Origin: Octopus vulgaris
Taxonomy: Eukaryota
NCBI GenBank assembly: GCA_951406725.2
Contig: OX597815.1
Coordinates: 202,182,001-202,246,000 of the forward strand
Length of the DNA stretch: 64,000 bases
Direction of reading: 5' to 3'
The notes under the pieces were generated by a model. The model had not been told where the DNA came from. It did no database searches and saw only the letters and a list, made by a program, of their open reading frames with translations. The translations under genes were made by a program, and so were the position numbers. Positions 1 through 64,000 of this stretch are shown one piece after another; position 1 is the stretch's first letter; every line of letters starts with the position of its first letter.

Positions 1-715
1 AAAATACTGTTAACATTTTTGAAGAGGACTACATTTTGCTACATTTTGGCATAAAACAAATTGAGATTTGGTCCAGTAGAAAAAAAGTTTACATGAACAT
101 TTGTAGCAACGTTATAAGAGTGTAAGTAACGCCTCCAATGGCGATTAGATCTAAATAAAAAACTTTTAAAAAGAAAAGTATATTTAACTTAGCTTTAATG
201 ATACAAGAAATCATGAAGAATTTCATAGTTTCGGTCCCATGTAACAAACCTTTGTATCAAAAAGTGGTGAGGTAAAATATTATGAAAAAATATAAGGCAA
301 AAAAATTGGTTTTAGTATCAATAACTTCCTCATTTCAAAAACAAACTATATTTTAATTAAGCTTAAATGATAGAACTCAATTCAAGGTATTTCATGGTAT
401 CAGTCTCATGCAATGAAGCTTTAAAAGAAAAGAAATTATGAGTATTTGTTTCTCAAATTTGAGGATGAGAATATAGTTGTATACTGTTTTATGAGTATTG
501 TTCTATAAGGGGACTTATGTCAACGGCATCATTCCGGTAAGAAAAAATTAACAATGACACCGATAATGACACATTCGACGCATTATTAATTAGCATTATA
601 TGTTAGCCTGGAAAAAAGACCCCTACTATACTGTGTAATCAATAAAATCAAAAACAAACAATGCCATGAGTGAAATTATAAGTATAAAATGGCGACAACT
701 TACACGTCGCATACT

Positions 716-722
716 GTGTGTG

Positions 723-770
<48 letters not shown>

Positions 771-848
771 TATATGTGTGTGTGTTTGTGTATGTATAAT
801 ATATATATACATACATACATACACTCACACACACTCACACACATACAA
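716..848. repeat. Compound (TA)n/(TG)n/(CA)n microsatellite
   Basis: Directly visible dinucleotide runs; explains ORFs 626..844, 666..851 and 718..918. Confidence 0.95.
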
Positions 849-2149
849 TAGTATTGAATGTTCTACAGATCGAGGTGCAGTAGATTTCCATTTTTTATAT
901 TACTATTCGTGTGCCTGATCACGTGGCCAAGTTGATGAAAGAAGATGTTTTTAGATTTTCCCTTGATTCATGTTCTAAGGAAAGAAAATGCGTTTTTGCG
1001 AACTTCACAAAAAGTTAGTAATATCAGTAGATTAGTCATATCAGTAGGCGCAATAAAAGCTCGTGATAAAATGTTTTACTTTAAATTTTGTTTGATTGAT
1101 TTTATGCGCGGAACGTTTGCTTTTAATAAGCATTGGTATCTTAAGGTTCTTTTTATCCTTATAGTGATTGCTGAAATGCTCCTATTAGATTATTTGAATA
1201 CACAAGATTAATAGTTTAATCCAGGAATCCAAATAAGTGTTAAGTATTAAATGTTAGCGCATGAATACAATAACACGGAATAAGCGTGTTATAAGAGTTA
1301 CGCACATCACAGCGATTCAATTTTATCGAGCATCAATATCACATAACATGAACGGATTACTGAATTCATAACACACAGCATAATCGGATGTCTCAAAAAC
1401 GAACTGTCTCTGTAAAGGATATACATCTTTAGTTGCTTTCTTTCTTTTTAAGAACATGACAGCAATTGCAAAGAAGAGCCATTTGCAAGCAGACTGATAA
1501 AATATCATCCTCTTAGCTATAAATTATCTTAAAAGACAGCTCTAATGATTACCTGAATATTTACTATTATCAAGTCTTCTATTTTGATTAGAAAGGATTA
1601 TTTTTCATATTCTTGGAGTTCCATTTCGTCACATGATTTTATCATAGCCAAAAGCTGCTCGACGGTTTTACAAATTATGAATGGAATCTTTTTCATTGTT
1701 ATTGCTCTGAAAGTATTTCTTTTTATTATTTCGTCGTACATTCTAAAACGTGCTTTGTAAGACAGAACATATTTTGTATTGGTATTTTGCTGTGGATCAG
1801 TCATTCCCAAACAAACATGACCCAGTAAACCTATGTTGAAGACCCTTCTAGCTGTAACCATCTATTTCTCAATTGTTGATTATGTAGCCTACGCTCAGAG
1901 CTACATGTAGAGTCTCTTGTCATTACAAATGTTATACACAATTGTATGACAAAGTTGTACACAATTTACGGACTGATGAATCTTATTTAACAAATATTAC
2001 AAGCTATATACATTAATATTACTAACTACATAAGAAAATTACTAATATACCAATATATGATGTATAGTGTATAATTCTACCACTAAACACATTTTCTGAC
2101 CAGCTAATTCTAATACTAGATATGTCAAGAGATTAATAGTCTTTTTTCT

Positions 2150-2325
2150 ATAACAGCCAAATTCCTGAAACTTTGTGAGAAGAGGACGAATCGATTTCAT
2201 CGATTCCAGTACATGATTGACACGCAGTTCATCGATTCCGAAGGGATGAATGGCAAAGTTGACCTCGGCGAAGTTTGAACTCAGAACGTAACCACGGTCG
2301 ATGTGACGCTAAGCATTTTGCTCGC
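2150..2325 (-). mobile_element. Degraded SINE, family B
   Basis: GGATGAATGGCAAAGTTGACCTCGGCGAAGTTTGAACTCAGAACGTAA is the reverse complement of the core of the intact copy at 50337. Confidence 0.8.
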
Positions 2326-5300
2326 TAAGCGACTTGGGTACCTAAGCGATTAGGGTAACTATTCATACAGGACTACCGCAAACAAAATGAAAGGTTGTCG
2401 TACATTAACACAACCCCCTGCAACCCACATATTGTGTTTTAGAACCTGGTCCGTAACAGGATTTCGAAGCTATCTTCGATTTAGTTTAAATTTCGCTTGA
2501 TTTCCATCAATATTATCAGAGTAATGGCAATTTTACTGAAATTGTTTGTTGAGGATTGTGCATACGTCTATGAGGTACTGTATATGCGTGCATGTTATGT
2601 ATATATGTATGTATTATATGCTTCGGACTTTCGGAGTCGATTTTTCGTTTACCTGCAATCTAACTTTTTGCCTTAATGTCCTTCCTTCTTTCTTTTCGAA
2701 GAAATTGTTTGTGCCCAGGTAAGGAGCTGGACGGAATCAGTTGTGTATTAAAATGTCCAAGAGAAGCCTCTTACAATTCCACTAAGATGTTCAGGTTTGG
2801 ATTCAAAGCAACACATGTGCTCGATTGCATATGACCATCTATATATTAACCTATCTTTAGGAAACATATAAATAATGTTCTGTTGTTTATGGTTTGCCAC
2901 AACTGCAATGTCCTAATTCAATATGCACATGATCAGGGATGTTTTGAGAGTGACAACAATTAAATACGCCATTAGGTCTATCAGTTTCTGATGAAATTAT
3001 TTCTTTCACCTGCCAATGCATAGCCACATCTAGCTGTCAGTTTTCACAAACTGCATTGCTATTTACAACATTGTCGATATTTCGGCACATTATGATTGCA
3101 GTCATCACAGGATTTCAATGATAGTCATATACATTTTACTTATACATTAATCTTGGTCTCAAGGAGTTGACATCGAATTTGAAGCTAGTTACGGAGGAAT
3201 TACATTTCTCATCTATTTTCAGATAGTACTGTCGATTCAACCCCCAGGTCAATGACAAAGGCTTAGTATCTTCTAATGATATTTACAATGTATTGAAGAA
3301 CATTACACAAAATCTGGATACAGTACATAATAAGACAATGCTTCCAACCGAAGGGCTTCTATAAAATTTCCGTGTATACAGTTTCATTGAAAACATATAG
3401 GTTGATCCGAGTTTCAAATAATCGACATTTACAGGATGATGTGCATTTCCTTGGTATATTGCTCAAATATAATTTTATATATCTCTTGTGTAATTTATCA
3501 TACATAACCATTTATATATAATGTGATTCAAGGTAACGTGTTACTGAATCATTTGCAACCAATATTAAACAGAAGCTATATAAATATATTCGAAACCAGT
3601 ACTTCGTAGTTACAAAGGAAATTTGTTAAGCATCTGCCATACTGCGCATTATTATGAAATAATGATTATAGGAAACTGCAGCAGCACTCCATATCACCAA
3701 AGTAATTCTCCTAGCGTTACTACTATTGTTATTGGTACTCTGAGTAATCATAATGCTTACTACCTTGCTTCATGACTATCTACCTCACGCAATACGCGTA
3801 ATTTTGCATATGGTTAATCATTAGTTAGTCTTCCTGAAAAATCCCAATAAATTTGTTTTCTGGAATACATTGATCTGAATTGCAGTGCCGTCCCACTTTG
3901 GAAGTGCTTACAAATTGCAAGCTAACTGCATTGGCATAATTAGACTGTGAAAGAGTTCAAATATTTCGGACGCCGCACTTGTATCTCACACTAACGATTT
4001 CTTAAAATACAAAATAAACAAACTAGTACGTCGATCATAATAAACGTTGTGAACATGCACTTGAACCCGACACTTTACTCACGCCCCTTCCTACTCCCAC
4101 GTACACATAAACACATAATGCATCGCACACAGTAATGCGTACACAGAAACATGCATGTATTTATGTATGATATTTTTATATGTAATATAGAATAACATTA
4201 TATTCCATTGCACATGTATGCGTGCATGTGTGTATATGTGTCTATGTATACATATGTATCTATGTATGTGTGTATGTGTCTCTGTATAGATGTGCAATTC
4301 TGTGTGTAATGTAGCGTAGTGTTTTATTGTAACTTGTGTGCTTTTATTCGGAAATCATATTCATTCGATTAACTGAATACGTCAGTACATCTAATATAAT
4401 TTAAAGGTGGTGTAAGTCAGTCTAAACATTTACATTATAACCAGTAAGTAAATATGATAAATTAAGAACTACTTTAAATACTGCGATGTGTGGGCTTATA
4501 CAGAGAAAATAAATTTGTGAAGCACCTAGAAACTTAATATCGATATCTATGAACGCAGAAACGACCAGTTTATATACAATATTAATTTCAGAGATAAACA
4601 GTTTAACTGATACTGTTACACAGACATTACTGACAGGATATTCTGCAATCTATTTAACGACGTTATCAACTAATACAACGTCATAAGGGAAGCAAACTAA
4701 CGCCTTTTTATTCATTCTGTGTAAATCCTGAGAGATTTCGGTTCAAACATTGATAAGCACAGCATCACCGGGCCGTATTTAAGTCAGGGAATAAATTAAA
4801 AGATACTACCGTCGTAGTATTGATAGGAAATTCTTTCCCTCGAGGAATGGTGTTAGCAAGTTGCAATATGGTTGCATACGTGCTTCAGTAATTTGAATGC
4901 GTAAGCTGTCTTAGCTGCTGGTAGCGGGAAAAGGTGTGCTATGAAAGTACAGCTGCTAGGCTGTCTCAAAACTTGGAAATATTCCAAACTCATGACTCTG
5001 ACAGTAACAGAATTATTGTATCATGGGGTGATTGGAACTGATTGTGAGAATTATATAAAACATCAAGTAAAGAATAAAAATTGCTTTATTTCTTCGTCTT
5101 ATTTTGCTTTTTTATGCTACCTGAAATCTAAGCATTTTTTATGCAAGGGTAAGAAATATGTTTACGTACCATCTTAAATGTAAGAAATATATGTATAGTT
5201 ACATTAATATTTCTTAGTAGTTATATTGGCCTTTCTAATGATAGAATATAATGCCGTGACTCCAACCTCTTCGAATTATGCAATAATTAGTTTGCACGAC

Positions 5301-5526
5301 GCTTGAAGTTTGTCTGTTCCTGTTCTTCTGTGTCATAAATTGCGTGATCCTATTAATGAAAACAACGTTTCTTATACATAGACTTTTACATGCATGTGCA
5401 TGTTTCTTATAGACTTAAGCATACGTATGGGTGAAGATATGCTGACATAGCGCTCGCTTTAGTTTGTCTGCACATTTGTACGATTCAACTAACAATAGTT
5501 TTTCTATGTATGAAGAGCACGTTAAG

Positions 5527-5570
<44 letters not shown>

Positions 5571-5685
5571 CACGTGACACGTGACCGACCAGACCATCAG
5601 ATGTTGTTACACATCGCTGGTCACAATGCGTTCGCATTGTTTTAGCCTTCGAATGACGCCACCCCGCTGGCTAAGTGAGCAGGCC
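5571..5685 (-). mobile_element. 3' tail fragment of SINE family C (tail type 2)
   Basis: Reverse complement matches 21735-21850 (GGCCTGCTCGCTTAGCCAGCGGGGTGGCGTC...GTCACGTG); embedded in (TA)n. Confidence 0.9.
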
Positions 5686-8531
5686 ATATATATATAATAC
5701 AATACGTTAAAGGCAATTTCATAAATGTTTAATTTAATCTCCTTTCCCTTCTTTAATAGGACGTATATTTGACAAAAAATTTCACTGATGCGTATATGTA
5801 TTAATACAGATATTTACTGCCATATACATTCGTAACATTCCTGATTTTTTATAATATACACAGCTTACCCCACACAGGGTGTCCATAAGTTTAAGACTTT
5901 GAACGTTTGTGGCTGTAGTAAAAGTACTTGTTTCTAAGCAGTTGCAATTCCAAGGATAAATGGTTTTTACGAAATAAATAGAGAAGCATTTCATTGTAAA
6001 AAAAAACAGTTCGAGCGATGCCATGGTTGGTTAGTTATGGATGGGCATATGGGCTTGTTTAGCAAACTGTAAAATATTTTAACTTGTGAAAGAGAAAGCA
6101 GAAAAGTGGATTTGTCTAGCTGATTCACACCTGCTAAACCATTTGCGAATGGTAAGCTACCAACCACACAAAATCTCTGTGTACGATAGTATTGTGTGTT
6201 GGAGCGGTAGTGTCATAAATTTCCATAAACATCTCACTGTTATTGAATGTTACATATTGACCAACATTAAATTATTTTCAGGTCTTGAAGAGAAAAAGAG
6301 CCTAGCTACAAGCCTACAAATGTTTGTCAAGGTTTATACCGGGAATTGTCACGCAAAATGTATATAAATTGGGAAGAAATGTATTTTTATAAATTAATAC
6401 ACCGAAATATAAGTCATGTAAAGTAAAAGTGCAGTACAATTATCTTTTGATGGCTATGAAGCTGAATCTTTTAAATTGTTAAATATGGCAAGTCCGCAAT
6501 ATTCACGCCGTTTGACAATGTTCATGCTAACGTTCAATGCAACATTTCAGGTATGGCAAAGAGTGTTTAAATTACTCGTGAATGTTCCCTGCGCGTTGAA
6601 TTTTATGCAAGATTATAAAAGCAGTTTAGATATATATAGTAATTGTAAATAATTACATGAATTTCGGTTCAGTTTCAAAAATATTAGTTTAGTCTATATA
6701 ATTTAAATTTTGCTATAATAATTCTTTACTGTTTTCATCTTAGGCACATATAGATGTCTTTGTATTTTAGGAACAATCTAATTTGTTAACCGGATACTAT
6801 TAGTGAAATGTTCCGAGAGTCCCTTCCTATTGAACAAATATGGTGTGAATTTTTCGATAGCACTAATATAGACTTAGTCAAATACAGCAAGACTTCCAGA
6901 TCATGGTTACAATTCTCGTTGACCAGCGAATAGAGATAGTGCAGGTTGTGCAAAGCATGCTGTAACCGGGGACAGCTTTGGTATATACACTGTCCACTTT
7001 TAGAAGCAAATGTGACATGGTTGCTGATAATGAACCAACTATCACAGGAAGTTCTCTAACTCTGGATTCAGGAATTAATTTACCGGCAATGGAGAGATGC
7101 AGTTAATAATAATGAATGGCGTATCCTTTTGAAAATTTAAACTGAGAGTACCTGGTAAAGTTCGGTGTTTAAATATGATAGTACTTGTCAAAATAGTTGT
7201 TCAAATGTATTGAAGTGGTGTACAGAAAAGGCGTCCAACATCTTACCATAGGAATTGCGTATGCCCATTTCTTCTACGTTATGCCGTCATTAAGAGTGCG
7301 TTGTTTGTGCTAAGATGCGTGATTTAAAAAACAGCAACGTTGCACATTGTTAGATGGGCACATAAAGTTGAGCCACAGTGTTTCTACTCCAAAATAATGC
7401 TCAGAACGGCAGCAGCCGAGGCGCGCTACCTGTGTCAGTGAAGTTTGACTGGTATTTAGGTGACAGTCGGCCGACTGTGCTACCATGTTCAAGTAAGATG
7501 CAAGTGATTTATTTTTTCACAAACAACAGTACACTTAGCTGAATTTCTACAACGCATAACTATGTCACAAATTTCGATAACGCCGCTCATTTACAATCTA
7601 TCCGACAGGTTTCCACACTGTTCATGTAAACAATATTACTCAGAAAGTTAGCGTCTATAGGAGAAGAAACAAACGAACTCGTAACATGTGTACTACACAG
7701 ACAAATTGTACTCAACACTTATCAAAGATCGGCAATCTTTGCCCCTCAACCACTATCAAAATCAGTATGGCCTTAGTGAAATCTGAGAGTAGAGGAGGAC
7801 CAAAATGCTATACTGTTTCAGGGTTATTTGGTCCACTAATATATATGGAACTTTCAGAAGGTTTTACTCGGCAGTTTTACCGACAATTTTCTAATATGAG
7901 ATGAAATCTACCATCAAGGTTATACTGTGATGTCTTCCTGTACAAGATGGCTGTACGATGACGATACTAGCGCAAACCCAGCTATCATCCGAGTTGATCG
8001 TGCTAATCGACCCACTGATTTCATTTAGCTAGGTATGGCAAGATTATATTCTACGCTGTGCTTGATATCAAATAACAGAATGGTGGAAAATATCGAAACT
8101 GCAGACAAATAATTTCCACTCTTACCCATGTCTTAGCGACAGTCTGAGTTTTGATTTGGAGAAAACAAATAAGAATATTAGAAGCTACTTTCTCCTGCCC
8201 TGATTTGAGGAATTAGTGAGATGACCAACATAAATGAATCTGCTTTAATCGTACATGTATAGAATGAAGGGCACGTTTGTGTTCTCCGCTCTACAACGTA
8301 ATGCTCGACCTGTGGTATTTACAGTAATTCAGGATAAGTTGGGAGTTCTTTGACTGGCTTTATGTAGAACTTTTACTATTAGAATCTCATTTAGCAAACG
8401 TTTGAATATTTTGTTTTCTCTACCCTTGTTTAGTTTTTATCAGATTGAGAAAACACACTAAGCTCTCTGTAATTTATTTACTGATGACCAGTTAATACTG
8501 CACATGCTTAACAAAAACAAAATATTATATA

Positions 8532-9406
8532 CGAGGTTGTATCAAAACGTTCTCGAACTAGTTATGTTTAATAAAAAAAAGAGCTTATTTAACTACGTTT
8601 TAACATTATTTTCTTCGATATAGTCATCATACACAACAATACACTGGTCCCAGCATTTCTATCACTTTTGGATCCGGCCTGGAAGTCGTAGGACTTTCTG
8701 CGATTCACCCTTGTTCTCGACAATGGTGTTAAAAGGGCAACCTTTGCGCTGCATTTTCATCTTATGCAAAAGATGGAAGTCCGCAGGTACTAAATCTGAC
8801 GTATAAGTCGGATGCAGGAGCGATAGCATGTTGCTTTTGGCGAGAGACTCACGAGTGAGGAGAACTCGGTAATAGGTTGCATTGTCTTTGTACAAAATGC
8901 AATTCTTCGCGCTCCACAGATACGATCGCTTTCACCGAATGTCCTCTTTCAAACGCTTTGATACGTCATTGATCTTGAATACGTCCGACGATCTTCATGC
9001 ACAAGCTGATGAATTTCCTCCACATTTCCTGGGGTGGCACACTTGGCAGGTCTTCCAGAACGCTCATCGTCTTTCAGAGATGTTCTTCTGATTTTGAAGC
9101 GCCTGTGCCACTCCAAACATTGTGTATCACCAATCGCCACGTCGCTGTAAACTTGCCGGAGCTTCGTGAATGTCTTCGTAGCAGACGTCCCAGGTTTAAC
9201 GCAAATGTTCACGTTGATGCTTTGTTCCCACTTCCTGTACATGACAACAATTGCAGACTAGACTACAGCATACACGTGATCACAAATAACGATGTCACTT
9301 GACATACTGCCTCCTGAAGGTCACTGCTACCTCTAACTGTGCACACAACCGCGTGCTAACACCTGTTGGCGCGCTACAGAATTAGCCCAAGAACATTTCG
9401 ATACCA
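8532..9406 (-). mobile_element. Internally deleted mariner (D,D34D) transposon with transposase pseudogene
   Basis: ORF 8949..9242 gives the mariner N-terminal HTH (..EWHRRFK..DDERSGRP..EDRR). ORF 8662..8895 gives DNA-x-HPTYTSDLVPADF with 34 residues between the two Asp. Left end is TA+CGAGGTTGTATCAAAACGTTCTCGAACTAGTT, with a degenerate inverted copy at 9380-9406 (20/27 identical by eye). Confidence 0.93.
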
Positions 9407-9556
9407 AAAGCTAATTGATTTCCTATATCGACAGCTACTTGCTTTCGGATAACAGCAGGTACTTGTTTTCTAAAATAATTCATATACAACAATAACAATG
9501 TACTAGGGTGGTATATATATATACTATATATAAATGCTCAATATTTATTTATCTAT

Positions 9557-9587
<31 letters not shown>

Positions 9588-9780
9588 TTTTGAAAACTGC
9601 ACTCTAACGTTGCTGCGATTTAAAGACACTTTCCAGTAGTTGTATAAGGATGAATGAATACATATATTTATTATTTAACATGTAACACGTGCGTCATATA
9701 TTCGTGCACGTATTTGTAAACTTCATACTATGTGTAAATTTATATAGATTCTATATATATTTACACATAATATAACTTAC

Positions 9781-9823
<43 letters not shown>
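9781..9823. repeat. (GATA)n microsatellite; an (ATTT)n run lies at about 9545-9590
   Basis: Directly visible. Confidence 0.95.
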
Positions 9824-10319
9824 GCCATATACACGCACACATGTATGTACACACACACACACATTTACACAAACATAGAAATAAAGATTTATATACGGCT
9901 GTGTAAGAGTGCAAACTTGTGAGAATATGTGTATATATCTAGTTAAGTATTTTCATTTTCCCTTGTTTTCGTTTCAAAAAAGTATTCAAATTAAACAATA
10001 TTCTGGTATTGAAAACAAACTACTAGAGAAGATTATAATATTGATTACACGTTTGTGTATATATTTTTCAAAATTAATCTATCAATCAATCTTGACATTA
10101 AGAAAAAAAGGGCTGATTAAAAATGCATGCGAATACCACACCAAGTTGAATATTGTTAACTACTTGATCGATAGGTATTGCTGTCCAATTTCATTTCAAG
10201 TAGTTAAATTTTTGATATATATTTGTAATGTTAGCAAAGTTCTAATAAATATAAGAATTCCTTATATATATTCTAAAGTTGCACGATATATTTTCCTACA
10301 GCTCTTTCTTTCCCCTACC

Positions 10320-10411
10320 TTGTTGTTGTTGTTGTTGTTGTTCTTCTTCTTCTTCTTCTTCTTCTTCTTCTTCTTCTTCTTCTTCTTCTTCTTCTCCTTC
10401 TTCTTCTTCTC
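10320..10411. repeat. (TTG)n(TTC)n microsatellite
   Basis: Directly visible; explains the poly-L/F/S/R ORFs. Confidence 0.95.
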
Positions 10412-10464
10412 CTTCTTACTTTAATGCTAGTCGTAGTATTATTAATATTATTAATGCTAAGTCG

Positions 10465-10860
10465 TTGGGCTGACAGAATCTTTAGCACGCTTCGCGGCAT
10501 TTCATCAGTTTTTTACTGTCTGGAGTTGGCTTTGCCTTTTACCCTCCCGGGGTGAATAAAATAATTACACGTTGAATCCCTCTCCTAAAATGCTGGCCTT
10601 GTGTCAAAATTTGAAATCAGTATTATTATTAATGCTGTTGTTGTCGTTATTCTTATATTGTAGTTCTAGTTGCTGTCAAAATTTATTTTCTCATATTTCT
10701 TCTAATTCTTTACATTCTGAGCTCAAATCTAACCGAAGTTAACTTTGACTTTTTATTGTGTCGGGTGATGAAATAATGCATCACTAAAGTTATGGAGCTG
10801 ATGTCATCGGATAGTATCTTACTTTGAAATAGTTGGCCTTATGCTAATATTTAAAAGAAT
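10465..10860 (+). mobile_element. Two heavily decayed SINE family B copies
   Basis: GCTGACAGAATCTTTAGCACG..., TGCTGGCCTTGTGTCAAAATTTGAAA and ACATTCTGAGCTCAAATCTAACCGAAGTTAACTTTG resemble family B. Confidence 0.6.
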
Positions 10861-10921
10861 GGGGGAGCGGTTGTGTTGGCCGTCGGGGTCATTATCATCG
10901 TCATCTTCATCATTATTATTA

Positions 10922-11797
10922 TGGTTCCTTCCTAACAGTGTAGGTAAGTCCCATCAAGGACCTCAGACAGATAATACTTTCCTTAAGATGTGCGTTGTGC
11001 TCAATATGACTGCTTTTTGCAAGGCATCAATCTTGCATTGGATTTCCAGTTGCCTCAAGAAGCTTTGAAGTTTCAATGGGATTGAGCCCAACGCGCCGAT
11101 CACCACAGGTATCTCTTTTACATTATCCTCTCGCATTCCATACAGCCTTGCCATTTCCACTTTCAGTTCGGAGAACTTGGTGATTTTTTCAGCCTCTTTA
11201 CTCATAACATTCATGTCATTTGGTATGGCTACATCAATGATCTGACAGTATTTGTCTCCCTTATTCAATATGACAATATCGGGCCGATGGTGTTCGATTA
11301 GACGATCCGTCTGAAAATCATACTCACAGAGTATCGTTACTTTTCCATCCTCCTGCATAATTTTACTTGGTACATGCTCATACCAGTTCTCTGTTACTTC
11401 ATATTGGTATTTACGGAATAAGAACCATTGAAGATACGCACAAATTTTATCGTGGCGGCGCTTGTATTCTTTTTATGCAAGGTTCTAAAATCTACCTAAT
11501 AAGATGGTCACATTTACCACACTCTTTCTACAGAGTCTGCATTTCTGGGTGTCAGAAGCTTTATAGATGTTATACTTCACTGAATTGGTAGCGGAAGCTT
11601 GGTCTTGTGCAGCAATGATCGGGCTTTTGGTGGTACGCTTCAAATCACCTCGCTCAAGCCATGCCCATGATGCGGTATTATACTTAACGTCTTGTGTATT
11701 CCTTTCAAACTATCCATGCATTCTCATTTCAAGATCTTCTTTTACCTTCTCCTCAGTTGTTTGGTTAACCTCTTCGTTGCCCATTATTTCATCTGCA
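10922..11797 (-). mobile_element. 5'-truncated Dong/R4-type non-LTR retrotransposon (restriction-like endonuclease)
   Basis: ORF 10963..11358: QTDRLIEHHRPDIV..IIDVAIP..KEAEKITKF..PVVIGALG..ILRKVLSV. The upstream part is frameshifted and includes LIIAAQDQA on the minus strand. Bounded by ATT/CAT repeats on both sides. Confidence 0.92.
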
Positions 11798-11821
11798 TTT
11801 ATTATTATTATTATTATTATA

Positions 11822-11899
<78 letters not shown>

Positions 11900-11952
11900 A
11901 TTATTATTATTATTATCATCATAATCATCATGATCATCATCATCATCATCAA
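11798..11952. repeat. (ATT)n(CAT)n microsatellite
   Basis: Directly visible. Confidence 0.97.
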
Positions 11953-12424
11953 TAATATTAATACGCCAACTTGTTCTTTTTGTACTGTGGTGTTTGGCAC
12001 GCTTCAAAGGAAGAAGGGAGTGGAAAAGCGAGAGAGGAAGACAGGGATGAAGTATGAGAGAAAGAAAGAGAGTGAGATAGAAAGAGTGAAAAAGAGAGTG
12101 ATGGAGAGAGAAAGAGATAGTGAGTGGTGACTGTTTGTTATGTGTTTTCAAATGTTTATTACATCGCAAGAAAAGTAGATACATAAACCGAAAGAAAAGT
12201 TGATACAGAGATACATACACATATTGTTAAATTAAAATCGGGAGAGAGGGTGGACGCAGAGGAAGTGAGAGAGAAAGAGTGAATGTGAGAGAGAGAGTAG
12301 ATACATAGATCGAAGGAAAAGTTGATACGCAGATATATACACACATTGTTAAATCAAAGACAAATAACTACAGCAAATATTGGATGCTTCTTTCACTTTT
12401 TATTACCGCATGTAGATAAAATTA

Positions 12425-12585
12425 ACTTGCAAGTGGTTGAGTTCTCCACAGACATGTATATTATAAACATAGTTCCCAGAGAGATTCAGCGTCAAACAGA
12501 ATATGACAAGGCTGGCCCCTTGAATTACAGCTACAAATTATTTTGGTCAGCTGAGCAGACTGAAACAAAATATATATTGAAGTGG
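12425..12585 (-). mobile_element. Decayed fragment related to the SINE family C tail type 1
   Basis: CTCCACAGACA..GATTCAGCGT..GACAAGGCTGGCCCCTTGAATTACAG is the reverse complement of 35975-36075. Confidence 0.75.
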
Positions 12586-12814
12586 TTGGAAGAAAAGGAA
12601 AAAAGATCCTATATAAGAGCAGGAAAATCTTTCTCGTCGTTAGGGCCACAGTGGGTGCTAATTTGTTCCTAACAGCAGCATATGTGGGTCTCACAGATCT
12701 GGTGGCCAATCCCCCAGATAAACACCGATGCATAGGCTGTTATTACCAAACTGAGATTACAAGGCGGAATGGCAACTATTTCACTGCTTCTACTAAACAC
12801 CTGACATTTTTATA

Positions 12815-13048
12815 TATATTATGTCTGTATGTTTGTGTCCAAATACCACCACCACCACCATTGTTTGACAACCGATTTTGATGTGTTTCCGTACCCGTAA
12901 CATAGCTGTTCAGCAGAGGAGACTGATAGAATAAGCACCAGGTTTGGCTTACAGGGAATAGATCCAGGGGTCGATTTCTTCGACGACATGGCGGTGCTCC
13001 AGCATTGCCACTGTCAAATGACTGAAGCAATTAAAAGAATAAAAGAAT
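12815..13048 (+). mobile_element. 3' half of SINE family A
   Basis: TTGACAACCGAT..GATAGAATAAG..GGGGTCGATTT..GGCGGTGCTCCAGCAT..GTCAAATGACTGAA, as in 40820-41000. Confidence 0.85.
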
Positions 13049-13324
13049 CCCAGAGGAACATTCCGTGCCACTAAACCAAGAAGGTTTTTGAACCTGTTCA
13101 ACGTATTTTAAGGCTATATAGTAATTCTGTTTACGTTTGCGCAGCTGAGATATTTTCGTTAGGTTATATAGTTAACGATTTTACGTACCTTTCTATATTC
13201 TGTAAGTGTCACAATATACAAACATTTCTCATGGCACCAGCACATAATTTACATATATTTACATCTTTTAGATTTTTCGTGAATTTGTCACGGGTTCAGC
13301 TAGATTTCTTATTAGTTATTATTA

Positions 13325-13490
13325 TTTCGTCCGCCGCTACGTACTGAGTTCAAATTCTACCTATGTCAACTTTGCTTTTCATCCGGTTGGGGTTGATGAA
13401 ATAAGTACCACTTTCACACTGGGGCCATTGTAATCGACTTAACCCCTTCCACCAGACTTGTTGCCCTGTGCTTGTAGTAAAACGAATGAT
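13325..13490 (+). mobile_element. SINE family B, 5'-truncated
   Basis: TTTCGTCCGCCGCTACGTACTGAGTTCAAATT..GATGAAATAAGTACCA..GTAATCGACTTAA, running into (ATT)n. Confidence 0.8.
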
Positions 13491-13510
13491 TATTAATATT
13501 ATTATTATTA

Positions 13511-13583
<73 letters not shown>

Positions 13584-13587
<4 letters not shown>

Positions 13588-13980
13588 TAGTTTTATTTTT
13601 ATAGCGTGCTTTCACTTCACTACCGAGCGCAGCTCTGTGTGCCTTGGGTATGTGCTGTGATTTGTTGTGATGCTCTGATGGTTATTGTATGGAAAGTGTT
13701 CTGCGTAGGATGTGTGCAGTGCCTAGTAGTGCAATTTTATGTATGTTATGTGTGTTTGTAAGTCCTGGTGTTTTTGTTATGTATTTGTCTGAATATTTTT
13801 TTATCATGCCTAATGCACCTACTATGATAGGAATTGTTTCTGTTTTCAGATTCCACATTCTAGTTATCTCTATTTCCAGGTCTTTGTATTTTGAGAGTTT
13901 CTCCATTTCTTTTAGAGACACGTTGTCATCTGCCGGTATTGATACATCAATTAGAAAGCATTTTTTTTCTTCATGATCTC
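13584..13980 (-). mobile_element. Short 3' end of a Dong/R4-type LINE inside an (ATT)n tract
   Basis: ORF 13682..13921: KEMEKLSKYKDLEIEITRMWNLKT..PIIVGALG..HILRRTLSIQ. Pure (ATT)n on both sides (13495-13583 and 13983-14056). Confidence 0.93.
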
Positions 13981-14055
<75 letters not shown>

Positions 14056-14057
14056 CA

Positions 14058-15055
14058 TTGCCTCTGCACAGTTTCTAATGCTTGAGATGTACTATGGTGT
14101 CAGCCGTTCACTACCAGTGAACTAAGGTAACACCTCTTATTTTTCGAGCACCTTCTGGAGTATTCGAGCGGTTCCTAGCAGTGATGGTGTCTACAAGTGC
14201 TCCGCCCTTATTGCAGCCCCTATTTGTCTCACGTACTACTCGGGATTTTTATTCAATGTTCCCAGGGCTCCGACCATTATTGGTACTACTGCTAACTTTT
14301 TCATCGATCACAAAAATCTAAATTTCCACGCTAGCCTGTCATATCTCTCGAATTTTCTTTCTTCCTTGTGGCATACCTTGTTGTCAGCTGGGCATGTTAT
14401 ATCTATGATCCAGCTTAGTTTGTTTTCTTTCTCAATTAATACTATGGCTAGCTTCCCATTTTCTATCTCATGGTCATACTGAATCATAAAATTCCATACG
14501 ATCTATGCATTTCTATTTTCGACGATGCCTTCAGGTTTGTGGTCGTACCAATATTTTACGCTGTCAAGTCCATACTTGGTGCAAAGTGTATATTCCTTCT
14601 GGGCTAATGGCGTTCATTGGCTAGTAATTTGCCATAGGATTTCGCCGTTTTGTCCACAGATTCTGCACTTATCACTTTCTGCTGTGTTGTCTATTCTGTA
14701 TTCTATGTAGTTTGCTCTTAGTGCTTGCTCTTGGGCAGCACAGATTGGAGCCTCCGTTTCCGGTTTTAAATCACTTTTAGTCATCCACAGCCATCTTTTT
14801 TTCTCTGTCTATCTTTTCTTCAACATCACTATAAAATTGTCCATGCATTCTTTTCTTTAGCCACCTATTTTCAGTTTCATTCGTTTTCAGTTTCTTGCAT
14901 CTTTGAAATCTTTCATCCTACAGAAGCCTGACCTTCTTACGTCTAATAATAGCGTTTCTGTGGCATTTTTTATATACCATACTATATTGCTTTCTTTTGC
15001 TCTAATGCTGTGTTCGCATCCAATAAGTCCTGTTCTCCCTCTTTTTCTTGGTAGT
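14058..15055 (-). mobile_element. Decayed Dong/R4-type LINE (different subfamily)
   Basis: The minus strand reads WLWMTKSDLKPETEAPICAAQEQALRANYIEYRIDNTAESDKCRICGQNGE and later IDITCPADNKV..PIMVGALG, with frameshifts. The 3' UTR abuts (ATT)n. Confidence 0.9.
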
Positions 15056-16371
15056 AGCTATTCGCATGCTCAGCAAATTATTATGATTTTAGGCTCCAGT
15101 CTCAGGAGTATATACACAGTGTAATTCTTTTTTCAATATTGTATTAAAGCAATTTAAGTGTTCTTTGGGATTAAAAAAATATTTTTAATCAGGAACATGT
15201 ATGTTAACCTTAAAAACGATTAATTTTCTAATTCTTATTCCAAGCAAAGTTACCCTTTATGGTTTATTTAAATAATGTAAAATAAAGAAATTATTATTGT
15301 TTTTACTACCTTTCATATTACACCATGTAAATGATTTGTTCCAAGAATACTGTATTGTAAAAATGTGTTCTTTTACTCAACAGAATGTTTCGTAATATTT
15401 AATCATTGTCCAATTACGTACTGTAAAAAAAAAGGACATGTCTTAGTCATTTTTATTGTGTGCATATAATTTTACAAAACATCTAGTTTATTTTGCTTAT
15501 TGGACGTTTTGACATCGTTGACAGTATAACTGATTTAGGTGTTCGCAACAGTCAATGTGGCTCCTCTTTCAAGCTTTTGTAATCACAGTATTTTTTCAAG
15601 GAAAAGAAAAAAGAAAATTGAAAAATTAAGCAAACACAAATCCAAAAACGCAATCTGATAAGTACATACAAAACAAAAGTGAAAATACACATTACAAAGA
15701 CGGCAAAAACAATATCAATTGTAGCATAAGAAAAAATAAGGCTGATCCCTTGCGAACGATTGGAACTGAAAAATATCTATAAACATTAGTGAAATCCAAA
15801 TAAATTGGGGAGGAAAGAGTTGAAAATATATACACGAGGGTGTCTCTCTTTTGGAAAGAATGTTTCCAAAGGAAGGATTGAAACAAAATCTTCAAGAATT
15901 ACCCGGAAAAATAGCTGGGGGATGACTAATATGATATATGGAACAATGTAGGATCCCTCAATAGGAATAGATAATATGAGAAGTGTTTCTAGGTCACTTA
16001 TAAATGGTGACCGGATTTACCCTTGAGTCAATCGGAGAAAAGACATCGATAATTATTTCGCTTAGTCGTATTTTATTCTCTTTAAAAGATTTATACATTT
16101 AGTAGTTAAACAAACACCTTTTGTCTCCAAAACTACAGAATGTTTAATTGGAAGAAATCAGTTAGAGTTTATTATATTTGTTTTAATATAGTGCGTTGGA
16201 ATTAGATTCCTTAATATATTAAGTTTCAAATTATAAACAGAATCACATGCGTTAATGTTGTATTTCTTAAATTGTAACTTATGTATTATCACACTTAACA
16301 TTTCCCCCTGTTGTTCTATTAATTGAGCTAACTTCCTGAATGTAAAACACAAAAGGATTGTCCGCTTAATC

Positions 16372-16612
16372 TAGTAACCAAATTAGCAATGATGTATCTG
16401 CTAGAGTTAACAAGATAAGTTATTCTCTTTTTTCGAGAATTAGGAACCATTTTGGTGCTTCCATTAGCTAGAATTAGAATCTCAATTAGCAATTTTTATC
16501 TGTTGGAATGTGCTGCAAAATTAGTTGCTTACTCTCGTAGAAATTGCAACCAAATTAGTTGCTATCTCTGCTAGAATTAACTATCAAATTATCTGTTCCA
16601 TCTGCTAGAATA
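16372..16612. repeat. Degenerate minisatellite, about 34-35 bp period, about 7 copies
   Basis: Recurring AACCAAATTAGTTGCTATCTCTGCTAGAATT-like units. Confidence 0.65.
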
Positions 16613-17624
16613 ATCAAAGATATTCCATTCATATAAAACACGAGAAATAAGATTTTGTTATTCTATGTCTAGATGTGTTACAGGAAAAAATAAGATTGGG
16701 ATTGTTGCGATGGAACAACAATAACAAGAAATTTCTAACTGCTTATTCCTATTACTCCATGATTACATCAGCTATTATTCCTAACTGCTGTTTCTATCCC
16801 ATTATTATCGTCAGATCTTATCATTTTCATTTTTATCGTAGCTCATTTTGAAATGCTATATTTTCTTCTAATGTCTTCAGCACTGACATTGATAGACTGA
16901 AAGTGAGAGATAATTTGCTTTTCATCCTTAGAAAAGTGAGGAACAGCAGATGCTTAAGATCATTATTCTGTTTTGAAAGTTAATATACACTTTCAATCTT
17001 CTCTATTCTTCTGTATAATGCAATTACTATAAGAAGGCAAAGCAGTTGGATAACGTCTTATACATCACTTAATTGATGTATATCAATGATATTTCCCACT
17101 TGCGTATAAATTGGTTCTCAAATATGACATTTGTTATTGTATTAGTTGAATCAAATTGTTGGCAATACCAAATATTTATGAGTTTCACTGAACATTGAAG
17201 TCATGTTCCACATCGTAATCTTTCTTGAAATTAATCCAACTAGTCACATATTCATCAATTAAATAATTATAAGACGCTATGCGCATGATGACTACTACTT
17301 TGATGAGAGAGAGCATGTTCAATGCGCAGAACATTAAAACCGTAACATAGGATATATATATACATTGAGGGAAACATAATACTAGACGACGCTTAATATT
17401 ATATTTTTCAAGTGCCCGTCAAGTATGGGAGACCAGTTCAGACATAGTTCTACTTGCTTAAGTTTCGTCAGTAGACAAAGTGTCTCGACTCTGTATCATA
17501 CAAAAGGCGTAACGAACAATGAATCATTTAAGACATATATAGCGAAATATATGTCGGATAAAATATGTTTAATAGGTGAACGATTAAATGGAATGTTGCG
17601 TTAAAAAGAATAGACACCGTCCAC

Positions 17625-17970
<346 letters not shown>

Positions 17971-18839
17971 TTATATACCGTGAGAGCGATAAAACACTGC
18001 TCTGAAATCTATCCAAAAACATCGGGAATAAAGACATCCCATGGAGCCAAAAATAACTGACAAAGTGTTGGACTATATCCGAGTAAGTAACACTCATTGA
18101 AATATATCTCTAGTTCCTAAAGGAAATGATGTATATTAACCGTATATCATCTCCATTGCTCGCATAGCTCATGTAAACATGCTCTCCACATTACAATCCA
18201 ATTCACGCCAGAACATCTCTGTCCCTAAATACCATGCACAAAAAAATTCTACATGAATTAAATAATACCGTTATTATTCAACCCAAGAAAAACAATCGTA
18301 CTTTAAATTTGTTACACAAAAAGTACGAAAAACTACACGGAACGGTGCCCTACGAAGATGATGACCATCAAAGTAAAGGGCCGGGCGTTATTCTTCATGT
18401 CCCGCAAATAAAATTTAAAAAAGCATAAATGGACACATGAAGAATATATTTCAATCCTACACCCTTATTTTACAGCAGCGCTCTACCCAAAGAACGAAAA
18501 CACAACAACATATACATATAAAATCTGAAAGAAAAATATCGTAGATAAAGACTTGGATACAGCAATGAATCATCATAAACTAGCTAACATACGAAGATAT
18601 ATTCTCAAAACAAAACAAATATTAGAAATAGAAACACAACACTTAAAAGGAAAGATACATCAGAAAAATCTAGATAGTAAGCACACAGCAATGCCAAATA
18701 ATAAGCACTGGAACTGTAAAATACAGTGACAGGTAAATTTAAATTTACCAAAAAAAACGAAGTAAACAAAGAGACAACGAACCCAGACCGTAGGACTGTA
18801 TGATGATGAGCAAAAGGCACCAAACCAGAACACCACAGA

Positions 18840-18841
<2 letters not shown>

Positions 18842-18884
<43 letters not shown>

Positions 18885-18903
18885 AAGGCGCGTGGCTCAG
18901 TGG

Positions 18904-18952
<49 letters not shown>

Positions 18953-18969
18953 AAGGCGCGTGGCTCAGT

Positions 18970-19023
<54 letters not shown>

Positions 19024-19043
19024 AAGGCGCGTGGCTCAGTGGT

Positions 19044-19070
<27 letters not shown>
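18842..19070 (+). repeat. Three tandem units of (TA)n + TGTGAAGGCGCGTGGCTCAGTGGT (tRNA-SINE head with A box)
   Basis: The same 24-mer occurs at about 18881, 18949 and 19020, separated by (TA)n. TGGCTCAGTGG matches the Pol III A box TRGCNNARYGG. Confidence 0.85.
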
Positions 19071-19074
<4 letters not shown>

Positions 19075-19089
19075 TGCATTCAAAATATG

Positions 19090-19281
19090 ACCGCGTGTAT
19101 ACCGTTGGCGATTTTTTTCCTCTGTCTTCTCTTCTCTGGATCTTTCCTTCTCCTATGTTTCCGAAAAAGAGCTCCGCTCGAAACTTTAAACCCTCCTTCT
19201 TTCCTTCTTTCCTGAGCGTCCAATAATACTATATTAGTTCCACGTCCACGCGTTGTGTTTTTTGTGCTTTCATGTTTGGAT

Positions 19282-19285
<4 letters not shown>
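19090..19285 (+). mobile_element. Short Penelope-pLTR-like element with a mutated minimal hammerhead motif (family H1)
   Basis: Near-identical to 48556-48749. Motif 19157-19191 is GTTT-CCGAAAA-A-GAGC-TCC-GCTC-GAAACTTT-AAAC. Ends in (TA)n. Confidence 0.72.
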
Positions 19286-19336
<51 letters not shown>

Positions 19337-19981
19337 AAGTTCCTTTCTGCTAGTCCATGTCTAACGCTTCTGAAATGGTGATTTCTTTACGACCCTGTAA
19401 TTTTTCGGATGACGAAAAAGACCGATGAATATTCACCAACTATATTATATTATATATGTAAGCAAAATTGAGGTAAGTGAAATAACTCGAAGTTGCTTAG
19501 AGATATGTATTAGAGCAAAAATCATATCAGAGGTTACTCCCACTTATTTCTCTTAGTTTATAAATGTTTCTAATCATTATGTAAATTGCATGAGCAATAA
19601 CTGGTTTTTACTCCGTTTTGTATAAGGCTTTGTCCCTTGGCTGCTGGATGTATAGCCTTTTCGTTCGGAATATGGCTATTAAGCAGCAAACGCTTATTAA
19701 TGATTGTCTTCGTATATTTAGACGTTAACCTTCTCCTTTTACTTAGTAGCATGCCCGGTGGGGAGAGCCACGTGTTTATACCTCTTCTCTAATGTACCTA
19801 CTTATAAGTGCCATTTCCTAATGATGAAATTTTGATATTTCCTGTAGATTCACTAATAATTTGAATAAATCAAGAATTTTCGTGGTAGAGCTTTTGTCAT
19901 AACGGTATATATACATATCTAGAGATAGATATATAGACAGATAAACACACACGCACACACACATCCATATATATATACATG

Positions 19982-20017
<36 letters not shown>

Positions 20018-21545
20018 AGAGAGTGATATATATACAGAGCGGCAATGAGAGAAATGTATATTTGGCGTGTCAGAGATATTTAATGTTTAAGCAATTCTCT
20101 TCTTCATGCCAGCTGTTAAACTTTCAAGTGTAATAAATTCTCGATTTATTCGACAATTTACGTCAGAGTTACACTTCCATTGATGCTCAGATAATGATAC
20201 AAGGTCGTACGCACACAGTTATATGTAGTTGTCTTTTATACTGTTAGAAAAACATATTAGTCATTAGCCATCGCATAAAAGTATTTTACTCTCACCGCAT
20301 GTTTACGTTCATTATTCTAATACACGACTTATTCAATATACTTTCTAACATTTATCAGTGAAAGTGTACAATGCTTCATATTTATCACTAATAAATATTC
20401 AACTGTGTATAGTTTTTTTTCTTTCTAGTACTTTTATTACACTATTTTTATGAGGAGACCATAATACATATTTTATTTTGCATCATAGTAAACGACTGCT
20501 TTTAATAGGTAATAGATATATAGCAATAATTTCATGCCTATATACTGATTGTCGTTCCTTAAAATATATGTTGTTTTGTATGTAACGCACAAGTTTAATA
20601 TAGAATAAATAAATTCAACTTTTTATTTCTGTATGACATAAAAACACTTATTTTCTTCTTGGTTGGTCAATGAGGTAATAGTGTTTGTATATATGAACAA
20701 ATATATTTGTTATTCGTTTGTGTACTCATGCATTACTGTACTTTTGTAACCTGCTTGTCCCCGTATGTTAATAAAGAGCTGTGTGATTTTACTAATTTGC
20801 AGATAATTTTTCGAAGTCAATTAGAAACTCCTAATAGGATTTTCATTCAGTTTATATTTCATCTTTCCTCTTCACATAGGTATCTTTGTGTCTTTCTTAA
20901 AATGTTATACCCTGTATTGTATTTTATTCAGTTTCTCTTGTAAACAGATACCAGTTAATCAACATACCAGTGACTGTGATGCCAGATGTATTGATTTATA
21001 TAATTTTTTTAAAGCCATAATTTTACGAAAAATCAAAACCAAGAATAACGGATCGGAAAAGTATTTCATCGAATACAGAATGCTGGACAGTAGAAATGGG
21101 ATTCAGAAAATATAATTTGCAACAACATCTCGCATGGTAAAGACTTGTATTTAATTCAGCCTTATAATTTCAACAGTGCTCACTTGCAACATAAATAAAT
21201 GGAATACATGTATTCCGTTTTCTACGTCCTCAGTCTAAAATTTTACCTCGGCCACATTGTTGCTTCCCAATTTCATTTCAAGAAATTATGACCATTCATT
21301 CGATTATCAACAAATTTCTATCAAGGATTGTTGATAAACTTCTATAACTGATAAAGAAAAGAGAAACGTTCACTTAAATGCTCCGCTTGAGCACACACTC
21401 AAGATATAGGAAAATATATTTTTATCGTCACTAGTCATAATTTTATCTATAATTTTTACTTTCCGAATCGTCCGTCTGAACATTTTCGGTTTTGTATGTG
21501 TATGATTCTGCATATTGTATATGTGCGTGCATATATGTATACATG

Positions 21546-21850
21546 TGGAGGCACAATGGCCCAGTGGTTAGGGAAGCGGACTCGCGGTCGTAGGATCGCG
21601 GTTTCGTTTCGATTCTCAGACCGGGCGATGTGTGTGCTTATTGAGCGAAAACACCTAAAAGTTCCACGAGGCTCCGGCACGGGGTGGTGATCCCTGCTGT
21701 ACTCTTTCACCACTCTTTCTCTCTTTCTTCTGTTGGCCTGCTCGCTTAGCCAGCGGGGTGGCGTCGTTCGAAGGCTAAAACAATGCGAACGCATTGTGAC
21801 CAGCGATGTGTAGCAACAACTGATGGTCTGGTCTGTCACGTGATCACGTG
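21546..21850 (+). mobile_element. tRNA-derived SINE family C (tail type 2), full length
   Basis: A box TGGCCCAGTGG and B-box-like GTTTCGATTC. 13-bp TSD ATATGTATACATG at 21533-21545 and 21851-21863. Confidence 0.92.
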
Positions 21851-22757
21851 ATATGTATACATGCGCACACACGCACACATAAACACTCACACACACATAT
21901 ATATAAGGGTAAAAGTTTGATAATGAACGACCATTTGATATTGTATACACGCATTCACAGATATCACTACGCAACTCAGTAGTGTACTCAGTAGTGTATT
22001 TCATCTCCAATCTATTTTATAGATACTTTCATAGACATCTGATATCACAATTTTCGTAACATCAAGTTTTTATCGTTATCCAGAAAGAAGGTTCTTTTTC
22101 AATTACTAAATACACACGCATTAGCTGCAAGGATTTGTGGATTTATACTCGTGTGCTTTGTGATCCACTGACCCCAACGCTACCTCCTCCCAATTATTAT
22201 TTCAGATTCTCTCCAAAGTTTATAAAATTTTATGATATCAAGAATATACAATTCTCACAGATAAGATTATGGTTAGACAGAATTTCAAGGACTCTTAGTC
22301 CAATGGTAGGACGCCACTCATTTCTACAAGAGATGAATGTTCGACTCCTACAGGAAGCCTTCGATTTCTTCTATCCGAAAGAATTTTTCAATCTAATATG
22401 CATGATATATGGCATTATTTAGAGCTTTATGTATGGTTCTGGTTTCAATGTTCCCAAAAAGAATATACGTATATATGCCTGTGTATGGATCTGTTAGTAA
22501 GAGTGTGAAAGAGAACGAGACAGACATACCAATAAACGGATACCATATTCCTATGATTTTTTAACAAAAATATCAGTATTAAATAAGATAATGATTGTAA
22601 ATAATAATATATAGCAGAAACAAATGGAAGAAACACCTGATGCTAGGAATATCACAAAATATATGCGAATGTATGTGAGCGCGTGTATAATTTTACTAAT
22701 TACATAGATTTAAGTATATTTTATAACGTACAATTCCATAGTTATATTGTATTTTAG

Positions 22758-22801
<44 letters not shown>

Positions 22802-22921
22802 CTATCATGTGCTTTTAACATTAGTATATGGCGTAACTACAATAAAAAGGATATTTATGTTCTAGATATATTTTCAACTCTATTTGCGCTATCATATAAT
22901 TTTCCCGTCATGTATATGAGT

Positions 22922-22924
<3 letters not shown>

Positions 22925-22953
<29 letters not shown>

Positions 22954-23035
22954 TGTATGTATGTACGTACGTACCTATGTATGTATGTATGTATGTATGT
23001 ATGTATGTATGTATGAATGTATGTATGTATGTATA
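22925..23035. repeat. (TATG)n microsatellite
   Basis: Directly visible. Confidence 0.95.
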
Positions 23036-24900
23036 CGTTGTCTCTAGAAACAATAAATCATACTCTTAAATTGCTGGTGAAATACAGGATAGAAATAATA
23101 TCAAGAGGAAATATTATTTACGATATCCTAAAAGTCAATTTCCCACGTATATTCTTTTTAATGTTTTATCTTGAGGTTTCATAAAATTTTCAAATCTTAA
23201 AATCTGGAAATCAATAACTTAGTTTAATAATCTTGTCTAGGATGTTTGAGTGTTGTATACGATCATTTATTATTGTTATATTCTCTGCAAATTGCTTATA
23301 TTGCTTATAGCAAAAATGATGCCCGTTACTTATACCAAGCGGAAATTAACATCGAAGTACTTGGATTCTGTACTTATATTTTATACGTACAATTCAAATT
23401 ACAGATGAGACAAATATATTTATCATCAAACTAATAATGCAGTAGTAGATTTATTTTGTATTTATATAACAAATTAAATCATATTAATTAGATTATTTCC
23501 TCCTTCAAATTTGTTATCCACAAATTTAAGAGTGTCAAAGTAAAAGGATTTAGTAGATTCGGTTATTTATATTTACTGTATCACGGCTCTGAAACAATTC
23601 ACACAATCCCACACACACGAAACACGCACGCGAAACACGCACGCAGACACAGACACAAACTTCCAAAGAAGGTACACTGATATATAGTTTCTGAGCATGC
23701 TGTACATCTTTGTAGAAATTAAAATCTACTTCGACTTATGCAACTGTGTCTATTTACGGATTATAAATTGCTCAAAGTTAAAAATGCATACAATTCTCTA
23801 TTCGTTTATAGATATTCCACTTGCTTTTTTTTATTCTCAGTCCTTCTTTCATGTAGATAATTGTTAAGACACTTTTGCATACAGCATTATTTGAATATTT
23901 TACTTAAGTTTCTTTTTCATGGCTTCACGTATAGAGTGCAATATATTTAGACACGTAATGGCATTTCTAAAAATGAATTTAGTTTGTTTCTTTTTAACCT
24001 TCCAAAGATGTCTTCTTTATCACGAATAATGATGAAAAAAAATGGATAATCAACATTTCATTAAACAATTTATATGCAATTTCCCAAGAAATGTAGAACA
24101 ATGCTTAGCAGCCAGAAAACAAATGCATTCTCCAGAAAAAATTATTGGTTTACTTTCAAGCAACCATTTAAAGAATTTCTACAAATTGACAATTCATTGA
24201 ACATATTTTGACTGAAGGCGATACCTCTTGAATATATAACCTGTCATATGTACCTGTTTCTTTTCCTTTATTTATTTAATTATTACTTTTTTAGTGTCAA
24301 AGACAGAACAGCAGTTTCTTAAAAGGCCGCGCGTATATATAGAATGTTAAACAATGAATTTAAAGAAAAAGTCTCTACGGTTGTTATGTTTAATCGGAAG
24401 GTTCTTAATGTTGAAGGAGATTGTCTGCTAGTATTGTAAGTATGCGTGCATTTAAAAAAAAATAAAATTATGGGTGCGGGGATAATATGCATGTACGTAC
24501 ATTGGTTACTTTCGTTGTGCGTTTATTGCATCACGTGATGCTGAAGTTTATCGGTTACTTTAACGTGCATAGTGATTCTGTGCTAAATATATACTAGGCT
24601 TTTGTTATGAGCGTTCCCTTGCCTTGCTTTATCATATACTCTTTTCTCACCGAACCGAAATAAAGCCCCTTAACACACAAAAAACCAACTATGACATTGT
24701 CACTTTATCAGGTGATTATCGTCACTATGAAAGAATGCTTCAACTGCAGTAAAGGATTATGGTTCATAACCTTCAGACCGTCTAGTCACTTCTTAATAAT
24801 AAATTTGATATCAACAGACATCTGCCTGATATCTTTCTTGATAATCTGTGACAAAAAAGACATAATTACTTTTCAAAACAGTCCGTCGATCACACAAACA

Positions 24901-24976
<76 letters not shown>

Positions 24977-25196
24977 TATTTATATATACTTATATATTTA
25001 TATGTATCTCTAAATATATAAATATACTTATACTTATATATATATATATATGTATGTATGTATATATGTGTATGTATATACTTATATATATATTTCTATA
25101 CATATGTATGCATGTATATATGTTTGTGTATTTATATATGTGTTTGTGTATATATACGTGTATTATTTATGTATGCATATGTATATATATATATAT
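24901..25196. repeat. (CA)n(TA)n and degenerate TA/TG low-complexity tract
   Basis: Directly visible. Confidence 0.9.
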
Positions 25197-25199
25197 CTC

Positions 25200-26605
25200 T
25201 TCCGATAGTCGCTCCTTGTCGTGGTGGAAGAGCTTGTGTGTTCCAATGATTCTGAGAGCTATACCGTCTGGTGTCTTAGACTCCTGATAGAGCCACCCAT
25301 CACAGCAAGTTCGAGGATGCGATCCCAGACTAAACACCAACATCAAGACCCAAACGGTGGTGCAAGCGGAGGAGGGCTGTCTCAATCCCCCAAGGATCGA
25401 CTCCTCCGGCGGAAGATGGCAACGCGTGGCGGGCAGGCGTGACAAAGGCGGATAGACCCCGACAGCTCGCTGCAATCAGCCTCATCGAGACTGCACATTT
25501 CAATTCCTGACCTGCAGTGCAGAAGTTCCTGGCGAAGTACGTGCTCGTGGCCGTCGCGCACCTACGATCACCTCAAGAAATTTACTCATGGAATGGCTTC
25601 GTGTTTCTAATCTGTCTCAAAACGTCCAATGTCGATGGCATCGTAGGCACCGGAGGCAGATGTGGAAAGCTGGAATCCTCTAGTCCGTGACCACACATTG
25701 ATGGCGAATCTCAGATGGTCGCTCTCCAATGAACAGCCGTGACACTGGAGTTCGGCATCTACACCCATGACTGGGTTTGCCTCTTTATGATTACCACAGC
25801 CCACCCCTTAACTAACGCTTCAGGATGCAGATAAACACATTAAAGTCCAAGATGCTGATCCAATCTGCACCAGACCAGAACAGTACCCCCATAAACATTA
25901 GCATTAACGGCCAACCACAGAAGAAGTTAACCACTTCACATACCTTGCAAGTATCTTTTCGACCCCCCTCTCCGGGTATGAAAAGGGCGTGGAGACCCGG
26001 ATTGGGGCGGCCCACTCCGCATTCAACATGCATTTTTCAAACAAGCGCTGACCATCTGGACAAAAATCGAGGTATTCCGTCCTGTCAACTCCACTCCACG
26101 CTTGTAAGACTTGGACGTTGTATCGCCGTGACTTCAAGCGCCATGAATGCTTCTAACAGTCGAAGCTACGACAGATCCTCAACATACAATGGAAAGATCA
26201 CGCTACCAACAACGAGGTTCTTCGCCGCGCCCCACTATCAAGTATCGAGGTCACCATTCTTCACCATCGTCTCGGCTGGGCAGGTCACCTCTAGCGTATG
26301 GAGCCATCTCGTCTCTCAAGTATCATGCTCTACGGAGAACTTGCAATCGGAACAAGACCCAATGGAGGTGGGACATTCCACAAACGGATCTTGGCTCAAG
26401 CTAACATCTAGCCATCCTCATGAGAACAGATTGCCATGGATAGGACTGCTATCCGCAATGGAGCCAGCACCTTCGAGCAGAACAGACCATAGCATAAGGA
26501 AGCAAAACGCATGAGAAAAACAGAGTGTCTTCAACATCCTCGAACTGCACCGGCTATCCCGTGCGAGTTCTGCTCCCGACTCTTTCACCACTGATTTTCC
26601 CCTCT
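25200..26605 (+). mobile_element. RTE/BovB-clade LINE, internally deleted and decayed
   Basis: The 5' end CCTTGTCGTGGTGGAAGAGCTTGTGTGTTCCAATGA..GAGCTAT..GCCACCCA resembles the BovB 5' UTR. From about 25815, broken frames give INTLKSKML..ISINGQ..EEVNHFTYL, TWTLYRRD, LRQILNIQWKDHATNNEVLRRA, RLGWAGHL*RM and LYGEL, the typical RTE ORF C-terminus. Confidence 0.88.
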
Positions 26606-26611
26606 ATAATA

Positions 26612-27075
26612 ATAAGATGAAAAATTGTGACTCTGTAATTGACGCTCGGAGGCCACATATTGTGGTAGATAATGGAGGAAAGGCGACCAATTTGATAGAT
26701 ATTGCAATACATGGAGATGCACGAATAAGTAAGAAAAATCTAGAAAAGATGGAAAAGTACAGACTACTAAACGATGAAATTGCAAGGAAAGTAGACTAGT
26801 TGTACGGGTACTTGGAGCACTAACAACTAAGTTCGAGAAATGTATCAAGGAAATTGGAATTCACATGTGAGGAGAGCAAACCCAAATAACTGCTCTGCTG
26901 GTGACAGCTAGGTTTTTGATGTTGGTACTTGGGTGTTGAATATCTCCTACTATAATTAACAACCATTAAAGCTTATAATATCGGGAAAGTGATCGTCTGA
27001 GAGCTCTGACGACAGGCTGCTATCCACTCTCAGAATCCACCAGAACAAACAAGACCGATCGTTCTGAGAAGTAAA
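26612..27075 (+). mobile_element. Decayed 3' end of a Dong/R4-type LINE
   Basis: ORF 26617..26799: CDSVIDARRPHIVV..LIDIAIHGDARI..EKMEKYRLL.DEIAR; followed by (AAT)n. Confidence 0.85.
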
Positions 27076-27125
27076 ACAACAACAATAACAATAACAATAA
27101 TAATAATAACAATAATAATGAAACC

Positions 27126-27202
<77 letters not shown>

Positions 27203-27225
27203 TAATAATAATAATAATAATAATT
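27075..27225. repeat. (AAC)n(AAT)n microsatellite
   Basis: Directly visible. Confidence 0.97.
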
Positions 27226-28395
27226 GGACTGGCCAAATATCTCGAAATATTGAATGACTGGATGCTAAAGCTCGTGGAAAATCACGAGAGACGAAAGAAG
27301 CTTCATTCTATCATGAAGGAAAGCAAAAAATTTGTTATTGATCTCGTGCAGGATACCCAAACTGAACAACCCGAGGCAAGTATGGCAACTATTGTTGCAA
27401 AGAAGGTGAAAATGATGGCAATGAAAAAAGCGCACGAGCAATTGGCTGATAGGTGGGAGGAGAAACCTCTGCACGGCAAATATGTGACCCGCAGCAAAAA
27501 AGCTGATGTTGACCAGAAGCAAACCCATCAGTGACTACGGAGCTCAGGGCTAAAAGCAGAGAGCGAAGGTTTCATCCTGGCAGCTCAAGATCAAAGCCTA
27601 TTAACCCGGAACTACCAGGCCAATGTGATGAAAAATGGAGCAGACCCAAAATGCCGATTCTGCAACGACATGATTGAAACAGTGGACCACCTAATCTCTG
27701 GATGTAAAGTCTTAGCACCAGTGGAGTATAAATTAAGACATGACAGAGTTGGCCAATATCTCCACTGGCTAATACGTCGGCATTACAATATCAAAACTGC
27801 CGACAAGTGGTATAATCACCACCCTGAGGCTGTAACTGAAGGAGAAAATGTAACGATTCTGTGGGACTTTCCAGTACATACAGACCGAACCATCAAGGCC
27901 AATAAACCAGATATTGTTGTGAAAGACCAAAACAATAAAGTTTGCTTATTGATCGACATGAGCATTCCCTGTGATCATAATATCTCAGCGAAAGAGTTTG
28001 ACAAGCTCAGAAAATATAAAGACCTACTCATTGAAATTGAGAAAATGTGGCATCTCAAGGCGGTTACAATACCAGTGATCGTAGGAGCACTAGGAATGAT
28101 CAAGAAGGGAACCGAAAATTATATGAGAATGATCCCTGGCTTACCATCCCTGCAAGAAGTGCAAAAGATTGTCTTAACTGGTACATCACACGTATTGAGA
28201 AGAGCATTGTCGATGTGAGAACTGTTGCTGCTCATGTATTTTAATTTAACTTTAAAAAAAAAAAAAAAAATGAACGAACTACTGAGTTTGGTTTAATGGC
28301 CTACCAATGTATAGTATGAGTTTCTTTGCCCTAGGAGTCGGGAAGACACTCGGCAAGAAATGGAAGCAAATTTGAAAGAAGAAAAAAAAAAAAAA
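27226..28395 (+). mobile_element. Young 5'-truncated Dong/R4-type LINE (CCHC zinc knuckle + restriction-like endonuclease)
   Basis: One frame from 27226 to 28218 with a single TGA at 27532. It encodes KPLHGKY, LKAESEGFILAAQDQSL, CRFC-x8-H-x4-C, RHD, KPDIVV..LID..KLRKYKDL and IVGALG. (AAT)n on both sides. Confidence 0.96.
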
Positions 28396-28554
28396 AATAA
28401 TAATAATAATAATAACAACAAGGGTCATTTTCATAGAATTTTTTCCAATGGCCGGATAACTGAAGAGATGGCGGCGTGGATTTCCACCCCGACATCCGAA
28501 ACTCGAAGTTTTATCATGGCTACCGAATAATTGTTACATATTACATTTACAGAT

Positions 28555-28601
<47 letters not shown>

Positions 28602-28812
28602 CCATGATAGATCGTTAGCTCCTACACGCATTTTTTTCTATCCCTGTTTCTCTCCTTGTTTTTTTTTTCTGTGTATCTTTCTGTCGAAGAGCGCAGGCTC
28701 GAAACGTAAAAGACTTGTTCTATTTCTATTCCTGAGCGCCATACTAATACATTTGTTGGTTTGTACTCCACTTGCCTTCGTCTTTTGTTTATTTTCGTAA
28801 ACCTTATCGTTA
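28602..28812 (+). mobile_element. Short Penelope-pLTR-like element with a minimal hammerhead motif (family H2)
   Basis: 28676-28713 is TCTTT-CTGTCGA-A-GAGC-GCAG-GCTC-GAA-ACGT-A-AAAGA. Shares the downstream TTCCTGAGCG..TAATAC with H1. (TA)n on both sides. Confidence 0.72.
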
Positions 28813-30794
28813 TATATATATATATTCTCTGTTCTGTACCTAATCTTGAATCAGCCAATAATTATAGCCACATAGAACCTATGATTCTTCAGGTATTCTG
28901 TCTCAAGTTGCTTGTCATTATTGCAGCTAGTCTACATTAATATATATTTTAGAGAATCTATTAGTGTTTAATTATGGGGGAAAAAGTATCTTTTGATACA
29001 GTTTCAGTTGTTTTGTGATATTATTCCTTGATGAATCGCAAAACCAGATTCATTAACTGTTCATCTTTGTTATGCTGTTGTTGACTATCAAAAATTAATG
29101 TAACTTATTTGGAAAATCGTAATATTCATACTTCACATATATATACATATATACAAGGCTATAGACATCTACACAAGCATACACAGTGCGTGCGTGTACT
29201 TGTCTTTGAAAACATGAAGCATCAAAGAAATCATAAGGGTAATATAATTAACTAAATATTATATAAAAACAGATACATACAGCAGATAATAAACACGAAA
29301 TTTATACACGATTCATATATCAATTCTATTTTTGCTTTAAATATACTGCGCCAATTTAGAACTTTTGGGGGGTCCACCACACAAACGGCGTATGACAAAA
29401 TACTTGAAATAAGTTACTAATCAAATATATGTATTTTATATATAGTGGACAAAAATTCAATAAAATCTTCGGTATGGTACTTGCCTTGCTCTGATTACGT
29501 TTAATACCACCATATAGGGATAGCATTGCGAAGAAGCGAGTCTATTTAGTACATGTATGTGCAGTTTTGAATCCTTTCTAAATAGCGCATCAGTACACGA
29601 TGAAAGATTGTTATTATGCGTGTGTCTGTGAGAGTGTCAGTGTATCTGTGTATCTGTTTGAGTAGATGAGTAAATATTCAAATGTCTTAACATAAAAATA
29701 ATTTATTTTTATCTTTGTGGAACTAGCAATTAGAATGTCTTTAGAAGCATCAGGATCAAATAAATCTAGTTGTGAAGTTGCATATAAATAATTTTCTAAA
29801 TACTTGTATATTCGGAACACATATTCCGTTTTTTTCTATCACTCGTATTTTATCCACGTGTTACCATACATCTCTCTCCGATGTACAATTACACCGCGAA
29901 TCCCAAGCATTTTTAGCGTATTGGTGTAAAATATTATACACATTCAGTGACATTTGGCTTCCAGCAAACCATTCTAATAGGGATCATAATTCTATTTTCA
30001 TTCTGCTCTTTACGTTAACCTGGCATTCAGCTTATTTAATAGATTGGTGAACGATCGTTTTAGTTCTTGGAAAAAATTATATTTTATTTTTCCTTATTTT
30101 TCTTAATTCTCCTTTAGTTGACATCTTTCATTATCTTTCTTACATTATCGAGATTCTTTGCATAATTCATTCTGCGAATTTTCGTTTACTTCCTTCTATT
30201 TACAATATCTAACTTCTAAATTGAACGCCGCACATACTAACCACATTTTTGTTTGAATAATATAGCTTTTCTGTCTATTTTCTTCATTTTATTTGTGATT
30301 TCATATATTTTTATCTCTTTTATTTCCTCCTCAATTCGATCATTCTGTATATCTATCTACTTTTCTGTTTTCTTCCGCCTTCCTCACTCTCTAAGACTCT
30401 CAATCTTTTCTTCCTTCTGATATCAAAGATGTGAAAGCAAATGTAAATAACGACTAGCCTGAAAGCTTCTGTGAATAAAACGGCATTGTTTGCTTGATCT
30501 TTTAACATTTTCCCCATACACAAGTAGACAGTTAGATAATCAAGCTGCATTCAAGGAAATTATATTTTGTTGTGTAATAACAACTACCTTACTGTCCAAA
30601 TCAGAAAATAGAAATACCAAAAAAAAATGTAAAGGGATACGTAAACAAAAGAAAGAAAATTTTAGGAAATAATGTTGGGGAAAGTAGGAAGGAACAAAAA
30701 AGAAAACCGAAAGTAAGTTGGAGAGAACATTATAACCTCTCTTAAACAAGAATGAAAAATTCATCTGACGTTAATGTCCTGAATAGTATACAAG

Positions 30795-30832
<38 letters not shown>

Positions 30833-31254
30833 AATATATGTATATGTATATATTTGCTCCCCACCTCATATATATATATGTGAGTGTATGTGTGTATTTA
30901 TATGTGTGTGCGTGTCTGTGTATGTGTGTGTTTGTGTATGTGTGTGTGTTTGCATATGTATATATTAGCTGAGATTAACTTCTAGGATGTGAAATGTGAA
31001 ATAACGCTGAAATATGTGGCAAGGTTACAGAAGAATTAAAACAATATTTGAAAACTTAAATATTATAAAATTCAGGAGATAAATCTCAAAAGAAATGTTG
31101 AAATTATCAAATTATTCTAAAGCAAATGTGAACAGAAAAATCAATGAGAAAATAATTTAGAATCGGTAAATAAAAACAGCAGGAAAAAACGTCAAATTAC
31201 GTTTAACTTACTATTGGTCTAGGAATGGGCATATAGTCTTTTTTTTTTTACTTT

Positions 31255-31605
31255 TTTTTACTTGTTTCGGTCATTTGACTCTGGTCATACTGGAGCACCA
31301 CATTTAGTCGAACAAATCGACCCCAGGACTTATTCTTTGTAAGTTACTTTTGCCGAACTGCTAATTTATGGGGCCGTAAACACACGAACATCGGTTTTCA
31401 AGCGAAGGTGGGGGAGGGAGAAACGCAGGCACACAAATATATGCATATATACGACAAGCGTCTTTCAGTTTCCGTCTACCAAATCCACTCAGAAGGCTTT
31501 AGTCGACCCGAGGCTATAGCAGAAGACACTTGCCCAAGGTGCCAAGTAGTGGGGCTGAACCATATGATTGAGAAGCAAGCTTCTTACCACAGGGCTACGC
31601 CTGCG
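31255..31605 (-). mobile_element. SINE family A
   Basis: Reverse complement of 40578-41016 with internal deletions. Confidence 0.9.
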
Positions 31606-32281
31606 TGTGTGCGCCTGTGTGCATGTATATGATATGAAGAAAATTGTCAAATCGACAGCACCAATGTAAAATAAACATCATACGCATGTCATAAAAGGAA
31701 TTACAACAACACCTAGTATCACGTGGCCAAAGCATCGAACACTACATCATATCACTGCAACATGGGTCACTTTATTTCTATGTATTACAAATAATAGTAA
31801 TAATTTACTTTACTGAGAAAGAATTTACATTTCTGGCAAACCTTCGAATAACTGCAGAGTTTATACTTATGCCATGCAAACATAGAATACTACATAACTA
31901 AGCATTCTATAATGAACATATTGCGTCCGATGCACATACCCTAATAATAATATTGATTTCCAACGAAAGTACATGACTCGAAAGCTGAGATTGCGGTATG
32001 GTGAGATTAGCACTGTCGGCCATGATGTGATTTAAACTCTGAATGCAAGTGTCGTAATTAGATCCCGCAGAATGTGAGAGAATGTTTAGGGACAATATGT
32101 TGCTGCAAAGGAGCAGGTGCTGCAAAACGACGCATTTCAATACTTAGAAAATGTAATGGTGTGACATATATTACTAACTGTTTAGTTAACGATGTACTGG
32201 TCAGTATTTACAACAACGCAATCACCACGAATGTTAAACCTACAGAACTCGGTAATAACAAAATTATTGCATTTAGCAGGT

Positions 32282-32665
32282 ACTAGCAGTATCGCCCGGC
32301 GTTGCTCAGGTTTGTAAGGGAAATAACTATAAAGAATTTTTAGAGAGTTATAGCCAAAAAATAGCAAAAAAATGGAAAAAAAATGATGGTAAATTTTTTT
32401 GAGATTTAAAAAAGGTGGAGTTGCGTCCCCTAGACAGTTTGCGGTTTGTGTTTCTGATTCTCGACCCCATGTCGAATTTATCGATTTTTCAGAACTGGGG
32501 GAACTTTTCAAAATTGTCGCTGCGTTAGTTTTGAATTATGACATTGGGCTATGTGTGTGTCAAGTTTCATCAGAATCGGTTGAAAGCCGTGGTCAGGGTG
32601 AGGGTACAAGCAAACAGACACACAGAAACACGCACAGACAAACTGCCGTTTATATAGAGAGAGAT
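32282..32665 (+). mobile_element. Non-autonomous Helentron-associated (HINE/DINE-1-like) element
   Basis: Starts ACTAG..CCCGGCGTTGC. The 3' part has CAAGTTTCATCAGAATCGGTTGA..., an ACAG-type microsatellite and a TTTATATAGAGA end, the architecture of DINE-1-like elements. Recognised by pattern only. Confidence 0.65.
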
Positions 32666-32979
32666 GTCAACGGTAAAAGCAGTAACAGTAACGCCGTGCT
32701 AACGACACCCATTATTAACAAGAACGTAGGCGTCTGTGCTTGAAAAATGAAGTGGATTTAAAAGTGTGGTATCATAATAGTGCTGATTAGCTGTTTTAGA
32801 AAGATCAGCAAAAGAAGCAATACCAATATGAATGTTGTCAACGGCAATATAGTTCTTTTACTAGTAGCAACCAAGTCTGCGACATCCAATAGCAGCACTA
32901 GCATCAAATGCAGCACTAGTTATACAAAAAGCAATAACATAGAAGCCTCTAGACGTGGATAACATTCTACACTATAGGG

Positions 32980-33200
32980 CAGTGGTTTTCAACCGGGGTT
33001 CCGCGGAACCTTAGGGTTACGCCAGTACAGTCCAGGGGTTCCGCAAGAAGTTACAAATCTGCTAAAATCGGCAGTAATTTTAAATTCTCTCCTGTGCAGA
33101 TATGTGTGCATAAGACTATTAAATTATTGCACAGGGGTTCCTCGAGCCAGTGGAATGTTCCCTTGGGGTTCCGCTCCAGCAAAAAGTTTAAAAAGCACTG
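32980..33200. mobile_element. hAT (Buster/Charlie-type) MITE, 221 bp
   Basis: TIRs CAGTGGTTTTCAACC / GTTTAAAAAGCACTG. Perfect 8-bp TSD CTATAGGG (32972-32979 and 33201-33208) with central TA. Subterminal GGGGTTCC repeats. Confidence 0.93.
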
Positions 33201-35778
33201 CTATAGGGAAATGTTCATTTACGAGGCAGCATTTGAGGAGAGCTAGAAGAGTTCTTAACAGAGAAATTTATCATACAGACAGGACGATTATGATGTAACG
33301 AAGTATAAGGAAAACGGTGTTGAATATTGAGACAAACGGGGACAGTTGAGGCCACGAAGACCAAGAGAGGATGGAAGCGTTTCATATATGATGCGTATTT
33401 CTTCAATTATACCAGTCAATAATAGAAATTATTGGTGAAATATTTCTCAGATTCCTATGCTAAGAGTTAATCCTGAGCCTTCTTGTAAGGAAGGTAAGGT
33501 TTCACACTTTTCCTGACCTGCAGTGGATATAAAGTAACACTTGGAGATGTGCTGACAAGCAATGACTTTTTACAGAACAGCCAAACTGCGGTAACAATAG
33601 CAGAGTAAGCAACACCACTTCATTACAAGCTCTATTTTTGCACTGATTTTAATATAACAAATAGGTTGTTATTTTGCCTTTAAGGTCTACCGGCAATAAA
33701 ACTAGTCGGAATTGCTACATGTCCTGACATTAATTGAACAAGGAAAACTGGAAAAGTTCCTTGAGCAAATAGCTTTGATAAGCATGGTGAAACCGAGGGT
33801 AGAAGTTTCGCACGCCACAGTTTTAACATAATGCCCTTCTGGACGTATCTTGAGTCAAGCCAAAAACAACCGTATTATTTCTAACAGTATACAAACAAAA
33901 GAAACTGAGGTTACAAACAAGGAATTTAACCAAACCAATGTTATGGCAGCACAGGGGATTGCTAGCAAATGAAGTGGCACTAACTTCGCCTCTCCATCAC
34001 GCAACAATATTGATTGCCCCAATATGGTTATTTTCCCGTTTTTTTTTGTTTTTTTTTTTTCAATTGTATTTCTAGTTTGGAATTACAACTATTATGTTGC
34101 AGTCACATATCAACCCTGAAGTAGTAGAGATTTACATTCCTGAGAGCAAAAACTTCCCAACATATTTTAATATTCAATATTTCTTTTATGGCGTTTCATA
34201 TTGAAAAAAATATTATGGTTTCAGCAATACTTGTTTATTATATCTAGTATATTCCACAAACACGTAAAGGCGCCATTATTTTCTGGTCTCACATCCTGAG
34301 TCATGTGAATTCTGTTATGTTATTGACCACTGTTTGGTTGCATGAAACATTGCATGAGTTTTGCTACTGAAATAAGTGTATCTTACACCCCAGTTGTATA
34401 TATCTAGATAGGATATTTTTAAACAGTTGCAAGCTTTGGTATGTTTGATTTATTAGGATGTTTTTCTTGCAATCCGTATTTTGCATTATCGACCCTAGTA
34501 TTCAAAGTGATTTCGTTATTGGTTTGTTTCAATTTCTTAAACTAGTCTTTGCTTGTCAATTTTAAGCTCTATATTCCAAGTGACATTTCGTGAGGATTAA
34601 AATGATGTGTTTATTATTTGTTGGAGCATTAGTTTTATTAGTTTTATAACCATCCTTATTGACATGAATATGGCAACAGCCAATGTGATGATGGAGTTGA
34701 TAAGAACGACAAAGGTGACAGCGACAACGCCGTTCATGATGCTCTTTTGGATGATGATAGTGATGATTATGTACATGTGGAGAAGGAACAGGAGTGGTAG
34801 GATGCATCTTGAAGTGCACAAGTTTTCCAATAAACAGTTGTAGGATACAGGTGTACAAAATTAATTAAGCATTTCTACATTGATATTTTACAGTCTTCAA
34901 AATTCTAATAATTATTTCAGACATTAAAATATGGAAAAATTGTCGGAGAAAGCGAGGCGTTTGAAGGAAAAAAAATTAAACAGTTATCATGAATTGCAGA
35001 TGAAATGTAAAAACTAAATACATAAATGAATGAATAAATAAATAGATAAATAAATAATAAATAAATAAATAAATAGACGATTACTTTTTTACCCAGCGAA
35101 ATTATAAATGGAGTCAAGAAGGTATTTTATTTGTTTAAAGTCGTAATATTTGAACAGTTAAAATCCTAAATCAAACGTAGCAACATCGTTAGATACTAAC
35201 ATGACGTAGGATGGCCATCAGGATTGTTCGACGACAAAAGAATATATAGTTGATCAACCACATCATAGATTTTTTACCTACGTTAATCAATTTCCACACT
35301 ACTATCTTTAAAAATATTAAAGGGAAATTGTACACAATTTCCAATTCGATAAGGTGAGATGAAAGTAGATGACAGGCTTTTAGCTCCCTCTGGCGGTTGA
35401 AGAATCTTAGCAATAGTTAGTACGATGTAAAAATATAACGTTATGATCTTGAACAGTCAATGACAAATACGAATGTTACGTTAAAAGTACATCTTAGACT
35501 TTCATCATAGAAACAGATCGTTACCATTGAATATACGCATTTTTAGATTAGTTCAAATATGTTTCTGATATATCTCACTTATAGGAAAACAACTTTCACT
35601 TTCATTTGTCATGGAGAAAACTCGCTTTTAGCAAAAGGGGTAAATAACCAATACAAATATTGATGGCGCTCTACATATCTGTATGAGCGCGTGCAGTGCA
35701 TATTTGTAATCTGTACATATATCGGACAGGTTAGGCTGGCGAAACTACCATAACAGCAGAGGTTTTCTTGTTCAGAGT

Positions 35779-36164
35779 GGAGGCGCAATGGCCCAGTGGT
35801 TAGGGCAGCGGACTCGCGGTCGTAGGATCGCGGTTTCGATTCCCAGACCGGGCGTTGTGAGTGTTTATTGAGCGAAAACACCTAAAAGCTCCACGAGGCT
35901 CCGGCAGGGGGTGGTGATCCCTGCTGTACTCTTTCACCACAACTTTCTCTCACTCTTACTTCCTGTTTCTGTTGTATCTGTATTTCAAGGGGCCGGCCTT
36001 GTCACTTTCTGTGTCACGCTGAATATCCCCGAGAACTACGTTAAGGGTACACGTGTCTGTGGAGTGCTCAGCCACTCACACGTTAATTTCACGAGCAGGC
36101 TGTTCCGTTGATCGGATCAACCGGAACCCTCGCCGTCGTAACCGACGGAGTGCTTCTCTCTCTC
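35779..36164 (+). mobile_element. tRNA-derived SINE family C (tail type 1), full length
   Basis: A box and GTTTCGATTCC; nearly identical to 44926-45311. Imperfect TSD TCTTGT(T/A)CAGA(G/A)T at 35766-35778 and 36165-36177. Confidence 0.93.
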
Positions 36165-38559
36165 TCTTGTACAGAATATTAAAACACCCAGCGGAATAGA
36201 TATGAGAGCAGAGATTTCTTTCGGAAAGAACAAACCAGTTGATTTTCTTCAAACCCAATGTTTCCCAGGCGATGTCGTCGCACTTCCCCAACACTCATCT
36301 TATTTAAAATGCCACGGTCGATGGGAATATTATTGCCAAACATTTTTTCTCAGGCAGCACTTGCTTCATGTTTCTGTCTCAGACAAGTGGTGAAGAAAAG
36401 CAAGCAGACAAATAGCAACCTCAACTGTTTGCCGTTCAAGAAAAGTTGAAGATACTGAAGCAACTGCATGCCTGTACATCATTAGCAAGATGATGTACAT
36501 CATGCTCAGTTCCACATAGCGAAGGCCGACAGGATATTGACCGAGCGATCAACAATACGCATCCCTTCCATGGGGAGTGGAAGAGCAACTGTTCTGCTAT
36601 GGTCATCAATGAATCAGTGCAAGGTTCGAAGAAGCAGCGGTAGTAATAAAAGGATATGATGTAGGCTTTCACAAGGAAAAAGCCCAATCCTTCAGGAGCA
36701 GTTTAACCTCAGCTCATTTCTGAGTAAGAATAACCAACCTACTCCTCACTTTTTTTCCATTCGCAGCTCACTATGGACCTAGACCAAACCAAATCCCGAT
36801 CTATTTAATCAGTAATCCATCCAGACTCTTACGATAATCTTAAGCGCATGGACCTACATCTCCCGGTAATAACCTGCAGACCCAATGAAATCTCAAGGTT
36901 AAGTTTTGCTTCTGATATAATTTCGCATTGCTCTATATAACCGGCAATCCCCTCGAATTTCTCGGTTATGCCATCCATGTATAAAAACACGAATCTTCTG
37001 CCTCTTTATTCTCAATAGCCTTTTTTCACGGCTTTTCGCAATCGATGGTTCACAATTCCTCCTGCCAAATCCCGCTTAGCTAATTTCCTACTCCAATCTA
37101 TTTAAACTTGGTACATTCAACTGATAATAAATGGGTCCAACCATAAGACGTTTGTGTAGGTCGACTATATAGGTCACAAATTTGTATTGTGTGTTGCTGA
37201 CCAATTTTCATTGTGAACACTCCATGTTATCTTGATCAGCTAGCTTACATCTTACGCTAACTAGTCACGATCTGGATGACTGAATTTGTTTGCACATGTC
37301 AACTTTCGTGCAATACAGAAATCCAGTTTGCTAAACATTTACACCGACCTCCAGCATCAGCTAGACTCATGCAGATGAAAGGTAAATCACAGACGGCATT
37401 CTAATCGCTCATAATCACTAAAGAATGGAACGTCCTCAGAAAATTCTCCAGCGAGCTGAAGAGAACTGACGGCTCCGTTTCAGCAGAGGTATAAACAATG
37501 AGCACTCTAGAGAAAAGACGTTTGCTACATCAACGACCACCAGCGTACTGTCCGTGAACATGAGGATCGATCGTACTTTGTCCTGGAATTTCTTATCTCA
37601 TTGAAATTATCCTAGGATTATTACTTTCACATATTGTAACATCGTCAGTGTTAGTCCCGGAACCTATCATTCCGTTTCCATATTTTCCCTTTGTGCGATA
37701 AAAAAAACAAGATTTTTTTTGTTTTTGTTCTTTATCTGCACAAATTTTAGACTAGGTATATTTTGTTATGTTTGTGTGTATGTGTGACTCTTTGGGTTTG
37801 CTTTCGCGTGTATTTTCTTTATTATTTCTTAAGTTTTAAGAGCTATTGAATATGATGGTGAGAAGAAAGAACTATATTTTACTTCCTTCCAAATCATACT
37901 CAAAAATGTTTGAAAAAATTCCTCTATTGTGCATAATCTGAAAAAAATATGAACTATGTACGAGTAAAATTTCAGGTTGGTAGGGAAGTTTCTACTTCTT
38001 TTAGGCAACAAATGGAGCTCATAAAATGGGGATAGGTCTTCTTTTGTTTCTAATATTATCAATATTTCTAAGGACCGAAATAGTTTTGAAAACAATTTTT
38101 TGGTAAGCATGAATATTTCTTCACGTTGCCTTAGGAAAGGGCATGATCGGATGAAGGACATATGGCCAAACAGAAGTATTCCTCTGATTTCCTGTGAATT
38201 ATGGAGTTTATATCATTTTATCATATTTTGTATGAGTTCGCGCGTGCGTGCGTGTGCGTGTGCGCGCGCGTGCGTGTGTGTGTGTGTGTGCGTGTGTGTG
38301 TGTGTCTGGGAAGTAACAAGTTAGTCTAGTTTATTTAAATTTGCATTCTCAGACAGCGCTCAAATCATAAAATTCTCGTCGACTATTTCAAAATGCTGCG
38401 TCGGCCTTTAGCAGATTAATGTTAAATCACTGGCTTCTGTATACTGAGAATACTATTTCGCAAACCTGCAGCATCCACATATTTATCTTCCCCGCAACAT
38501 CGATCATACACGATACGATTAAATCAAATCTAAAAAACCAAGTTTTAAAGAATACCGAT

Positions 38560-39205
38560 TTGTTGTAGCATGGATATCATATAAGAAGGGCACAGATAAG
38601 GAAGACATATCCTATGTAGTGCCTTTGAAGAGATGGTCTCACAAATAATCTTTGAATGTAGAGTGTTTGCTCAAATAGTATAACAGGGCAGATGACATAG
38701 TTGCTACAATCAGAAATTAATAATATGGAACAGAACTTACAAGAAAATGGTTTGACTTAAAACAGAAGACGCGTTTGATACAACAAAATTATCTTATAAT
38801 GGTACACCAGGATATGAAATTTCATACGGATAGGAAAATAGAATATTCACGTCCGTATAGTGACGTAGTAAGTAAAGAGGAATGTGTGTTTTGATGAATC
38901 GCTGTTACACGCTATTGTAATACAAGATTGTAAGGGAAACAAAGCGTAATAGAACTGAAAAATATCACATGAAAAATGCGAACTTTAAAGAATCTGTAAT
39001 TACCATAAACCTAAGGAACTGTAAGAAGAGTGCATGGTTGTTTAAGGATGCTCGATTTGGAGACAAATTTCCTGACTACAAATGTTTTTCTGAGCACAGA
39101 AAAAGTTTAAAGTAAAGGCTAATCAACAAACACTGTGGTTTGCTACTTGATATTTAGGAATCGAATAACGACAGAAAAACAACTAAATTCTGAGTAAACG
39201 GAAAT
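38560..39205 (+). mobile_element. Very decayed Dong/R4-type LINE 3' end
   Basis: TTTCATACGGATAGGAAAATAGAATATTCACGTCCG translates to FHTDRKIEYSRP, matching the TDR..RPD motif; followed by (GAT)n(CAT)n. Confidence 0.55.
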
Positions 39206-39344
39206 GTTGATAATGATGATGATGATGATCATCATCATCATCATCATACTCGTTGTCATCGTTGTCGTCGTCATCATCATTGTTGTTGTTGCCTTGTGCC
39301 TAATGTAGAAAGAATTTTTGTTGTTATTATTACTAATATTATCA

Positions 39345-39348
39345 TCAA

Positions 39349-39409
<61 letters not shown>

Positions 39410-39425
39410 TTCATCATCATCATCC

Positions 39426-39463
<38 letters not shown>

Positions 39464-39793
39464 TAAAAATCATGGATATAATAAACAAATAGGCAGGATA
39501 AAGAGGAATGTAGCTATCATGGAGCCACATTCAGGACAAACATTTTAAGTTCTAGGCGCGTTTATTGATAAAATTGCTGAAGAAATGAAATTCACGTCAA
39601 TAAGTTGTATATTCAAGTTCGAAAGAGGATTGTATATCATGATATAAATTTTCCTTTCATGGCTTCGATATATCTAATTTCTTTCCTACCGTTACCATAG
39701 ATCACGGAAATCTATGCTTCATAAACAACGGGGGATATATCGCATTTCTAGTTCTTAAGGATATTTAGATTTGTATTTACATGTGTATCCAGG

Positions 39794-39835
<42 letters not shown>

Positions 39836-39868
39836 CTATTTATATTTGTATCTACATGTGCATTCATG

Positions 39869-39953
<85 letters not shown>
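39345..39953. repeat. (ATT)n(GTA)n tract (39345-39463) and (TA)n tracts (39795-39953)
   Basis: Directly visible. Confidence 0.9.
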
Positions 39954-39957
<4 letters not shown>

Positions 39958-40577
39958 ATTGTGAATCGTTTGATGTTTCAATAGATATCATATGATAGTT
40001 GCTGAGTTGGGAGTACACTCCGTCCAACTGGGAGAACAAATCTCATAAGCAACAACGGAACTGGAAAGGGAGGAAGTGGTAAAATTTGCGAGGAGTTCAA
40101 AAGCAGATGTAACCAGCCAGTTAGAAATTATACAATAGCAACCTTCAAATATGTTATCCTAAAAATAACAGGTGAAACACATCTAGTGGCTACGAACTTC
40201 GTGCAACATAAATAGTAGGTCTAGTTCCAATTACATGCGAAAATTTTATAAGAACTATGATATAATCTCTATACATACATTTTGTGTCGAAACATAATCA
40301 CGCGTAAGAGTCTAAAATCCCTCTTTTGCGATAAAGCAAGTTTTCACGAGATAGATAATATGTATAATCATGTACAATTCTTTAATTCAAAAGTACTGTA
40401 CTTTATAACTCACTTACACCACATAGCAGAAAATTTTGCAGGAAAAGATTTTCGACATCGTATGAGCCACTGCGTTCAGGAAATTGTTTCATAAACTGCG
40501 TGGCAAAATAATTCCTTTTCCTAATCAACAAACTCATTGACAAAAACGAATGTTTAATAATCATGGAATGGCATTGC

Positions 40578-40755
40578 AGGCTTAGGAGTGGCTGTGTGGT
40601 AAGTAGTTTGCTAACCAACCACATGGTTCCGGGTTCAGTCCCACTGCGTGGCATCTTGGGCAAGTGTCTCTGCTATAGCCCCGGGCCGACCAAAGCCTTG
40701 TGAGTGGATTTGGTAGACGGAAACTGAAAGAAGCCTGTCGTATATATGCATATAC

Positions 40756-40797
<42 letters not shown>

Positions 40798-41016
40798 TTG
40801 TGTGTCTGTGTTTGTCCCCCTAGCATCGCTTGACAACCGATGCTGGTGTGTTTACATCCCCGTCAATTAGCGGTTCGGCAAAAGAGACCGATAGAATAAG
40901 AACTGGGCTTACAAAGAATAAGTCCCGGGGTCGATTTGCTCGACTAAAGGCGGTGCTCCAGCATGGCCACAGTCAAATGACTGAAACAAGTAAAAGAGAA
41001 AAGAGAAAAGAGAGAG
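40578..41016 (+). mobile_element. tRNA-derived SINE family A, full length, with internal (TA)n(TG)n
   Basis: Head TGGCTGTGTGGTAAG (A box) and GGTTCAGTCCC (B box), followed by CTTGGGCAAGT (CORE-SINE-like); tail of AAAAGAG repeats. Several further copies in the window. Confidence 0.93.
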
Positions 41017-42508
41017 TATTTCTTTATTCTACAAGAAATCTAATTTCGTTACATATTTACAACACCCTTCAATAGTTAGAATTAAACTTACAGAATAGAA
41101 ACAACTTTTTTCTGCCGAGAAAAATCTATATAACTACATCGTGCCTCATACGCTGCAACTAAAAAAAAACAGAAAGCAGTAACAATCAGATTATAACGGG
41201 TTAACTACAAGCGTTTCAAAGCACCAATTATATCAATATATGCATAATTAGTAATATTTGTTTATAACAAATTATTTCCTTAACCATAACATTTTTGCGT
41301 TTTTGGTGGCGAAGCCAATCCTTGTGTATCAGCAGCATACATTGATTAATGTTTTGCATCACAGGACAAGCGGTCGTATATTAGGCTGTGGAAATTGGGT
41401 TTATTTGGAAAGCCTTCTCTTGCATTTGATCGATGATTCTCTTGAAGGTAATACGTTAGACAACAGGAGATAACATACCATAAATTTTCTACAGAATGGC
41501 TCTTAAATCCAAATGAATCGATGTCAGCAAATATAGGAAACAAAGCAACTGCACTGGAATGAAAGTCAGTCATCCAATACCATATTTTATTCGGCTAATT
41601 TCATCAATAGTGCATAGTATCAATATAATGGAATACGTAGGGAACAACAAAATGGTCAGATAATATCCTTATTGTATTCACAAGAAAGCTAATGTTATAT
41701 GTGTGTGTGTTTTTGTGTGTGCGTGTGTGTGAATTTGTGTGTGTGTTCCTATGTTTGTATGTGCGTATGTATGTATATATAAAGACTCAAACTTATTAGT
41801 GCTACACTCATCTGTTATATAGTGAGAAAAGTGTTATGAAAAATGTGTCCATAGAGCCAATATTGCCGCGGAAAATATTTTGCCAATTATTGAATAAATG
41901 CAAAAAATAAGTAAACGAATATTGAATTTTCTTTCTGGTTCAGATTTCTCATGCAAACTATTTATCAAAATACATGCCAAACTTAACACAGAACCAATAA
42001 TGTATACATATATATGTAGATAGTTTCTCATAGAACTAGAGTTATATCGTTATGTATGATAAGTAAGATAGCATAAACGACAGAGAACGGAAGAAATAGA
42101 AACTAGAAAAATAAGATTCTGCATATGTTTATAAATGTAATGCGGTGAGTTATTACTCAGCAGCATATTTTAGTAACAATTGCTGTGTTCAATAAACAAA
42201 CATGTGCTTTTAAATCCTATTTTTCCAGCTCTTCCTGTTTCTAGGTCGAGAAATAGGAAGCTACATGAATGAATATTGGAATGCATTCATATCTTGGAAT
42301 TTGGTAATTTGGAAAGTTAACTTTGTTCTCTTGTCCGCAAATATCGTAACTTAAACCGTAGCCCTAAATTATGACAAGTTGCAGTGTATTTCTCAGGTTT
42401 CGCTATTTTTGCACAATGTAATTTGGAGTAACATTATTGAAAAATTATCGAGAGAAAGTAAGAAGTAAAAACAGTCAGTGCCAAAGACTGTACAAGAGCG
42501 AGAGCGTC

Positions 42509-42545
<37 letters not shown>

Positions 42546-43225
42546 GATAGAGACAGAGACAGAAAGAGAAAGGGAGAAATGGTTGGGACTGTGATTAGGC
42601 CGATATTAATATCATATGAAAACGTAGCGGCATGAATCAAAACAGACACTCGAGTAAGTATATAATGGGGCAATGGTATATGTAATAATGAGAACCAGAA
42701 AATTTCGATCTATAGAGAATACAACCGAAATTATTATACACGGAAAACTACTTTTGCAATATTTTGCATTAGTTTCCGCTACCTTATACGCAATATTTTC
42801 GAACTGAAATTATTAATTTTTCCTAAATCGTTTACGGATGTTTTACATGAAATGAAATCATGCTAGTTTATTTTACGTTTTATTTTACATAAAGATGCAA
42901 TTATACATAGACATACGGACAGTTTCTTTCAGCTCAAACTATACAAATAGAATTTGTTTCATTTCTAATACATTTATCTTGTTTCTAACTTATTAAATCA
43001 CCTTTAGTTTACATTTTTGCTACATACAAACATGAATCTATTCTTTTCATCATTGTTTCAGAAGTTTGCTTCTAAAGAGTTGATGTTCAAAATAATGGAG
43101 ACATCATACAAATATGTATGCGTGTGTCTGTAACTGTGCGTGTGTGTTTGCGTGCGTGTGTATATGTGAGTGGGCATATGTATATCTGCATGTGTGTGTG
43201 CGCACGCGTGTGTGTACGTGTGTGA

Positions 43226-43280
<55 letters not shown>

Positions 43281-43777
43281 AACAGAGGGAGAGAGAGAGA
43301 GAGAGATGCAGAACAGATATAGATATATATATCTGCATAAGAGTCTATGCAAACACGTATATATATGGAAAGAAAATATGAATCATATAGACCAACTGCA
43401 AGCGTCATCATCGATTCCTCGTGATATTCAAACAAAACAAGATGATTTATGCAGACCTTCTGAAGGTGTCACGAACACGGATCACTCAGCAGAGAATGTT
43501 ATTCAGAAGAAACAAGTTAGATTCTTTAAATATTTTGTAAATAGGAAACGATATTGTAAAGATGTTGGACAGGAAAATTACTACGAAATTATTTGCAGAT
43601 CTATCAGCCTGAACAAATTGTATATTTGAAAATCCGTTCTTTGTACATAATCTTTAGTTTGGAATGAGAAATTTCTGTGACATTTATAATATATTAATGT
43701 TGATTTTGTAGCAAACATTTTCCGAGTTGTGTATTGAAGGCATCATCCGTCGTTCTAAATCTCATGTATATATATAT

Positions 43778-43843
43778 AGGCGCGGGAGTGGGTGTGTGGT
43801 AAGTAGCTTGCTAACCAAACACATGGTTCCGGGTTCAGTCCAC
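43778..43843 (+). mobile_element. Head-only fragment of SINE family A
   Basis: GGAGTGGGTGTGTGGTAAGTAGCTTGCTAACC..GGTTCAGTCC. Confidence 0.85.
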
Positions 43844-43992
43844 GATCGTACTGCATTGCCTCTGGATATCTTTGTTGCTTATTTATACTTTGAAATTGTA
43901 TGGATAATACGGTACTAAATTCAGATGCCTCAACTTAAGTACCATATTCATCTGAATCTAAATTTTTGCTTATATACATATATATATATATC

Positions 43993-44546
<554 letters not shown>

Positions 44547-44925
44547 TATAATATTTTTGGTCTAATGGATATATGTCGATTAGTGCGTTGAAGTGTTAAG
44601 TAGAACACTGGCACTGTTTGGGCTACCTGGTGTCATCCGCAGTCGGGGTATATTTCCACTGGATCTAATTCAGTAGTTCCGCAGTGTTGTTTGAGATAGT
44701 AATAATAATAATTTCTTAAGTGATGGATTTGGTGCTAATATTTACTTTGTGCAACGGTCGCTTTGACTCATCTTGCTAGCGTCCCTCTTAATTGAGACTC
44801 CTCTCAACATGTTGTGTTGCATCAATTTTGTAGGCAGTGACTCATCAAGTAAATCTATACATAAAGAGGATTCGTGTCTCGCTAAACATTCTTAGTTTTA
44901 GCCTTCATGTTATATATGCCCGTTT

Positions 44926-45311
44926 AGGAGACGCAATGGCCCAGTGGTTAGGGCAGCGGACTCGCGGTCGTAGGATCGCGGTTTCGATTCCCAGACCGGG
45001 CGTTGTGAGTGTTTATTGAGCAAAAAACACCTAAAGCTCCAAGAGGCTCCGGCAGGGATGGTGGTGATCCCTGCTGTACTCTTTCACCACAACTTTCTCT
45101 CAATCTTACTTCCTGTTTCTGTTGTACCTGTATTTCAAAGGGCCGGCCTTGTCACTCTCTGTGTCACGCTGAATATCCCCGAGAACTACGTTAAGCGTGC
45201 ACGTGTCTGTGGAGTGCTCAGCCATTTGCACGTTAATTTCACGAGCAGGCTGTTCCGTTGATTGGATCAACCGGAACCCTCGTCGTCGTAACCGACGGAG
45301 TGCTTCCATCC
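44926..45311 (+). mobile_element. tRNA-derived SINE family C (tail type 1), full length
   Basis: Perfect 12-bp TSD ATATGCCCGTTT at 44914-44925 and 45312-45323. Confidence 0.95.
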
Positions 45312-45619
45312 ATATGCCCGTTTGGTTAAGGAATTAATCATCACTACAAATTTCTGTTACTGTTATCTATTCTCAATAAGAGTTGCAAAAACTTGTAAAT
45401 ATAGACAAATAATTGTTGATTGAGAAAAATCATTACAGGGGAATTTAATGGATGGATAGGGATGGACTGAGGTTTATGATAGAGGAATGGTATTAGAAGA
45501 AGGAAGGGAAAAATATACAGGATGTAATATCTAGTGGGTGAAGGGTTGTTTAGCTAGCTAGCTTAGATCAAGATGCGTATACGCACATACACACACACAC
45601 ACATCTTTGCTCGTAAATG

Positions 45620-45827
45620 CACTCACACAGGGGATGTTGGCCAAACGCCCATACGGCCAATCTCGGCCGTAGTTCGTATAATTTATGGTTGTAAGATAAC
45701 CTTATGAGTGATTCACTTTCAATGATATAGACGTCAAGGGCGTCAGACTATATCCGTACTACTCCATTCTCGAGGCGAGCGTGACGACACACTACTCACA
45801 CAGGGGTCAATGTCCCCTGTGTGAGTG
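45620..45827. mobile_element. Small MITE-like element with about 20-bp TIRs
   Basis: CACTCACACAGGGGATGTTG (45620-45639) and CAATGTCCCCTGTGTGAGTG (45808-45827) are 18/20 complementary. No clear TSD. Confidence 0.65.
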
Positions 45828-45903
45828 GCTGATCTAAGCTAGGTAGGTAAACAACCTTTCATCCCCTATACACTGCAGACTGCATACACACACACACACA
45901 TAC

Positions 45904-45939
<36 letters not shown>

Positions 45940-45943
45940 TTAC

Positions 45944-45980
<37 letters not shown>

Positions 45981-46161
45981 GCTTCTCCTTATACCATTCC
46001 TGTGTCTTAAACGCAATGTAACTCAATCCATTTCTGTCCATCCATTAACCTCTCCAACGGCCATTTTATTTATCAACAATTATTTGTCTATTTTTACAAA
46101 CGATTGCAACTCTTATCGAAGTAAGATAACAGTATTAGAAAATTGTAGTGATGCTTTATTC

Positions 46162-46189
<28 letters not shown>

Positions 46190-46192
<3 letters not shown>

Positions 46193-46599
46193 CAACATAC
46201 CCCCACCCTCAGCCTAACCCACACACCACCCTTACTTTCCCCACTCTGGCCTTCCCCACATCCCAACACGATCACACCATACCACACACCACTACACCAT
46301 ACAGCACCATATCACGCAATACCACATCACATCACATCACACCACCACGCACACACTAGCAATGACCACTTCCCACCTCCAACCCATCATCCACACACCT
46401 ACACATACACGCACGCACATTTCAAGGTCACCAGCTCTCTTCACACGCACATACATGCTCTCTTATACACACGCACGCGCACCTTCGATTTGGGATCGTA
46501 ACTACTTTATTATCTCCCCTTCTTCCCAGCTCTCCTATGTGACCCCTCTGTCTGGCATTCACTCCTTGTTTCTTTCTGTGTTCTTTTCTGTGGAAGAGC

Positions 46600-46600
<1 letters not shown>
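46190..46600 (+). mobile_element. H2-related element truncated within the hammerhead motif, preceded by a C/A-rich segment
   Basis: CTCCTTGTTTCTTTCTGTGTTCTTTTCTGTGGAAGAGCG aligns with 28652-28693, then (TA)n begins. (TA)n also lies on the 5' side. Confidence 0.6.
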
Positions 46601-46680
<80 letters not shown>

Positions 46681-46774
46681 TGCGCGTGTACGTGTATGTG
46701 TGTGTGTGTACGTATGTATTTAATATACGAACAAAAGAAAGAGTGATACACACTTATAAATCTATATATATATG

Positions 46775-46886
<112 letters not shown>

Positions 46887-47772
46887 TTGCAAACCCTGCT
46901 TGTGAGAGAAGCACAAATATCAACGTATTCCTCCACAATTTATATGCAGAAATAAGAGGTTGATATTTTGACGAAAGTTTCAATCCCCACCAACAGACGC
47001 AAGGAATTTACTTTCACACTCAGTTGCATTGTATAATTTATTCAACTGCCATGCAAAATTGTCATGAAAGTGTAAGCTTAATATTTTGGCCCCGAGGTTT
47101 TGTCATCAATTAATAATACAAATATTGTTTGCTATATAGATACACATGTGTGTGTTATTGCATATAACTGAAATATAACTCCATTGGTATCTACGTGTTT
47201 CTCCAAATGTCGCTCATGCATTAAATTTTTGTCTATCTTTCAGTAAGAAATATAAAACTAAAGGAGATAAAGATCAATAATTTACTTGCAGACCGTTTTG
47301 TAATAGAGAGTGATGTAAAAGAAAATTAGATGATAAAGTTTATGATATCCTATTATTTAATAGTAATCATGCAGAATATTTCGATTCCGCAATCATTCAA
47401 ATGGATTAGAAAATAAACCATGATTTTAATTTGTATTTCTATGGTTAGAATTTCGTCTTTCTTTTTAGCCTTTTTTAAACATTATTTCTTCTTCTTCTGA
47501 ATAAGGTTATTTTAAGCTACTGGTTGATGCGTCTTAGGTTTAGTCAGAATAAGAACATTAGTTTGGGATGCAATTTCGCTCGGAAAGAAATAATATATAT
47601 ATACCCTGGATTAAATTGCATTCACTGATTGCATCCATAATTTAGGAATAGTAATCCTAAGATGTGCATATGGAGAATTATTATGTTTTAAAATACAGAA
47701 TCATTGTAAACAATATATAATTTTATTTTTAATAATAATATAATGATAATAACAATTAATGCAGTCATTGAA

Positions 47773-48555
47773 TTATAGCTTGTTGTTACTGATAATCTGA
47801 AATTTATCATTTGGAAACAATATTAGAAAAGTGGTGTATGCATGAGATACGCCATCCCGCACGTGACACTACAATGCTCCTGTGGATACCGAAAACTAAA
47901 ATTCCATGTTGTCGTTATAATTTGACGGTAATTAACTTCTACACAAAATGTACCATGGATTGATTCTCAATACATTTTAATATACACAAGCACAAATGGC
48001 TTTGGGGTGGTTATTCGCCTTGTAGATACGCAATTTTGCATTTAAATCCGGTGTTTGGAAATTTCGAGAGAAATATTCCGATCAATGCCTGGCGAATGGA
48101 TTCTAATGAAGTGAAACTGCGCAGAACTTGCCGTATACGTGCACACAAGCATGCACACGCACACATACACACACACACACTCCCCTCTCTCTCATTCTCT
48201 CTCAAACACAAATACATATCCACACACGGACACTCTTATTGCTAGCGAATAAAAAATATGTACACGGCAAAAAAATTTTGAGTAAGCCTTCAGTTGAATT
48301 TGTTTTAATTATAACTCGACATAGAAGATATTTTTACATACACACACATACGCACAGATATATGTATTTATAAATTTATAGCTTGTTGTTACTGATAATC
48401 TGAAATTTATCATTTGGAAACAATATTAGAAAAGTGGTGTATGCATGAGATACGCCATCCCGCATGTGACCCTACAATGCTCCTGTGGATAACGAAAATT
48501 AAAATTCCATGTTGTCGTTATAATTTGACGGTAATTAACTTCTACACAAAATGTA
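47773..48555 (+). repeat. 180-bp direct duplication (47773-47952 and 48376-48555)
   Basis: TTATAGCTTGTTGTTACTG...ACACAAAATGTA is present twice, with about 4 substitutions by eye. Confidence 0.95.
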
Positions 48556-48745
48556 ACCTCGTGTGTACCGTTGGGGATTTTTTTTCCTCTGTCTTCCCTA
48601 CTCTGGATCTTTCCTCCTCCTATGTTTCCGACGAAGAGCTCCGCTCGAAACGTTAAACCCTCCTTCTTTCCTTCTTTCCTGAGCGTCCAATAATACTATA
48701 TTTGTTCCACGTTGTTGTGTTTTTTTTGTGCTTTCTTGTTTGGAT

Positions 48746-48749
<4 letters not shown>
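48556..48749 (+). mobile_element. Short Penelope-pLTR-like element with a minimal hammerhead motif (family H1)
   Basis: 48624-48658 is GTTT-CCGACGA-A-GAGC-TCC-GCTC-GAA-ACGT-T-AAAC. Ends GGATTAAC(TA)n exactly as the copy at 19285. Confidence 0.75.
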
Positions 48750-48790
<41 letters not shown>

Positions 48791-49123
48791 AAAAGGAGAG
48801 AGAGGGAAAAGGATTCCTCGAGCTAGTTCTTTGCACACCTAGCAACACGTGCGCATTATCGCATTAAGGAAACAGACCATATGCTTATTGCTCTGATCTT
48901 GTCTTTTCCCTTGAGCTTACATTCTATAATTACTTTAGTAGTTCTCGTCTAAACCTTTCTTTCATTTCACTTTCCTTGATTTTGTCATATTCCAAAATCC
49001 CCATTTACTTATAGCTATTAGTCTCAATATCCTTAATTTTCTCGCCACTGGTTTCTTCTACACCATTAGAGAGCACTACATTACCTTTATGTATTGTAAG
49101 CATACCACAATTTTTTGCCTCTA

Positions 49124-49173
<50 letters not shown>

Positions 49174-49189
49174 CATTATTATTATTATT

Positions 49190-49294
49190 CGGTCTTCCAA
49201 AAGATTATTATTATATATTGTCTTTGCACAGCTTCTATCACCGGAGGTGCCAGCTGTTCACTACTAGTTAACTAAGGTAACACTATTATTATTA

Positions 49295-49389
<95 letters not shown>

Positions 49390-49605
49390 TTATGTTTCAC
49401 TTTTGCTTTGCACTTGTACAAGTTGACTCCAAGTCTCACCCAGAGACCTCAAGAGACAAGTCAGAAGTTCATGTTGGTGTTAGGAGTAGAGTGTCATATA
49501 TTTGGTTTTGTACATAGTATTGTTCTAGAGAATGTTTAAGACAACGTAAGAAAACTGAGTTTGTTTTAAAATTAGAAATTACATAGACAATATTTTACAT
49601 AGGGT
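49190..49605 (-). mobile_element. Two 3'-UTR stubs of Dong/R4-type LINEs within (ATT)n
   Basis: 49217-49284 matches the 3' UTR at 14058-14135. 49390-49605 begins with LCKILSM* (compare LRKVLSV* and LRRALSM* in other copies) and ends in (TAA)n. Confidence 0.7.
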
Positions 49606-49607
49606 TG

Positions 49608-49610
49608 TTT

Positions 49611-49651
<41 letters not shown>

Positions 49652-49710
49652 GCCGTCGTCGTCGTCGTCGTCGTCGTTGTTGTTGTTGTTGTTGTTGCTG
49701 TTGTTGTTGT
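49608..49710. repeat. (TTG)n(GTC)n microsatellite
   Basis: Directly visible. Confidence 0.95.
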
Positions 49711-50336
49711 CTGTGGAGTACGGCAGACGTGTTTCTGAAGACTCTGAAGTGATTTCTCATTTATTTTATTACATACACCCTTTTGCTGCTTGTTTTTGTT
49801 TAGAATTTTAACTGTAGTTGTTACTGAAAACCCCGGATGCCTGTTGCTGTTTCTTTTATTTGGTGACTGTTTAGCCCTCAGGGGGCAAATTTCGGCCCTC
49901 CTAAAAATCACCCGTGGGGCGTTTTAAAAACAATGATTCATGAAGATGGCGGCGTCTACATTAAAACTTGTGAAACAAAAATCAGTTCTGCTCCCCACCC
50001 TTCCTATAGCTTAAGACTTCCCCCCACTTCCTTCTCTTAAGTAAAATAATGCAGAAGAAGTGGGGAGACAAAAGTGATGGTAACGAGCAATGCACTTGTC
50101 TGTGAAGTGAAAGAAGAGATGAGCAGTGGAAAAAATATTTACAACAAAAACGGCAGTAACAAATGAGTCCATAGTGGAAGTGACAAAAGCAATAGTAGTC
50201 GTGGCAGTAGAGACGAGAATTGCGAGGTTGTGAAGTATAGCAGCAGTAATGACAGCTTCGACAGAAGCAGTAAGAGTAGCAGCTCAGCTGGTGGTAGAGT
50301 GGTTGGAGGCAGCAGTGATAGTGGTAACAGTTATAA

Positions 50337-50753
50337 AAGGCGGCGAGCTGGCAGAATCGTTAGCACGCCGGGCGAAATGCGTAGCCGTATTTCGTCTGCG
50401 GTTACGTTCTGAGTTCAAATTCCGCCGAGGTCGACTTTGTTTTTCATCCTTTCGGGGTCGATAAATTAAGTACCAGTTACGCACTGGGGTCGATGTAATC
50501 GACTTAATCCGTGTGTTTGTCCTAGTTTGTCCCTTCTGTGTTTAGCCCCTTGTGGCTAGTAAAGAAATAGGTATTTCGTCTGCCGTTACGTTCTGAGTTC
50601 GAATTCTGCTGAGGTCGACTTTGTTTTTCATCCTTTCGGGGTCGATAAATTAAGTACCAGTTACGCACTGGGGTCGATGTAATCGACTTAATCCGTGTGT
50701 CTGTCATTGTTTGTCCCTTCTGTGTTTAGCCCCTTGTGGGTAGTAAAGAAATA
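50337..50753 (+). mobile_element. SINE family B, full length plus a tandem 5'-truncated second unit
   Basis: Head GGCGGCGAGCTGGCAGAATCG and B box GAGTTCAAATTCC; the second unit starts at 50571. 14-bp TSD GGTAACAGTTATAA at 50323-50336 and 50754-50767. Confidence 0.94.
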
Positions 50754-50924
50754 GGTAACAGTTATAACAGCGCAAGTGGCTACAACCCCACCGCCACAAC
50801 CACCATCAGTATGACTTCTTCCGTCTGAGCCTCAGAAGAACCCTTTGCACTCTTTCTAGAGGATAACGCCTCTAAATTAGATAAGTTTCAGAAAATAGAG
50901 GGAAGAAGAGCTGAATCAATACTT

Positions 50925-51455
50925 TTTGCGTTCTGAGTTCAAAATCCGCTGGGGTTGACTTTGCACTGGAGTCGATGTAATAAACTAGTCCTCTCCCCAT
51001 AAAATTTCAGGCCTTGCGCCTTTAGTAGACAGTGCCATTATTAAATTATATTGTTGCTGTTGTTGTTTCTATCATTGGTGTTGCTCTTATTGATCATATT
51101 CGAATCAAGTTATTAAGAGATAATGTAATGCCTGGATTATGCTAACAACATTTCTCCTCATTAAGAACTTATCCAACCGCTTCTTAAAACTATTTCCGTT
51201 TGTTGGGTTTTGCTTTCAATAGTAAGTCATTAACATTGAGAAAATCTGTTTATCAAATTAAACAGTGTTTCCGGATGCATCTAGCATACTCAAATACATG
51301 TTAATTATACATATGACATTGCGGCATTTCGTCTGTCGTCATGTTCTGAGTTCAAGTTCTGCCGAAGTCGATAAAATACTAGTTGGACACTAAATTTGAT
51401 GTAATCGACTTAACACTCCACTGAATTAGTTGGCCTTGAGGCAAAATTTGAAACA
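50925..51455 (+). mobile_element. Two decayed SINE family B fragments (about 50925-51030 and 51320-51455)
   Basis: GTTCTGAGTTCAA..GTCGATGTAAT..GGCCTTG motifs. Confidence 0.7.
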
Positions 51456-52498
51456 AGCTATGTATTTGACACACATAAATGACACGATATATATTATCTT
51501 CCGCGAAATTTGATAAGGATGTGCTCTCGCTTCTAAATTTGTCCGATGGGTCAAAGCTTTTGAAATTTCTTACAATATTTAGACAGTAAACTATTCATTT
51601 CTTTAGTAAATGTTAGACATTAGCACGTATTGTTTCTAAATTATGTCTTAAATATAAAATGAAGAGAATTTCAGGGCACATTGCAAATACAATCTATCTC
51701 ACGACAGACAGTATTTCGCGCATTTGTGTTTTATTGAGAGATGTAATAGCATGCTAACAACGTACATGTTACATTAGAACATGTAAAACGTACATTAGAA
51801 AAATCCGAAGTATTATTTAAAAGATTCAATAGAATCATGAGTAAAAAGTTAAGACCACTCATGATGGTATTAAGATATCAAGCCATCAAGTTGTTTAGAC
51901 TGTTTCATATCATAGATAAGGGCGTTTTCCACATAATTAATTCTCTAAATACGCATATATTTTGCTTACTGTACATGTTGGAATACTGTGCACACAGGCC
52001 AATTGAAAGATAAATAAATTGTAACAATTCTCTTATTTGAAATATGTAAAATTCATCCTATTTACATCGAAATGTTAATACATATGTAAGTAAACAAGAT
52101 AAGATGCCACACACACACACACACACAGAGAGAGAGAGAAAGAGACAGTGGTAGAGAAACTGGATAACGTTGCTGTTTCTGAAACGCCATAATATCTCGC
52201 ATCTGTATTACTAACTCTGATGGGAATCATCAATATAGATATACATATTCAAAAACAAGGTAACAGCGGACGAAAATATAATGTCAGATAAACTCAAATA
52301 TATCAATGGAAATAAAGATAGAATAAAGTTATAAAACATCCAACTAGATTCTTTGGATAAGGAACATATGTCAGAATGTATTTTACTATTTACTATGTCA
52401 AGGACAGCAAAACTCCAAACTCTATTCCCAGAATATCACAGTATTATCCGTCACAACTATATTTTCAAAATTATATACACGGCATCATTATTATTCTG

Positions 52499-52848
52499 GT
52501 TGTATACTGTCAATTTAACGGGACAGTAGGGGATTACACCACCGCTGTTTAGCCCTAGGAAGCATCGACGCTTCCTGATGGCTTCGACACATTTTTTCTT
52601 GTGATCTTATATATTTACGAAGGGGAGACAAACACCCCCAGCAGCCAGGCCTGCATCTAGAGACACGCATGGTTCAGGATCTTTGTCCATCATCGGTCTA
52701 GAGTAGCAGAAGCCCGCCAGCCGCAGATATCTGTCCCGACTTCGTAAATATATATATCTAATATTCAGTGAAGTTTATTCACTGATTACCAAAATCAGAA
52801 ATATTAAATTTCTGAATATCTCATAGAGATATGTACGGTGGTGGGGCG
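52499..52848 (-). mobile_element. About 350-bp retrozyme/Penelope-pLTR-like monomer (family H3) with 12-bp TSD
   Basis: ATTATTATTCTG at 52487-52498 and 52849-52860; homology to 43993-44451; hammerhead-like motif at 52656-52702. Confidence 0.82.
52656..52702 (-). ncRNA. Type I hammerhead-ribozyme-like motif
   Basis: Minus strand: TCTAGA-CCGATGA-T-GGA-CAAAGA-TCC-T-GAA-CCATGCGTGT-C-TCTAGA. Stem II covaries with the 44-kb copy (GGA/TCC versus GGG/CCC). Confidence 0.65.
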
Positions 52849-53092
52849 ATTATTATTCTGTTTAGAGATAATTTTTTCGCAAATAATCTTTTGTTTTAAT
52901 TTTCTTTATTTGTCAGTCTCATCAACTTATTTGACAGTCATATATATATTAGCACTCGAAATAATATCACATTTCAAAGGTAGATCATTTCTTAGTAAAA
53001 AAAATCATGACAGAGGGCAGATTATCAATATAAGGTTAATATTTAAATTTAATGTAAAAAGAATGCAGGACAGTCCGGACAAAATGTTAAAC

Positions 53093-53277
53093 GGCGTAGG
53101 AGTGGCTATGTGGTAAGTAGCTTGCTTACGAACCACATGGTTTCGGATTCAGTCCCACTGCGTGGCACCTTGGGCAAGTGTCTTCTACTTGCCACGTGCC
53201 GACAAAAGCCTTGTGAATGGATTTGTTACACGGAGACTGAAAGAATCCCGTCGTATATATGTATATATATATATGTC

Positions 53278-53308
<31 letters not shown>

Positions 53309-53493
53309 TTGTATGTCTGTGTTTGTATGTCTGTGTTTGAAAACATCGCATGACAACCGATGCTGGAGTGCTTACGACGACCGATAGAATAAGTACTAGA
53401 CTTACAAAGAATAAGTCCTGGCGTCGATTTGTTCGACTAAAGGCGGTGATCCAGCATGGCCACAGTCAAATAACTGAATTAAGTAAAAGAGTA
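53093..53493 (+). mobile_element. SINE family A, full length
   Basis: Aligns end to end with 40578-41016, apart from an internal deletion. Confidence 0.92.
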
Positions 53494-54804
53494 TAATCCT
53501 TCCAACATCAAGCATCCCTGATATTTTCTTTCATTTCGTCACCTGTAATTGAATACAAATAAACAGCAACTTTACTGGCAGTATACTTTATTTACGATAG
53601 TTATCCTCAGTGCAAGATATTTTACTGATAAGTAAAAGGTTTATAAGTAGCTCTTACATAGACACATCTTTCATTGCTATCTCTGAATGAATGACTATTT
53701 TACTAGTTGACCTCATGACAGAAATGCTCGAGAGAAGGATTCCTTTCTACTTAACAAACACTATAAAGCCATTTCCAGTTTAGTAAGTATCGTATTTACT
53801 ATAATCATCAAACAAAATCAATAATTTGAAATAATTGTTCATCGCCTCTATTCGTATACGTATAGATCCATAATAGATAAATTCATACAATTTATAGAAT
53901 TCTAATAATGCAATAACACAAAAGTGTCTTTGTAGACAGATTTTGGAGACGTTAGTATCGATCTTGAGAATACAACAATGCTTATTTTATAGAAATACCA
54001 TGCAGTTTAATTAGATCGTATAGAAGAACGAACAGCCTTCATTTATTGTCTCAAATAAAATAATATTCTGTACAATCAAGGAAGTTTTATTGTGTTACGC
54101 TAGAGCTTTGGGTGTTTTCCACTCACTCGGTTTTCCAAAGACAAGGAAAGAAACTATTGCTACTACTACATTTTAATTAGACAAATTTTCCTATCCAGAG
54201 GTATGGTGATAAATAAAATGCGAATTAAACTAATCACGACACAATATTTCGCAATACGCTGGCAGCAATCTGGTCGGCTGATAAGAATATGAAGTTAGAT
54301 CAGTATTTGGTTAAAATATACAATAGACTACTTCAACTGAAAATGAACAACGACAAGTGTTGTTTAAAGGGTATGAGATGGAGATTTGTTTACCTAGACA
54401 GTCAATAGTTATTGGAGCGACATATTCAATAATACTTCAATACCACATGCAATTATTTGCGTGCATGCATTGCATACAGGCTTGCATACATACGAACATA
54501 CTTCCATGTATACACACGTAAATGTATATACATGTGTGTGTATGTTTTGAATGTGTGAAATTGTGTGTAGTCGTATGAGCGTGTAAGGTATATGATAAAT
54601 GGGATTTTGCTAGGACAGCCAATTTTACAAGAACTGTTCAAAAAGTATACCATTTTCAGGAGTCCTACTAAGCTTGAATTTACGTCATAAGATCAAGCAT
54701 ACATGTGAAGCATGAACGTTCACAATTACAATATTCGAAACAAGGAAGGTCCGTCGCTCCAGGGTCATAAAAAGCTCCCACAAAATTTATATTTTTTGTG
54801 CTTG

Positions 54805-55190
54805 CTCTCTTTACTTGTTTCAGTCATTTGACTGCGGCCATGCTGGAGCACCGCCTTTATTCTAACAAATCGACCCCAGGACTTATTCTTTGTAAGCCTA
54901 GTACTTATTCTAGCGATCGCTTTTGCCGAACCGCTAGATTACGGGGATGTAAACACTCCAGCATCGGTTGTCAGGCGACGTTTGGGGGGCGCAAACACAG
55001 ACACACAAACACACACACATATATATATACATATATACGACGGGCTTCTTTTAGTTTCCGTCTACCAAATCCACTCACAAGGCTTTGGTCGGGTCGAGGC
55101 TATAGTAGAAGACACTTGCCCAAGATGCCATGCAGTGGGACTGAACCCGGAACCATGTGGTTGGTAAACAATCTACTTACCACACAGCCG
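54805..55190 (-). mobile_element. SINE family A, near full length
   Basis: Reverse complement of 40578-41016. Confidence 0.92.
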
Positions 55191-55399
55191 TAAATTTTCT
55201 AAATATAAGACTTTTAAAAACAACACTTTTCCTTCCAAAATACTAGAGGAATAGACAATTATATGTACGTCCAATATAATTCATAAAACATAAGTACGCA
55301 CATACACATACTCAGCCACCAGGGATATATTTTGAAGATAGCGTAAATGTCAATTTTACTCTAATTGGTTTGGCAAAGGAAATGACGTAAGATTGCTTG

Positions 55400-55577
55400 A
55401 TACAAATGTGTAAACTTGATTTCAAGTTTTGGCACACGGTCATCAAGTTCGGAGAAGTGTCTTAGTCGATTATATCGACCCCAGATCATCCTTAAATGGA
55501 TGAAAGGTAAAGTCAACCTCGGCGGAATTTCAACCAAGAACGTAATGTCGCTAAGCATTTTGCGGGCGCACTAACTT
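55400..55577 (-). mobile_element. Decayed SINE family B
   Basis: GGATGAAAGGTAAAGTCAACCTCGGCGGAATTT..GCTAAGCATTTTG. Confidence 0.8.
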
Positions 55578-55705
55578 TTATGCAAATTTGATGCCTTACT
55601 AATATCAAATATTAAATATTAAATATTATGCAAATTTGATGCTTACTAATATCAAATATTAAATATTAAATATTATGCAAATTTGATGCTTACTAATATT
55701 AAATA
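55578..55705. repeat. Short tandem repeat, about 47-48 bp unit, about 2.6 copies
   Basis: TTATGCAAATTTGATGC(C)TTACTAATATCAAATATTAAATATTAAATA repeated. Confidence 0.9.
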
Positions 55706-56477
55706 GTGAAATAAGAAGAGAGGAAACTCTATTTACATTCAGAAGAAACATCAGAAGCAACTTCTATTAGTAGGAACGCGATTGCTATTATCTAAGTGAA
55801 ATGCATGTTCAGAGTATTTCTTTCTTTTTAATCGGTGGCAAAAAAAAACAAACAACAGAAAAATCATAAAAAAAAACTAAGAACATGTGAGGACCCAAAT
55901 TATTTAAATATTTTGGTTGTTGATTATTAGTGCATTTTTACCAAATATATATCTAAAAATAAATACTGAATTGTTAAATTTAAATCTATTTGTCATTTTG
56001 GGGCAAATTATTACATTGGCTATCATACAGTGAAAACACTTCCATAATACATACATACATACATACATACATACATACATACAAAAATACCCTATTGTTG
56101 ATGTTGAAATTCCAATGACGGAACCTTGGGTCTAGGTTAGAAACCGGTACTTTCTCTATTGTCAAGAAATCTTGAAATAAACTGAATAATTACATACGTA
56201 CATAATACATACCCGCACATATACACAATGTAGTTTTGCATGTATGCATGTATGTATGCGTGCATGTCTGTATATACATACCGTTGGTCAGTTAAAATAT
56301 GTTTGTGACACATCAAATATGTTACTAACATAAAATTATCAGCGAAAGGAATATCCCACACATGGAAACTCATGCGCGTGCACACAAATATATACACACA
56401 TACATACATGCACACAAATGCACTGCCACAATTATATATGTATGTATACGTGTATGTCTATGAATGTATATATGTAT

Positions 56478-56908
56478 GCAGGAGTGGCTTTGTGGTAAGT
56501 AGCTAGGCACAGGAGTGGCTATGTGTTGAGTAGTTTGCTTATGAACCACATGGTTCCGGGTTCAGTCCCACTGCGTGGCACCTTGGGTAAGTGTCTTTTA
56601 CTATAGCCTCGAGCCGACCAAAACCTTGTGAGTGGATTTGGTAGAGGGAAACTGAAAGAAGCCTGTCGTATATATGTATATGTATATAGATACGTGTGCT
56701 TGTACCCCCTCCCCCACATCGCTTGACAACCGATGCTAGTGTGTTTACGTCCCCGTAACTTAGCGGTTCTGCAAAAGAGACCGATAGAATAAGTACTAGG
56801 CTTACAAAGAATAAGTCTTGTGGTCGATTTGCTCAACTAAAGGCAGTGCTCCAGCATGGCCGCAGTCAAATGACTGAAACAAGTAAAAGAGTAAAAGAGT
56901 AAAGGAGT
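56478..56908 (+). mobile_element. SINE family A with a duplicated 5' head
   Basis: CAGGAGTGGCTTTGTGGTAAGTAGCT followed by a complete copy from about 56506. Confidence 0.92.
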
Positions 56909-57473
56909 AGTTGCACTATCATTTTAAATATCCGCCGACATAAATACATGCATACATATTTTATCCGTGCATGGATCCGCGCACCATGGATCCGCAAAGT
57001 CATCATTCTTTCTCTGTCGTTTCCGTGCGCTAAGGATAAATAGAAATTACTTTTTAGAAGTTGCTTGTATAAGATTTTTACACGGAGGACCGCAAATTTC
57101 TCACGAAGCAGATTTTATCTTTGCACAACACAGCCAAGTTGTTTAGTGGGAAAGCAAGAGCAAACACATCAAGTCCAATGCCATCGTAGCAGATAACAGA
57201 GATCTAAGACACTGACAAAGTGAGAGTAATTTACTGTCTCCTGTTTGCAACTTGTACTTATTTAAAACAAACAGTATCTTGTTGGCAGTTGTTTACTTTC
57301 ATGGAGCAATATATGAACGAATGTAAGTTTAACATCTGATGTAATAGGTATTCGGAACCTAAAAATCATGAGAAGGTAACGAGCGCTTTTATTCCCACCA
57401 CCCTCAATATTTCAGCTACCAAACCTCTTTCACGAAGCCTACACATGTTTATGGTCCGCACACGCACAGCCAT

Positions 57474-57474
<1 letters not shown>

Positions 57475-57532
<58 letters not shown>

Positions 57533-57541
57533 GATAGATAT

Positions 57542-57617
<76 letters not shown>

Positions 57618-57644
57618 GTAGATAGATAGATTGATTGAATGATT

Positions 57645-57681
<37 letters not shown>

Positions 57682-57825
57682 GTAGGTAGGTAGGTAGGTA
57701 GATAGATAGGTAGGTAGGTAGATAGATGGATAGATTGATAGATAGATAGATACATACATACATGCATACATACATACATACATACATACATACATACATA
57801 CATACATGCATACATACATACATAC
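57475..57825. repeat. (CA)n(GATA)n(GGTA)n(CATA)n compound microsatellite
   Basis: Directly visible. Confidence 0.97.
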
Positions 57826-58469
57826 TCGTACACAGAAAAAAAAACTAAAACAACAATGAACAGTCGACTTGCCATGGGGTGTAGAAAAATCCATCCAGAG
57901 TTTCAGTCAACGCCCCTCTGCAAGGAAAATTTGATAGGGATTTATAACAGACTTTTACATTTTCGATGTAAGAATAACTAGTCGCCACTGATAAGAAACG
58001 TAGTACTAAGGAGATTTCACATGCGGAGAGTAATTTGCAGAAGATAGAATCAGACAAATTGAGAGAGAAGTAGTTAATTGAGTTGTGGGTTTTTTTTTGT
58101 TGTTTTTTTTGTCTCTTTTGCTCTTGGAATATATCCTCGTGTACTTGTTGATGTTTATCGACAATTTAGACAGTGAGATTGCCACGCTGTAATTAGATCG
58201 AGTAATACTTCTTTAAAAAATCATCTATTATTTTTGCTCTACCCCAACTCCCAGGTATTACGGGTGGGCATTCCTCAAGTAAATATGACTCTTGGTAATG
58301 CCGTAATTTTTGTCGGCCTCGAAGCGAAATGAATGTTATTTCGAGAACCAATAATGATGATGATGGTGGTGATGGTAGTGCTGGTGCTGCTGCTAGTGAT
58401 GATGATGATGAGGAGGAGGAGGAGGTGGAGGACAGTAGTAAAATAAACAAAAACCACGATGTTAAGTAT

Positions 58470-58660
58470 TGCTAATTTATGCACAAAGCCAACAAATGCG
58501 AATGGAGTTACTTAGTCGATAACATCAAGATTTGTATTGCTTTATCTACCCCGCAGGGATGAAATGCAAAGTCGACGTTTGTGGGAGTTTTAGCTCAGAA
58601 TGTAAACATAGACGGAACATATATATACCGCAAGGCATATTCAAGCGATTCTGCTAGTTC
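58470..58660 (-). mobile_element. Decayed SINE family B
   Basis: GGGATGAAATGCAAAGTCGAC..CTCAGAATGTAA..CGATTCTGCTAG. Confidence 0.65.
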
Positions 58661-58932
58661 ACAGCATCAAAATACAGGTGAATATAAGAAGTGAATTATA
58701 ATATAGACGAAAATCTAAACTAGAAAATAGTTAGAATTGGAAAAAAATATAATAGAATAAAATTCGAAATAAGAAACATAGTAACATATAAAGGAGAGAA
58801 GCATAAACAAGGACACTCTCTTGTCCCTATGGGTAAATAATTACAATGATGATCCTGGTGATTATAAAAAAAAAATCAATTCAATTCAGGTTATTATTTT
58901 GCAGCTAGTTTATGAATAACTGGAACATTTAC

Positions 58933-59169
58933 TCTGTTGTGTCTGGGGAGAGTCATTTTCTTTTTGTGCCTTGTAATTTAACACACCCACCGGTAAAATT
59001 TCCACTTATTCTATATTTTTATTTTCCTAAAATTTTCGTTGTGTCTTGCAACCTTTTCAATAGTTTTGACTATTGAAAAGGTTGCAAGACGCAACGAAAA
59101 TTTTTCTACCAGTGAGTGACTTAAATTATAAGGCACAAAAAGAAAATGACTCTCCCCAGACACAACAGA
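58933..59169. repeat. Long near-perfect palindrome with a 4-nt loop
   Basis: TCTGTTGTGTCTGGGGAGAGTCATTTTCTTTTTGTGCCTT..AACCTTTTCAATAGT-TTTG-ACTATTGAAAAGGTT..AAGGCACAAAAAGAAAATGACTCTCCCCAGACACAACAGA. The right arm lacks about 30 bp. Confidence 0.95.
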
Positions 59170-61384
59170 ATATGCTTCAACACACGAACTCACATAAAGA
59201 ATCTTGCAAACCAAATCCAAAACGGCATATTTACTGATGTCCAGATTAAATATTTACAGTAGCGTCAAATCCATTTCAAATGTTTTTGCTGAATGAGATG
59301 CATGGTTTCGCCTAAAGAACCCTTCTGGCAGAAATAAGAATAAGCATGTGTAATCACACTATTAACTAATAATGATAATGTCTTCGTTTACTCTAATGAT
59401 TTTTGAGAGCAGAAAAATTGCGGTTTTCTGTGGGGCTTTATTTTTAACGCGATATAATACTTATGAAAGTTCGTTGTTGTTCATGACTGTCAAGGACTTT
59501 GATCAGAAATCGCGCTTTTAAAGCAAGCATTATATCATGGTAAAAATATTTTTGTCAATTAAAAACTGAAAATCAGTCAACTTTTCGTTTAATATATTAC
59601 TTGAATGGCAAAATGTTAAAAGGAAACTCATAAAAACATTAATTGCACTAAACTGAATTTCTTCATTTTCGCTTCATTGGAATTGTGTTAAGAATGAAAT
59701 TCCCACTAATGTAAATTCATGATGGATATATTTAGAAAGACACTTATCGGAATGGCTACTAGAATATTTAAACGCAAGTACGACCAATTTTCTTTCAAAA
59801 TTACATTATTGGAATAAGAAAGTTACCCTCATATTCATTTAGGAACTCATAATTAAAGGTAGGTATACAGACCATTTTTGGCAGACGTTATGCTTCCCAT
59901 AAGCAAACGGTATTCTACTTGAGGGTTTCCTTAAGATATTACTTTCTGGTACACATATTCTTAATAAGTCTGAAATATATCCTACCTCTAAGTGGATTCT
60001 ACCGAAAATTCACCATCGGGGAGTCATACTGCCATCATCTTCCAGTAAACACAATGGTTCCTAGTCAGGCACATTCTGGCTTCCTAGAATGCATATCTGA
60101 TGTCCACTGAAGCACCAACTCACTGAATCTTAAATACCCGCACAGCACATAAATTAGCATACTGGTTCCTTCAATAAGTTCTAACTCTGCAACTCTCCAT
60201 ATAATATAACCCGTACCCACTTTTACACCAGCCAACAACCACCGCATATTTTGACGTCTGTTTGTATTTTCCGTGTACTTCCCGGGAATTCCAAACATTT
60301 CTTTTTCCCACGCAGTTCAAATATTTCTTTTTTCCATATTCAAGTATTCTATTCCAAAATTATGTGAGCGCACATTCTTCCATTTTCCAAAACACATTGT
60401 TTCTTTCGACATCTTTATTCTTGTAATTTTCACTGGCATCCCCAGTAGATTTCTATATTCTTCCGTATAATTTACATAAACCCCTACCACATATTCCTCA
60501 TAATATCATTCTATCACCAAGAAATAATTTCTATTCAAAATAATGCTATATTTACAAAATTGTAGCATTTTTCAATTATTTTCAAATGTTTTCAATTACA
60601 TTGTTGCCTGATTTAAATGATTTAATGCATTTTAAAATTTTCTATCAGAACCCAGATATTATCAGTTTCCCTCGATTGTCAAAGAAATCTTCATTATAAT
60701 TCCTTCAACTAACCCTCTACTAACATCAATGATAATAATATTCCAGCCAACATTATGAACCAACAACCATAGTGTTCTAAATTTTTATCCACCGCCTCCA
60801 ACCAATGAATTTCAGTATTTAATTAGAATTTAGTTTCGCGTATCCATAGGCTCCAATATATTTTTCCTTATCTTAGTTCCTTATCTTAGTTCTTCCGTAT
60901 TTTCTAATCTCCATACCAATTCATTACAAATAATTTTTGCTAATTTACATTTTTATATCCACGGTTGTATTATATTTTGCATCTTTATGATTTTTTTAGT
61001 TATTGATTCATTTCCATTAACAGCAGCACTATTTTGGTCACCATCAGTTTTTAGTTGTTTTAGTTTATTTTTTTTTACTTTTTAGATTTATAATTTTTTT
61101 CTAAATATATTCTTTAATTTCATTTTTAAATGCTTCGTATTCTATTTCCGTTTTTGTTATGCTTCATAAACGATATATTTATGTTTATTGGCAGAATCGT
61201 TAGAGTGTCTAACAATGCCTTATGGTTTTTAATTAAGGGTCATAACTTCTTGTAAGAAATTCCACCGGTATCAAATCTGTCTCATCATTTTAAAATTGTG
61301 AGTAAAAGGCGAGGTCAAACTCTTCGTTCGAATTATCAACTAACCACAACACAAATTCATATTCCATGCCTGTGTGAGAAAGAG

Positions 61385-61418
<34 letters not shown>

Positions 61419-61424
61419 TATTGA

Positions 61425-61630
61425 GTAAACTGGCAGAAATGTTAGCACACCAAACAAAATGCTTAGCGGAATTTAGTCCCCCTTTACATTCTGGATTCGA
61501 ATTCCGTCAAGGTTGACTTTGCCCTTCATCAATTCGGGGTCGGGATAATATGTACTAGTCAAGTACTGAGGTAGATGTAAGCTGTTAGCCCCTCTCCCGC
61601 TAAAATTTCAGGCTTTGTACTTATATTCTT
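61425..61630 (+). mobile_element. Decayed SINE family B
   Basis: CTGGCAGAAATGTTAGCAC..AAAATGCTTAGCGG..GGTTGACTTTGCCCTTCATC. Confidence 0.8.
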
Positions 61631-61664
61631 AGTATGCATGTGAGAGAAATTAGCCCACTTGCTA

Positions 61665-61875
61665 CAACTACCACCACTACCACCACCACCACCACCACCA
61701 CCACCATCACCACCACTAGTGCTACTAATTCTACTATTACTACTACTGATGCTGCTGCCACTGCTACTATTATTACTACTACTACTACTACTACTACTAT
61801 TACTAGTACTAATAATGATAGTGATAATAATAAACTAGCAATGATTATTAGTACTATTATTATTATTATTATTAT

Positions 61876-61967
<92 letters not shown>

Positions 61968-61980
61968 CTAATAATAATAA
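61665..61980. repeat. (ACC)n(ACT)n(ATT)n(AGT)n compound microsatellite
   Basis: Directly visible; explains the poly-T/S ORF 61634..61993. Confidence 0.95.
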
Positions 61981-62084
61981 TCCTTTCTACTAGAAGCACA
62001 AAGTCTGGAATTTGTGGGAGGGGACTAGTCGATTACATCAACCCCAGTGTTTTACTGGTACTCGAAAGGATGAAATATATAGCT

Positions 62085-63500
62085 TCTACATTTTTGTTAA
62101 TATGCTTTTTATCATGACCTATTGTTACTGGTACTGTGTCTTCACTTTCATTCCCAAAAACTTTAGTAATACAATCTCGAGGTCTTTGTACTTGCACAAT
62201 TTCTCCATCTCTTTTGGGGCAATATTTTGGCCAAAAGGGACTGCGATGTCTATCAGTGAACAGATGTTTTTTTGTTTCGTTTTTTTTTTGTTTTCTCCCC
62301 CCCCCCCCAATCAATCTTTGATTATTATGTCTGGGAGAATGTCATTTATATTTTTAGCAGTTTGAACAGGGATACCCCAGAGGATTGTGACCTGGTCGTT
62401 GTCATTAGCCTTGTTTGGCACATGTTTATACCATTTCCTGCCAGGTTTTATATTGTAGTGTTGGCCTGTTGCCCAGTGGTTATAACTACTCACTCGGTCA
62501 TATATATATTCAGATTTGACAAGGACTGGACGACCAGAGATGATGTGTTCAACTGTCTCATTGCACTGGTTGTACATTCTGCATTTGGTGTTAAGGCCTG
62601 CTTTCATTGTTTTGTTTTATAGCTGTTTTTGGTCAGGAAATCATCTTGTGCAGTGAGAATCAGTCCTTTCGTTTCAGCTTTTAGTCCGGAGCTTTTGAGC
62701 CATTGTTGGCTTTTACTTAGGCTCACTTCCCTGTTAAGCCTTGCAAGATAGTGGTCGTCGCCCGGTGGCAGAATGTTTAGCACGCCGGGCGAATTTCTTA
62801 GCGGTATTTCGTCTGCCGCTACGTTCTGATTTCAAATTCCGCCGAGGTCACTTTGCCTTTCATCCTTTCGGGGTCGATAAATTAAGTACCAGTTACGCAC
62901 TGGAGTCGATGTAATCGACTTAATACTTATGTCTGTCCTTGTTTGTCCCCTCTATGTTTAGCCCCTTGTAGGTAATAAAGAAATACGTATAGTAATTTTT
63001 CTCTCCATTTCTTCTTTAGTGTGTTTTGCAGTTGTATTTTCATATTGTTGTTGTATTGTTGTATTTTGTCTCTGACAATTTCTTCTATGTTACCATCCGA
63101 GATCAGTCTATCGATGTAATTTGTTTCTCTTTCGTATTTTGTCGCTTCCTTCTGTATTGAGAAAAAAAACTTTTCTGTTTCAGGTGCTGCTTTATTACAT
63201 GTAGAAGTCTTCTACTTTAAGTTTTAAGTACTTTTCTAGTCCAACTGTTGTCATTTTATAGTGGTGGTCTATCTGCGGCAGGCCATAGCCTTATTCTGGG
63301 CGAGATATATATATTCTGTTTGTGTCTGCTTTGGGGTGGTAACTTCGGAATGCTGTTAATTGTTTTCTAGCTTTTCTATCAAATTTTCTGAATTCTTTGA
63401 TATTCCAGTTCCTTATGCCGAAGTTCTATTTTATGATTGGTATGGCTAGCGTATTTATCCCTATTATCTTGTTTTTAGCATAGCATTCGGTGTTTATTAT
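62085..63500 (-). mobile_element. Decayed Dong/R4-type LINE interrupted by a SINE
   Basis: ORF 62311..62607 gives CRMYNQCNETVEHIISG..VTILW..PDIII and ORF 62125..62310 gives LIDIAVP..KEMEKLCKYKDLEI. WLKSSGLKAETKGLILTAQDD lies at about 62640-62705. Confidence 0.9.
62753..62985 (+). mobile_element. SINE family B nested in the R4-type LINE
   Basis: Aligns with 50339-50570. Confidence 0.92.
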
Positions 63501-63519
63501 TAGTCTAATTTCGCCAATA

Positions 63520-64000
63520 CTTTGCTCCTTTGTTCGGAAAGAGTGGTGGGACGGAGATTATGGCGGACTTCAGTTCCTACCTCGATGGATTGCCGCGTCT
63601 CTTGGGGGCCAACGCTAAGCACTGTGAAAGGCAAATAACTTCAGCCGAAATTCAGGATGCCCTTGTCAGCTGCAGGAGGGCCAGGTCACCAGGTGTAGAG
63701 GGTCTGTCCTATGAACTTTACGTAAATATGCCACACTTGTTCTCTAATCTCATCGAAGAGCTCTACAGCAACTTACAGCAGAACGAGTATTCCTAGTTCT
63801 GTGAGCCGGGGCGTAGTGACACTGATAATGAAGGACAAAAACAAGAGGGACACATTAGATAATTTTAGACCCATAACTCTGCTTAACACAGAATTTAAGA
63901 TGTTAACCAATGTATTAGCAAAGAGGTTGATGCTTGTCTTCGAGGACTTGGTCGGGGAGGCGCAAATCTGCGCAATCCCGACTAGGTCCATACACGACAA
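63520..64000 (+). mobile_element. L1/Tx1-clade LINE reverse-transcriptase fragment (runs off the window)
   Basis: ITSAEIQDAL..RSPGVEGLSYELY, then a frameshift at about 63786, then IPSSVSRGVVTLIMK..DNFRPITLLNTEFKMLTNVLAKRL..VGEAQICAIPTRSIHD. Confidence 0.92.

Follow-up and report, generated by a model that had tools for sequence, protein, structure and literature searches.

The closest described relatives of the element reported here are the non-LTR retrozymes of metazoans, exemplified by Rtz353/HHR_Amex2 of axolotl and by those of mussel. As set out in the accessible part of PMC7229834, these are ~350-nt non-coding, self-paired monomers with long target-site duplications (TSDs), found in genomes that also contain Penelope-like elements (PLEs), and in their type I hammerhead a U.U pair occupies the base of helix II, helix III being short and capped by a tetraloop; the octopus unit described below shares all of these traits. 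Whereas circular RNA has been observed for those retrozymes, the octopus unit is known from sequence. The octopus family also differs in consisting mostly of dispersed monomers, partial tandems and inversions, in having C fixed at core position 4 (C4) in the lineage present at our locus and in including copies with a protein-coding cassette, retrozymes being described as non-coding in the same part of PMC7229834. That animal retrozymes depend on or derive from PLEs is the central claim of a preprint (bioRxiv 10.64898/2026.07.22.740005) which, in its available text, covers 31 vertebrates, three insects and one coral and argues from co-occurrence and from similarity to Penelope pLTRs. The support for the octopus unit is of a different kind, namely insertion anatomy (two fixed starts, a tail and inversions), with no pLTR homologue found in the searches described below.

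In PLEs, two reverse transcription start sites bound the tail, targets are AT-rich and uncleaved RNA is the main template (PMC11167929); partial tandems, inverted 5'-truncated copies and tails are reported in the available portion of PMC8557442. The octopus unit resembles PLEs, including PAc Poseidon of Anolis, in its two starts with a tail, AT-rich targets, inverted 5'-truncated arms and a hammerhead lying off the ends, and a U3-A8 core variant is known from PLEs too (accessible parts of PMC11167929; PMC8557442; PMC4209133). Unlike PLEs, the unit has no reverse transcriptase (RT) or endonuclease, its hammerhead stems are of canonical size and its tail is ~60 nt long, against the 30-40 nt quoted for PLEs. 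As for the cassette, it resembles HAL1 (L1 derivatives with ORF1 only) and target-specific Tx1 elements, as far as the consulted sections of PMC5753468 and PMC4494074 describe them, in encoding an ORF1-like CCHC protein only and in having a 3' end in common with an intact APE-RT LINE, and its nesting within other repeats parallels that of Tx1 in Tx1D. Unlike Tx1, its target is a position (immediately upstream of a hammerhead, ~25-35 nt past a TATA-like tract) rather than one sequence, and unlike HAL1 and Tx1 the composite has Penelope-type ends.

The window analysed here is a 64,000-nt stretch of the Octopus vulgaris genome, in which the focal insert occupies 52487..52860. Window positions 52499-52848 are numbered u1-u350, RNA sense being the minus strand. 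The features of the insert are as follows.

52487..52498, plus strand: left TSD, 12 bp, the last 2 nt of which also match the family spacer.
52499..52848, RNA sense minus: near unit-length copy of the ~358-nt monomer, u1-u350 on the plus strand, with its 3' end at fixed end A (u1).
52608..52754, minus strand: long stem carrying the hammerhead, with 15-bp arms at 52608-52622 and 52740-52754.
52656..52702, minus strand: type I hammerhead, with stem I at 52697-52702/52656-52661 and the core at 52690-52696 (C4 at 52695).
52676-52689 and 52663-52672, minus strand: hammerhead stem II (with a U.U base pair) and stem III (with A15.1C at 52672 in the focal copy).
Between 52662 and 52661, minus strand: predicted cleavage point.
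52712..52730, minus strand: cassette site (u214-u232), duplicated around an ORF1-only cassette in other copies and empty here; putative transcription start region.
52745..52757, minus strand: TATA-like tract and putative promoter, preceding the cassette site by ~25-30 nt in RNA sense.
52792..52848, minus strand: 'tail' segment (u294-u350) with two hairpins; it terminates, in tandem copies, at fixed 3' end B, which lies ~60 nt past end A.
52849..52860, plus strand: right TSD, the first 2 nt of which also match the family spacer.

We consider it probable that this ~358-nt non-coding hammerhead family is a non-autonomous Penelope-like element (a non-LTR retrozyme), copied in trans by GIY-YIG Penelope enzymes from either of two fixed sites. 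Much of the local anatomy had been recognised in an original prediction made from the letters of the window: the 12-bp direct repeat is indeed perfect, as is the complementarity of the 15-bp stem arms, the hairpins match their earlier description and zero ORFs of 120 aa or more overlap the insert, in keeping with the statement that the monomer has no meaningful ORF. The minus-strand fold of the insert has an energy of -142.7 kcal/mol (z -10.1), with none of 100 shuffles as good. The unit lies within the 150-450-nt size range of retrozyme monomers and, like a retrozyme, has TSDs longer than 4 bp and no LTR, duplications of 11-15 nt outside pure microsatellite being found at 12 of 52 loci (many loci sit in (TA)n, where TSD limits cannot be set).

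The genome searched amounts to 2.8 Gb in 227 contigs. With the unit as query, 85 matches came from the best 40 scored of 2163 candidates, the copies examined being the top-scoring ones only, whilst a 35-nt hammerhead pattern gave 133 exact matches and its reversed control none. Ends were mapped at 52 loci, 11 duplicate loci having been dropped; two pairs among the 52 are probably both ends of single insertions. Outer 3' ends (n=76) fall overwhelmingly at two sites, A and B, ~60 nt apart: 38 lie at u1-3, 31 at u292-303 and seven elsewhere, making 69 of 76 at the two sites. Position u1 is the query edge, and flanking sequence shows that the copies ending there mostly stop inside an 8-nt spacer. 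The 5' ends (n=28) are scattered from u29 to u350. An inverted arrangement is seen in 25 of the 52 loci and partial head-to-tail tandems are common; locus L029 has two full units and a third, the longest tandem seen is about three units and no long arrays occur among the top matches. The original prediction had envisaged copy ends as possibly dispersed permutations, which is contradicted by the two fixed 3' sites and by the lack of any mapped end at the cleavage site (u163/164), the nearest being at u154 and u170; a second set of 70 ends likewise contains none there, the nearest being at u161 and u168. Two fixed 3' ends with an optional tail, 5' truncation, inverted 5' arms and partial tandems are together the anatomy of Penelope-type insertion. 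Two other candidate features were rejected: the ends near u230 that suggested a truncation hotspot mostly proved to be cassette junctions, and a 2.3-kb spacing in L020 and L025-L028, considered as a PLE ORF between pLTRs, came from duplicates with identical flanks inside another RT-like sequence.

A type I hammerhead is real at the level of the family, and its covariation is strong but not clean. A motif scan of the collected loci found 109 hammerhead motifs, 75 of them distinct, from which 28 natural copies were hand-picked across lineages and aligned. In this alignment 91.4% of cells are paired and two-sided change is seen at 14 of 18 pairs, including all six of stem I, although the stem I statistics are inflated because the set was hand-chosen and motifs were admitted only with 4 bp or more of stem I pairing (5 or more for row L089, from an earlier scan), and related rows are not independent. 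The 3-8 pair is CG in 22 copies and UA in five (C3-G8 to U3-A8), and the core letters are invariant whilst the stems and the 3-8 pair covary. None of 500 shuffles reaches the pairing or covariation of the hammerhead, and slid structures are 23-49% paired. Outside the hammerhead the RNAalifold analysis that had been proposed gives less: in 15 close full units three of 87 pairs covary, and these stems are therefore conserved but unproven by covariation.

These observations bear on whether the repeat might instead be a fragment of a MITE or DNA transposon, or an ordinary satellite, with a chance hammerhead look-alike, the outcome that the original prediction had named as fatal to it. Many copies do resemble inverted-repeat elements, and the proposed Rfam scan matched no hammerhead family, either in the whole 64-kb window (E<=1) or in 52450-52900 (E<=10). 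Against this, inversion points differ between copies, TSDs are 11-15 nt long, 3' ends are fixed whilst 5' ends are not, and the core letters are invariant amid covarying stems and a covarying 3-8 pair; fixed terminal inverted repeats with a constant short TSD, as expected of a MITE or DNA transposon, were not found among the copies. End anatomy and hammerhead covariation largely exclude this reading, which we regard as extremely improbable.

The hammerhead of the focal copy itself, placed by the original prediction at the same position, departs from the canonical core at three points: C4, U10.1-U11.1 and A15.1C. The first two are traits of the focal lineage and the third is an extra in the focal copy; among 100 pattern matches listed, C4 is present in 96 and the variable stem II pair is G-C or A-U in 95. 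U10.1-U11.1 and U4C are each known as natural hammerhead variants, and C4 reduces activity in vitro (both from the accessible part of PMC3088659). The same U.U occurs in axolotl HHR_Amex2, whose cleavage is more efficient in dimeric form, according to the portion of PMC7229834 that covers it. Energy folding of the focal lineage gives no catalytic three-way junction but an alternative, non-catalytic helix that pairs the core with stem III, and the family ribozyme is predicted to be weak and dimer-dependent. Loop 2 and the stem I bulge of the unit hammerhead appear to resemble those of the Schistosoma type. Given its A15.1C, the ribozyme of the focal copy is probably dead.

A second copy lies at ~44 kb of the window and comprises three parts.

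43993..44050, minus strand: tail (u301-u350) and 8-nt spacer.
44051..44238, minus strand: u1-u185 arm, 5'-truncated within the hammerhead.
44243..44449, plus strand: inverted arm (u1-u203) that runs out into (CT)n(AT)n; G8A, uncompensated by C3U, breaks the 3-8 pair of its hammerhead.

The hammerhead of the inverted arm is likely inactive on account of its G8A. The original prediction had reported that this copy joins the two ends of the unit with 4 extra nt between them. A head-to-tail junction is present, but the copy is no simple tandem: it consists of a tail, a unit start and an inverted arm, which is truncated at its 5' side and closes with (CT)n(AT)n. In the family the spacer measures 8 nt rather than 4, the smaller figure arising because 2+2 nt of it overlap the focal TSD as microhomology. 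Nor is there support for reading the joined ends as a sign of a circle or circular permutation, as had been supposed, the junction being one of the pair of fixed 3' ends that characterise Penelope reverse transcription; because of this Penelope 'tail' end signature, the unit junction is most likely a reverse transcription start site. In three copies the junction region folds locally (z -3.1 to -3.9) and leaves an AC-rich stretch unpaired at end A, which may be analogous to the AC-rich RT start described in PMC11167929. The corresponding tail region of a sister unit (see below) folds no better than shuffles.

Other repeats in the window include a head-to-tail pair of 184-nt repeats that are 95% alike, at 50387-50757, and a short GC-rich motif found four times between (AT)n tracts at 18842-19074, apparently truncated SINE starts. 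C-terminal fragments of non-LTR RT proteins lie at 27010-28218, 10963-11472 and 13682-14074, with a weak zf-RVT match for 27535-28218.

A source of Penelope enzymes is at hand. A GIY-YIG search, in which the best 150 of 6136 candidates were scored, led to intact 781-aa RT+GIY-YIG ORFs in all five such loci fetched (L133-L137), and autonomous elements are present in the genome. These five loci belong to a young two-ORF Penelope-like family, with an upstream ORF of up to 479 codons and the 781-codon RT-GIY-YIG ORF, many intact copies, (TA)n targets and a U3/A8 hammerhead-like motif in the pLTR. In a second PLE family (L138/L142) the pLTR hammerhead has C4 and U.U, as in the unit. No sequence common to the unit and the pLTRs of either family was found, and blastn of the unit against 34 GIY-YIG loci (of the 6136 candidates) gave AT-tract matches only, with no autonomous PLE that has the unit as its pLTR. 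Copies of the unit contain no RT-EN ORF of their own, as an autonomous PLE would. A sister lineage with a monomer of ~345 nt can be aligned with the unit over its full length, although its divergence puts it beyond the reach of blastn; its alignments score 70 and 69, against a shuffled maximum of 44.5 for the first.

Might the unit be the pLTR of an autonomous Penelope family still to be found, and its copies 5'-truncated remnants of that family? All the PLE end signatures are present, and in a single case (L101) a sister unit is joined directly to a truncated PLE ORF. This join is a chimera, because it cuts the endonuclease domain. Moreover, 5' extensions of the unit run into another unit, an inversion or an ORF1 cassette but in no case into a PLE ORF (the 30 loci retrieved with u1-122 are all without a PLE match), whilst the sister lineage retains a monomer of similar length. 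We thus think it improbable that the unit is such a pLTR, and prefer a non-autonomous element served in trans.

As regards the template, the original prediction of a non-autonomous ribozyme retroelement mobilised from a multimeric or circular RNA holds good in that TSDs, tandems, a covarying hammerhead and the absence of an ORF together argue for a non-autonomous, hammerhead-bearing retroelement with an RNA template of more than unit length; what falls away is the pointer to a circle from the joined ends. Copies read through the hammerhead cleavage site. Some insertions need multimeric transcripts, since their templates exceed one unit and the L029 trimer mixes two subfamilies (two units 1.5% apart and a third 9-10% apart) whilst other overlaps are near identical; circles are neither required nor excluded, and the unit may possibly exist as circular RNA. 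One could suppose that the insertion template is a hammerhead-processed circular monomer, with tandems made by rolling reverse transcription round one circle, a scheme compatible with Penelope copying. It would suit the strong self-pairing of the unit, the match in size to the mussel and axolotl retrozymes that form circRNA (accessible part of PMC7229834), the read-through of the cleavage site, which fits a ligated circle, and the near-identical tandem overlaps of L038 (0/96), L100 (3/230) and L002 (3/186). One circle cannot, however, produce the unit mix of L029, and divergence is no lower in direct-repeat overlaps (median 4.8%, 37 overlaps) than in inverted ones (4.1%, 63 overlaps). In addition, unprocessed RNA is the main PLE template (PMC11167929) and C4 lowers activity in vitro (PMC3088659, in the part concerned). 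On balance we consider a circular template unlikely. When contigs of four presumed-RNA runs (none recorded as RNA) were compared with composite L066, family sequence was found in all four; one join skips the cassette and another goes back across it, such contigs being blind to strand, ends and circles.

On the preferred reading, then, a Penelope enzyme would nick AT-rich DNA and take as template a multimeric or circular RNA left uncleaved, priming at either A or B, with priming at B adding the ~60-nt tail. Reverse transcription would read through the hammerhead site and sometimes continue beyond one unit; for the focal copy, cDNA synthesis would have started at A and ended with only a few nt of the full unit left to copy. 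In some copies an ORF1-only L1/Tx1 cassette would have entered just upstream of the hammerhead, with composites then moved whole by the Penelope route.

Composites are a minority of copies, with a cassette of ~1.7 kb between 14-21-nt duplications just upstream of the hammerhead. The cassette occurs in at least eight distinct loci among ~70 found by unit-only queries; in L031 and L032, for example, a ~1.66-kb insert lies between duplicated u214-230, and that of L031 contains an open frame of 483 codons encoding a CCHC knuckle. The ORF family is large (best 88 scored of 51510 candidates). Its zf-CCHC match is just below cut-off, with ZCCHC3/CCHC look-alikes at 0.91-0.92; a word-indexed search found no homologue of the protein and a HMMER representative search gave 422 matches. 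The L093 cassette has ~30% identity to the upstream ORF of an APE-RT LINE and shares its 3' terminus, having, like HAL1, an ORF1-like protein only and a 3' end in common with an autonomous L1-group LINE. The label L1/Tx1 for cassette and LINE is our presumption, from domain order. Comparison of 17 copies, chosen because their open frames are long, gives a median dN/dS of 0.10 over the 103 pairs whose dS exceeds 0.4 and of 0.34 over 16 close pairs; judged from such comparisons, the cassettes, which lie just upstream of the hammerhead in several diverged lineages, are under purifying selection.

The position of the cassette is also apparent when loci are chosen by protein alone. Amongst the best 30 ORF loci the 3' end could be called in 27, of which 16 show a hammerhead core at a distance of 29-69 nt from AATAAA on its 3' side, a count that excludes one spurious match, L081. 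Two further loci reach a hammerhead core beyond a second cassette and several have mutated cores; none follows the cassette in L071, L075 or L091. The duplications are host-specific and start ~21-36 nt after a TATA-like tract, a spacing that comes without a statistical control and from mostly homologous hosts. Cassettes with duplications 26-32 nt after a clear TATAAAA box are found in L071 and L109, in a related repeat without the hammerhead. A cassette also lies just upstream of a type I hammerhead that is unrelated and whose stem II is very long (L064 / L110:~5850-6020, plus strand), and a Schlafen AlbA_2 domain ORF (L103:1594-2370, plus strand) adjoins two hammerhead-like motifs, near 2937 and 3286, that have a long stem II and are inverted relative to each other.

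Other routes can be considered for the joining of cassette and unit. Rather than being a targeted DNA insertion, the cassette may be an ancestral part of the element, or reverse transcription may have switched templates, leaving the 5' end of a unit RNA for the 3' end of a cassette RNA: cassettes also stack at the 5' ends of the LINE and of each other, the L091 cassette is fused to an apparent U1 snRNA start, and poly(A) is absent at most junctions with hammerhead units. Template switching has to contend with the host-specific 14-21-nt duplication on both sides and with the upstream host sequence that continues beyond it. An ancestral origin is opposed by the presence of a single young cassette lineage (dS 0.07-0.15) in L031, L110 and L111, three hosts unrelated to one another, and by cassettes with dS >1 in related units; because of these two observations, insertion is better seen as repeated. 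The notion of a ~2-kb ancestor from which the short form arose by deletion was dropped on the flanking duplications and the dS pattern. We rate these two alternatives as rather unlikely and favour insertion of the cassette into the unit.

Several observations concern the LINE and its modules. The APE-RT LINE has many intact copies, with cassettes stacked at its 5' end. In L093 and L095 (G000:C4:70032500-70052499), five tandem ~1.79-kb ORF1-only cassettes, 98.7-98.9% identical, lie directly upstream of further ORF1 modules and the APE-RT LINE, and comparable arrays of ORF1 modules, diverged in sequence, are found ahead of further LINE copies (L187-L193). The same degenerate ORF1-like sequence follows the LINE 3' end in most of 30 copies (L147-L176), some of which are in tandem at ~5.26-kb spacing. 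At L091:~2900-3050 (minus strand) the cassette 5' end is fused, within a (TG)n tract, to ~27 nt of what we take to resemble the start of U1 snRNA.

Once formed, composites appear to have moved as one piece. L103, L105 and L107 lie on different contigs and have one shared junction, close cassettes (dS 0.04-0.08), and Penelope tails and inversions at their ends, which supports co-mobilisation. Targeting is not demonstrated for the autonomous LINE itself, because the 3' ends of its best 30 copies abut neither hammerhead units nor the unit. With a little less than even confidence, we propose a three-tier parasite, in which ORF1-only LINE modules would home by position to the retrozyme transcription start, borrow its promoter and spread via Penelope enzymes as protein-coding retrozymes.

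The basic kind of element has already been described (PMC7229834 and bioRxiv 10.64898/2026.07.22.740005, in their available parts), whilst the cargo-bearing form is apparently unreported: a literature search found no description of a cephalopod retrozyme or of an ORF1 cassette in a retrozyme, although supplements or Repbase entries may list the family. The family offers anatomical evidence for Penelope machinery copying an animal retrozyme and names two candidate priming sites. It also reveals a hammerhead core variant overlooked by Rfam at the focal locus and present in a resident Penelope pLTR. Finally, composites with cargo hint that a LINE-derived element can target a position and that retroelements of different classes can be mobilised together, neither of which turned up in the published work searched; if the three-tier arrangement is true, one RNA would depend on two unrelated reverse transcriptases.
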